Part shown: one piece after another, positions 1-64,000 of the stretch
Position numbering within the stretch: position 1 is the stretch's first letter
Layout of the letters: the number at the start of each line of letters is the position of its first letter
NCBI RefSeq assembly: GCF_963921235.1
Contig: NC_086108.1
Coordinates: 42,348,001 to 42,412,000, forward strand
Direction of reading: 5' to 3'
Origin: Mobula hypostoma
Taxonomy: Eukaryota
Length of the DNA: 64,000 nucleotides
The notes under the pieces: generated by a model
What the model was told of the DNA's origin: nothing
Databases searched by the model: none
The model's input: only the letters and a program-made list of their open reading frames with translations
Program-made: the position numbers and the translations under genes

Positions 1-561
1 ATGATCCAATATTCCAGCGATCACTTACTGAGGATGAACAATTATGTGCTTTTGAGTAATCTTTTCAAATAACTGTAAATTAACAACTGTCTTTTCTGAT
101 TAGAAGCAGCAGTCACTGTTCAAGATTAAAATGTAAAACAAAAACATGTTTTTGAAATGTTCTCAATACCATTTTTATAGAGTGCAATTGCAAAGCTGCT
201 CTAGTTTCATTAACAGTTTACTTGAATGGAGTAGATCCACCTATCACCAAATCACAAAAAAAAAATGACCAGGGTGAATAACTTGATTGGGAGTGGGCAC
301 CTTTGATTGTTTGCTTGTATTGAGCGAAGAATTTTAATTTACCAGTCCTTTGCCCACATTTTGGTCGCAATAGTTGAAGAATCAGGATTATGGCAAAGAT
401 TCCCTCAAGGCATTGTTACCATGCTAGTTTGAAATATATAAAAATAGAAAGTAACATTATCCTCAATAAACATGGAAATCATCATAATTTACAGACGTGA
501 TCAGAAGTCATGATATCTATTAATTCATTACCAAATCTAATCCTTAATAGCAAAATGATCT

Positions 562-1910
562 TCAGAATCCGGTTTAATATCACTAGCATATGTCGTGAAA
601 TTTGTTGTTTTGCAGCAGTAGTACAGTGCAAGAAATAATAATTTACAAATTACAATCAGAAGTATATATAAATTAAATTAAATAGTAGTGCTAAGAGCGA
701 GCACAAAGAAAAGAAAATAGTGAGGTAGTGTACATGGATACATTGTCCAGTCAGAAATCTGATGGTGGACGGGAAAGGAGCTTTTCCTAAAACATTGAGT
801 GCACTTCTTCAAGCTCCTGTACCACCTCCTTGATGGTAGCAATGAGAAGAGGGCATGTCCTGGGTGATGGGGATCCTTAATAATGGATGACATCCTTATG
901 AGGCATTGCCTTTTGATGTCCTCAATGCCGGCAAGGCTAGTGCCCATTATGGACCTGGCTGAGCTTGCAATGTTCTGCAGCTTTTTCCTGATTCTGTGCA
1001 TTGGCCCCTCCATACCACTCTTGAGCTGCAACCAGTTAGAATGCTCTCCTCAGTACAGAGATAGCAGTTTACAAGAGTCTTTGGTGCCATACCAAATCCC
1101 TTCAAATTCCAATTGAAATATTGTCATTCCTTCTTGTAATTGTATCAATATGTTGGGCCCAGGATAGATCTTCATTTTTTGTTTATTCTTATTGATATAC
1201 AGCGTAGAGAAGACCCTTCGAGCCCTTCGAGCTACACCACCCAGCAATACCTGATTTAACCTAGCCTAATCATGAGACAATTTATAATGACCAATTCACC
1301 TACCAACTGGTGCGTCTTTGGACTGTGGAAGGAAACCGGAGCACCCAGAGGAAACCCTTGCAGTCATGGGGAGAACGTGTAAACTCTTTACAGACAATAG
1401 CAGCAAATGAATATTGGTCGCTGGTACTGTAAAGTGTTGTGCTAACCTCTAGGTTATACTCAGGAACTTGACACGGTTCACCCTTTCTTGCTGATCCCTC
1501 CGTGAGGACTGTTGTGTGTTCCATTGACTTCCCCTTCCTGAAGTCCTCAATCATTTCCTTGGTCTTACTCTTGACAAGTACAAGGTTTTGTTTTGACTTC
1601 ACTCAACTAACTGATCATCTCACTACAGTACTGCTCCTCATCACCATCTGAAATTCTGCCAACAATAATTCTGTTGTCAAATTTATAATGGTGTTTAAGC
1701 TATGCCTAGCCACACAGACATGGGTGTAGAGAGACTAGAGCAGTAGGCTAAGCACGTATCCGTGAGGTGCACTAGAGTTGATTCTATGACGAGGAGATGT
1801 TACTACTGATCCACAATGACTGTTTTCAAGGATCCAGTTGCAGAGAATAGTACAGAGACCTGGGGTTTGGAGCTTGCTGAGTAGTGCTGTGGGTATGATG
1901 GTGTTGAATC
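562..1910 (-). mobile_element. Degenerate Rex/Babar-type LINE 3' part, interrupted by a SINE
   Basis: ORF remnants IIKDPHHPGHALFSLLPSRRWYRSL, FNTIIPTALLSKLQTPGLCTILCNWIL and KTKEMIEDFRK. The gattctga-type tail is at 562. Collinear with the copy at 42410-43700. Confidence 0.8.
1173..1447 (-). mobile_element. V-domain (HE1-like) SINE
   Basis: Core ggactgtggaaggaaaccggagcacccagaggaaaccc. Related to the copy at 2610-2890. Confidence 0.75.
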
Positions 1911-2182
1911 TTCTCAGTTGAGCTGGTTTAAGTAGTTGTGGCATTAATCCCCACACTTTCAATTCTCAACCCGTCTTCTTGAACCATTGTGTAAAAGTTG
2001 AGATTTATCATGAAAAGATGACATTTACCATTAGAGGTTGAGGTACCTTATGTTTTTGTGTGATACCCATACTGTGTTCTGGTAAACCTGTTTCTTCCAC
2101 AATCAAATAGTATGAACTTCATCTGTTTAAGTGAAATGGAAACTAAATATCATGAATTCCTCACGAAACACTCTTTTTGAAG

Positions 2183-2316
2183 GATGATCAGAAAGCTGAG
2201 GAAATTGCAATGAAACGAGCCGCACTCTTGGAGAAACGTATGAGGAGGGAGAAGGAAAAACAGATCAGACAGCAGCAGTTAGAAGCAGAGATGGAAGAGA
2301 AGAAGGAGGAAGCGAG
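2183..2316 (+). CDS. CAMSAP2: CAMSAP2 coding exon (coiled-coil region), first exon visible in the window
   Basis: ttttgaag|GATGAT...GCGAG|gtat. Translates DDQKAEEIAMKRAALLEKRMRREKEKQIRQQQLEAEMEEKKEEA(R), recognisably like vertebrate CAMSAP2. 134 nt, ends phase 2, matching the next exon. Confidence 0.93.
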
Positions 2317-2609
2317 GTATTGCATAGTCATAGATTTAACATGTAAATATTAATAAAATAGATGTAAATGTAAATGTTTTATCACTGTGTTTGATTTGCA
2401 GAACAATAGTAGAATGTGATTATGTTAATTTTATTTTGGAGACAAGTAAGTACTGTTATGTGTGAGTGTATGTGTGTGTGTGTCCTTTAGGTCTTCCCAA
2501 GCCATGAGTTACTATATCACTGAGGCCACATTTGGCCAGTCATTGTTGGCTCCACATCCGTCAACCCCCTGTCACACTAATATCTCCCTTAATGTCAGGC
2601 TTGATAATC

Positions 2610-2892
2610 GAATATTTATTTATTTAGAGATACAGCGCGAAACAGTCTTTATCAGTGCAATGAGCTGTGTTGCACAGCAACCCACCTATTTAATCCTAGC
2701 CTAATCACAGGACAATTTGTAATGACCAATTAAGCTACTAACCAGTCTGTCTTTGGACTGTAGGAGGAAACTGGAGCACCCAGAGAAAACCCACACATTC
2801 ACTGGGAGAATGTACTAACTCCTTATGGACAGCGTCGGAATTTAACTCCAAACTCCGATGCCCGTGCTGCAATAGCACTGTGCTAGTTGCTA
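2610..2892 (-). mobile_element. V-domain (HE1-like) SINE
   Basis: Core ggactgtaggaggaaactggagcacccagagaaaacccac, with a (ttta)n tail at 2614-2625. Confidence 0.75.
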
Positions 2893-3434
2893 GTTTCTCC
2901 TGGGCAAAAAATCACTGCATTATTTCATAATAATACAATAATTTCTTGCCTGAGAGAAATGCTGAAAATAAATTAGAGGAATTGCTTATTAACCTATAAA
3001 ACTGTAGAAGTCATTCAAATTTGTAGAATCCTGCGAACAATACAAACTGATAAAAAAAATTTTAAAGAAATTCAAGGGCATTATTTCTTTTGGATCCATT
3101 AGCAGGTTAATTACTCTGCTACCAACTGATTTAACTGTATGATGGGCTGTGTTTGTAACAATGATTACATTAATTATGTCCATTGCAGCTCTGATCTAGT
3201 GGATCTAATTTCCACAATGTCATAGCTTTTGTTTCTATGATTCAAATGTATTGAATGCAATGGAAGAACTAGGCAGCAGCAGACCATTTCATGAAATCTT
3301 GACCCACCTTTAACAACTGACTGTGGTGTTTACGTCACCTCAATGGTAATAGTCCTCCGGGCGCTCTTCACGTCATCCAGGGTCAAAGCTGATCTTCTTT
3401 TGAGTAGTAAAAGATTGGTGTACTTCTGGAAATA

Positions 3435-3690
3435 GCATCTTTGGTGTGAAATATTAAAAGAAAGTTTAATCTTATTTCTTGGGTATAATATCCGATGGCA
3501 GTTTCATTGGAGTGTTCAGAAAATACATTTTTTAAATGCTCACTCTAAATATTGCTGATTTGCTGCATCTGTATTGGCTGCTGTGGTTCCTTGTTTGATG
3601 AGTTGCCTCAATTCAGAAGTATGTCATCGACTGTGAAGCACTTTGAAGTTTAAGGTTGTGAAGAGAATGCTGACAAATGTGAGTGTTTTA
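3435..3690 (+). mobile_element. Old Deu-domain SINE (SacSINE1/AmnSINE-like) remnant
   Basis: Tail ctgtgaagcactttgaag...gttgtgaagagaatgc resembles the Deu-SINE 3' region. A better copy is at 23650-23965. Confidence 0.5.
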
Positions 3691-3709
3691 TATCTTGAAC
3701 ATTCCACAG

Positions 3710-3927
3710 ACTCAAAGCTGAAGAAGAACGACAAAGGAAGGAAGACGAAAGGTCACGCAGAGAATTCATCAAACAAGAATATCTAAGGAAAAAGCAGTTG
3801 AAACTGATGAAGGACATGGATAATGTGATAAAACCTCGTCCTACTAGTCTGAAACTGAAGAAAGCTCGGCCGAGATCTTTTCGAGAGGATCCATCAAGTC
3901 CACGAACACCTGTTAGGTCATCAGCAG
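3710..3927 (+). CDS. CAMSAP2: CAMSAP2 coding exon
   Basis: ccacag|A...GCAG|gtaac. Translates (R)LKAEEERQRKEDERSRREFIKQEYLRKKQLKLMKDMDNVIKPRP...SPRTPVRSSA. Phase 2 to 1. Confidence 0.93.
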
Positions 3928-4416
3928 GTAACTAATAGCTTTCATTTTTAAGGACCTTCTTCTGTTGGAGATGGAGTCAATTACTCGTAAGTCATTTTTA
4001 GAGTTTATTAATGTCATTGAGTGCAACTGCCAATGTAGAAAGATAACAGGTCATGCAAAAAAGGCCATACATCAGCAGAAGACCCATTAGTGTCCTGGAG
4101 TGAAAAGGTGGGTGTGATGATGGGTTTTGCTTTCAAATTCTCACTGTCTCCCACCCTCTCTCTAACCCCATCCCTGTGAAAATGAAAATTACGTTAAAAC
4201 TCGTTATATGTTCTTTCCTGGTTCAGCTTTAGGTATTCGCAAACAAAGTTCAAGACCACAAGAAAACAATTTGTTAGAATTAGCACAAATTTAATTCAGG
4301 AAGAAAAAAACAAATGTCTACAGTAGTAGCAGTACAGAAATCAAAATAATACTTATCATTCACTAAGAGAGCTGATCTGGAAGGGGCCATGGATCTGACA
4401 ACCTCACACACAGCCT

Positions 4417-5712
4417 AAACACAAAATAATCTGCAGATGCTGGGGTCAAAGCAACACTCACAACACGCTGGGGGAACTCAGCAGGTCGGACAGCATCCGT
4501 AGAAAAGATTGGTCAACGTTTCGGGCCGGAACCTTTCATCAGGACTGTAGAGGGAAGGGGCAGAGGCCCTATAAAGAAGGTGGGGGGAGGGTGGGAAGGA
4601 GAAGGCTGGTAGGTTCCAGGTGAAAAACCAGTAAGGGGAAAGATAAAGGGGTGGGGGAGGGGAGGCAGGGAGGTGATAGGCAGGAAAGGTGAAGAAAGAA
4701 TAGGGGAAAACACAATGGGTAGTAGAAGGAGGCGGAACCATGAGGGAGGTGATAGGCAGCTGGGGGAGGGGACAGAGTGACATAGGGATGGGGGAAGGGA
4801 GGGGGAGGGAATTACCGGAAGTTGGAGAATTCTATGTTCACACCAAGGGGCTGGAGACTACCTAGATGGTATATGAGGAGTTGCTCCTCCAACCTGAGCT
4901 TAGCCTCATCGTGGCAGTAGAGGAGCGGAGGTGCTCGACGAAGGACTGTTTGGGGCCCTGAATGGTGGCAAGAGAGGAGGTGTAGGGACAGGTGTAGCAC
5001 TCAGGGCCCCAAACAGTCCTTCCAGGTGAGGCAACATTTCACTTGTGAGTCTGTTGGGGTCATCTATTGCATCCAGTGCTCCCGGTGCGGCCTCCTCTAC
5101 ATCGGTGAAACCCGATGCAGATTGGGGGACCGCTTCGTCGAGCACCTCTGCTCCGACCGCCAAAACAGACAGGATCTCCCGGTAGCCACCCACTTCAACT
5201 CTGCTTCCCATTCCCATTCAGATATTTTCATACATGGCCTCCTCTACTGCCATGATGAGGCTAAACTCAGGTTGGAGGAACAACACCTCATATACCGTCT
5301 AGGTAGTCTCCAGCCCCTTGGTATGAACACAGAATTCTCCAACTTCCGGTAATTCCCTCCCCCTCCTTTCCCCTATCCCTATTTCACTCTGCCACCTCCC
5401 CCAGGTGCCTACCACCTCCCTCATGGTTCCGTCTCCTTCTACTACCCATTGTGTTTTCCCCTATTCTTTCTTCACCTTTCCTGCCTATCACCTCCCTGCC
5501 TCCCCTCCCCCACCCCTTTATCTTTCCCCTTACTGGTTTTTCACCTGGAACCTACCAGCCTTCTCCTTCCCATCCTCCCCCCACCTTCTTTATAGGGCCT
5601 CTGCCCCTTCCCTCTACAGTCCTGATGAAGGGTTCCAGCCCGAAATGTCGACCAATCTTTTCCACGGATGCTGCCCGACCTGCTGAGTTCCCCCAGCGTG
5701 TTGTGAATGTTG
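4417..5712. mobile_element. Penelope-like element fold-back insertion with a GIY-YIG endonuclease fragment
   Basis: ORF 5026-5352 reads VIYCIQCSRCGLLYIGET...EH...PVATHFN...LEEQHLIYRLGSLQPLGMN. An inverted copy lies at 4417-5000. Perfect 14-bp TSD ctcacacacagcct at 4403-4416 and 5713-5726. Confidence 0.9.
5616..5653 (+). ncRNA. Minimal type-I hammerhead ribozyme motif in the Penelope 3' end
   Basis: cagtc-CTGATGA-agggttccagccc-GAAA-TGTC-gacc. The inverted partner at 4511-4547 (-) reads cagtc-CTGATGA-aaggttccggccc-GAAA-CGTT-gacc. Confidence 0.65.
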
Positions 5713-6288
5713 CTCACACACAGCCTGTTTTTTTTCTTTCTTTCTCTGTCTGTCTCTCTCACTCTCTGTCTCTGTCTCTGTCTAACTGACTCAACATACT
5801 CTGACTCTTGACGCACTGTTATTAGCCATCAGCCATGACCTAGCCTAGGAGAAAAGTCTCTTCACCCTTGCACCAAGAAGCTGCCCTTTATGCCCCTTCA
5901 AAACCCCTCACACTGGTACTTTTTCATGCATTTGGTACCTGCACCTGCACAATGACCTCACCTTCCCGTGAAAAAGCATGTTTTTCACCATTTTCCACTG
6001 TTATGGCTATAGACTTGTACTCCCTTAACTTTCTCAAAACATCGCTTTGGACTGGTTCTCTTGTACTTTCTCAATCCCACTCCAAGCTAACACTGTTTTG
6101 TCTTACAGTCTTTCATTTTATTTTAGCATATAACAAGGAGAAACCACATTAAGTTTTTCCTTACACCCTGCCCCTCAGACAATGCTCTTTTACAGAAACA
6201 AGTGAATAGTACTTTAAAGAAGTAAACATTAAATTTGCTGCTTAGCTGTTTTATATTCGTGTTGACTCATGTGCTCACTCTTTTCTAG

Positions 6289-6361
6289 TGTCCTGCCTGT
6301 CTTTGGCATCACTGAACACAACAGACGCTGACAGTGTACATTCAGGAAAAAAATCTCCCAG
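6289..6361 (+). CDS. CAMSAP2: CAMSAP2 coding exon
   Basis: ttttctag|TG...CCCAG|gtaaga. Translates VSCLSLASLNTTDADSVHSGKKSP(R). Phase 1 to 2. Confidence 0.92.
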
Positions 6362-6769
6362 GTAAGAATAGTCATACTAGGCACTTAATTCTTTAGCATT
6401 AAGACAATTACTTGCTTTCATATTTGGGGAACAGATTTTAGTAGCTCTGAGAAAATGGGTCGCATGTCCTAATTTGCCCACTTGTGGCTTGGTATTTAAT
6501 TTTGTTTGATTGAGGCTCTTGTAAGGGTTCTTAGGACTCTTTCACAATGCTAACATCACTAAAAATAGATTTATTTGATCAGGTATTACATTGTTACTAT
6601 TTAAAACATTACATTAAAATATTAACCTAATCTCTAAAGTGAACTTGTGACAAAAATTGTCTGAAGAAATGAAGAATATGCTGTCACAAAAAAGACAGCT
6701 AAATTACTACTAGAAAACACTTCAATCATGAAGTATGGAAAGTATCTTAAAATCTTGGAACAGGTAATC

Positions 6770-7308
6770 AGTTGTGGAGTGCTGTGTTCAGTTCTGGTGT
6801 CCTTATTGGAAGGATGTGGAAGCTTTAGAGAGTTTGCAGAGGAGACTTACCAAGATGCTGTCTGGATTAGAGCATGTCTTATGAGGGTACGTTGAGCGAG
6901 CTAGGGCAAAGGAAGATGAAGGGAGCAAAGGAAGATGAAGGGTGACTAGATAAGTTGTGCATGATGGTAAGAGGCATAGATAGTGTGGATAGCTCGTGAC
7001 TTTTCCTAGGGCAGCAATAGTTAATATGAGGGGGCATAATTTTAAAGTGATTTGAGGGGAAGAGGGAGAGGAACATCTGAAGTAGGCTTTTTACATAATG
7101 GTAAGTGCATGACATGCACTTCCATGGCTGATGGTAGAAGCAGATATATTAGGAACATTTAGGAGACTCTTAGATGGGCAAATGGATGAAAGAAAAATTG
7201 AGGGCTATGTGGGAGGAAAGGGTCTGATTGAGCTTGCAATAGCTTAAAAGGTCGGCAGAACATCATGGGCCAAAAGGCCCGTATGGTGCTGTAATGTTCT
7301 ATGTTCTA
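6770..7308 (+). mobile_element. CR1 LINE 3' fragment
   Basis: Degenerate CVQFW...KDVEALE...QRR coding remnant, CR1 3' hairpin (gggccaaaaggccc) and (ttctatg)n tail. Confidence 0.8.
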
Positions 7309-7575
7309 CCTGGTGAAGCAACTTGGATAAATACATGCAATATTTTCAAAGGTGTAGTTAGTCATCTGCTTCCAAACATTCCCTTGTTACCTTATCATTA
7401 TTCAAGTAAACAATATAATTGCCTGACTATCTTTAAGGGCAAATAATTTTTATTAATGACATTTGGAGTGCTGAATTCTGATAAGTTAAACACTTAAAGG
7501 CATAGAATGGTCTGTAGAAAAAGACAATATAGATTGTCTCAATGTTTTGCAACTCGTCCTAAGGCAATCTAAACC

Positions 7576-8510
7576 CAGGGGTCCCCAACCTTTTTTGCAG
7601 TGCGGACCGGTTTATTACTGACAGTATTCTTGCTGCCCCGGGGGTGGGGGGATGGTAGGGTTGCCAACGGACAAGAGTAACCGTCAAATACGTTGTGTTT
7701 ACCCCAAGAAGAGTACCATGCCCATGAAGCCTTGCACGGGCACCAGTGCGCATGCGTGTTGTACGTGCCGATCTTTTTTTCTACAAGTCGTTTTTGACGA
7801 TTCTGTACCGGAATATAGGTGATAAGAACTATAAGTCACTTATAAGTGGCTAATACACTCAATTCCCTTTCTAAAAGGGTTTATCTTAACGAATTTAATA
7901 TTAAACGCACAGCGCATATTTTCCTCACATGACTATAGTGATAAGTCACTTATAAGTCAATAGCATCATAACATTTTAAGTAACGTTTGGATATTAAACA
8001 CACAGTGCATATTTTCCCCGTATGAACATATAAAATCATTGCAACACACCAATATCACTGAATCAGTGGGAGCCCTGGGCTTGTTTCCCTGCAACGAGAC
8101 GGTCCCATCAAGGGGTGATGGGAGCCAACGATACTCAAAGGGGATTCCTTATGTTCAGTCTATTCTGCAATTTAATTTTCGTGACATTCATTGCAGAGAT
8201 ATGTCGGAAATGGCAGCAACGTTTTCAGTGCTTTCGTGGCTATCTCAGGATACTTAGCCTTGACTTTGATCCAGAATGCCGGCAGAGATGTTATGTCAAA
8301 CATACTTTTCAGCCCACTGTCATTTGCAAGCTCAAGGAGTTGATCTTCTTCCCACGCTGACATGGACGACGCGCGGTTAATGACCTCGTGTGCGTTCAAG
8401 CTCAACGGTGCGTGACAGGGAATGAGGAAAGGTGCAGCTGACTTATATCACCAAATCATATCGTTTCCTCACGGCCCGGTAGCACATGCTTTGCGGCCCG
8501 GGGACCACTG
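7576..8510 (-). mobile_element. Non-autonomous hAT (Charlie/Buster-like) DNA transposon
   Basis: Ends caggggtcccc...ggggaccactg. 8-bp TSD atctaaac at 7567-7574 and 8511-8518, with one extra C on the left. Transposase C-terminal remnant EEDQLLELANDSGLKSMFDITSLPAFWIKVKAKYPEIATKALKTLLPFPTYLC. Confidence 0.88.
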
Positions 8511-8741
8511 ATCTAAACGATTGTGTAAAATTTATTTCATTATGCACTATGCTTGATTATCATTGTATCATAGACTCAATGTATTATGATACTGAAAGGA
8601 ATAAAGAATAATAAAATTTCAACACGCTTGATTACTTTTTCACTAAAATAAGTCATCTGCTATTTGCAATGTGTTGCATTGGTGGTAAAAATGTATGCTG
8701 TATTGATTGAAAACAATTCTTTTCCTAATTTAAATATCCAG

Positions 8742-8857
8742 AACAGAATCAGTTGATGGATTTATGTCTCCAGCTTGCTCTGCCAATCGGAATGGTGAAA
8801 AAGACTGGGAGAATGACTCAACAACTTCATCAGTTGCTTCTGCAACAGAGTACACAG
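8742..8857 (+). CDS. CAMSAP2: CAMSAP2 coding exon
   Basis: atccag|A...ACAG|gtatag. Translates TESVDGFMSPACSANRNGEKDWENDSTTSSVASATEYT(G). Phase 2 to 1. Confidence 0.93.
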
Positions 8858-10264
8858 GTATAGAGCTTGGTAATGTTTTCCCATTGCAGCCTTTTACTTT
8901 CAGTCATTCAACATGTGAAAAGGTTGTCAAGGTGAGTTTGCAAAGAATCACACAGAATAAGTAGCCCAGAGTAGGATGTTTGACTCAGCTGATCAAGCAC
9001 TAGCTCTCCAGACAAATGTAGTCATATATTGTACTGTACAGTTAAATAAGTAAAGAACATCCCTATTCTGAAATCATGGTGCAAAAATTGTAGATGCTTC
9101 ATTCTCCCTTGTCTTCAACTAGAAATGCAGAGTGGATTAAGCATCTCCAACACCTTTGAGATTCCCTCCATGCTTTTAGCCGGACTTCAACCACAGAGCT
9201 GACAAAAAAAGAGATCAGTGCACTGAATACTTAAACTAGTATCATCTCTAACAATATGCTGCTAATGGTAATCCAGAACCAGATACATGTGCAACCGACC
9301 TTTTGATATAGTTAAGTATCAGTGTGCAATGTTATCTGTCTATGATCTGTCCACAGAAGAACAAATTCAATCTGGCCAATTACAACTCATCAATCTACTA
9401 TTTTCATTAGCAATATGACAAATAATGTTCATGAACGTCCGGTGGAGCTCAACTTGCTAATGATCAAAACGTAGACTTAGTTTGAATTTCAACAGCGCCA
9501 ATCATGACCAGTTCTCATGATGGCCTTGGTCCAAACGGTATGAATTCTCAAAAAGAAGGAAGAGTAATAAGTGACTGCCTTTGAATTCAAGGCAGATTTG
9601 CTAGTTGGTATCATGCTGCTCTGTTATTGCACTTTTCTTCAATGGCTTCAGTGATGTCAGATGTGAGAATATTCCTTCTTGATCGACCATTGTTCATTTC
9701 CATATATTTGCTAAGTGATGATCATATTCCTTTTCGAACAAAAGCTTAAGCATTTCCTCTTTTCATTCAACTAGCATTGCCAAAATCCCCAATCTTGCTT
9801 ATCCTGGGGGTGTAGTTTGGGGGAATGGGATAGTTGAAGATCAGAAGTATTAACTGGAGAGAAAATTGTGGCCTTGAGCAGTGCAGAAGTTGTGTATTCT
9901 CCAGCCAGTGGTTGACTAGCTGGCTTCCAAATCTTTACCATTATTGACAAAATAGAAATGAGTTTCTTTGACCAGATTAGTTGGAAAAATGCAAACTTAA
10001 TTACATCTGAGATTTTTAAAAAAGTAGCCAGTTGGACAGATGGCCATCATCAACTTTAACAATGTATTCATTTCGCATCCAGCACAACATAACTGCAGAA
10101 CAAATGGTCTGAAAAATGGACTTTAGTAACTCATGGCTTCTTAGCCACCTGCTCCCAGTTACTCCCTGTAATATCGGTAAGAACAAGAGCAGCATACTTC
10201 ATGAGGTGTTACCACACACAAATTCTCCTCCAGGGTGCACATCAGTCTGAACTTGGAATGTATC

Positions 10265-10418
10265 CAAGCAACACACACAAAATGCCGGAGGAACTCAGCA
10301 GGCCAGGCAGCATCTCTGGAAAAGAGTAAACAGTCAACGTTTCGGGCCAAGTTCCTTCAGCATTTTGTGTGTGTTGCTTGAATTTCCAGCATCTGCAGAT
10401 ATTCTCTTGTTTGTGATC
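10265..10418. mobile_element. Short Penelope-derived fold-back insertion
   Basis: caagcaacacacacaaaatgc / gcattttgtgtgtgttgcttg inverted arms. Flanking duplication ggaatgtatc at 10255-10264 and 10419-10428. Confidence 0.8.
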
Positions 10419-10697
10419 GGAATGTATCGAAGTTTTTTTTGGAATTAAGGCATTATATTTCATTTAAGTACTCTGCTTTCAGGATTGACATAACTACAAA
10501 TGAACATTCTTTTTATGCAAATTATATTTTTCTGCTTAGAATGTGGTCATTGGATAATTAAAACAAGAAGCTATGTTTAAGATGCAGAATTTCTTCCTTT
10601 TATCCTCATACAGTACTAAATTAACCTTTTGACTTAACGTAAGGAGACATTTGATTTGTTCTTTCGGTACATTAATTTGTCTTGTTTACTTTTACAG

Positions 10698-10816
10698 GAC
10701 CAAGATTATACAAAGAACCCAGTGCAAAATCTAACAAACATATAATTCATAATGCAATCTCCCACTGCTGTTTAGCTGGGAAAGTCAATGAAAATCAGAA
10801 GAACAAAATACTTGCG
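10698..10816 (+). CDS. CAMSAP2: CAMSAP2 coding exon, start of CKK domain
   Basis: tttacag|GA...GCG|gtaaga. Translates GPRLYKEPSAKSNKHIIHNAISHCCLAGKVNENQKNKILA, the CKK N-terminus. Phase 1 to 0. Confidence 0.95.
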
Positions 10817-11568
10817 GTAAGATTGGAATTTCAAATTCCTAATTTTATATATTTTAATAGCTCAAACTCCTAGATGCAATAATATCATAGTTAACTTACT
10901 GGACTAGCAATTTATGGACTTGAGTTCAAATTCTACTGAGTTTTATATTAATAATTTTTGAAATGGAAAAATTAAACTAATATCAATTATGATGGCCATC
11001 AAATACTCAATTATCATTTAAAAAGAACTGTTCCAATAGGGAACAGGCTAGTATGTTCTCAACAATGGGCTTGATTCTTAACTACTCTCTGAAATGGCCT
11101 CACAAGCCCCTCAGTTCAAGTGCCACATTGCTATTTACATTCATATTTCCTAGCTGAACTGAAGTAGTGTATCACACTCAAATTGTATCTTCTTTGGTCA
11201 TGGAAAAAGCTTATTCATTTTACTGCAAATCACCACAGTGTGAAAAACGCAGTGGGTGGAGCACACTATATATTGCTACGTTTAGCTATTTCCCATGATT
11301 TGCCTTTTCCAAATTTCAACAGTCTGTTTTTTTATGTATACAGTCTGATCTTTGAATTGAAAATCTTCAAGTGCAACTCCTGCGCCATTTTAGCTAAGGC
11401 ATATATTTAGTTTAATGTGCAGACAGGTTCCTCTTCGTACAAAGAGCATTGTTGTGTGACCTTGCCTCACTGTGTTTGTAGAAAAAATTGATCAATATTT
11501 TTGTAATACAATATATTCAAAGGTTCTTTCAAAAATGTATTCTTATGGCTATATTTTTGTATTTTTAG

Positions 11569-11871
11569 GAAATGGAAAATTCTGAAGCAAATAACTTTCT
11601 GATCCTTTTCCGGGACGCCAGTTGCCAATTCCGATCACTCTATACCTACAATCCTGAAACTGAAGAAATCACTAAGTTGGCAGGAATAGGACCCAAAAAC
11701 ATTGGAAGGAAAATGATTGAGGGACTCTACAAATACAACTCAGATCGCAAGCAGTTTAGTCGCATTCCTGCCAAATCATTATCTGCCTGTGTGGACGCAA
11801 TAATCATCCACGGCCATCTGTGGCAGCATAAGAGACCCAACACTCCCAAAAAGCTCACTCCTAGGTCCTAG
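11569..11871 (+). CDS. CAMSAP2: CAMSAP2 last coding exon (CKK microtubule minus-end binding domain) with stop codon
   Basis: ttttag|GAA. Translates EMENSEANNFLILFRDASCQFRSLYTY...YKYNSDRKQFSRIPAKSLSACVDAIIIHGHLWQHKRPNTPKKLTPRS*, with TAG at 11869-11871. Confidence 0.95.
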   Translation, partial: EMENSEANNFLILFRDASCQFRSLYTYNPETEEITKLAGIGPKNIGRKMIEGLYKYNSDRKQFSRIPAKSLSACVDAIIIHGHLWQHKRPNTPKKLTPRS

Positions 11872-14054
11872 TGAGGACAGCCATCATGAAAGTAGTAATG
11901 GCATTAAGCAATTGCACTTCATTGTAACTTCCTGAGGACAAGGGGTTTTTTAGTTGCCCAGAGCATTCCTTATGTTTATAAATTAGTACATACAGTTGAA
12001 ACTGGACACCAAACTCTGCTTTTAATGTGCACAACTGGAATGTATAGGTTAGGGGTCTTAGAAGGACATCATTGTTACAAGTAGAGGTAAAATGATTCAT
12101 TGTAATTTTTTTTTAGCTTGATCATGCAAATTGACAATTTGTAACATCACTACCATAACTCGTTTGGTACACTGGAGAATCGTTAATCTGAATGATACAT
12201 ATTTAAACTAGTCAGTAACACTTTTTTGCCCTGTTCACATTTTTTATGTTTTTACAACTGTCATACAATTTGGCTCCTGTTTTAAAGGGTAGGTCTTTTA
12301 TATCATTCAGTCGTTAATATTTGTTGTTCTTCAGTATTAGCCACATCTGCATAAAGGTGCTGATGTTAGCTGATTTGTGCAAAAGAGTGCTATATTGCAT
12401 TGATTTACTTAAATACAAAGCTACTGGCCTGGCACTGATCCAGAATATATGTTTGAAGCAGGTTTTATAACAGTATTACAAGGTAACCCAAAAAATTCTT
12501 AGGTTTTCAGTGTTAGAAGTACAGCATCACTAACATGACAAAGTAGAAATTTGTCCTCTCTTGAAGGCAATAAATTCATGTGTACTCACATTTGGCTCCA
12601 ATGATTTCAGTGGAACTGAATTTCTTCAAGTGGAGTACAACATGCATACACTTCTATATTGTGATGTAGGACAAATTTCCACTCCAGTTCTTTAAAGATA
12701 TGGGAAGAATCCTTAAAACCTGTGCTGGCAATCCCAGTGCTTCTGCTATGGATATGCAAACCAGTTGTCTCATGAGGAATGGTGTTTGCTTGCTGATTCT
12801 GCGTTTTTACTTGATTTTAACAGCCACAGTGTACCCTGTACATCCAGAATGGCTAATAATTGTTGTTGTACTGTCAGTAATGAATAGATGTAGAGGCTAA
12901 AATCTAACATCAGATCAGTTGTAGTGGCATTAGACAGTGTGTCAAAATAAGTTGACTTGGGGGAAAAAGTAATGAAAATGGTAAAGGAAGTAGACTTTTT
13001 AATTGTTTTAATTACATAGTTAGAAAAGTAGTTAGACTATTGATCCTTGTGTCTTTTTTGAGTGGTAAAAAAACTCACAGCTGGAGAAGCACAATTTACA
13101 TTCCCATCTTTTCAGAATTCATTCCATTTGTAAATTGCATGTATTGGTTTTTAGAATATTCCAGCTAATTTTAATTTGTTGGAAAGTAACAGCATGTTAC
13201 GATTAATCAAAGTATTTTTGTGCGCCACTGAAACCGGAGACTATGCACGATGGTGACGAGCCATATGCCATTCCAAGGTAAAAACAGAAAATGCTGGAAA
13301 TACACTAGATCAGACTACATTTGTGAGAAGGAAACATTGAAGATCCACAGCTGTTTGTCAAAAACACTTTGACCTGAAACACTGATTCAGTTTTCTCTTC
13401 CCATAAAAATACCATCAGAACTGTTGAATTTCCTGGTAGTTACTGATTTTTATATCAGATTTAAATTTCCCGCAAATGGAAAATTTATTGATTTTTCACA
13501 TGCCATTCCAAATTGCTCAGCTGTTGTAACTTCTAAAATGGGCTGCTCTAGAATATTGTGGAGTATTAATCTATAATCTTGTTTCTTTTGCACAATACGC
13601 CTCAGCATCATTCCAGAAAAAGCAAAATATTTTTCTTTTGTCTGATGAGTCAATTGCACACGAATACTCTCATGCCCACATCCCCAGCCAAAGAAAATTC
13701 TCACTGCATTTTCTTCAGCCATATGATTTTTTTCTCTATACCCTAATTTCCCTGCTAACAGAACTTGTTAATTTCTATTTAGTATAATTCTTTTAGTGGA
13801 ACAACTTTTTCAACATACTAAGTGTTTCTAAAATTTGACCAGTTGTATAAACACTGTTCTTAATTTTTAAAAATTTAATAATGCAGAGTAATTGCTTATA
13901 AGACGTTTAAAGGTTTTTTATATTTTACTGTCAACAGCTTCAGAATTCTTGCCACATTCCCCATGACTGGGTTATCCTGACCATTTTATTTCATGTCTGT
14001 ATCTCGGTCCAGCTTGATGAATGCCTTTTGATTCCTCATGCTGTGTTTTATTTA

Positions 14055-17014
14055 CAATATTTTTCAAAAGTTTTAGGCACATATATAGGGTGCCTTTTGT
14101 ATTAGTCAGAGTGGAGCAGAGAGCAAGTTTGTAAATCTGGTGGGAGTAAGGGATGTTGGGAATGGTGAAGGTGGAGTGCAGAGGGAGGGGTGTGGGATAG
14201 GTGGAAAATAAGGAGTGCCAAGGGTGAGGTGTGGCATGGGTGCAGACACACCAGACAAGGTCATTTGATTCCAAACAATTGGTTTATTGACAATTACAGA
14301 ACGTCTCTCTGGTGCTTTCTGCTCTCTCCCATCATCCTTCTCCTTTTCCCAAACATAGAAACATAGAAAACATAGAAAATAGGTGCAGGAGTAGGCCATT
14401 CGGCCCTTTGAGCCTGCACCGCCATTTATTATGATCATGGCTGATCATCCAACTCAGAACCCCGCCCCAGCCTTCCCTCCATACCCCCTGACCCCCGTAG
14501 CCACAAGGGCCATATCTAACTCCCTCTTAAATATAGCCAATGAACTGGCCTCAACTGTTTCCTGTGGCAGAGAATTCCACAGATTCACCACTCTCTGTGT
14601 GAAGAAGTTTTTCCTAATCTCGGTCCTAAAAGGCTTCCCCTCTATCCTCAAACGGTGGCCCCTTGTTCTGGACTTCCCCAACATCGGGAACAATCTTCCT
14701 GCATCTAGCCTGTCCAATCCCTTTAGGATCTTATACGTTTCAATCAGATCCCCATTCAATCTTCTAAATTCCAACGAGTACAAGCCCAGTTCATCCAGTC
14801 TTTCTTCATATGAAAGTCCTGCCATCCCAGGAATCAATCTGGTGAACCTTCTTTGTACTCCCTCTATGGCAAGGATGTCTTTCCTCAGATTAGGGGACCA
14901 AAACTGCACACAATACTCCAGGTGTGGTCTCACCAAGGCCTTGTACAACTGCAGTAGTACCTCCCTGCTCCTGTACTCGAATCCTCTCGCTATAAATGTC
15001 AGCATGCCATTCGCCTTTTTCACCGCCTGCTGTACCTGCATGCCCACTTTCAATGACTGGTGTATAATGACACCCAGGTCTCGTCGCACCTCCCCTTTTC
15101 CTAATCGGCCACCATTCAGATAATAATCTGTTTTCCTATTTTTGCCACCAAAGTGGATAACTTCACATTTATCCACATTAAATTGCATCTGCCATGAATT
15201 TGCCCACTCACCCAACCTATCCAAGTCACCCTGCATCCTCTTAGCATCCTCCTCACTGCTAACACTGCCACCCAGCTTCGTGTCATCCGCAAACTTGGAG
15301 ATGCTGCATTCAATTCCCTCATCCAAGTCATTAATATATATTGTAAACAACTGGGGTCCCAGCACTGAGCCTTGCGGTACCCCACTAGTCACTGCCTGCC
15401 ATTCTGAAAAGGTCCCGTTTATTCCCACTCTTTGCTTCCTGTCTGCTAATCAATTCTCCGCCCACACCAATACCTTACCCCCAATACCGTGTGCTTTAAG
15501 TTTGCACACTAATCTCCTGTGTGGGACCTTGTCAAAAGCCTTTTGAAAATCCAAATATACCACATCCGCTGGTTCTCCCCTATCCACTCTATTAGTTACA
15601 TCCTCAAAAAATTCTGTGAGATTCGTCAGACATGATTTTCCTTTCACAAATCCATGCTGACTTTGTCCGATCATTTCACCGCTTTCCAAATGTGCTGTTA
15701 TCACATCCTTGATAACTGACTCCAGCAGTTTCCCTACCACCGACGTTAGGCTAACCGGTCTATAATTCCCCGGTTTCTCTCTCCTTTTTTAAAAAGTGGG
15801 GTTACATTAGCCACCCTCCAATCCTCAGGAACTAGCCCAGAATCTAACGAGTTTTGAAAAATTATCACTAATGCATCCACTATTTCTTGGGCTACTTCCT
15901 TAAGCACTCTAGGATGCAGACCATCTGGCCCTGGGGATTTATCTGCCTTCAATCCCTTCAATTTACCTAACACCACTTCCCTACTAACATGTATTTCACT
16001 CAGTTCCTCCATCTCACTGGACCCTCTGTCCCTTACTATTTCTGGAAGATTATTTATGTCCTCCTTAGTGAAGCCAGAACCAAAGTAATTATTCAATTGG
16101 TCTGCCATGTCCTTGCTCCCCATAATCAATTCACCTGTTTCTGTCTGCAGGGGACCTACATTTGTCTTTACCAGTCTTTTCCTTTTTACATATCTATAAA
16201 AGCTTTTACAGTCCGTTTTTATGTTCCCTGCCAGTGTTCTCTCATAATCTTTTTTCCCCTTCCTAGTTAAGCCCTTTGCCCTCCTCTGCTGAACTCTGAA
16301 TTTCTCCCAGTCCTCAGGTGAGCCACTTTCTCTGGCTAATTTGTATGCTTCTTCTTTGGAATTGATACTATCCCTAATTTCTCTTGTCAGCCACGGGTGC
16401 ACTACCTTCCTTGATTTATTCTTTTGCCAAACTGGGATGAACAATTGTTGTAGTTCATCCATGCAACCTTTAAATGCTTGCCATTGCATATCCACCGTCA
16501 ATCCTTTAAGTGTCATTTGCCAGTCTATCTTAGCTAATTCATGTCTCATACCTTCAAAGTTACCCCTCTTTAAGTTCAGAACCTTTGTTTCTGAATTAAC
16601 TATGTCACTCTCCATCTTAATGAAGAATTCCACCATATTATGGTCACTCTTACCCAAGGGGCCTCTCACGACAAGATCGCTAATTAACCCTTCCTCATTG
16701 CTCAAAACCCAGTCCAGAATAGCCTGCTCTCTAGTTGGTTCCTCGACATGTTGGTTCAAAAAACCATCCCACATACATTCCAAGAAATCCTCTTCCTCAG
16801 CACCTTTACCAAACATGATTCCCCTTTCCCTGTCCCCCTTCCCTGTTTCAGTCAACAATAGAGACCCAATCAGAATCAGGTTTATCATCACTCACAAATG
16901 GCACAAAATCAATTTTTTTTTGCAGCAGTACAATGTAATACATGACATAACAAAAGTCTTAAACACCCTAGATACATATATATAATATGTGCCGAAGACT
17001 TTTGCACAGTACTG
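14055..17014. mobile_element. Tc1-type non-autonomous element split by a CR1 insertion
   Basis: Degenerate TIRs caatatttttcaaaagttttaggcacatat (~14055) and atatgtgccgaagacttttgcacagtactg (ending 17014). The host sequence rejoins across the CR1. Confidence 0.55.
14357..16808 (-). mobile_element. Young 5'-truncated CR1 LINE (partial endonuclease plus reverse transcriptase ORF2)
   Basis: Three ORF pieces (16891-15746, 15740-15450, 15428-14454) contain RT motifs YLDFQKAFDKVPH, SGVPQGSVLGP and KFADD. One frameshift at ~15780 and one in-frame stop at 15450. (tttctatg)n tail, and ccaaacat duplicated at 14349-14356 and 16809-16816. Confidence 0.95.
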
Positions 17015-18095
17015 TCCATCCGAGGTCTTGGTTTGTTTCATTTATGACAACAACACTCATCATCCCTTTTGACAAACATGCTGCTATTCTATTTCCCCCT
17101 TCCTTCAATCTCCTTGCCATGTATTATGAGTCTCACCTATGCGATAAACTAATTATATCTCTCCCTATGTGTTATCAACTGGTAGCCATCTTTGCCCCTG
17201 TCCATAATGTAGACATTCTTTGCCTCGTCCCCCTTGCATTTCTGTGTTCAATCCAAGGTTTCACTTTGTTTTCAGTCTAATGTATTTGGAATCTAAAAAT
17301 TGGAAATGATGTGTCTTGCTTCAGTTGATTTCAAAATATCACTAACAGATCTTATATGAAATTTCATGCACCCTGCATGAAGAGGCTATGATTTGATCAC
17401 ACTTCCATGGAAACTCACTACATTCTCCTATAATATTTTTTTCCTGGTATGACAAGTTATTTCTGTGCCACAAACCCTTTCTTGAGTCTATCTGCTCACT
17501 TATATATACCAGTATTGCTGCCCATGACGATGGAAAGATTTTACCGACATCTATTTCTTGAATAGCTTCATATCTTTTTAGCAGTCTATGGAGCCATGGA
17601 GTGCTGTTCTGACAGGTTTACATTTTCATGGCTTGCTTGATCTTAGCTTTTGCCTTCAAGCATTTGCTTTCTTTCTCCTGCTCCTTTTGACTTCCTTTCT
17701 GTCAGACATGTTAGGTTTTTCCATAAATAACTTGAGCAAATCTTTCTTGTTGCACAGTAGTTTATGAAAGTTTGCTATGTATATAGTTACAGCAGACAAT
17801 AATTTTAAACCTAGCAACAGAAGTAATTGCTGAAATGGCACTGGTATAATGAAATTCTAAACTTTGTTCTATGGTGTAGTTCATGACCATTTGGCTAGTT
17901 AGATTAGTAAAATGGTTTCTGTTACATTTTTAAAGTTTTCAGTGCCAGCAAATCCTGGCAATTTCAGTTACGTTGAATTCTGTCTCTATCCATCAATTTT
18001 CCAGATTTGTTTCTTTTCTAATTATGTATTTGTACATCTTACTAAAAGGTCTTTGGAGATGTTATATTAAAATGTACAGTGTTAAACTATTTAAA

Positions 18096-18101
18096 AATAA
18101 A
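18096..18101 (+). terminator. Candidate CAMSAP2 polyadenylation signal (middle)
   Basis: AATAAA preceded by several TGTA motifs (18025-18078) and followed by a T-rich tract. A more proximal AATAAA lies at 12569-12574. Confidence 0.45.
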
Positions 18102-21100
18102 CTTTAGGAGTCTTTCTTCTTTTCCATTTGCCATTATTTTCCTTGCTGCTGTTTTTGTTTAATTTTAAATTGCCTATATTCTACGTGTTACCCTTTTATT
18201 TCCTAAGTATCCAAATGCCCATTATCCTGCAGTAGTCCATTTTCACAACCAAATCAGTAAATCAATCATCTAAAAAAAATGTTGTTAACCAGGAAAATGA
18301 ATATTAAAAGTTTGAATTAGTTGCTCTAGTATCTTAAAAAAATAATAAACTTTGAGTTTTTGAATTAAAGTAAGATTGGCCCACTCAGTGAGGGAACAAG
18401 TTGGGAGACTAGATGTCAGGTTTTAAGGAAAGGGAATAAATAGTTACTAAAAGTGATCGTTTTTAATTGGGAGCCGTATCAGCACAATTAGGAGGTTCTT
18501 AGAGAGAGAATATGTGAGACTTTTAATTTGTGTTGAACATGATTAGAGCAGCAGTTTGTAATGCTGAGATTACATTTGTGCTTGACTGTGCATTTCCAAT
18601 TTACTGCCGCTTTCCATTTCCGGCATGTTTGTAGTGATGGTTTCTTTTGCTGCAGTTTTCATCTGCAGGTTCTCGTTAAAAGCTGGTAATTTATCTGCTA
18701 CCAATCTTTGCCTGAAAATGGGAGTCATTATCAGTTGTGATTAGGACAGGTTTAAATTGACATGCATGCAAACAATTTTTAGTGTTGCTATCCTGTACAA
18801 CCTATTTAAAATGCAGTTACATTTTTCAACTGGAGAGGTTTCTTCAGAAATTCACTTTTATCTTTTAATGGTAAGTTTTACGATGTATTGTTTTCCAAGA
18901 ATTTGTTTCCCAAGGACGACAAGAAAAAGAATGGGGGCAACAAGGGAAAAATCAAATTTTGTACATTTGGCTTCTTAGCTGAATTTGAAATAATGTGTGG
19001 CATTGATTCTCTTTTTAATATAAATTTATTTTTTAAAAGTCATACTATCAGTGGATATAATTAAAGGTGACTGTTTTGGAACTGATCACAAAACATCTGG
19101 GAAATCTGCTTTTTCTTTGCTATGGATGATGTTATATCATTCAGTATCCAAACCTTCCACTTCCCACATTTACTAAGCTAGAATTTGTTTTTTGTTTGTC
19201 CATGCATAGTTATTAAAAATGAAATGCATTAGGTTGGATGGAGTCTGTGAAAATTCCCAATGCCAAATCTGATTTTCTATTTTCTGGGAAGATTTGGATG
19301 GAGGCAGGAAGGTGAAGGGACAACTTAATTAACCATCATACACAATGGTATATTTTCCCAAAATATGGGTTACAATGTCACCTGGGTTTGCATTTGGCTC
19401 TCAATATTGCCTTGCATGTTAGAATTCTTGCCCACCCAATACTGAACTGGTCTTCCTTATGTGCTGGATTAGCTTCCTAACTCTTTCTGCCAGATCACAT
19501 CTCCACTCCTACTTCCTTGACGGTGAAAGCCTACTCCCCATGTTTTTCAAAACTTGCAATCTGGACAGCAAGTTTTCCTAGACTGAATTGAAAAGATGCT
19601 GGGTGTGTAACAAAAAAAAACTTTTCTTTAAAAATGAAGTCCTTCTCCACCCCCCCCCCGCCCCATAAAAGGGAACAATTTCACAGGACTGCTGAGACAG
19701 ATTTACAATGACTGACAATTTATTTGATTACAATTGTAGTTTTTCTACTACTTTTACTTCAATATTTTTCTACAAATATTAAGGTTTTGCCATGCACATT
19801 CTGCTTGCAATCATTGTCACAGACCCTCATCTCAAGTTTGGAGAAGTTAGATGTGATTGAAGAAAATCATGTTGCATAGTCATCCTTTATTTCCTAAATT
19901 CACTTAAATTATGTGTCAGCAAACCTTTAGGTGTATTTTCAAATCCAGCACAGTTACACGAGAAACTGCAGATTGAGTGATTTGATAATTGGTTTTCTTC
20001 TGAAACGACAGGAATTGTCTGGCATTGCACTGATTTCTCTCAATTTCTAACATACTAAGAGTATTTGGAACAGAATAAATTGGAAAATGAAGATTTAAAA
20101 ATTTGCATTAACTTATGTGGCATTACTTAACAGCAGTGGGCAAGGATGTGCTGCATTGAACTAAGCAGAATGGTAAAGAAATTACCATTGAATATCAATA
20201 TTGCAGTGTGAAAGAAAATTTAAATAGGATTAATATATACTACATGTTCATTCTAATTTCATGTTTCAAATATATTGTTTTGTGGATAAGGAAATGCATG
20301 CTGGTAGAAATAAAAAATCTTTTTTTCTTTCTTTCTAATTATGTTCTGTACTATGTGATATGACATGAAGAGTTTCCATATAATTTTAGAAATGCTTCCC
20401 TGCTGTCCAGCAGTAGGGAAAATATTCAGGTGAAGATACAAACTCTTTGATTCGTGCACTGAAATTATTGTCAGCCAAAATTCTGGTATCACGTATGTGA
20501 AGCGTTTTAAAATCTCAAACTGCATGTGCTCAGCATAGCTGATAATTGTGCTGCCGCAATCATTGTAGCAGGGAGGAAGGGGGAGACTCTCCAGTTCCTG
20601 TGTGTGATCTGAGATAGTGATTGTCTTGATTTTTCTCCCATCCTCTGCAATTTGCTTGACCATTGTCCAACTGTAGTCAACGTCTGCCAGTTGAAATGCT
20701 ATACATGCTAGAGAAAGAATGCTCAGTGCTTCAGCATTTTATCACTTTGTAGTTTCTCTTCTATTTGCTCAGAGGCTTTAAGTCCTTTAGATATAAAATT
20801 AATATGCAAAACATCTTAATATTTAAATATAATTTATGCATTCATTTTGTACTTATGTTAACTATATGCAAAACCCTAGTTATTGGACCTATATCAATAA
20901 CTGAGTCTCATTTAATTTTGGAAATTGCAGTAAATAACACTTCATAATACAGTCTGCATGTTACCAAAGTTGAGGTTGTATGTAAGGCATAAACTGTGTA
21001 TTGATTTGTATAGCTGAGCTTGTACATAAAACCAACATTAGGAGTTTGCTTTGATCAGCACATTTTGCAAATTAATCATGTAGTTCTAAGCCCACGAAAA

Positions 21101-22194
21101 AGCTCCTGGATGGCAACTGTTTCAAAAAAATAATTAGTACCATTAATCAAATTTGATCAACACTTTTAGGAACTGAATTAAAGCAAAAATTGTCCAAACT
21201 TTGGAATTTTAACAAACCTGGTTACAAAATCCAATAATTTATGTTCCTTCTATCTTTGCACTTTCCTCTTTTTGTTGAGTGACTTATTTTTTATGTTAGG
21301 AGTAGTTACAAGTAATCTCCTCTTGGACCTTTAGTCCAAAATCATTCAGTTACTGGGTGCCAGAGGTATTCAGGACCATTTCAGGATGTTTTCTCTTTTG
21401 ATATCTGTACATCATTATGCTGTTTATGGATCCCCAAATCTGGATGTTAATGCAAATACTGTATACCACCCAAATATATTGTTTCCTATTATCAAATGTT
21501 AATTATATTTAAAAGATGGCTTTCAAAATAACTTTCTTCTTAAAGTGTAGATGTCAAACCAAAAGCTGTTAATAAGGGGTTTAGGAGCAATAAATTGACA
21601 AAGGGCAGGACTTTGCATTACTACTGCAATTCACAAGATAATTATTGTACTTGGAGAAAGCTTGAGCAGTGTGTTCACAAACAAGAATAGTCACTTTTAA
21701 TTTAATGTCTTTGTTTAATAATTTTATTTTTTGAATTATGGTCTAGGAAAGAAATGGAAAGAGGTATATGTCCATGCCTTAGACTTGTAGCTTTTTTATT
21801 CAATTACAGTTGTTATTGGAACAGCTCATTTGGGGATAGTGTGGTTTTCCATCCAGTCAGAAACACTGGTGCTTTCATCATGGCTATATTTATAGAACAT
21901 GAAATCCAAAGTAATTTTGGCAGTCATTAAGTTACTGAAACCTTCTGGTTTCTCTCTTTGTAGTTTTATCTCAGTTGACTGTTACAGAAACTTTTGGCTT
22001 TTTAAAGCCAGAATGAACTATTAAACTTTTCTTAGCCTTCATTGCTAAATGTACAGTGTGTTCTATGTTCAAACTTGGTAATCTGTCCACTTTAATGGAG
22101 CTCTGCTTCAATTTATCAGATGCTGTGCTGTCTAATTCTGTCATGCCATCATTTAGTTTGCTAGACAATAGTACTGTGGAATATTTTTTCTTTG

Positions 22195-22209
22195 AATAAA
22201 GCAAATAAA
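22195..22209 (+). terminator. Candidate distal CAMSAP2 polyadenylation signal (double AATAAA)
   Basis: AATAAAgcaAATAAA with upstream TGTACAG and downstream GT/T-rich sequence. Recognisable repeats resume shortly downstream. Confidence 0.45.
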
Positions 22210-22529
22210 GCATGAGATCTTGGAGATTATTTGGTCTTATTTGGAGAGCATAAATTATGACTGGAATATTCCTAAGAATCTAATTTTAGCTGTGTGTTTC
22301 CTTCTGTTATGGATTTAGATGTACTCAAATTTAGATTTACTACTAAGTTTCAATTTAGCACTGCAACATAAATAATAATGTTCATATTCTGCCATACAGA
22401 ATTGTGCTAATTTGGAGTTTTGCAGGGTCTTTCAAAGAAACAAATAATTAATTACATCGATATTTTCTTGTACACTTCATTTTTCCCCGTAAGGTATTTG
22501 TGCTATTATAAACACAATTGTCAAAAATA

Positions 22530-22905
22530 TATATACAAACGTATATCATCAGTACAAGTTGAGGAAAATATAGCCTGAGGAAGAACTAGAGTGTTTCATG
22601 TCACTCCAAGGACCTGATGGCAGTAGGGGAAATACTTTGTGGTTGAACTGTGAGATGTGGGTCTTCAGACTCCTGTACCTCCCCAATAAGAAAGCATGAC
22701 ATAGTTGTTGGGGTCCTTAATGCTGCATGTCACTTTCCTCAGACATCGCTTCTTATAAATGTCCTCAACAGTGGGCAGAGTTGTGCTGTAATTGAAGTGG
22801 CTAAGTCCACCACTAGCTGGAAGATTTTGCATTCCTATACATTATGAGCTCCCCTACCAGACCATGATGCAACCAATCAGAATACTTTCCATTGTACATC
22901 TGTGC
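22530..22905 (-). mobile_element. Old Rex/Babar-type LINE 3' fragment
   Basis: ccctaccagaccatgatgcaaccaatcagaatactttccattgtacatctg matches the other copies in the window. Confidence 0.6.
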
Positions 22906-23649
22906 TATGCCACATTTCTTCATACTTTTGTGACATCAGTCATGCACTCCAGCCAAAAGCATCTTAGGCACTGCTCTAACAGAAAAATTGTACATCTAAA
23001 TTTTGTGAATTTCTATTAATCCAAAACAGGATGTTAGGTGCAATAGAAAACATGTTTTATTTTGTTTTCTTAGTAAGTTATTTCTTTTATTAAAACTCAT
23101 ACCTTTGGATATTTTAAAGCATTTTTATAACAGCGATATTATTAGGTAAAACTGAAAACCCTCCTTGATTGCATGCTCTTAGTAATATGCATAAATGATG
23201 GATACTTTGAAGTTTTAGTTTTCATACATAAAGGTGGAATATGCAATGTGAAGTAGGACTTCACTCAGGCTGTAATTATTTAAGTGAATTTCCAATTGTT
23301 TACACTCATGATTACTGTTCGGCATTTTAATGTACAACAGCATTCTATTTTTAGGAAAATTAGCCATTTATAGTCATTTTCAAAATAGGAAGTGGAATGA
23401 GCACTACTTTGGATAACCTAAGTTTGCCCTCATGGAAAATTCCAGTGTCAATTCACTATACTGTTGTCCATTTGGTGCAAAATATAGCTCTCATTTAATT
23501 CAGATTGTTATTTGCTATTTTATTTTTGCAAGAGCAAATTTCCACTTAATTAAAGCTGAAGAAATTCCAGGAAGTCAAATTTATGTTTTTTCAGGATGTT
23601 GAACAGAAATTAGTGTGACATAATCCAAGCTGGCAAGTCATTGCATCTC

Positions 23650-23965
23650 CTCGGGAGAGACACGTTATCTTTTGGTTAACGTAAATCTGTCCACTCTCAG
23701 AAGGTGATAAAAAGATCTCATGTCACTATTTTGAAGAGCAAAGGGAAAAACCAGAGTCCTGGCCAACATTTATCTCTCAATCATTACCACATAGATTATT
23801 TTGCCATTATTACATTGCCGTCTGTGAGAGCTTCCTGTGTGCAGATTTAATGTCAGATTTCCTGTAACTACTTGTAATTCCACTTCAAAAAAAACTTAAA
23901 TGGTAATAAATATCCTGAGTATGCCATATGTCTTTGAAAGGCACCACTTAAATCTGTCTTCTTTA
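23650..23965 (+). mobile_element. Deu-domain SINE (SacSINE1/AmnSINE1-like)
   Basis: cactattttgaagagc...gtcctggccaacatttatctctcaa...gattatt..cattattacattgc..tgtgagagctt..tgtgtgcagattt resembles the Deu core as recalled. A further remnant lies at ~27990-28190. Confidence 0.65.
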
Positions 23966-24375
23966 AAAGGCATGTTCTTGACTGGAATTACTGTGATTTC
24001 TCCTGGACAGGTCCTAAATTTCCACTGTCCAAACTTGAATTAATTCAAAATTATTGTCTGTATCCTAACTTTTGCTCAGTTATTTGATCTATTTCCCCAC
24101 TATTCACACTGGCTCTTGGTCCAGTAATGTCCCAAATGTAAATTTGTGTTGGAAGTCCATCCAAGTCCATGTTTGTAACCTCCCCCAGACCTGCAGTATA
24201 ACACTTCACAATGTCTGCCAAGTTCTATTTCTGGCCTTTTTATTAAGCCCTTATTTCCTTCATCTAACATTAACAACCATGCATTCTGCTACCCAAGACC
24301 CAATTCCTACATCCTTACTCTTCTCAAAACCCTTGAAACCCAACATATGACTATATTATGCGAGTCTATTTCAAA

Positions 24376-24570
24376 TTCAGAATCAGAATCAGGTTTATTA
24401 TCACCGGCATGTGACATGAAATTTGTTAATTTAGTAGCAGTAGTTCAATGCAATACATAGCAGAGAAAAAAATAAAATAATAATAATAAATAAATAAATT
24501 ATGTATATTGAATAGATATTTAAAAGTGCAAAAACATATACTAAAAAATTGTATGTGGATCTAATTGTTC
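24376..24570 (-). mobile_element. Rex/Babar-type LINE 3' tail only
   Basis: ttcagaatcagaatcaggtttattatcaccggcatgtgacatgaaatttgtt, the same tail as at 562 and 42415. Confidence 0.7.
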
Positions 24571-25499
24571 AGCATCACTTTAATCAAATTCAATGTTTTT
24601 CCTATTACAAATTTCAAGTGTAATTACAAGAGAGTGATGGTGATGTATATTGGACAGGGACAGAAATATCCTTGGTTTTCTCCTTGTGTTTGGCTTTGTA
24701 CAAAGGTACACATTAAAAGTTCTGCCCTGAATTTCAAATTAGAAATTGTACTTTTGGTATATAAATAATTTTCCAGAAAAACTTGCATTTACTAATTGAT
24801 ACATTAGTAAGATTTTAAGGGATATTTTATTGTTTAACATCTGAACTTGTGCCAGAAGTCTCATGTGTGGAGTTCAGTTTTTCTTTACAATTAGACATAA
24901 TCGTGATTAAGCTAATGTTTATATAACAGATGAACAGATTTTTTTTAAATGAAGAAGTAAAACAGAAAATTCTGGCTTTAAGAGAAAAAAACAAGGTTCT
25001 GGTGTGTTAAATTTTCATATGAGTAAACTTCACAATGAAATGTATTTTGAGCTTCAGAGAAGGGCACATACGATTGGACTAAAAGCTATGTAATTAGAAA
25101 TAATGAAAGAAGATTGAATGTGATTTTTTAAAAATTGGAGCTGTGAGATACAAGCTGAAGAAACAAAAGTGGAGACCATAGCAATCTGAAAGAGAAACAG
25201 TGTCGGAAATGCTCAGACATCCTCTGTGGAGATGGAAATAAAGTTAATGTTTCATGTTAGTGGTCCTTCATGGACAAACCGATACTGTTAAAATTAATGT
25301 GAAGTCGTGAGGGCTATTATGCGCCCTAAAAAGCAGATTAACAGCAGTAAACAGGACAACACACATTTGTGCGACGGACAGCATGAGTCAAGTGCTATAC
25401 AAGTTACTGGACACGGGATTTTATCTGTGCATTCATCTCCCGAATTCATTCACCACCTCCCATTTGTGTAGCTTGCCGACTGATCATCTGCCTTAAACA

Positions 25500-25657
25500 C
25501 AAACAACACGAATTCTGCAGATGCTGGAAATTCAAGCAACATACATCAAAGTTGCTGGTGAACGCAGCAGGCCAAGCAGCATCTATAGGAAGTGGCGCAG
25601 TCGACGTTTCAGGCCGAGACCCTTCGTCAGGACTAACTGAAGTTAGTATAGAAGTAT
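25500..25657 (-). mobile_element. Penelope 3'-end mini-insertion carrying a hammerhead motif
   Basis: Nearly identical to the 3' end of the Penelope at 62905. Perfect 14-bp TSD atctgccttaaaca at 25486-25499 and 25658-25671. Confidence 0.88.
25598..25634 (-). ncRNA. Minimal type-I hammerhead ribozyme (best-preserved copy)
   Basis: Reverse complement: agtc-CTGACGA-aggGTCTCGGcct-GAAA-CGTC^gactg. Stem I agtc/gact, stem II AGG/CCT, palindromic ACGT in place of stem III, GUC cleavage triplet. Confidence 0.75.
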
Positions 25658-25794
25658 ATCTGCCTTAAACATTTCGTTTGATGAAAAGCTGGCAACCTGA
25701 AATATTAATGTTGTTTCTAACGACAAGTGTTGCCTACCCTGATGAGTGTAACCATTTTCTGTTTTAATGTATGATTTAAACATACTGTCCAGCT

Positions 25795-25945
25795 ATCACA
25801 CACACACCTGCTGGAGGTGGCTCGGACCGAAACGTCGACTGCTTATTCAACCCCATAGATGCTGCCTGACCTGCAGATTTCCTCCAGCATTTTGTGTGTG
25901 TTGCTTGGATTTCCAGTATTGTAGTATCTCTTGTGTTTATGATTT
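25795..25945 (+). mobile_element. Short Penelope-derived fragment
   Basis: ctcggaccgaaacgtcgactg...gatgctgcctgacctgc...cctccagcattttgtgtgtgttgc. Confidence 0.7.
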
Positions 25946-26139
25946 ATTCTCTCCCAACCATTACACAATCACTGCAAGTTACTCATTATTATGTATAAAT
26001 TAAGAAAACTGGACCCCACACAGTCTGGAAAAATGGACGTGGTACAAGCTCAGATGTTAAGCAAAAAATGTTGGAAAATGCATTAGATTACGATAAGACT
26101 ATTTCGAACCGACAAAATGGAAAGACTGATGCAGCGTTG

Positions 26140-27070
26140 CAAGAAGCAGCACCGCTGAGCGAACAGCGCAGCTCGGAAAAGCGGGGAGCGTCGATTCAAG
26201 GGGGTGTCATGGATCCAGTCGGCATCTGATGAGTCAAGGTTCGCTCGGGCGGCCACCCTGATTGGATGCGAGCAGCGCGGGCGCTAGGACAACGGCGCCG
26301 CCAACCCCGTGCGAGCTCGAGCGGCAGTCATCGGGTAAGCGGGACGCATCTGGAAGGTTCTTCATCAAAGCTCCGTCTCGCTGCTGCCGTGTCGATCCGC
26401 ACATTGCCGGGTTTTTTTATTTAGCCACCGCAACATACCGGGCCGAGCCTCGTTTGCGGGGCGGCCGGTGCCCGGTCATCGCCACCCGAACCGGATCAGC
26501 CCCTTCGCGACCCGACCGGCCGATCCGCCCTTCCTCCTACCTGTCAAGACTGGCCGCGCTGCCTCGTTGCTGCGGTGACGGGCGCGCAGGCGCACTGCGC
26601 GTTTCCTGCCCTGATGCTGGGCCGTGGCTGTTCTCCACCGGCGATGGGGAGAGGAATAACGGTCGGTAAGGAGCGGCGATAAACCGAGGCGAACGAAGGA
26701 CGCCACTCGCCGGGCTCTCCAGTCAGTTGCCAGTGGACGGGTATGAATTGCAGCAGTTCTTTGAAGTTGTGAGTGCGTTGTGCGAGGGCGATGGTCTCGG
26801 TCGCCCAGTGGCCCAGCATGAAGCCAGTCCCTCTTTGTGGGAATCTCATTTATAAACCCCACCCTAAACCCGCCGCCGGATTAAGTTAGCGCGGCGGCGA
26901 CTTCGTGTGGCCCCCGATCTATCCTGTCGACAGTTCCCAAGCCCCACGTCCCGGGATTTGGGGAGGGCTAATGCCCCTGATGCCCCTTGAAACCGTTAGA
27001 GATGCCCTAGTGGGATGGTGGGAGAGAGGCCGTGCGGTCCGTAACCTGCGATCTACGACTGTGGTGAGGA
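26140..27070 (+). promoter_or_regulatory. CpG island / WDR47 promoter
   Basis: The only extended CpG- and GC-rich non-repeat stretch in the window. Contains an inverted CCAAT (ctgattgg ~26258), a GC box (ggggcgg ~26458), an NRF1-like GCGCAGGCGCA (26584-26594) and an ETS-like ttcc (~26603). Confidence 0.85.
26600..26665 (+). other. WDR47: Putative non-coding exon 1 of WDR47 (5' end uncertain)
   Basis: Strong donor GTCG|gtaagg at 26665/26666 inside the CpG island. WDR47 exon 2 has an acceptor upstream of its ATG, so an upstream exon is required. Confidence 0.6.
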
Positions 27071-30000
27071 GATCGGTCTTTGTCCCGCCTAGTCACATTA
27101 ACGAAGACTTGGTCTTTGTTTCAATTTGCAATTATTTATTTGGACCAAAACAAATAAGGATCACGCTGGAAAGTCACACTAAAGTAGCGCTGCTCAATAA
27201 CTCCCTTACCATCAACCTTTTGCCTCCCAAAATAAATAAACAGGTTAACATTTTAGATTTCGTATTAGCATCGGGGAAATTACTACAATAAAGTAGAAAA
27301 ATAAAAACAAAAACTGACAATACTGGAAATCTAAAGTAAAAACCACGTCAGGCAGCATTTGTAGGAAGAGAAACAGCTAATGTTTCAGGACTGCTGACCA
27401 GAGTATTTCCAGTATTTTTCCATTTTGTGTTGCAACAAGACTCAAGCTCTAACATTTTTGAAAGCAAATGTAGGTAAAGAATTTTAATCAGAAGTGCAGA
27501 TTATCAGGACCAGTTGGTTCAGGTTGAAAAGAGGGAAGCCATAACCAGCAGAACTAAACTTAGGTTTAATTCTATTGCAGAGTAGTATTTGAACATCTGG
27601 AAAAGTTTGAGTTGATCAAAGAAAAATAGTATAGGACTGTATGAAATAACAGAAGGTGCTGGAATTCAGTCAGCAGGCCAGACAGTATCTGCTGAAGAAA
27701 CAGGTGTTGTTTCAGGTCAGATAGCCTTGATGAGATCCTTTGACCTGGAATGTTAACAGTATTGTTCTTTCCTTAGATGTTGCTGGACCTGCTACGTGTT
27801 TCCAACATTCTATTTTTATTTCACATGGTCAGATCTGAGTTGTACCTTACAAATTTCATTGAATATTTTGAGACAGTCACTATCATGGAAATACTGATAT
27901 TGTCCATGTTGATTTCAGTCATTTCATCTTTGCTTGTGTGCTGTACTTAACAGCACTGTGGGAACACTCTCTATAAGTGGATTTTAGAAGAGATGCTTGC
28001 TGAAGGTATACTGGCCAAAATTTGTCAGGTCAATATATCATTACCAACTGCGGGAGCTTTTTATGCCAAATTGGCTCTTGTGCTGACTGTATTAAAAAAA
28101 CAATAATTTTCAAAGTACAGTACTTAATTGGCTGTAAAATGTTTTGGGGCATTTGGAGTTTGTGGAGGGGATTACTTAGAAAGCATTTTGTTTTTTTAAT
28201 TGTTGATGGACAAAAGATTGACTATTGATCACAACGTAGAAAAGTGGTATACTTGGATTGGACACATTGAAGTTTGGCTGCAGTGGGAAAGAAGAGAAGT
28301 TGAACAGAAGGAGAACTGATTACCTTGAAACAAGGGTTTTTAGATCTTGGAGTTGACACTGAAAGCTTTTTCCCTTGACAGGGAATGGCTGTTCAAAATT
28401 GCAGAATAGCATATCACTTGAGAAGAGAAATTTCTTTATTCAGACGTTATATCTGGAGAGGTTAGTAAGCCAGAGGGAGATGTCCAGGTTGATGGGGAGT
28501 ATTTACAGCATTTTGTTTTTGTTAGATTTCCAGCATTTTTTGCTTATTTGATATTACATTCTTCTTTGTTATCCTGAAGGGAAATGATTTGTGTAGGGTA
28601 TGCTGCCTTCAGTTTATGCCCACTGTCCTTGGTGAATCTTTGTTAATCAGTGATGGCACATAAACCAGGTCAGAGAATTGCCATCGTACACAATATTGCT
28701 TAACTGGAATCAATACATTTCTGCACTCAAGAAAGTACAGAAGGGATCCAACAGGATTTAGTCTGTGATGGAGTGTTTTATTTATGAAGAGACTGGATAA
28801 GCTAGGTTTGTTTTCCTCCGAGTTGAGGAGGCAGAGTAGGGTCCTGATAGAGGCATAGATAGAATGGATTGTAAGATACTTTTACCCATAACAGAAGCAT
28901 CAAAACCTAAAAGATCTAAGATCCTTGACTGGAGTGTGTAGGTATTCAAGAATGATCTCACAGCACTGAAGAATTATCTATGCAAGCACTCAAATCGCTA
29001 AGCTATAGAAAGCTATGGACCAAGTACTTGGTAAAAAGCAATTAGTGTAGATGGTAAAGAGTTATTAAACATCAGTAACTGCTCCTGTGCCGCACAGCTT
29101 TAAGATTGCATTTTAGCTTGTCAGAAAGTTGTGGGTTGAAAACCCACTATAAAGACCAGAGTAATCCTTCTAACTACCATAAATCAAAGTCTCAGTTTAT
29201 CCTTAGAGAAGCAGGATTTTTAAGTACCTGTTAATTCAGAATGCAATTAAATTTGTCTGCCTTCCAAGGAAAATTATACCGACCTTCATTACCGTTATTC
29301 TCCAGCCCATACAGTGATCATGCAGAACTGGTTGCTCCACTTGTGGTTTAACTGGTGTTTTATCAAAGGATTATCTAGAAAGGGTGCAGAAGAGATTCAC
29401 AAGGATGTTGCTTGGGTCACAAGGCTAAAGTTATCAGAGGTTGGACTGGGTTTATTTTCCCTGTAGTAAAGGTTGAGAATTGACATTTTAGAGGTGTGTA
29501 AAATCATGAGCGACAGAAATGAGATGGATAGCTGGAGTAGGAGTGTCTCAAGCTGGGGTATAGCTTTAGATTGAGGAGGAGCTGATTTAAAGGAGATGTG
29601 AGGAGTAAATTTTTCAGAGTGTAGTTAACAAGCATTTTGACAGGCATTTGAATGAGCAAGGTATAGGGGAATATAAAGTGGATGTGGGATTAGTATAGAT
29701 AAGTATGATAATCTCAGTGTCATCTACAAATCTGTGAATCCACCCACTTTCATTTTCATCCAAAGTATCGCTATGTATCAGAGTTGTACTGCATATGTCT
29801 CTGTGTATGCTGTATGATTCTGACTTGTGAATTATTTGTAATTTTCTACCTTGAGGGATGTGGACCTGGAGTTAGTAAGTATACTTATGAATTTGTTAAA
29901 TATCTCAATTTAACAATTAAGAATGTGGAAGTAAAAGACTAGCTTCAGTGAATGGTGGGGCAAGGTCAGTAGGTAGTATTTGTCTTATTGCTATATTCTA

Positions 30001-30123
30001 TGAATTAATTTTTAAGAAGGCTCCAAAATAAAGCATAGCAGAAAAAATGTGTAAATTTGGAGATAATTGCTAATTCAGGACTTAAAATTAGTTAAGAGAA
30101 AGGACACGAATTTGAATTACAAA

Positions 30124-30256
30124 CAAGAGAAAATCTGAAGATGCTGGAAATCCAGCAACACACACAAAATGCTGGAGAAACTCACAGGCCAGGCAGCATC
30201 TAGGAAAAGAGTAGATGCTGCCTAGCCTGCTGAGTTCCAGCATTTTGTGTGTGTTG
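30124..30256. mobile_element. Short Penelope-derived fold-back insertion
   Basis: Inverted arms caacacacacaaaatgctgga / tccagcattttgtgtgtgttg. 13-bp duplication tttgaattacaaa at 30111-30123 and 30257-30269. Confidence 0.8.
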
Positions 30257-31109
30257 TTTGAATTACAAATGTATGATCGTCAGAATATGATATGGGCTAT
30301 ATCCTTAGGAAAACTGCTGGAAGCTGGATCTTTGATTGTTTTTAATAAGGCGGCACATAGATACTTAATAAGCAAAGGGTAAAAGGTTGTTGTATGTAAA
30401 AGGGAATACAAAGTTAGTTTATTATCAAATCTGCCATGATCTCATTAAGTTGTAGAGCAAGCTTGATGGGTCAATTGGCCTATTCCTGCTCTTGACTTCT
30501 AAGTCAGCATTCTTTTTAGTGACATTGATTGAGGGACAAATAGTACTTCACTGGACAGGCCATTTGGACTATAATGTGCCAGTGTTGTTGGCAATTTATA
30601 CTAAATGTCCTCCTCCACTGTATCAATTCCCTTATATTCATGTGTCTATCTAAAAGCCTCTTAAACTCTACCAAACCACTGTTTCCACTACTGCACTACT
30701 ACCCATTCCAGACACTTGACACTCTTGGCATAAACAACTTGCTCTCACATGGCTTTTAAACTACCCACCCACCCAACTTAAAAGCATGTTCTCTGTTGTT
30801 TGACTTTTCTACCCTGGGGGAAAAGATTCTGTCCACCCTATCTATTGCCCTTAATAATTTTTAAAACTTCTATCGGGTCTTTCTTCAGCCTCCAAGCTCT
30901 AGGAAGAACAACACAAGTTTGTCCAAAATTTCCTTATAATGCCTACTCTCTAATCCAGGCAGTATCCTGCTGAACCTCTTCTTCATTCTTTCCACAGTCT
31001 CCACATCCTTCCAATAATAAGGCAATCAGAACGGCACGCAGTATTCCAAATGTGTTCTGATTAGCTTCATATAGCTGCACCATGACTTCCTTGCTTTTAT
31101 AATAATCAA

Positions 31110-32296
31110 CCCTACTACGGGGGGCACTGTTGAGAGCATCCTGACTGGCTACATCACTGCCTGTTATGTACGTCCCTTGATCACAGGACTTTGCAGAGAG
31201 TAATGCAGACAGCCCAGCGCATCTGTAGTTGTGAACTTCCCATGATTCAGGACATTTACAATAACAGGTGTGTAAAAAGGGCCCATAGGATCACTGGGGA
31301 CCCGAGTCACCCCAACCATGATCTATTCCAGCTGCTACCATTTGGGAAACAGTACCGTTGCATAAAAGCCAGGACCAACAGGCTCTGGGACAGCTTCTTC
31401 CACCAGGCCATCAGACTGATTAACTCGCGCTGATTTGAGTGTATTCTATGTTGCATTGACTGTTCTATTTATTATAAATTACTATGATTGCACATTTAGA
31501 CAGAGACGTAACGTGAAGACTTTTACTCCTCAAGTCCTCAGCGGGACTTGGGAGTCCTCGTGCAGGATACCTTTAAGATTAACCTCCAGATTGAGTCAGT
31601 GGTGAAGAAGGCAAATGCAGTGTTGGCATTCATTTCTAGAGGAATAGAGTATAGGAGCAGGGATGTAATGTTGAGGCTCTGTAAGGCACTGGTAAGACCC
31701 CACTTGGAGTACTGTGGGCAGTTTTGGGCTCCTTATTTAAGAAGGGATGTGCTGACGTTGGAGAGGGTTCAGAGAAGATTCACTAGAATGATTCCAGGAA
31801 TGAGAGGGTTAACATGTAAGGAATGTTTGTCTGCTCTTGGACTGTATTCCTTGGAGTTTAGAAGAATGAGGGGGGACCTCATAAACATTTTGAATGTTGA
31901 AAGGCGTGGACAGAGTGGATGTGGCAAAATTGTTTCCCATGGTGGGGGAGTCTAGTACAAGAGGGCATGACTTAAGGATTGAAGGGTGCCCATTCAGAAC
32001 AGAGATGCGGAGAAATTTTTTTAGCCAGAGGGTGGTGAATCTATGGAATTTGTTGCCACGGGCGGCAGTGGAGGCCAAGTCATTGGGTGTATTTAAGGCA
32101 GAGATTAATAGGTATTTGAGTAGCCAGGGCATCAAGGGTTATGGTGAGAAGGCAGGGAAGTGGGACTAAATGGGAGAATGGATCAGCTCATGGTAAAATG
32201 GTGGGGCAGACTCAATGGGCTGAATGGCTGACTTCTCCTTTGTCTTATGGTCTTATGTATGTGAAGGATGTAAGAAATAAAATCAATTCAATTCAA
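31110..32296 (+). mobile_element. Rex/Babar-type LINE 3' end, split by a CR1
   Basis: ORF LQRVMQTAQRICSCELPMIQDIYNNRCVKRAHRITGDPSHPNHDLFQLLPFGKQYR. The 3'UTR resumes at ~32255 and ends in (caatt)n. Confidence 0.8.
31533..32256 (+). mobile_element. CR1 LINE 3' fragment
   Basis: ORFs VKKANAVLAFISRGIEYRS...LVRPHLEYC...RGHDLRIEGCPFRTEMRRNFFSQRVVNLWNLLP, with a (tcttatgg) tail. Confidence 0.9.
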
Positions 32297-32537
32297 TAAT
32301 GAAGGGAATTGTGCCATATACCACCTTTATCACCTTATCTGCTTGCATAGCCACTTTCAATGAACTATGGACCCAAGCCCCAAGATCCTTCTATACCTCA
32401 GTGTTGTCACAGAGTATACCATTAATTATAACCTTTCATTTGACCTCTCAAAGTGGAACACCTCACACTTTCCTAGATTACTCTTTCTGCCAAGATCTGT
32501 AGGTGATCTATATCCCACTGTATTCTCTGATTGTCTT

Positions 32538-32688
32538 AAATCACAAACAAGAGAAAGTCTGCAGATGCTGGAAATCCGAGCAATACACACAAAATGCTGG
32601 AGGAACTCGGCAGGTCAGGCAGCATCTATGGAAAGGGGTACAGTCAATGAGTTGGCCCGCTGAGTTCCTCCAGCATTTTGTGTGTGTA
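32538..32688. mobile_element. Short Penelope-derived fold-back insertion
   Basis: Inverted arms acacacaaaatgctggaggaactc / gagttcctccagcattttgtgtgt. Degenerate 14-bp duplication tctctgattgtctt / tcactgatagtctt. Confidence 0.75.
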
Positions 32689-32790
32689 TCACTGATAGTC
32701 TTTTACACTATCCACATCTCCACCAATGTCGGTATCAATTACAAACTTCTAATTCATCTACCTACGTGTTCGTTCAAACTTATTGAAATG

Positions 32791-33320
32791 CACTCAATAA
32801 TCATTTTATTAGGTACCCCCTGGACCTAGTAAATTGGCCACTGAGTGTGCATTTGTGGTCTTCTGCCCATCCACTACAAGGTTCGATGTGTTGTGTCTTC
32901 AGAGATGCTCTTCTGCAACTCACTGCGTGAGTTGAGTCGTTGTCACCTTCCTGTCAGCTTGAATCAGCCTAGCCGTTTTCCTCTGACCTCTCTCATTAAT
33001 AAGGTGTTTTCACCCACAGAACTGCCACTCATTGGATATTTTTTTATTTTTTTCACCATTCTCTAAATTCTAGAGTGTGTTGGGAGTGAAAATTCCAGGA
33101 GATTAGCAGTTTCAAGCCACTCAAGCCACTCCCTCTGGCACCAACAATCATTCCACGGTCAAAGTCACTGAGATCACATTTTTCCCCACTCTGATGTTTG
33201 GTCTGAACAACAACTGAACCTCTTGACCATGTCTGCATGCTTTTATGCATTGAGTTGCTGCCGCATGATTGGATATTTGCAATAATAAGCTGCTGTTCCT
33301 AATAAAGTGGACACTGAGTG
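32791..33320 (-). mobile_element. Tc1-derived non-autonomous DNA transposon
   Basis: TIRs cactca....c.ttttattagg / cctaataaagtggacactgagtg followed by TA. HTH remnant EKCDLSDFDRGMIVGARGSGLS. Confidence 0.8.
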
Positions 33321-36300
33321 TATATCACAAGCAAGAGGTCCCAGCACCAGTCCTTATGGATCACCACTGACCACAGACCTCCGGCCAGAATAACAGCCTT
33401 CCACTTCTGCTTTCTGACTTCTGTGGCCAGTTATGAGTCCAAATTTGCACCTTCGATCCCATGCATCTTTATCTTTTGAATCAACCTACCATGAGGGACC
33501 TTATCAAATACTTTACTAAAATCTATACAATAGTGTCCACTGCCTTACCCTCATTAGGCTCCTTTGTCACCTCCTTGAAAATCTGAATCAAATTTGTAAG
33601 GCATAACCTGCCTTGCCAAAAGCCAAGCTGACTGTCCATAAGCAGGCATTACTTTTATAGATGCATATAATACATGTAATATTGTTTTCCCTACCATTAA
33701 CATGAGATTTGCTGGTCAATAATATCTAGGTTATCTCCATTGTTAAATAAAGGCACAACATTTTCTACCGTCCAATCTTCTGGAACATCATCAGTTCCTA
33801 GAGAGGAATCAAAAATTATTGTCAAAGCCCCAACAATCTTCTCACTTGCTTCTTTAAATGTTCTGGGTATATGCCATCAAGCACTGGAGACTTAGCAACC
33901 TTAAATGTTTTTCTGAAGACCCAGCATTCTCTCCTCCATAACCTCAAAATGTCAAAGCACATTAGCATACCCCACTCTGTTTTCACTGTCTTCCAAATCC
34001 TTCAGTAATGCCAATGCAAAGTATTCATTTAGTACCTCAGCTACTTACTCTGTCTCCCTGTTTTATCCTTGAGTGGGCCTACCCAGACTTTATTTATCTC
34101 CTTTTTCTTAATGCAAGTTAAAAATGTCTTGGGATTCTCCTTGATCCTGTTTGTGAAGGATATTTCATGGCCCCTTTTTGCCTTCCTAATCACTTGCTTG
34201 TGTACTTTCCTGCTATTCTTATATTCTACGTAAGCCCAGTTGGATTTTAGCATCCTAAACCTCATGTGTGTTTCCTTTTCCTTTCTTGTTGAATTTAGAA
34301 CCTTTCAGATCATCCAAGGATTCCCTGCCTTATCATAGTTGTCCTTACTCCTAATCAGAACATGCCAATCTTGAGCTCTAATCAGCTAGTCTTTAAACAA
34401 CTCCCACATAATTGAGATGTCCTTGTCCAACAACAGCTGCTTCTAATCAATGCTATTTAGCTATTGTCTCATTTTGAAGTAATTTGCCCTCCCTCAATTT
34501 AGTATCTTCCTACAAGATCCAATTACATCCTTACTCATAACATAAGCATAAGAAGTTTTGGTCACTGTTCTCAAAATGTTCTCCTGGCTTGGCTCATTTA
34601 TCAGAACTATGTCCAATATATTCTCTCCTTTAGTTGGACTTTATACCTACTGTTTGAAGAACCCCTCTTGGATGCACAGATGTCCTGCTCCATCTATGCC
34701 TTTTGTATTAAAGAAATTCCAATCAGTACCAGGGAAGTTAGTCTCCCACTATGACAACCCTGTTGTTTCTGTGCCTTCCCATAACCTGTCTACAATTTTG
34801 TTCCTCTATCTTTCAGTGGTCATTAAGGGGCCTATTATATAATGCCATCAGAGTGATTGCACCTTTCTTACTTCTGGACTCCACCTCTGTGGATATGTCC
34901 TCTAGTATGTTCTCTTTGTGTACTGCTGTGAAATTCTGCTTTATCAGTGGTGCAACCTCTTTTACCACCCTCTGAACAGCAAAACCTTGAACGTTGAGCT
35001 GCTATTCCTGTCCATCGTACAACCAGGTCTCTGTAGTGGCAACAACCTTATAATTCCATAATACTTCTAACATTGAAATAAACACATTTCAGCCCATCAG
35101 TTCCACCATGTTTATTAGCCTGTCCATTGCTATCCTTCCTTTCAGTTTTCCCCACAATCCTACCACCTGTTGCCCTGCTGTTGTGGTTCCCAATTCCATG
35201 CCATTCTAGTTTAAACCCTCCTGAGTAAGAAACCTCCCTGTGGGGATATTGGTTTTCCTTGAGTTCAGATCCAAACAGTCTTGTTTGTATAGATCCCAAC
35301 TCAACTAAGAAGAGCCCAATGATCCATAAATCTGAAGCACTCATCCTGCCCCAGTTCCTTAAGCACATATTGAACATTATTTCACTTCACTAGCATGTGG
35401 CATGGATAGTAATCTTGACATCATAACCCTGGAAATCCTGCTTTTAACTTTACCTATTTTCCTAAAATCCATTTGTAGGATGTTATTACTGTTTATACAG
35501 ATTGATATCTGTAGTGGCAAAACTAATCCAAAATCAAATCAAAACATTTGCCATTTGCCTGCGATCGTACAGAGTTGCATGACACCCCACAGGTCCTGTG
35601 ATTGCTCCAAAAGTTGAACCCTTTAATCGATCTTTTATTAACAATTAGTAATCATACAATTAAGCATTATTGAATGTTATTTCAGCAGTCAGCAAAAGAT
35701 ATGACCTCTGCCAATCCCAAACTGCAACGAAATAAGCAAGAATACATAACTTATTCCCTTCACTTTTACTACGGCCCCATTCGTGTGACTGATTACCATA
35801 ATAAACATAGTAAATGCGCAACACAGAATGCAAAGCAGATAGAGAACAGATACATGGCTTCTACATATCTGTATGGATCACAACCTCTTGTTGCTCACTC
35901 TCTCCTCACCAAATGTCCTGTACACACTACAACACAATGTTGAAGTATTGATTGCAGCCACAGAAATATGTATCTGTGCCCCATACTATCAAGTCCCTTA
36001 TCCCTACTGCTCTGCCTGACTTCACCCTTCCCTTGTTTGCCTCAGAGCCAGGCGCAGTGCACTGACCCAGCTACTGCTGCTGCCCTCTGAAAGGTCATTC
36101 CCCTACTCCCTCACCCAGCAGTGTAAAATGAGGTTTACTTGTTACTAGGCCAAATGGCCAAAGATGAACCTTGCATGTGCTGCCTACTTACCTTACTACT
36201 TCTGGTGGTTACTCATTTATTTGTAACCTGCATCTTAGTTGTCACTACTTCACTAAAACTCATCAGCATGATAGATGATCCTGAGTAAATCCAACTGCAT

Positions 36301-36759
36301 CTTTGGTTCCTTGATCCAGTCTGACAGGAGGTACAAATGGATGCACTTTCTACAGATGTGGTCATCAGTGAGATCATGAGGTTCCTTGACTTCTACGTCT
36401 TGCAGAAGAAACATTCCATTGCCCTGGCTACCATTTTGTCTACAATTCAAAGATCACAGATTAACATAGTTTTTACTTAGTCCTCACCTGTGCTTTGTTG
36501 TCAAAGCTCCTTGAGCCAAATGTTCAGCTCCCCACATCTACACTGGGCCACACTCCCAAAGACCACTCCAAGAAAAATATTGTTTATGTATGCTAAGAGC
36601 CTACTAAATTATTTACTATATCCTTTGAAGTCTTTTAATCCACTTGGGAAGGCAGATAGAGAGCCACAGTTTAATTTTTTTTTCTGAAAGATGGTACCTC
36701 AAACTGTTCAACTGTCTCAACAGGAAACCTGAGTGCCAGCCTTAATATGTGCTCTGGTT

Positions 36760-36930
36760 TCTGACTGAGAAGGATTTATCGGCATACATACCAGTCTGTT
36801 GATATTGGTGCATGAATCCAGAGCTGAAGTGTGGGGGTAGAAGGTGTCTGACTGACAGAAATTTATTGGCATACATGCCAATCTGTTAATACTGCTGTGT
36901 AAACCCAGAGCTGAAGTGTGGTCGTTAGAA
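36760..36930 (+). repeat. Imperfect tandem duplication, unit about 87 bp
   Basis: tctgactga...atttat.ggcatacat.cca.tctgtt.ata...ccagagctgaagtgtgg occurs at 36760 and 36847. Confidence 0.8.
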
Positions 36931-38056
36931 CTGGAACTAGGCTGAGTTGTTATGCTTGGTAAACTTTAGTTCTTTATAATAAAATAAAGAATTAAAATTT
37001 TCATGTTTGTTAATGGGAGTCAAGAGTTTGTTTCTTCAAGAGAAGGAAGCAACATCTGCAACTGAGGCTCTAAAGAGAGATTGTACTTTATTTTTAATTG
37101 GGTAAAAATATTGATGAATATTGAACAAAGCAGGTAAATGGGAGGCTTAAGTTCATACACTTTTGTTAAATAAAATGTGTTTTTTGAATGTTCAGAAACA
37201 GATATTGTCTTTTGGAACTTGAGATATGAAACTCTAGGAATGTTTTTATATTTATAGTCATTTCCTCTGCATGTCTGAACTATATGCTTGGCCAGTTCAA
37301 ATGGAGCACTTAAAGTGACTTCCATCATCAAAATCTATGTTTTTCTTTAAGAAAACTGCTATGCCAAGACTTTGGGGCTATTGATAAAATAAGTTATAAT
37401 ACTTTAATGCTGTTGTTTGTCTAATTATAATTTATGATTTGGTTATTTTATTTGTATAATGGGGTGTATATTTCAGTGTGGTAAGGGTAAAAATATTTTT
37501 TGTAGAGTATAAGGTTTGATCTTAGCTAGGAGTAATTTTCAATCCTACACAAAAAACATTTAAAAACAATTAGTTTTAACTTGTAAGAAAAAATAATGAA
37601 CATTCTCAATTAAACACAATAGTTATCAACCAAAAATAAACAAGGTTATAAAGGGTAGATATTTCAGTCTATTTTGCTTGCATGGAATTTCCAAGTTTGC
37701 TCACTCTTGAAGAAATGATGATGCTTCTGTGCAAGATTGCTGACAATGCCCAGGTTGTAGTATGTTTAGCTAATATTTGCATCTGATCCACAAGGAAAAC
37801 ATGAAGATAAAAGGGTTCGTCAACCACAGCAACATTTGTATTTATTAGAACATAGTACTGTACAGCACAGTAGAGTACAAGCCCTTCAGCCCATGATGTT
37901 GTGCCAGCCTTTTAACCCAATCCAAAATTAATCTGGCTCTTCCCTCTCGCATATCCCTCATTTTTCTTTCATCCATCTGCCTATTTAAGAGGGTCTTAAT
38001 CTCCGTAATGTATCTGCCTCTACTACCACCCCCGGCAATGCATTCCATGCACTTAC

Positions 38057-38560
38057 CATTCTCTGACATCTCCCTCCCCATTCTTGATCTTTCTGTCTCC
38101 ATTACTGGAGAAAAACTGTCAACCGACATTTTTTATATACTTACTGATTCCCACAGTTATCTTAACTATACCTCTTCCTACCCTATCCTCTGTAAAAATG
38201 ATATTTCCTTTTCTCTGCTCCAGCACCGCCACTGTATCTGTTCCCAGGATGCGGCTTTCCTTTCCAGGATATTAGGCAGGGTTTTTCTCACTCCAGTATT
38301 GATGCTGTCCTCACCTGCACCTCCTCCTTTTCCCGAACATCCGTGCTCACCCCATCTTCCTGCCGCTTTAACTGTGATGGAGTTCCTCTTGTCCTTACCT
38401 ACCACTGCATCAGCCTCTGCATCCAACGCATCATACTCCACAACTTCTGCCACCTCCAAAACGATCCTTCCATGATTCCCTTGTCCATTCGTCCCTCTCC
38501 ACTAATCTCCCTCCCAGCACTTATCTCTGGAGGCAGCCCAAGTGCTATACCTGTCCCTTC
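38057..38560 (+). mobile_element. Penelope-like reverse transcriptase/thumb fragment, fused to a CR1 tail (37845-38055, - strand)
   Basis: SLPILDLSVSITGEKLSTDIFYILTDSHSYLNYTSSYPILCKNDISFS and GVPLVLTYHCISLCIQRIILHNFCHLQNDP are typical Penelope motifs. Confidence 0.75.
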
Positions 38561-38944
38561 ATCTCCATTCAAGCTGCCCTTGAGCCTGTGAGTATGTGCT
38601 TTCAGGCTTTTGTATCTGCCTGATAGAAGAAAAGAGAATTTCCAGGGTGAGTGGGGTCTTTGATTATGCTGGCTGCTTTACTGAAGCAGCTAGAAGTATA
38701 GACAGAGTCCAGAAGCTGGTTTCTGTGGTGTGCTAAGCTGTCTCCACTACTCACTGCAGTTTCTTGTGGTCACATGCAGAGTAGTTGCATACCAATCTGT
38801 TATGCATCCAGATAGGATACTTTTTATGGAACATTGATAAAATTGGTAAGGGTCGATGGGGACATACCGAATTTCTTGAGCCTCCTTTATGCACCAGAGA
38901 TACATGTTAGGCCAGGTAGATGGCATCCACTGTAGCCATGTTAC

Positions 38945-41900
38945 CATAAGATACCGGAGCAGAATTAGGCCATCCAGCTAATCAAGTCTGGTGTGCTTTT
39001 TGATCATGGCTGATTTAGTTTCCCTCTCAACAGCGTTCTCCTGACTTGTCCCCATAACCTTTGATGCCCTTATTAATTAAGAACCTATCAATCTCTGCTT
39101 TAAATATTACCCAGTAACTTGGCCTCCACAGCTGTCTGTGGCGATCAATTCCATGGATTCACCACCTTCTGGCTGTTAAAAAAAAAATCCTCCTCATCTC
39201 TGTTCTAAAGGGAGATGCTTCTGTTGTGAGGATGTGTTCCTTCTGGTCCTACACTATCCCACTATTGTAACATCCTCTCTACATCCACTCTATATAGGCC
39301 TTTCAATGTTTGGTTGGTTTCAATTAGGTCCCCCTGATTCTTCTAAACTCCATCGAGTACAGGCCTAGAGCCATCAAATACTCCTCATGCATTAACCCTT
39401 TAATTCTGAAGAAAATTCTTATAAACATCCTCTAGACCCTCTCCATTGTCAGCACATCCTTTCTTAGATTTAGGACTCAGCATTGCTTACAATATTCCAA
39501 ATGTCTGAGCAATGCTTATAAATCTCAGCATTACATCCTTGTATTTGCATTTTAGTACTCTCAAAATGTATAGTAGAATTGCATTTGCCTATCTTACTAC
39601 CAATTCAACCTGCAAGCTAACCTATAGGGAACCATGGACTAGAATTCCCAAGTCCTGTTGCACCTCTAGTTTCTGAATTTGCTCCCCATTTAGAAAATAC
39701 TGTACACATTTATTCCTTCTACCAAAGTTTGTGACTATACTCTTCTCTGCACTATATTTCAGCTGCCACTTCTTTGCCCATTCTTCTAATCTTTCCAAGT
39801 CCTTTTGCAGACCCTGCTTCCTCAATACTACATGCCCTTCTACCTATCTTTGTATCATCCCCAAACTTGGCCACAAAACCTTCAAATTTGTCATTCATAT
39901 CATTAACAGAATTAGCAGACCCAACACCAACCCCTGCAGAACACCACTAGTCACTGGCGTACAACCAGCAAAAGGCCCCTTTTCTTCTACTCTTTGCCTT
40001 CTGTCAGTCAACCAATTTTCTGTCCTTGCTAGTGTTTTTCCTGTCATATCATTGGGCTCTTATTTTGCTTAGCAGCTTCATGTGTGGCACCTTGTCAAGG
40101 ACCTTATGAAAATCCAAGTAAACAACATCCACTAATTCTCCTTTCTCTGTCCTGCCTGTTATTTGCTCAAGGAATTCCAACAGATTTGTCAGGCAAAATT
40201 TTCCCTTAAGGAAGCTATGTTGACTTCAGCCTATTTTATTGCGTGCCTTTAAGACCTCATCTGTGTACCCTACATCATATCCTACGCCGTAGCCTGACTC
40301 ACACCTCCCCAAAAATGTAACTACGTGTCGCGGCGACGCAGACCACAATAACTGTGATTGGTCCGCTTTGTAGCATCGCATTTCCTGCTACGCTGCAATA
40401 GCTTGCCATTGGGCGACTGAAAGGCAGGGAAGGAACTCTGGCTGCAATGCTTTCCATAAAGCTTTACAGACCTCCAAAATTATGGAGGACCCTGTGCTTG
40501 ACGCCAGTCTGTAGCTAGCTGCTACAGCCTGTTGACTTCCACCTGAAGCTAAAACTCGAATGGTGATTGCCAGTCTCTGAGTATATTGTGCGTACACTGA
40601 TGCACAATAAATCCGTGGAGACGATGAACCAAATCGTCAAATCTACCTGCCGACATCCAAAAATATTTGAAATGCATTTCCTCGTCCATGTCTCTCAGTG
40701 GCCGGACAAGCACAAAAAATTCACCCTCCTTCAGTTTCAGTCGCCATTGTTTGAGGTTTGAGTTTCTTCCTGTTGAGTTTCAACACGAAGAAACTCAACA
40801 CAGTGGCATAGAAACCCCACCACCAACTAGTGTTTTGGCGGTGAATTGCAGAGCGACGCAGACACACCATCGCACAAGTATAAATGCTCACAATGGCATA
40901 GCCCATTTGCGTAGGCTATGGCGTAAGCTAGTATGCACAAGTATAAATCAACCTTAACATCTTGCCAAACACTGCAGTCAGACTAACTGGCCTGTAATTT
41001 CTCGTCTTCTCCCTCCCTCTTTCTTAGAGAGTGGAGTGATGTTTGTGATTTTCCAGTCCTCTCGATCCATTCCAGAATCTAGTTAACCTCTTTCAGGGTG
41101 TACTCCATGTGATCCAAATGACTTGTCTATCTTCAGACCTTTCAGCTTTCCAAGCACCTTCTCTTTAGTAAAGGTATCTGCTCATACTTCTGCCCTCCAT
41201 ACACTTGAATTTTTGGTAAGCTGCTGCTATCTGCCCCAGTGCCCCAGTGAAGTATGACAAAAAAAATACTTATTGAGTTCATCAGCTATTTCTTTGTTCC
41301 CCATTACTACCTCTCCAGCATTATTTTCCAGCAGTACAGTGTCTTCTCTTTGACTCTTTATATATCTCCAAAAAAGTATCCTATTTTATAGTATTGGCTT
41401 TATAATTAATCTTTTCTCTTCTTATTGCTTTTTTTAAATTGCCTTCTGTTGGCTTTTAAAAGCTTTTCAATCCTCTAGCTTCCCACTAATTTTTTTTGTA
41501 TGGTATGCCCTTCCTTTTGTGTTTATGCTTTGACGTCTCTTGTAAGCTGCAGTTGCCTCATTAATACTTGGAATGAACTGATCCTGCATCTTCTGAATTA
41601 CTCCCAGAAGCTCCAGCCATTGCTGCTCTACCGTCATCCCTGCTCATGTTCCCTTCCAATCAGTTTTGGCCAGATCCTCTGTCGCGTCTCTGTGGTTACT
41701 TTTATTAAACTGTAATACTAATACATCTAATTTAGCTTAACCCTATCAAACTGCAGAGTGAGTTCTATCATATTAGATCAATGTCTGTTAAAGGTTCCTT
41801 ACCTTAAGCTCCGTAATCAAATCTGGTTCATTACAGAACATCCAATCCAGAATAGCCTTTTCCATAGTGGGCTCAACCACAAGCTACTTTAAAAAGCCAT

Positions 41901-42330
41901 CCCATAGGCACTCTACAAATTCTTGTTCTAGGGATCCAGCATCAACCTGGTTTTCCCAATTTACCTGCATATTAAAATCCCCCATGACCATTGTAAAATT
42001 GCCCTTTTTTTATATGCCTTTTCTTTCTCCCGCTGTAATTTGTACCCCACACCCTAGCTACTGATTGGAGACCTGTATATAACTTCCATCAGGGTGTTTT
42101 TACCCTTGCACTTTCTTAACTCTAACCACAAGAATTCTGTACCTTTCGATCCTCTGTCACCTCTTTCTAAGAATTTGATTTCATATTTTACCAGTCAAGC
42201 CATCCTTTTAATACAATATGTATCCTTAGATGTTAATAGTCGTACTTTGTTGATCCAAGGGGAAATTGGTTAAGCTCCCAGGTAAAATCTTATTTGGACG
42301 CAACTTGATGCCCACAATGTCATACCTGCT
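38945..42330 (-). mobile_element. Degenerate CR1 LINE, inserted in a Rex-type element and split by a Harbinger
   Basis: Remnants LQKDLERLEEWAKKWQ, TSGVLQGLVLG and VYLDFHKVLDKVPH. Collinear with the young CR1 at 14357-16808. Confidence 0.8.
40262..40954 (-). mobile_element. PIF/Harbinger non-autonomous DNA transposon
   Basis: Transposase remnant [51 protein letters not shown] (HARBI1-like). The right end cacaagtataaatcaacct is followed by TAA, and the left TIR appears truncated. CpG-rich. Confidence 0.8.
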
Positions 42331-42409
42331 GTTCAGTGAGTGGTAGGCAACTTGCAGTGGGTCAAGATTGTCTAAGAGGCTGGAGCTAACACAGCCTCTC
42401 AAAGCACTT

Positions 42410-43700
42410 CATGAGTCAGAATCAGGTTTAATATCACTGACATGTATCATGAAATTTCTTGTTTTGTGGCAGTAGTAGATTGCAATACCTAACAAAAAAA
42501 ATCGGCAATTTAAAATAAGAAATAAATATATTTTAAAATAAATAAATAGTGCAAAAAGATAGCAGAAATGAAAACAAAAATAAGGTAGCGTACATGGGTT
42601 CATTGTCCATTCAGAAATCTTATGGCTGAGGGGAAGAAGCAGTTCTTAAGACGTGTGTATCTTCCGGTTCCTGTACCACCACCTTGATGGTAGCAATGTG
42701 AAGAGGGCATGTCTTGGGTGATGGGGTTCTTAATGATGGATGCTTCCTTTATGAGGCATCACCTTTTGAAAATGTCCTCAGTGCTTGGGAAGCTAGTGCC
42801 CATGATGGAGCTAACTGAGTTTGCAACTTTTTGCAGCTTTTTCCAATCCTGTGCAGTGGCTCCTCCGTACCAGACAGTGATGCAACTGGTCAGAATGCTC
42901 TTCACGGTACATGTGTAGAAATTTGTGAGAGTCTTTGGTGACATACCAAGTCTCAAACTCCTAATAAAATATAGCTGCTGTCATATCTTCTTTGTAATTG
43001 CATCAATATGTTAGAACTAGGATAAATTTTTAGAGACATTGACATCCAGGAACTTAAAACTGCTTACCCTTTCCATTACTGATCCTTCTATGAGGACTGG
43101 TATGTGTTTCCTCGACTTCCTCATTCTGAAGTTCACAATCAATTCCTTGGTCTAACTGACATTGAGTGCAAGTTTGTAGTTGCAACACCACTCAGCTGAC
43201 TGATATATCTCACATGTATACCTCCTTGTCACCATCTGAAATTTTGTCAACAATGATTGTGTCATTGACAAATTTATAGATGGCATTTGAGCTAAGGATA
43301 GCCACCCAGTTGTGGGTTTAGAGACAGTAAAACAGTGGGCTAAGCACACTTGCTTTGAGGTACAGTGTTAATTTTCAGTGAGAAGGAGATGTTATTTCAG
43401 ATCCACGCTGACTGTGGTCTCCCGATGAGGAAGTCAAGGATCCATTTGCAGAGGGAGATACAGAGATCAAGTTTTAGAGCTTGTTGATCAATATTGAGGG
43501 TATGAACGCTGAAATGTAATCAATTAACAGTAGCCTTATGTAGGGATTGCTATTGTGCAGATAATCCAAGGCTGAGTAGAGAGTGGCATCCAAGGTGGAC
43601 CAATTGTGGCAATAGGCAAATTGCAGCTAGTCCAGGTCCATGCTTAGGCAGGAGTTGATTCTAGCCATGACTAACCTCTCAAAGCACTTCATCACCCTAG
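42410..43700 (-). mobile_element. Rex/Babar-type LINE 3' part
   Basis: ORF MSPKTLTNFYTCTVKSILTSCITVWYGGATAQDWKKLQKVANSVSSIMGT (DUF1891-like region). gattctgac tail at 42415. ctagc/tctcaaagcacttcat is repeated at ~42385-42412 and ~43675-43692. Confidence 0.85.
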
Positions 43701-44959
43701 ATGTGAGTAGTTGTTGGTTGATGATAGGGCGGTAGTCATTTAAGCACTTATCTAGGGCCTAGGCAAAATCTTGGTACCTTCCTAACCACTACCCTCTTGA
43801 GTGCTAATTTGTATTAATGTTCTTGGTCCTATAGTGAAAATATACAAGATATTATAGTATCTTAATAAAAATATAATAATCAAAACAAGCTGCACTCGAT
43901 ACGTACTCCTCAAGTACTTTAATAAAGAGGTCTGTTGGCCTGTACCTGCTTTTCCAAGCATCTGCTGCAAACCCATGGATACTGTGGAGAGGGCAGGAAA
44001 AGGGTACTGATTGTGGATGATCAGCCATGATCACAGTGAATGGCGATGCTGGCTCGAAGGTCTGAATGGCCTACTCCACCTATTGTCTGTTGTCTGTGAG
44101 GGGTACCTGGAGTCAACCTCCACCCATCATTTATGTTGTTGCAACAATAAATGTCATAGTTTTCTGTGGAGATACAACTGGTGATAGTGTTGGGTTGGCT
44201 CAGGTGTGTGGTGTGATTGTTAGCATTGCAAAGAGGTGCTCAGCTCCATCTTAGCAGGCACAGCATATTGGCAGCATCTGCTTCATGTGCTAACAGACCC
44301 TTCAGCTTCATCTCTGGTTATGTGTGATGGAGATAGCTGTCACCAGCACAGAATTTCTCTGCGAAAAGCTCTAATGGTTCCAGGAATTTGAGCTTGCAGA
44401 GTCAGGGCATTGTGTTCACTTGTGCAGCAGTCACTGTGGTTTCCCTACAGTGGCCCACACTCACCATACCAGCCAGGGCTTGGCATTAGAGACCAACACA
44501 GCTTGCCCAACATCTTCAGGCAGCTTCTCCATTATGAACAATGTGTGATTCTTTGATGCAGAACTGCCACTGGAGGGCAAGGAATAAAGCAAATTCCCAT
44601 TGCAGTAGTGGGAAGAGCAAGAGTTGGCCTTAGATTCCCAGCAATGCGACATTGTCAAATACACATTACTGTATGTTATAATGCTTTATTTTAGTTTTGA
44701 TTCCTTTTAGTGTTCTCATTCCTGAGAACACAATTAAGGCATGAAACTTGGTAGCAGTATATTGTGCACACTTTTGGTGGTCTTAATTGAGAAAAAGATA
44801 TACTTGCCATAAAGGGAGTGGTGTGGCAATTCATCACATTGGCAGTCCTTCCTAGCGTGTCACACCAGACAGTCAGCTATTCTTGTCTGGCACATAGTGT
44901 CAGGATTGGTCTCCTTTCAGATTAACCGGGTCACGATATGAATGTTCCTGATTCGACCC

Positions 44960-45055
44960 TTTTTTTTTTACGAGGCCGAGTGGCTAGTGTGGCCCGACTT
45001 GGATTCGAACTCGGGAGCCTAGTCCGGCGCTGATGCCACTGCGCCACCAGCCGGC
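44960..45055 (-). mobile_element. Very short tRNA-derived SINE with poly(A) tail
   Basis: Reverse complement: gccggctggTGGCGCAGTGGcatcagcgccggactaggctcccGAGTTCGAATCcaagtcgggcc...cctcgtAAAAAAAAAA, showing Pol III A and B boxes. Confidence 0.75.
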
Positions 45056-45639
45056 CTAGGGTTGGCAGTGTTGCCATAGGAAGAGGGAATGAATAGACTA
45101 GGTCTGCATTTAGATCCCATTGGAACTTAAATAAAAAATTCCTGGGCATGCCAGTGTCATTGCAAAATCGACATTTTTCTAGCTGAAGAGTCTGGAACTG
45201 TGGGGAGTGGGTTCAGAATATGAAGTATACCAGAATTCTTCAAACTGTGCTGAATCTTTGTAATTTTCTATCCCAAATAACTGTGGGGACTTATTCATTG
45301 AGCCCATTTAAAACTGATGGATAGATTTCTGGATGTAAAAGGAATCAAAGGATATGCAGGAATATAGTATTTAGAAAGAAAATCAGCCATGATTTTTGAT
45401 GAATGACAGAATAGGCTCAAATGGTTATATGGGCAATTCTCATTCCTGATTCCTGTGTTATTGTAGGAATTATTTTTAATCTAGTTTTATTGTAGGAAAT
45501 ATAGCTTTGATTTGTGTGTAGCATGGTCCCATGGAAGTGAAGTGATAATGGCATGATAGTCCGTCTCAGGAATATTTTAGGTATCATCATTGGACAGAAC
45601 ATTGCATACATCATTAACACTTTCAGCTGCTAAGACAAA

Positions 45640-45950
45640 TATTTCAGATACTGAAAGGCCTGGATAGAGTGGATGTGAAGAGGATATTTTCATTAGAGAG
45701 TCTAAAATCCCAGGGCACAGCATCAGAACAAAGTGATGTTCCTTTGAATCTGAGATGAGGAGAATTTTTTCCCGCCAGCTGGTGATGAATCTCTTGATTT
45801 CATTGCCACGGAGATCTGTAGGGGCCAAGTCATTGGGTATGTTTAAGGCAGAGATTGATCGATTCTTGATTAAGGGGTTAAGGGTTGCAGGGAGAAGGCA
45901 GGAGAAAAGGGTTGTGGAATAAAAAACCCAAGATTGAAAGGCAGAACAAA
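45640..45950 (+). mobile_element. CR1 LINE 3' fragment
   Basis: aaaggcctggatagagtggatgtg...gagatgaggagaattttttc...gccaagtcattgggtatgtttaaggcagagattgat. Confidence 0.8.
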
Positions 45951-46496
45951 TTCAGATCTTACAAATTTTATTGTTGTAACACAGAAATGCTTTTCTAAGA
46001 ACATGATTAGATCAGTTAATAATCATGTTTCTAATGTTCACACAGTGAATTAAGGCAAACAGAAACAATTTAGCAGGAATTTGCTGGGCAGAATAGATCA
46101 TCCGTAGCACTTCAACCCATTATAATATACTTCGGATTTTCTAAGCTCAGTGATGTATGAATGCCAATGAAGGCTGAAGTCTTATAAGTGTCCTCTGCTG
46201 AGAAAGAGAGAATTGTGTTTATTGTTCAATCATAAATGACATTAAATGTAACATAATTGGAAATACAGTTTCATGACATGCTTGTGAATAAGCAAGATAT
46301 TTTAAGAGCTATGATGATATTCTTTGGGGGGTTGCAGCAAATATGTTGAACTTTCACATTCAAATTTGGATGTGCTTGAGAAATTGAGAGACAATCTTGG
46401 GAATTATGAGTTAAAGACTGAATAAAACATGTAGCTTAATTTTGGTGAAGTACAGTAAAACTTATAAAAACTTTAAATTATATGCTTTATTTATAG

Positions 46497-46685
<189 letters not shown>

Positions 46686-47554
46686 TAGTTTAGAACTTTA
46701 TTTTACATTGTAAATGAAGTAACATTCAAAAAACAAAACCATTTATACACTTTCTGAATCAAATTTTTTGTACATTTCATTTCACTCTGCTTTGTATCAT
46801 CATTTATTATTTAATCAATCCTTTCCTGTGTGCTTCATCCACTGTTGATATTTTCTTGCACCTTTCTTTATTAAATGACGTTTAAAAATACTTATTTTAT
46901 GAGTATCATTCAGTTCTACTCATATCATTGCCCTGAAACAGTTGGCTCCTTTCTTGCAGTTTTTACTTAAGTTTTCTAGCCTGCGCATGTTCAAGGATTG
47001 ATTATTTAGAGAGCTTTTTTTTTGTGCTGAGTTGGGAACATCTTTGTTGGGGTTTTGTTTTTGTATGCATTATATACACTATGTTCACATTGCCCAAATT
47101 CATCTTATGCGTTGTTCAAAAAATGGTTTGCTCTTATCACCCTGAACTCGATATTTAGAAGTACTGTATCTAAATTAATTTAATTCATAAAACCTCCTGG
47201 AAATACTCAGCAGTGAAGAATAATTTCCTGGAAATGTTCCATATGAATTGATTCAAATGTGACCACAAATCATCACTGATAATTTGCTTAACTGAATTCT
47301 TTCCAGTAACATCCTTTATGCCACCTTGTGCCATGAAATTATCAGATTCTGTTCTGCTCCGAATGCAGAAAACCTTGATAATTCAGTATCTAATTAGTTG
47401 AAAATCCCTATGGTTCGCGAGTCTTTCTGACTGGAACACTAGTTCTTGTGCTCCATGCGTACTGAGTTTGCTGGAAATTTTGTTATACCATTTTGTAAGT
47501 ATTTGGTTTTAAAGTGAACTAAAAGTGCATTGGATATTTATAGGGGTAATAGCC

Positions 47555-48050
47555 AACCGGTCTGGAAGAACTTAGTCCAACATAACCTAGTCCATCACAA
47601 GCAAAGCCTTCCCCATTATTGAGCACATGTACACAGAGAGCTGTCACAGGAAAGCAGCATCCATCATCAAGGACCCCCATCATCCAGGACAAGCTCTGTT
47701 CTTGCTGCTGCCATCAGGACCCACACCATCAGGTTAAGGAGCAGTTATTACTGCTCAACCATCAGACTCTTGAACCGGGGGTATAGTTTCAGTCAACTTC
47801 ACTCTCCCCATCACTGAACTGTTCCCACAACCTAAGGATGCTCCATCTCATGTCTCTACTTATTGTTTATTTCTTTCTTTTTGTATTTGCACAGTTTGTT
47901 GTCTTTTGCACATTGGTTGTTTGTTCGTCCTGTTGGATACAGTCTTTTATTGATTCTGTTGTGTTTCTTGTATTTACTGTGACCACCCACAGTATATGGT
48001 GATCTATGTGTACTTTGATATTAAACTTACATTGAATTTTGAACTTTGAA
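47555..48050 (+). mobile_element. Rex/Babar-type LINE 3' end
   Basis: aggaaagcagcatccatcatcaaggacccccatcatccagg (KAASIIKDPHHPG), with a (tttgaac)n tail. Confidence 0.8.
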
Positions 48051-49168
48051 CCAAAGTCTTAGGGTGTTGGATGAGTAAAGTTTTGCTGTATCTTCTCATC
48101 ATATGTTGGTACCTATCAGTCATTTTTTTTCTCATGAAGGTGTTAAATTATGACTTCACATACTATTTTCCCCTTTTAAAATTTAGAACTCCAGCACTGA
48201 TGTTCAAAGATCACTTAAATGTCAAATTAACTAGTATGATGAAAGTGAGTGTCAGCTGGCTGTTATTTTGCCCACAGAAAGTTAAACATAAACATCTGTT
48301 GGTCCATTTTATTCATCTTTTGCACGTTAATGCTGCAAGTTCATATTAAAAAAAATGATTGGTAAAGTTATTGGAAAAAGATAGTTTTCATGTATTGATT
48401 TAATCAAAATAGGCAACAAAGGACATTCCACGCAATTAGGTAACATCACACACAAGCACAAATATATTGGGATGAGCCTTGCAATAAATCTAGCTAGTAT
48501 GCAATTATCATACATTTATTTTGGAATAAGATTATGGTGTAGAAGAAATGTTTTGTCTTTCTAAAAAAAGGGTTTGATTTAATGACTCTCCAACGATTTA
48601 GAGACACATCAGAGCCCTGTTTCCCTTCTGTTGTAGATAATGTAGAATAGCCAATTAAGCCAGGTTATCCCTTTCTGCCCAATGCTGAAGATATTGATTA
48701 TGAAATGTTTCTATAGTGGTGGATACAATACTGTTATTTGTGCTGAACTGTTACCTGTTTAACTGAAGCAAACAAAGTAACCAAGTGCAATCCTTTTGCT
48801 TGTTAAAACATAAACAATGTTTAATCATGCATGAGCACAGAAACCAGTCATTCTTAACACTATACGGTTTTAATATCAGTTTGTGGTGAGCTCCAGTTAA
48901 TGTCTACACAGATCTATGTTAGAACCATCCTGGTCAAGATGATCTGAGACTCCAGCAGTACAAATATACTGACCTGTTAGATCAAGTACTATTGTACAGT
49001 CTTAAAACAATTCCCTGTCTACTTTTGCTACATCACCTAAAATGCAAGGATAGGAAAAGTAAGTTATGTGACAAAAATTTTAGTTCAATAAGTTGATGTA
49101 TGCACTGGGTTCTTGGTTTAGTTAGATGAGAAAACATTAGTTTGGTTATGCCATCTGAATATATTTAG

Positions 49169-49288
<120 letters not shown>

Positions 49289-49987
49289 TGAATTTTTCTT
49301 TTCCATACTACTGTTCACCTCCCATACATTGATAATTCCATACACACCCCATCCCCATCCCCCACAGATGCAGCTCAGACCTTGTTGATTGAGGGTTCCA
49401 CATTTGCAGTCTCTTGTGTCTACACCTTCTATTAGTCTGCTTTCTGGTTTAAGTCAACTGCTCTTTTTGGGATGCATCCAGTGATTGCTCTTTTCTCTCT
49501 TAAATGAAGAGATGGATAGGGAAATTGGTTACCAAGGCAACAAGTTACACTTCCGTTGCATTTATATAACTAATCATTTGAAATTTATTAAATCTGCTGG
49601 AAGAACTTCAAAAATATTGCAGCTCAGTTGCAAATAAGGCAGACAGCACTGAAAAAGTATTTGAATTTTAGTTTATAGTAATTTCAATAAGTCAGCAGGC
49701 AAATTTCTTTCTTAGAAGTGAAGGGGAAACTTTAAACTTAAAAAAAAAACAGCCTTGACTACCTTTTTCAGATGTATTTTCTACAGTTCTAAATAATGTT
49801 GCTTAAAGTTTCTATTAAAAACCAGTGCTGTCTTTTCTCAAACTTGCATCATTCTGAACTGAAAATCTAGGAGTGAGTATAACTTCATGTGCACTGACAG
49901 GCCAGAAACTGAGGGTAATTGGCTCCCATTCACAGCTTGGGTTGGGAAAGGTTGATCCAGTGCACTGCCTTATCAGCTCTGGAAGTA

Positions 49988-51503
49988 CAGTTGCAAGAAA
50001 TAGTTTGTGAACCCTTTGCAGTTACCTGATTTTCTGCATTAATTACCCATAAAACGTCGTCTGCTCTTCATCTAAGTCACAATAATAGGCAAACACAATT
50101 TGCCTAATAATAACACACAGACAATTGTACTTTTCATGTTTTCATTGAACACATTATTTAATCATTCATAGTTCAGGCTGGAAAAAAGTATGTGAACCCT
50201 TGTATTTAATAACTGGTAAAACTTCCTTCCAGCAATAACCTCCACCAAATATTTACTGTAGCTGCTGATCAGACTTGCACAAAAGCAAGGAGGAATTTTA
50301 GACCATTCCTCCATGCAAAACTGTTGAAGTGCTTCAATATTTCTGGGATACCTTGCATGAACAGCCCTCTTCAGGCCACAGCATTTCAATTTGGTTAAGA
50401 TCTGGATATTCCAAAGTTTGAATTATCTTCTTTTTAAACCATTCTGTTGTTGATTTATTCTCATGTTTTGGATCATTGTCTTGTGCCTTATCCAACTACT
50501 ATTAAGCTTCAGGTGATGGACTGTTACACTGACATTCTCCTGTAAAATGTCCTGATACAATTTTGAATTCAATGTTCCCTGGACATTTGCAAGCTGTCCA
50601 GACCCTGAGGGAGCAAAGCAGCCCCAAACCACGTTGCTCCTTCCACCATGCTTCACAGTTGAGATGAGGTTTTGGTGTTGGTGTGCAGTGCCTTTTTTCC
50701 TCCAAACATAGTAGTATGCATTTGTGCCAAAAAGTTTAATTTTTGTCTCATCTGCCCTCTGAACATCGTCCCAAAGGCATTGTGGAACATCTTTTGCAAA
50801 GTTGATACATGCAGCAATGTTTTTTTTTGGAGAGCAGTGATTTCCTCTGTGTCTTTCCAGGTTTTTCTTATATTGGAGTCATGAACAGGGACTCTAGCAA
50901 GTTCTAGAGATTTCTGCAGGTCTTTTGCTGTTATCCTTGGGTTCTTTTTCACCTCCTTCAGCATTGCACGTTGTGCTCTTGGTCTGATCTTTGTAGGCTG
51001 CCCACTCCGAGGGAGAGTAGCAACAGTACTGAATTTCCTCCCTTTGTAGACAATTTCTCCTACAGTAGACTGATGTATCTTTACAATTCTTCTTCTAAAG
51101 TCCTCTGAAAGTTGTTTTGATTGAGGCATGGTGCAGATAAACAGATCTTTCTTGAGAAGAGCGGGCTCTTTCAGTAACCTGAGATTGTGTGTCTTTTTGA
51201 TAGGGCAGGGTACCTCTACATCTCACACCTCCAATCTCATCTCATTGTTTAGGACACCTGACTCTAAATAGCTTTTGTAGAAGATAATGCCTCAGAGGTT
51301 CACATACTTACTTTTTACTTAGACTGTGATTGTTCAAATGGAGTACTCAGTATTGATGCAAAGTACAATTGTTTGTATATTATTTAGACAGATTGTGTTT
51401 GTCTATTATTGTGACTTAGATGAAGATCAGACCACATTTTATGAGTAATTAACGCAGAAAACTAGGTAATTGCAAAGGGTTTACCAACTTTTTCTTGCAA
51501 CTG
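49988..51503 (-). mobile_element. Tc1-family DNA transposon with long TIRs and a frameshifted transposase
   Basis: TA|cagttgcaagaaa...tttcttgcaactg|TA, with roughly 200-bp inverted repeats. Transposase pieces MPQSKQLSEDFRRRIV...LPRSGQPTKI...KNPRITAKDLQ, KHGGRSNVVWGCF and [28 protein letters not shown]. Confidence 0.92.
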
Positions 51504-52038
51504 TAGGTCCCAGTAGCTTTGTGATGACCTTACACCAGCAAGGCGGTCTGATTCCTTCAATATCTCCTGTCAGGTTAATGTATCTACCATTTTTCCATTT
51601 TTAATTGCTAACCCCTGTCCTGAGCCTCCATGCAAATCCAACAGCGGGTTCCTCTGTCATATTGTCACCACTGTGTCTCCTCTCTGGTTTCTGTTGACTG
51701 CCATTTGTGGAACAATTTTAATGATTACTCTTCAGAGCTTCAATGAAATGTTTTTCTGGGCTTTTTTCTTTTAAATGATCACAGATGAAAATTTTTAAAA
51801 CTGTGCTGCTTTTGATATAATTAGTACATGCTGCTGCCAAATGTTTAAACTGCTGTGTTAATTTTGAAGAGAAAAGTATTTAATAATAGACTGAATTGTT
51901 GCATTGTATATGGTTACAATTTTGTATTTTATCAGTAAACGTCAATTGCAACTGCAGTTTCCATCTTGGAAATGTTTAATTCCTTTGATGCTGTGAGAAT
52001 ACTGTATGTGGGTGTCAGACTAATAGTCAAGTTGAGAA

Positions 52039-52662
52039 TGCAAACACGAGGAAATCTGCAGATGCTGGTATTTCAAGTAGCACACATAAAAGTGCTGGTG
52101 AACGCAGCAGGCCAGGCAGCACCTCTAGGAAGAGGTACAGTTGACGTTTCGGGCCGAGACCCTTCGTCAGGACTAACTGAAGGAAGAGCTAGTAAGAGAT
52201 TTGAAAGTGGGAGGGGGAGGGGGAGATCTGAAATGATAGGAGAAGGCAGGAGGGGGAGGGATGGAGCCAAGAGCTGGAGAGAGGGAGAAAAAGGAGTTTA
52301 TATACACACATTCTTTTTCTCTCTCTCCTTTTCTCCCTCTGTCCCCCTCACTATACCCCTTGCCCATCCTCTGGTTTTCCCCCCTCCCCCTTTTCTTTCT
52401 CCCTAGGCCTCCTGTCCCATGATCCTCTCATATCCCTTTTGCCAATCACCTGTCCAGCTCCTGGCTCCATCTCCCCCCCCCCACCCCCCATCTTCTCCTA
52501 TCATTTCGGATCTCCCCCTCCCCCCCCCCACTTTCAAATCTCTTACTAGCTCTTTTTTCAGTTAGTCCTGACAAAGGGTCTTGGCCCAAAATGTTGACTG
52601 TACCTCTTCCTAGAGATGCTGCCTGGCCTGCTGCATTCACCAGCAACTTTTATGTGTGTTGC
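52039..52662. mobile_element. Penelope 3'-end fold-back insertion with two hammerhead motifs
   Basis: Arms ~52080-52278 and ~52453-52662 are inverted. Perfect 14-bp TSD agtcaagttgagaa at 52025-52038 and 52663-52676. Confidence 0.9.
52138..52176 (-). ncRNA. Minimal hammerhead ribozyme motif
   Basis: Reverse complement: agtc-CTGACGA-agggtctcggccc-GAAA-CGTC-aactg. The partner at 52564-52600 (+) has core mutations (CTGACAA, CAAAA). Confidence 0.65.
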
Positions 52663-53055
52663 AGTCAAGTTGAGAAGCCTATTTACAAGTTGAACTATGT
52701 GCTATGAATTTCACAACTTTAAATATTTCTTATTAGAAAAATCATAGCTAGAGTTTAAAAGTAAAATAAATATAAAAATACTGGAGATACTCAATGAGTC
52801 ATGCAACATCTTTAGAAAGAGAAAGAATTAAGGTTTTGGATCAGAGACCATTCAACGGGTGTATTCCCAGCTTTTCCTGTTTTAATTTTAGATTTTTTGT
52901 ATCTATATTTTTTCTTTTCTATTTAAAAGAACTGTGCAAAAATCGTAATCTATTAATGTCCTGTATGTCTTATTTGTGAACAGATTTCAAGGAGATCTTT
53001 CTGTTTGTTGTGAGAATACCCTGGTACTTGTGTTTAACCTGTTAAAAGAGTATAA

Positions 53056-53181
<126 letters not shown>

Positions 53182-53186
53182 TAAAC

Positions 53187-53937
53187 CAGGGGTCCCCAAT
53201 CTTTTTTGCACCACGGACTGGTTTAATATTGACAATATTCTTGCGGAACGGCCGACCGGAGGGGGGGGGGAGGGGGAGATGGGGTGTGTTGTTCAGTAGG
53301 GTTAAACTCACCTCCACATGTCTTTTACAGTTAGGGTTGCCAACTTTCTCACTCCCAAATAAGGGACAAAAGTATTAGTCAAATCCCCGGACGCTTTACC
53401 CCATGAAAGACTACCATGACCATGAAGCCTTGCGCAGGCACCTGTGTACGCATGCGCATACGTGCCAATTTTTTTCCCCCCACAAATTGGTTCTGCCTTC
53501 ATCTTCCTGACTGTACTGTAGATACGTTATTTCTCCTTTATATAGGCTGTGTATTTATCATATCATTCCTGCTTTTACTATATGTTAGTGTTATTTATTT
53601 TCAGTTTTATGTGTTATTTGGCATGACTTTGTAGTTTATTTTTTGGGTCTGGGAACACTCAAAAATTTCTCCCATATAAATTAATGGTAATTGCTTCTTC
53701 GCTTCACGCCATTTCGACACGAAAGGTTTCATAGGAACGCTCTACCTTAGCGGGGGAAATATGGGACAAACCAATTTAGCCCAATATATGGGATGTCCCG
53801 GCAAATACGGGACAGTTGGCAACCCTATGTTCAAGTTCAACGGTGCATGACGGAATGAGGAAAAGTGAATCTGACTCATATTGTTTCCTCGCGGCCCGGT
53901 AGCACATGTTTTGCGGCCCGGTGGTTGGGGACTGCTG
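53187..53937. mobile_element. Composite hAT non-autonomous element
   Basis: TIRs caggggtccccaat / gttggggactgctg. Perfect 8-bp TSD acttaaac at 53179-53186 and 53938-53945. Both ends are shared with the element at 7576-8510. Confidence 0.9.
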
Positions 53938-54020
53938 ACTTAAACCATTGAATTTGCTGTTCTAATGCATTGTTCTGTAAGGTAAGTTTAAGTGCTTGAC
54001 AATTAAATCCATATTACGCA

Positions 54021-54592
54021 TGTAACCCTCAGGTTCGGCCAGCATGCATTTGTCTAGGGGAAGACGGCCTCTGGCCCAGCCAAACTGAGAAATCTCGTTT
54101 GTGTCGATGCTGCATGATGTGTTGTCCGGTTACAATTCCGAACTGCAAAATATCAGACAGAACACCGTATGCAATTAAATGATTGAACTTTATAAATTGT
54201 AATCTGACTATAGGGTTAGTAAAGAAAAAATAGAAAAAGGGCCCATTTTAATCAAACAGTCTGATGTGCACATTGGAGTGCATGGATTCGTCCATTTGAT
54301 CCCCATCGATCTCCTCTGAGCGTCGCTCCGAGTCCACTCCACCTGCTAGTCTACCAACTCTTTCCATTCGCGTATTCTCTCTTCATCTCTCGCCGACAAA
54401 AGACTGCAAATTTCCTGCTCCCCATCCCACAAGAAAGAACAACGTGCCTCTCATTGGATAGCAAATGTCCCAAAGCCTCCGTTATCTCTAGTCATAACTC
54501 AAACATTGCTGCTGCAGAGAAACCATTACCTTAGCAGTGAAACATTACAGAAAGGCCATTACATTAGCTGTGAAACCTTACAGCACGTTACA
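54021..54592. mobile_element. Solo LTR (Gypsy-like)
   Basis: TGTAAC...GTTACA termini with a 4-bp TSD cgca at 54017-54020 and 54593-54596. 572 bp, no internal coding sequence. Confidence 0.75.
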
Positions 54593-55216
54593 CGCAAAGT
54601 ACTTGTAGTATCTGGTCTTTATAAAGATGTTTTTACAGATTGGTTAGTTTCTAATGTACTATTGGAGCTTTTTTAAAGCTCTGTTATGATTTCATGACTT
54701 TGTTTTTATTGTGACAAAGGAACATATTCTTAAATAACATGAACCCTGCAAGAAATTTCTACAGAGTCAGAGTACGTATATACATCATTGCCCATTAATT
54801 AACTATCATGACATCTGATTTTCAAATTTAACTATTAATATTTTTCATCTGATGTAAAACAAATAATAACTGTAGGTTAAATTTCTTATTTAACAAAAGC
54901 CTCAGGAAAAAGTTCTGAGTAAATGCTTTCTCAATTCCTGTACAACATGGTAAGGATTATACTAGTATGTAGCTTATTCTGAAATCTCTTTTACCTCATA
55001 AAATTTGATCTGCAGCTTCTAATTTGTACGGTAACAAATTGGGTAAACATTGCTAGCTGGTTCATGCATTTTTCTGAAGCCTTTAATCTTTTGTGGAGGT
55101 GATTTCCAGGTGGACATTATATATGGAATGTTTTTCCCATTGTAGTTTGTACTTCTATTGAGAAGAATATTGCTTCTAATGGTAAATTTCAAGTTAAATG
55201 TTATAAACTAAGATAG

Positions 55217-56068
<852 letters not shown>

Positions 56069-56923
56069 TAATTCTGAATTAATTCAAATCATTATTTATT
56101 TGGTAAAAGGTGTTATATATCGTGATGTGTCTACAATTATGCTGTTAAAGTTCAGAGCAGACCATAGAAATTGGATGTTTTTATGCTCTCTATTATATAC
56201 AATTAGAAATTTCTTATGTGAGCAGTTAAAATAATGTTCCTAGCCAAGCATTTGAGAAATGAAGAGTAAATACTTACTCAAGGTGAAAAATCTGCATTTG
56301 AGTAATGAATAGTGACATTTAATCTAGGTTGGTTTTAGTAAGGATCACAAATTTAATGTGATTGAAGGTGGTGCTTTAATCCTTTAGCATCTTTATTCTC
56401 ACTTTCTCTCCCCGTAAAAAGATATATCTGGCAAAAAATAAATTGTCATCCCTAATTTTTTCAAATTTACCAGTTGTTCCCAAATTTGCTTGCTTTGTCC
56501 TGTTTCCTTGTTCTTCTTTCTCAACTTAGACTATAAAGCTATAGAAATATTTATAGTTTACTATAATAGGATATACGCTTATTTAAGTTCTTGATCTTCC
56601 TGTTTTTGATAATTGAGTTCTTTGGCCCACAATCAGTTTTGTTCCAAGTGCCTAAATATAATTTTGGTTCTGCACATCAGTGCACTGCTACTGCTTGTTA
56701 AATAGGGGCAAATCAATATGTTCACCAACAGATGATTGCTTGGAGGCAAAATTAAACCATAGGTTTCCTTATTGGTCTGTAAGATTTAAAGAGAGAGACA
56801 GAGTGAGTCATGCCATTCAGTTAGATCGTTTGTGATCCTTGAATTCATTCACGTTTCTGTCCCTCCCTGTATACGTTGATTTTCTTTGAGTCCAAAAATC
56901 TATTTATTTCCATTTTAAACATA

Positions 56924-58461
56924 CAGGTTTCCCCCGCCATCCGAAGGTAGAGCGTTCCTATGAAACGGTTTGTAAGCCGAAATGTCGTAAAGCGAAGAAG
57001 CAATTACCATTTATTTATATGGGAAAATTTTGTGAGTGTTCGCAGACCCAAAAATAACCTACCAAATCATGCCAAATAACACATAAAACCTAAAATAGCA
57101 GTAACATATAGTAAAAGCAGGAATGATATGATAAATACACAGCCTATATAAAGTAGAAATACTTTTCCACAATCATTTCTGAACTGTCCTCCGTAGCGAA
57201 GATCTCACGCAAGCGCCGTCAGCAGAAAATCTCACGCGAGCGCTGTTGGCAAGGACACTCTCTCCAGTAACCTTTAAGCTATGAAGCTGCCAAATCATAC
57301 CAAATAACACCTAAAAATACACAGCCTATATAAAGTAGAAATAATGTGTATACAGTGTAGTATCACTTACCGGAATCGGGACAGCGCCGAGCAGACTGAT
57401 GATGGTGTGTTAGACTGAGTCGTCGCAGGCTGGGTGGTGCAGTGGCCCCCACCCTCTGGGCCACCAACCGATACCGATCCGCAAAGCATGCAGGGGTCCA
57501 GCGGTAGCCAGAAGGTACACAGCACATCTTTAAGAAAAAGCCGAAACAAGCATGCTAATAATTAGGTGCCGCCCGTAATTGTTGGCCCAGATCAGTGCCG
57601 ATTTCCGACTGCGTCATCTCTGATCTGGGCCAACAGTTACGTGTCGGCAGCACCTAATTAATTAGCATGTTTATTTCGGCTTTTTTCTTAAAGATGTGCT
57701 GTGTGCCTCCGGGCTACCTTTGCATTCTCCACGAATCGGTATCTGTCCGTGGCCTGGGGGTTGGGGTGGTGGGACACTGGGGTGTCATCTCGTCACCTGT
57801 TTCCATTAGGGCAGGCAGCTCATCTTCTCCTATGACTGCCCGCCTCGATGTCGAAGGTCGAGGTTCGTCATCTGCTGTGGCTGATGTGGAAGGCTTGCTT
57901 GACTGCTGAGCCACGCGTATTTTTCTATCACACAGTTCTTTAGTAAGGACTCAAACCATCCTGCAAATATCTCCTAAACCGACGTACCCTTTCAAAATTA
58001 AAGTCGTACTTTATCATTACTCATTCGGTTTCGATTGTTAGCCTTTTTTCTTCCAATTGCATCAGCTCTTCATCTGTCAGTTCTTGGTGATGAGATGCCA
58101 AAACATCATCTTCGTCAACTTCCACAAGCCAAACTCACGTTGTCCTTACTTCGTTCACCACGATCAAAACGCTTAATTTTGTCTAGTTTTACCGTAAGTG
58201 TAACACCCTTACGAGCTCTTTCAGGCTTTTCCGATACCTTAGGACTCATCTTGCAAACGGCTGCTCACAGGCACGTGTTCAAGCAATGCCATTCCAAATC
58301 CGGGGGAGAGTGGCTGATCGGGGCGCGCTGCCTTTTATCGCGCGCTGAATTTTTTTTTCGTAACAATGAAAACACCTGAAAGCGAAAACAGGGTACTAAT
58401 GTAGGTCTTTCGTAACAGTGAAGTTTTGTAAACCGAACGTTCGAAAAGCGGGGGACACCTG
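56924..58461 (-). mobile_element. Internally deleted Tigger/pogo DNA transposon
   Basis: TA|caggtttcccccgc...gcgggggacacctg|TA. The minus strand from ~58249 reads MSPKVSEKPERARKGVTLTVKLDKIKRFDRGERSKD (CENP-B-type HTH), joined to the acidic C-terminal remnant VEVDEDDVLASHHQELTDEELMQLEEKR. Confidence 0.88.
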
Positions 58462-61038
58462 TATTCATTTTCTGCCCATCCACAAATTTCAGGAGAATAT
58501 AATTACAGCAATTCACAACTCACTAAATGGAAAAACAATCTGCATTTGCTTCTCATCACAGTATAACTACCTATTTAACCTAAGGAAAATATTCATTTTA
58601 TCAATGAAAGGCCTGTACGATTGTAGTATGGCCCTTTGACAGCAATGCCTTTGCAATAATTAGTTTGTCTTAGTAATTGCTTGCTTTAATTGCATCTAAG
58701 CTTAGTATTTTGTGTTACTAAAGGAAAATAAGTTTTTTTTTCTGAAAAGTCATATCTAGGTTTGTAGTTTTAACTAAATAAATAATATAGTTTGTGAACA
58801 ACTAAGAAAGCAAGGTCAATAATGAGTCTATCATTGTAAAACACTTTGACTTCTTATTTCCACTTGGCAACTTTTTAATCTAATAGTATTGAAATCTTCA
58901 GTGAGCCAGAGGTGTTTCAGATTTCCCATTGATCTCTGATTTCTAACGGAAAGTATTCTGGTGGAGTATCTTGAATTTTTCCATTATTTAACTTTTTTCA
59001 GATTTTTTAAAATTCCAGCTACCTTTCCCTCATGTCTTTTATAAATGGATTAATTTAACTTCTTCCTCATTCTAAGATTGTCATCATCTTATGTTTACTC
59101 TTCCCCAGAGGATGCTTTACTGTGATGAATTAACAAGTTTACAGAAAGCGGGACCTAAAATAGCATATTTCCTGTTTAATTATACAAGTTACTGCTCTGG
59201 ATTGTCATCTTTAAAGTTTGTCTACCAAACAGTGGGCAAAATATGAAGATTAATCTCTTACAGTGATGGCCTTTTGATTTACACAATCTACCTGTTGGTA
59301 GGAGATAAACTAAGTTGCCTAAAAACATCTTTATATACACCGCTTTAAGGCCATGTTTTGAAAAGTATTAACATTTTAAAATTTGTCATTTAAGACTACT
59401 ATTTTCCCAATTTGGACATTGTAAACTTACCTTGCTAAATTATCATATTGCCCTGTCAGATTTTAAATAAAGTCCAACATATAACTACATAGCTACAATA
59501 TATTGTCTTGACGTTAGTCTCTCTTGGAAGTTATTTCTATTCTTAGCTTTGTAAATATAATGCTTCCTGCCTTTAGGTCTAGTAATTAGATTTCCTGGGG
59601 CAATGGTTCCAGTCTCATTTATTTGGAGATTATAACATTTTTATGTTTTCACATTTCCTTCCAACATAGGAGGTTATTCAGCTGGCTGAATCTAAGCGAG
59701 CTATCAGAGCAATCTCATTCCCTCCTCTTACTTCTCTGTAACCTATTTTCTTACACATGCCCGTTACACCCACATTCTTCTTCCTTCCACCTACACTAGA
59801 TGCAATTTATCACAGCTAATTAACATAACAATGATTATGATTTTGATATGCAGGTGACAATAAGAGTATCTGGGGGAAACCCAGACAGTTACAAGAAAAT
59901 TCTACAAATTCCAGATATTCTTATTGGCACCTTCTAAACTTGTAGCACTCATGTGCTAGCAATGTACTGCTCTATGACTTTTTCAGCTATTCCAAGTGAA
60001 ATTCTTGCCCTGTTTCCACAAGTCTATAACAAAAGTCTTATGAAAATCTGGTAATTAACTGTGATGTTCTGCATGGTAGTTTTGACCCTAGCAGATATTT
60101 AACCTTAAGTTTAATTATATTAATTCTCTATGTGGATGACGACAATGGTATCCTCCCTCTCCTAGACTAAGTTTGAAGGCACAAATAAATGTTCTTGACC
60201 CTGCCATAAAATAGAGCGTTTCGTTATTTCTTTCTTTGGCTATAGAGTATCTGCTTTCTTGACTATCATATCTGATTCTGTAACTATGCTGCTTTCAGTG
60301 GCTGCCTTTATCAGAGTACTATGGTCATATTGCCCATTATCCTAGCAGTTTTTGTAGAAACAGTCTTTGCCCATATGTTAAAGAGAACCTCATTGAACAT
60401 AACCAAAACAGCTTAGCTGCAGCTTAAGCCCTCAAAACCGTCTGATTAGCAGAACTTGAAGAACTCTGAATCATGTCAGAAAAGTAAAGAAGTAGTTTTA
60501 ATTGATAGATAAGGATAGTTCAGTGTAAAAGAAAGACGCAAACAAGGTTAACATAGATGTTGACATTTCACGCTTGTTTTTTTTAAGTAATGCTTTGGTG
60601 AATTGCAATTCACATGAGTCTTACTGTGAGTTTACTCAGCAATAATTATGGTATACCATCCCATTTAAAATACCTTGTATTTTATTCAGACAGCATTACT
60701 TTCAAATTAATATGTATTTAAACCTTGGGTACTTACAAACTATTATAATCAATTCACTGATTTTTGATGATTGCACTGAGTTTAGCTGCAAAATAGCATG
60801 GCCGTTTATGTGATTCTGCAAGCATCTGTGCATGCTTCATTGTCAAATCACCTTGAAGATTAGGGGAACTTTTTAAAATTACGTTCTCATCCACATGATA
60901 TGAAAAATTTGTGCAATATGCAGTCTATATATCAAAAGAGAATAATTCTGTTTCCTAGTTGTCTTCCCTTGAGGTAACTATTTTGCTTAATAAGCTACGT
61001 TTTCATTTTCTTGCTAACTTTGCACCGTATGTTATCAG

Positions 61039-61171
61039 GACAGATTCCCCAGTGCCAAGGGTTCAACATTCAACTGGTAGTGGTGAAACTTCAATTCAGG
61101 ATGAAGCATCACTATGCAATTCAATAGGTGCTACACCAAATTCAGCAACCCCAAAAGTGGAGAAGAATGAG
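61039..61171 (+). CDS. WDR47: WDR47 coding exon (low-complexity linker)
   Basis: gttatcag|G...AATGAG|gtaaga. Translates TDSPVPRVQHSTGSGETSIQDEASLCNSIGATPNSATPKVEKNE. Phase 2 to 0, fitting both neighbours. Confidence 0.85.
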
Positions 61172-61304
61172 GTAAGAATCAAATTTTGAGTATTGTTTTC
61201 AGTCTTACAAAGCTACCATATTTTCACAGAAAAATGTTTTTAAATCCTGTGAAGCCAATTTGGAATGGATCAAAAGATGAAAAGTTTGCATAGAACCAGA
61301 GCAA

Positions 61305-61445
61305 GTAGTCCCAATAAAAAGTCTTGGCCCGAAATGTCGGCTGTTCATTCATTGCCGTAGATGCTGCCTGACCTGCTGAATTTCTCCAGCATTTTATGTG
61401 CGTTGCCTTGGATTTTCAGCATCTGCAGATTTTGTCACGTTTGAA
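61305..61445 (+). mobile_element. Old Penelope-derived 3' fragment
   Basis: gtcttggcccgaaatgtcggctg...gatgctgcctgacctgctga...cagcatctgcagat. Confidence 0.7.
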
Positions 61446-62702
61446 ACTATAGACCAATAATCCCACTTCAAGTGTACTATCCATAGATTCAACCCCAAAA
61501 CAGTGTTCATTTAGAAGCTGCTGCCATGAGAGTTCACATTATTTTTATCTGGAATGTTGGTGGGTAATAGTGCAATGACTCAGACAGCTTAAATGGATTT
61601 ATGAAGCTTTGTATCTTTTTCTCTATTACCATGTTTAAACAGGTGACTAAAAAAACTGACATTTTGCAACATTTCCCTTTTTGATTATCAAATATACAAT
61701 TTTTGAGGATCATCTTCAATATTTTGACAAAAATATGTCATGCTTGAATCAGAAATGCAAGCCACTTTGTGAATAGATGGCCTTCCCATTTTTGTTTCTG
61801 GTTTTAATCAATGTGAAGTTTGTTGATTTTCTTTTCTGAGGAATGATATTTGAGACTCAGGTGATTTTCATAAGTACTTCTAAGCATTCTTGATAGAGGA
61901 AAAACTACCTCTATTAAGAGCCTAAATCAGGAAGCTAAGCCCGAATTAGTCATAAATCTGTTTTCCATAATATTAACTTGTTTCTGAGAACGACATTGTC
62001 AACTCGTTTCACTGTGTACATGTGGTCAGTAAAAGACATGTCTTTTAATTCAATTTTGAAGGTAAAATAGTTCAAAATGTCTATAACTGTTATTTGTCTT
62101 AAAATATTCATGTTTTAAAAGCTCAAGTATTGGCATGTATATTAAAAATATCTTCTAACAATATTTTATTTCTTATATTTCAAGAGTCTCAGTAGACAGA
62201 ATTGTTGTATGTGTTTTGGACTATATATTAGGGTCTGAAATTTAGAACTTGCAAACCTTATTGCTTCTGTTGATTATCATCTGCAATCTGGCAGATAATG
62301 CTTTACAGAAAAATAGATCACATTCAAAACTGTTCATAAATATTAATTTTTTGTCTGTAGCTGTTCTTAGGTACCCATTGGCTTGAAGATTAATGATCCA
62401 GTACTTCTTACGGATTATGTTTTCTGATCTTCAATTACCTCTGAATTCTTAAGTAGAATGGAATTAGCAATGGTATTGAATGTGGTTTAAAAAATCTGAT
62501 TTGTGTCATTTATACCCTGTGTGCATATGCCTTTAACAATAAACTTGAAAGCTACAAGATAAATTACTTGGCAGAATCACTGCACAGCTCAAAAATTTCA
62601 CACGATTATACTGATTTGATTGAAATAGAAAACTAAATTTCAGTTAAAGCCAGGATTATAATAAATCCAAATATTTTCAGATATAATTTTGTTTAATCTT
62701 AG

Positions 62703-62882
<180 letters not shown>

Positions 62883-62904
62883 TAAGTTACAACTCTGGAA
62901 CAAA

Positions 62905-64000
62905 CTTAAACAACAGGAATTCTGCAGATGCTGGAAATTCAAGCAGCACACATAAAAGTTGCTGGTGAACGCAGCAGGCCAGGCAGCATCTCTAGGAAGA
63001 GGTGCAGGCGACGTTTCAGGCCGAGACCCTTCGTCAGGACTAACTGAAGGAAGAGTGAGTAAGGGATTTGAAAGTTGGAGGGGGAGGGAGAGATCCAAAA
63101 TGATAGGAGAAGACAGGAGGGGGAGGGATGGAGCCAAGAGCTGGACAAGTGATAGGCAAAAGGGATACAAGAGGATCATGGGACAGGAGGTCCAGGAAGA
63201 AAGACAAGGGGGGGGGAAACCAGAGGATGGGCAAGGGGTATATTCAGAGGGAGAAAAAGGAGAGTGAGAGAAAGAATGTGTGTATAAAATTAAGTAACAG
63301 ATGGGGTACGAGGGGGAGGTGGGGCATTAGCGGAAGTTAGGGAAGTCGATGTTCATGCCATCAGGTTGGAGGCTACCCAGACGGAATATAAGGTGTTGTT
63401 CCTCCAACCTGAGTGTGGCTTCATCTTTACAGTAGAGGAGGCCGTGGATAGACATGTCAGGTGGAATTAAAATGTGTGGCCACTGGGAGATCCTGCTTTC
63501 TCTGGCGGACAGAGCGTAGGTGTTCAGCAAAGCGGTCTCCCAGTCTGCGTCGGGTCTCGCCATTATATAAAAGGCCACATCGGGAGTACCGGACGCAGTA
63601 TATCACCCCAGCCGACTCACAGGTGAAGTGTTGCCTCACCTGGAAGGACTGTTTGGGGCCCTGAATGGTGGTAAGGGAGGAAGTGTAAGGGCATGTGTAG
63701 CACTTGTTCCGCTTACACGGATAAGTGCTAGGAGGGAGATCAGTGGGGAGGGATGGGGGGGACGAATGGACAAGGGAGTCGCGTAGAGAGCGATCCCTGC
63801 GGAATGCAGAGGGGTGGGGGAGCGAAAGATGTGCTTAGTGGTGGGATCCCATTGGAGGTGGCGGAAGTTACGGAGAATAATATGTTGGACCCGGAGGCTG
63901 GTGGGGTGGTAGGTGAGGACCAGGGGAACCCTATTCCGAGTGGGGTGGCGGGAGGATGGAGTGAGAGCAGATGTACGTGAAATGGGGGAGATGCGTTTAA
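62905..64000 (-). mobile_element. Penelope-like element 3' region (frameshifted GIY-YIG), running off the window end
   Basis: RQHFTCESAGVIYCVRYSRCGLLYNGETRRRLGDRFAEHLRSV...PVATHFNS plus DMSIHGLLYCKDEATLRLEEQHLIFRLGSLQPDGMNIDF. Hammerhead motif at 63005-63041. Confidence 0.9.
63005..63041 (-). ncRNA. Minimal hammerhead ribozyme motif
   Basis: Reverse complement: agtc-CTGACGA-agggtctcggcct-GAAA-CGTC-gcctg. Confidence 0.65.

Follow-up and report, generated by a model that had tools for sequence, protein, structure and literature searches.

Short hammerhead-bearing inserts in Mobula hypostoma as probable 5'-shortened copies of an abundant Neptune-like Penelope-like element

The 158-bp insert at positions 25500..25657, on the reverse strand of the 64,000-nucleotide stretch of Mobula hypostoma DNA analysed here (the window), is very probably a 5'-shortened copy of a highly abundant Neptune-like Penelope-like element that carries a minimal hammerhead motif. 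Both the kind of element and the motif are already known, and the insert is an ordinary example; what is unusual is how frequently copies end early, just before the ribozyme. What the hammerhead does in Penelope-like elements is an open question in the field, where published work describes weak or protein-assisted cleavage and finds cleavage dispensable for insertion in vitro. The M. hypostoma genome provides tens of thousands of young, near-identical copies in which to study this, and the clustering of the sampled copies' ends at the motif's front edge, frequently in fold-back form, and not at the cut site is a clue to where the template RNA starts or the enzyme stops. For annotation, the many 90-160-bp 'hammerhead units' in this species' genes are to be read as dead ends of one transposon family and not as a new class of ribozyme-bearing elements.

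The insert extends from about 12 nt before the hammerhead core to 131 nt past the core start, and over element positions -12..+137 it is 97-98.6% identical to the genomic copies L106 and L084. It is bounded by a 14-bp direct repeat, atctgccttaaaca, at 25486..25499 on the left and 25658..25671 on the right, the target-site duplication of its own that the sequence-only reading had pointed out. The last 6-7 bases of the left repeat resemble the element just past the tail end, and the L106 alignment extends to 25493. Along the reverse strand, a 15-nt filler (25643..25657) separates the duplication from the first element-homologous base and is followed by the minimal hammerhead (25598..25634), recognized by motif match and a hand-built fold. 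Its parts are the two strands of helix I (AGTC, 25634-25631; GACT, 25602-25599), CTGACGA (25630-25624) with an unpaired A behind it at 25623, stem II GGGT/GCCT closed by a CTCG loop (25622-25611), and GAAA (25610-25607) leading into CGTC (25606-25603); the predicted cut falls between 25603 and 25602. The tail (25500..25602) covers the 5' untranslated stretch of the element plus 14 codons at the start of its open reading frame, with the ATG at 25542-25540, 88 nt past the core start as placed by full-length copies, and it stops at the distal one of two preferred 3' ends. The insert resembles a typical simple short copy at its 5' edge and in its filler, its tail end, and the length of its repeat; such copies have flanking repeats of at least 8 bp in 12 of 18 cases (11 of these 10-15 bp), 3' ends at +92..+97 or +127..+132, and fillers of 7-17 nt. 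Two further insertions in the window bear duplications of 12-14 bp.

We matched the core pattern CTGAYGA-N5-30-GAAACGTC exactly over the window, with 100 dinucleotide-preserving shuffles as control. The form CTGAYGA-N13-GAAACGTC is exact at 25603-25630, 52143-52170, and 63010-63037, all on the reverse strand, where none is expected by chance and the 100 shuffled windows contain no match to the pattern. These three sites bear out the recurrent motif described earlier, and decayed copies lie at the other positions it named. At 4511-4547(-) the core is retained but GUC has become GUU; at 5616-5653(+) the ACGU palindrome is broken and reads GAAATGTC; at 52564-52600(+) G8 and G12 are mutated; and the motifs at ~10331, ~25821, and ~61321 are partial. 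The last three had been called remnants; those at ~10331 and ~25821 are head-to-head fold-back junctions, where a hammerhead broken off inside its core meets an inverted tail. The 25.5-kb copy is the only one with core, helix I (AGTC/GACT), and ACGT palindrome jointly intact; at 52143 and at 63010 the 3' strand of helix I has one mismatch apiece. A division into two subfamilies, A and B, is upheld, but not the difference in stem II ascribed to them: the paired positions are identical and the difference is confined to loop II, so there is no covariation. The upstream 250 nt of A and B are unalignable (identity 0.55 versus 0.57 for shuffles), apart from a pyrimidine run and a CAG that directly precede helix I in both.

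The suspected abundance of such motifs was confirmed by a genome-wide count of 86,682 intact cores against 107 in the reversed control. Exact 28-mer cores number 55,586 and tails 88,971, with only 686 reading-frame starts and 1,453 tight fold-backs. Among the 100 cores listed, every stem II is a point variant of one sequence, without compensatory changes. At 10.1-11.1 the 52143 copy has the usual G-C pair, while G-U is found in the 25.5-kb copy and at 63010; most of the cores listed genome-wide carry T at this pair, and most young copies have G-U.

The motif is of the minimal type that had been recognized from the letters, and the features reported for the Penelope dimer-type motif in the portion of the literature at hand (PMC4209133) are present. 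The conserved core positions C3 U4 G5 A6 N7 G8 A9, G12 A13 A14, A15.1, U16.1, and H17 are occupied as expected; helices I (AGTC/GACT) and II (GGGT/GCCT) can pair around the 25.5-kb core; and an unpaired A lies between positions 9 and 10.1. Helix III is absent, GAAACGTC being loopless and palindromic at 15.1-16.1 (ACGU). A search of the whole window, and of 25560-25680 alone, returned none of the Rfam hammerhead families at the gathering score or at E up to 10, as expected for a motif that lacks helix III. Since there is no covariation, the hammerhead fold rests on likeness to the published motif. The predicted energies do not favour the active fold: for the monomer, the hand-built hammerhead is predicted at -6.8 kcal/mol against an optimum of -11.7, in which the core GACG pairs with CGUC, and for the dimer the domain-swapped double hammerhead is predicted at -11.1 kcal/mol against -31.7 for an extended duplex. 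By analogy with its published relatives, the predicted hammerhead would cut after GUC only as a dimer or with the help of a protein.

The parent is a Neptune-like Penelope-like element with a unit of ~3.5 kb and one reading frame that combines reverse transcriptase (RT) and GIY-YIG domains. Attribution of the motifs to the ends of such elements, proposed in the sequence-only reading, agrees with the GIY-YIG frame upstream of the 5616(+) motif in the window and with genomic copies that have both domains. L084 holds a single frame of 547 residues whose matches to RVT_1 (E = 1.7e-5) and to GIY-YIG (E = 4.3e-4) fall short of Pfam's own cut-offs; one GIY-YIG match, that of L040 at 23.6 bits, passes the cut-off. 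In L049 and L040 alike, each arm has GIY-YIG upstream of its core. Ahead of GIY-YIG, the linker of L084 reads CKRNKCYTC (CX4CX2C), and the clade is putatively Neptune-like by this linker motif alone, CX2-5CxxC in the RT-endonuclease linker being the mark of Neptune and Nematis in the available part of PMC8557442. The unit length follows from a 5' hammerhead 648 nt before and a 3' hammerhead 2868 nt after one common point, and two matches on C2 are spaced 3515 nt apart. The reading frame starts 88 nt past the core start of one hammerhead, with the ATG at +88 in four of five full-length loci, and ends ~300 nt before the next hammerhead; for this reason, the 'tail' of every insertion is the next unit's 5' untranslated stretch and first codons. 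The repeats upstream of the 5' hammerhead that make up the pseudo-LTR start 127, 423, or 592 nt before it, or further, and the 3' ends form two classes ~35-40 nt apart. When 16 long copies were extended by 4.5 kb, none reached the 5' hammerhead, all being truncated or folded back. A frame upstream in L081 belongs to an unrelated LINE, with AP endonuclease and RT, inside which the copy is inserted.

Further copies lie elsewhere in the window. The subfamily B fold-back at 4417..5712, with a minus arm to 4925 and a plus arm from 4926, carries a hammerhead in each arm (4511-4547(-) and 5616-5653(+)), a GIY-YIG reading frame at 4921-5352(+) (E = 3e-4) directly upstream of the 5616(+) motif, one long-tailed and one short-tailed arm, and a 12-14-bp duplication at 4403-4416 and 5713-5726. 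The subfamily A fold-back at 52039..52662 is enclosed by the 14-bp duplication agtcaagttgagaa at 52025-52038 and 52663-52676; its minus arm (52039-52281) covers element positions -111..+134 with an intact core, and its plus arm (52297-52662) covers -265..+94 with a mutated one. MicroRNA-like Rfam matches near 52.2-52.4 kb correspond to the GA/CT-rich hairpin of this fold-back. A long subfamily A copy at 62902..64000(-), 5'-truncated or cut by the window end, has its core at 63010-63037 and continues at least 989 nt upstream of it into the GIY-YIG coding part. Older copies include the small fold-back at 10262..10413, the ~10331 site (minus arm +5..+100, plus arm +80..+130), a partial copy at 25821..25939(+), the ~25821 site, that covers +12..+130 behind a short inverted piece, and a decayed hammerhead with tail at 61305..61432(+). 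Two had been missed earlier: a small tail-only fold-back at 30120..30264, both arms of which start from about +45, and an old fold-back arm at 32536..32645(-) that begins at +28, the first base past the predicted cut. All four of the window fold-backs counted have one long and one short tail.

Copy ends pile up at the ribozyme's front edge. We sampled end points in the first 3.4-4.6 Mb of one contig, and the samples favour young copies because each copy was required to have an exact core or tail. In the exact-core sample, 44 of 93 copies stop no further than 48 nt ahead of the core, a density ~27 times that of the following 900 nt. Of the 91 copies anchored on the tail, 25 have their end in the 18 nt from -10 to +7, at 3.8 times the density of +8..+56 (p = 2e-5) and 13 times that of -11..-199. 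In all, about one-third to one-half of copies have their end at most a few tens of bases from the front edge, and many of these are fold-backs. The earlier reading had set a continuous length distribution against a separate unit, and neither description holds as such: the distribution has a sharp peak at the ribozyme's front edge, and the peak marks where ordinary copies prefer to end and does not represent an element of its own. Target-primed reverse transcription that began at the element's internal start site and broke off ~12 nt before the hammerhead likely produced the 158-bp insert. Short and long copies probably arise from one RNA pool. The 158-bp copy itself is probably dead, since short copies lack sequence upstream of the ribozyme and are probably dead on arrival. 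The pile-up presumably reflects either the 5' end of the RNA or a stop of the copying enzyme.

On the first account, which we hold at somewhat less than even confidence, many template RNAs start just before the hammerhead, with transcription beginning within the pseudo-LTR at an initiator-like TCAGTT 8 nt before the core. Any retained pseudo-LTR would then give rise to a short RNA made up of leader, hammerhead, and tail, and the enzyme, starting internally, would copy this RNA to its end or fold back there. The peak of ends at -10..+7 is consistent with such a start, as are the 24 of 37 copies ending within 25 nt upstream that are fold-backs turning there, together with the 1,453 tight fold-backs counted genome-wide, and the pyrimidine run and CAG common to both subfamilies despite their unalignable upstream 250 nt. 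Contigs of four public runs (Logan; their RNA status is a guess) break at -4/-8 and +126..+133, although, aligned to L106, they only repeat the boundaries seen at the DNA level. The Drosophila virilis Penelope has an internal TATA-less promoter in the corresponding region, according to the accessible part of PMC2377424, but its start is placed ~121 nt ahead of helix I, an intron separating the two (PMC2377424; PMC4209133, both in part). If all coding RNAs started at the edge, most copies at internal hammerheads should end there; however, only 5 of 17 long copies with an internal (5') hammerhead do, whereas 12 extend from 58 to more than 850 nt upstream, and edge ends are no more frequent at 5' hammerheads than the 33 of 73 at 3' hammerheads (Fisher p = 0.28). 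The ends also spread over ~15 nt, with a mode at -3..-5 rather than at -8.

Alternatively, and as a more tentative suggestion, the folded hammerhead, its dimer, or a bound element protein could stop the enzyme as it leaves the motif, through a plain stop, a template switch, or a handover to second-strand priming, with a chance of ~0.3-0.45 per passage. The similar stop fractions at 5' and 3' hammerheads (5 of 17 and 33 of 73) fit such an obstacle. So do the template-jump products at L145, with units of 33 and 71 nt around the motif that each end at GAAA, and the recurrent junctions among the 50 fold-backs listed, nine with a 2-nt spacer and five of the -16/-2 type. A protein is thought to bind near the motif because the Anolis motif is protein-assisted in the available text of PMC11167929. 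A folded structure should, however, hinder the enzyme already on entry, at the 3' side near +30, where the density of ends is low (0.25 per nt at +8..+27), and the accessible sections of the Anolis in-vitro work (PMC11167929) report no such stop. Bringing the two accounts together, we suggest, as a doubtful but specific possibility, that the front edge is a programmed boundary of Penelope replication, being either the start of a short RNA fired by every retained pseudo-LTR or a stop or turn-back of the copying enzyme at a folded dimeric ribozyme with bound protein. Were this so, the motif, rather than cutting RNA, would set the 5' end of at least one-third of ~90,000 insertions and would seed the head-to-head fold-backs typical of Penelope-like elements.

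The short units could instead be a separate SINE-like or retrozyme-like family with its own masters, moved in trans by the Penelope enzyme or even passing through circular self-cleaved RNA, which we consider improbable. The discrete short class (44 of 93 copies) would suit such a family, as would the rare tandems (19 same-strand matches at a period of 137-167 nt genome-wide) and the internally deleted copy L162, in which a 435-nt unit is repeated 2.4 times. Diagnostic substitutions between the classes are nevertheless absent: when 44 short copies were compared with 45 long ones at 14 polymorphic columns, no column told the classes apart (minimum Fisher p = 0.083), and short copies diverge from the majority string by 3.1%, long ones by 3.9%. 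Short copies have 5' ends spread over ~30 nt, from about -25 to +7, with unrelated filler, and nothing promoter-capable lies upstream of the ribozyme. Against the 19 tandems stand 55,586 exact cores and 1,453 tight fold-backs; the tandem L112 is a triplicated fold-back with no head-to-tail unit; and no same-strand pairs less than 1.6 kb apart occur among the first 100 cores. Shared polymorphisms, the near-absence of tandems, and scattered 5' ends argue against the non-autonomous retrozyme-like unit that had been proposed for the 25.5-kb copy. Non-LTR retrozymes of animals are reportedly the subject of work by Cervera and De la Pena in 2020. A more recent preprint, in the part available, derives animal retrozymes from Penelope pseudo-LTRs (10.64898/2026.07.22.740005), which speaks for a separate family.

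That short copies derive from self-cleaved RNA, with the 3' cleavage product as the usual template, is highly improbable. Three of 91 copies fall in the +28..+30 bin, two of them exactly at +28, the first base behind GUC, and the window arm at 32536-32645 begins there as well. The neighbouring bins predict 0.98, however (p = 0.076), none of 30 copies in a second sample starts at the cut site, and the main peak lies 30 nt further upstream, where the whole ribozyme is kept; in Anolis, uncut RNA is the main template, and the portion of PMC11167929 at hand gives zero reads ending at the cut site. Splicing was considered as a cause of the pile-up, as a branch-point-like site, a pyrimidine run, and CAG together look like a 3' splice site, and was dropped because long copies all retain the stretch, short copies have no shared upstream exon, and no donor was found. 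A cap-derived extra G at the 5' end is absent in the five simple copies whose duplication abuts the element.

The Mobula element, read here as the source of both short and long copies, resembles several known systems. A limited literature search returned nothing on Penelope hammerheads of cartilaginous fish or on a pile-up at the ribozyme edge. The closest likeness is to the minimal hammerheads of Cervera and De la Pena (2014, PMC4209133), which, in the portion available, share the CUGANGA box, the GAAA box, a short 4-5-bp helix I, the unpaired base 9/10.1, and a palindromic ACGU in place of helix III. They likewise sit in the terminal repeat (pseudo-LTR) of an element with RT and GIY-YIG and occur mostly as solo motifs, sometimes as close opposite-strand pairs. 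The 86,682 copies counted here are about 10 times the ~9,000 of Xenopus tropicalis, the highest number in the accessible part of that survey; stem II has 4 bp and a tetraloop, compared with 7-8 bp in Schistosoma (PMC4209133); and the Mobula motif, unlike the motifs covered there, varies little within the genome, with G-U at 10.1-11.1 in most young copies.

In the Poseidon element PAc of Anolis carolinensis (Frangieh et al. 2024, PMC11167929, as far as available), the hammerhead likewise adjoins the start of the open reading frame, and two adjacent internal start sites of reverse transcription define an optional tail of 30-40 bp. In Mobula, 60 nt separate the predicted cut site from the start of the reading frame, whereas the PAc frame starts at stem II (PMC11167929). 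The Mobula element, known here from sequence, also has a Neptune-type CX4CX2C linker, unlike PAc. Endonuclease-positive Penelope-like elements (Craig et al. 2021, PMC8557442, in part) have in common with it heavy 5' truncation, partial tandems, an adjacent inverted 5'-truncated copy, and a one-sided tail; the preferred end at the ribozyme's front edge is seen here and is not described in the accessible sections of that paper. Non-LTR retrozymes (Li et al. 2026, 10.64898/2026.07.22.740005, in part) are also non-coding and also carry a type-I hammerhead from Penelope terminal sequence, but they form head-to-tail arrays that give rise to circular RNA, whereas the 158-bp unit is solitary and has no lineage of its own. 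Finally, the terminal repeat of the D. virilis Penelope likewise contains the promoter region, ahead of the hammerhead (Schostak et al. 2008, PMC2377424, in part), and an intron there ends at the 5' end of helix I (PMC4209133, in part), the position that in Mobula is preceded by a branch-point-like site, a pyrimidine run, and CAG.

On the minus strand, positions 25598-25634 read AGTC-CTGACGA-A-GGGTCTCGGCCT-GAAA-CGTC-GACT, a motif that the sequence-only reading had described as a hammerhead ribozyme recurring at dispersed Penelope ends. The recurrence holds at the sites it named. The pattern CTGAYGA-N5-30-GAAACGTC has three exact matches in the window, all on the minus strand (25603-25630, 52143-52170, and 63010-63037), and none in any of 100 dinucleotide-preserving shuffles. 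Decayed versions occupy 4511-4547 on the minus strand, with the boxes kept, 5616-5653 on the plus strand, which carries GAAATGTC, and 52564-52600 on the plus strand, where G8 and G12 are lost; only pieces of the motif are present near 10331, 25821, and 61321. The pieces near 10331 and 25821 were correctly seen, but both are fold-back junctions, formed by head-to-head insertion, rather than plain remnants. Aligning the copies to the window by BLAST reveals further tails at 30120-30264 and 32536-32645 and shows that the 63-kb copy continues upstream of its motif for 989 nt or more. The 14-mer atctgccttaaaca at 25486-25499 is repeated at 25658-25671, which confirms the reported 14-bp target-site duplication and makes 25500-25657 a bracketed insert. 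The final 6-7 bases of the left repeat (25493-25499) resemble the element just past its distal 3' end (gtttaa), so the insertion junction may have formed on microhomology between target and template RNA.

The window also contains an older, diverged Penelope-like reading-frame fragment (38056-38559, plus strand; 67-75% identical to the abundant family) and, at 14454-15449 and 50423-51222 on the minus strand, remnants of other mobile elements, comprising an RVT_1-containing reverse transcriptase frame (E = 7e-13) and the HTH region of a Tc1/mariner-type transposase. A reading frame at 55217-56071 on the plus strand has a WDR47 cross-over region domain (E = 5e-31), which places the window in or beside a WDR47-like gene.

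By sequence, the reading of the motif as a Penelope hammerhead is right, and cleavage itself is predicted. Cervera and De la Pena list the features of minimal hammerheads in metazoan Penelope-like elements; of those given there, the motif shares several, namely both core boxes, a 4-5-bp helix I, an unpaired base preceding stem II, a palindromic ACGU instead of helix III, and a site in the terminal repeat (PMC4209133). The Rfam hammerhead models gave no match to the motif at any threshold used, and covariation is absent, the 100 listed cores being point variants of one stem II. Stem-loop II differs only in loop II between subfamilies A (the 25.5-, 52-, and 63-kb copies) and B (4417-5712), and most young copies have G-U as the 10.1-11.1 pair. 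By predicted energy, the double hammerhead (-11.1 kcal/mol) ranks behind both the inactive GACG/CGUC pairing (-11.7 kcal/mol) and an extended duplex (-31.7 kcal/mol). Accounts of published relatives describe self-cleavage as weak, dimer-dependent, or protein-assisted (PMC4209133, PMC11167929). Between A and B, the motif (likeness 0.69 versus 0.48 shuffled) and the following 60 nt (0.68 versus 0.50) score above shuffles and are therefore conserved, whereas the 244 nt upstream score no better (0.55 versus 0.57). The expectation that the core outlasts its flanks is borne out on the upstream side but not against the tail. Directly before helix I, both subfamilies carry a pyrimidine run and then CAG (25635-25660 and 63042-63070, minus strand; 5600-5616, plus strand), unlike the remaining upstream region, which is not alignable between them; this arrangement resembles a 3' splice site or an initiator. 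Subfamily A has a branch-point-like cttactcac before helix I. In D. virilis Penelope, an intron is described as ending at the spot directly before helix I (PMC2377424, PMC4209133).

The Penelope identity of the host element is upheld by its reading frames. A frame at 4921-5352 on the plus strand, directly upstream of the motif at 5616, matches the GIY-YIG domain (E = 3e-4), which also lies upstream of the core in long copies sampled by their exact core on contig C1, and at one genomic locus (L084) RVT_1 and GIY-YIG share a single 547-residue frame. The linker at this locus is CKRNKCYTC; the CX2-5CxxC type is attributed to the Neptune and Nematis clades (PMC8557442), and the host element is, as judged from sequence, Neptune-like. 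Further-reaching copies have a second hammerhead of the same sense 648 nt before the L084 truncation point, with the 3' hammerhead 2868 nt beyond that point, giving a unit of ~3516 nt; two matches on contig C2 are 3515 nt apart. The long frame, at least 843 residues in two of the full-length loci, starts with an ATG 88 nt past the core start in four of the five such loci examined, so the 'tail' at the end of every insertion comprises the next unit's 5' untranslated stretch and opening codons. The 3' termini lie at ~+92 to +97 or ~+127 to +132 from the core start, from which all element positions are counted.

In the 3.48-Gb genome, the exact 28-mer core has 55,586 occurrences and its reversed control none. 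Intact hammerhead cores number 86,682 and tails 88,971, compared to 686 occurrences of the reading-frame start just past the tail; therefore, less than 1% of copies cover the whole unit. The exact-core sample comprises the first 93 of 100 places listed on contig C1. Forty-four copies extend 0-48 nt upstream, four 91-129 nt, 17 198-509 nt, ten 581-948 nt, and 18 to the end of the 963-nt reference. A second sample, selected by an exact match to a 23-mer of the tail and hence independent of how well the motif is preserved, covers 91 of the first 100 places listed. Here the density of 5' ends per nt is 0.024 at -899 to -200, 0.047 at -199 to -51, 0.20 at -50 to -26, 0.53 at -25 to -11, 1.5 at -10 to -1, 1.25 at 0 to +7, 0.25 at +8 to +27, 1.0 at +28 to +30 (n = 3), and 0.385 at +31 to +56. 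The length distribution, proposed earlier as the means to tell a discrete class from random truncation, is not continuous: 25 of the 91 copies end at -10 to +7, where the density is 3.8 times that of +8 to +56 (p = 2e-5); compared with -11 to -199, it is 13 times as high. The three copies in the cut-site bin, versus 0.98 expected (p = 0.076), are at most a hint of an excess there, and agree with the account of an Anolis element in which uncut RNA is the main template and no reads end at the cut site (PMC11167929). An old fold-back arm in the window (32536-32645, minus strand) and two sample copies (L119 and L137) start at the first base after the predicted GUC cut site.

Among the 37 copies ending within 25 nt before the core, 13 have simple ends and 24 are fold-backs in which the second arm repeats that motif or tail in reverse complement. 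Independent loci share the same types of junction: of the 50 fold-backs listed on contig C1, nine have a spacer of 2 nt separating their cores, and in five an arm ending at -16 is joined to one ending 2-4 nt before the core. A minor cluster of 5' ends and junctions 90-150 nt before the core (4/93 in the exact-core sample, 5/30 in the 5'-hammerhead sample, and locus L103 at -127) could mark a second RNA start. One insertion (L145, G000:C68:50200300-50201500, ~389-811) opens with three 33-nt units and ~3.5 71-nt units of the same sense, each starting 7 or 44 nt ahead of the core and reaching GAAA (+24), and finishes with a normal hammerhead and tail. Its appearance suggests that the template was switched repeatedly around the motif or that a very small RNA was copied in a rolling manner.

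As a tentative explanation of the front-edge preference, many template RNAs may start there by pseudo-LTR transcription, at an initiator-like TCAGTT 8 nt before the core. Fold-backs would then reflect run-off followed by copying back, and such a start fits the internal promoter described for D. virilis Penelope (PMC2377424). If all coding RNAs started at the front edge, a much higher stop fraction would be expected at the internal hammerhead, which precedes the reading frame; yet the fraction, 5/17 versus 33/73 at 3' hammerheads (p = 0.28), is no higher. The former comes from 30 copies picked for holding the reading-frame start: 17 reach the internal hammerhead, five ending at -25 to +7 and 12 continuing for between 58 and over 850 nt, although three of these 12 reflect template-jump junctions and not the ends of insertions. 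Only slightly less likely is that the enzyme halts or changes template while leaving the folded motif; against this, structure should impede it on the motif's 3' side, where end density is low.

A retrozyme-like or SINE-like lineage is rejected on the shared polymorphisms of short and long copies, the 19 head-to-tail pairs, and the typical anatomy of the 158-bp unit. Over a shared 130-nt alignment, short copies (no more than 50 nt of sequence ahead of the core, n = 44) and long copies (at least 190 nt, n = 45) carry the same polymorphisms (smallest Fisher p = 0.083 over 14 polymorphic columns) and diverge from the majority string by 3.1% and 3.9%, respectively. Head-to-tail core pairs with a 137-167-nt period number 19 genome-wide, one of them (L112) a triplicated fold-back; head-to-head pairs within 30 nt occur at 1,453 loci. 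The 158-bp unit aligns with genome copies from -12 to +137 at 97-98.6% identity, behind 15 nt of unrelated filler. Flanking repeats of at least 8 bp accompany 12 of the 18 simple short copies (10-15 bp in 11 of the 12), and fillers of 7-17 nt are common among them, so this anatomy is typical; duplications of 12-14 bp likewise flank two other insertions in the window, both of them fold-backs. The 158-bp unit is thus a shortened copy, most probably from a common RNA pool, and its earlier interpretation as a non-autonomous retrozyme-like unit falls. A retrozyme-like array does occur at L162 (G000:C1:46046229-46049254, 1086-2119), with 2.4 copies of a 435-nt unit that are 97% identical; this is an internally deleted element with the reading-frame start joined to ~126 nt before the next hammerhead. 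Similar junctions at L161 and L146 sit elsewhere in the element, so the three look like separate events. A 2026 preprint proposes that retrozymes derive from Penelope pseudo-LTR repeats (10.64898/2026.07.22.740005).

Several of these features have precedents in the portions of the literature searched, where no description of a preferred end at the front edge of the motif was found. Minimal hammerheads in Penelope pseudo-LTRs are already published, solo or as close opposite-strand pairs, in thousands (PMC4209133), as are heavy 5' truncation, inverted copies, and one-sided tails (PMC8557442) and internal initiation of reverse transcription (PMC11167929). Specific to this genome are the scale, its intact cores outnumbering roughly tenfold the largest count published in 2014 (PMC4209133), the Neptune-like host, and the preferred end. 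All four fold-backs in the window pair a long with a short tail, as drawn for Penelope-like elements (PMC8557442). In the Anolis Poseidon element, reverse transcription is reported to begin at two internal sites near the reading-frame start, the interval between them forming an optional 30-40-bp tail, and the tail of the present element likewise spans the reading-frame start (PMC11167929).
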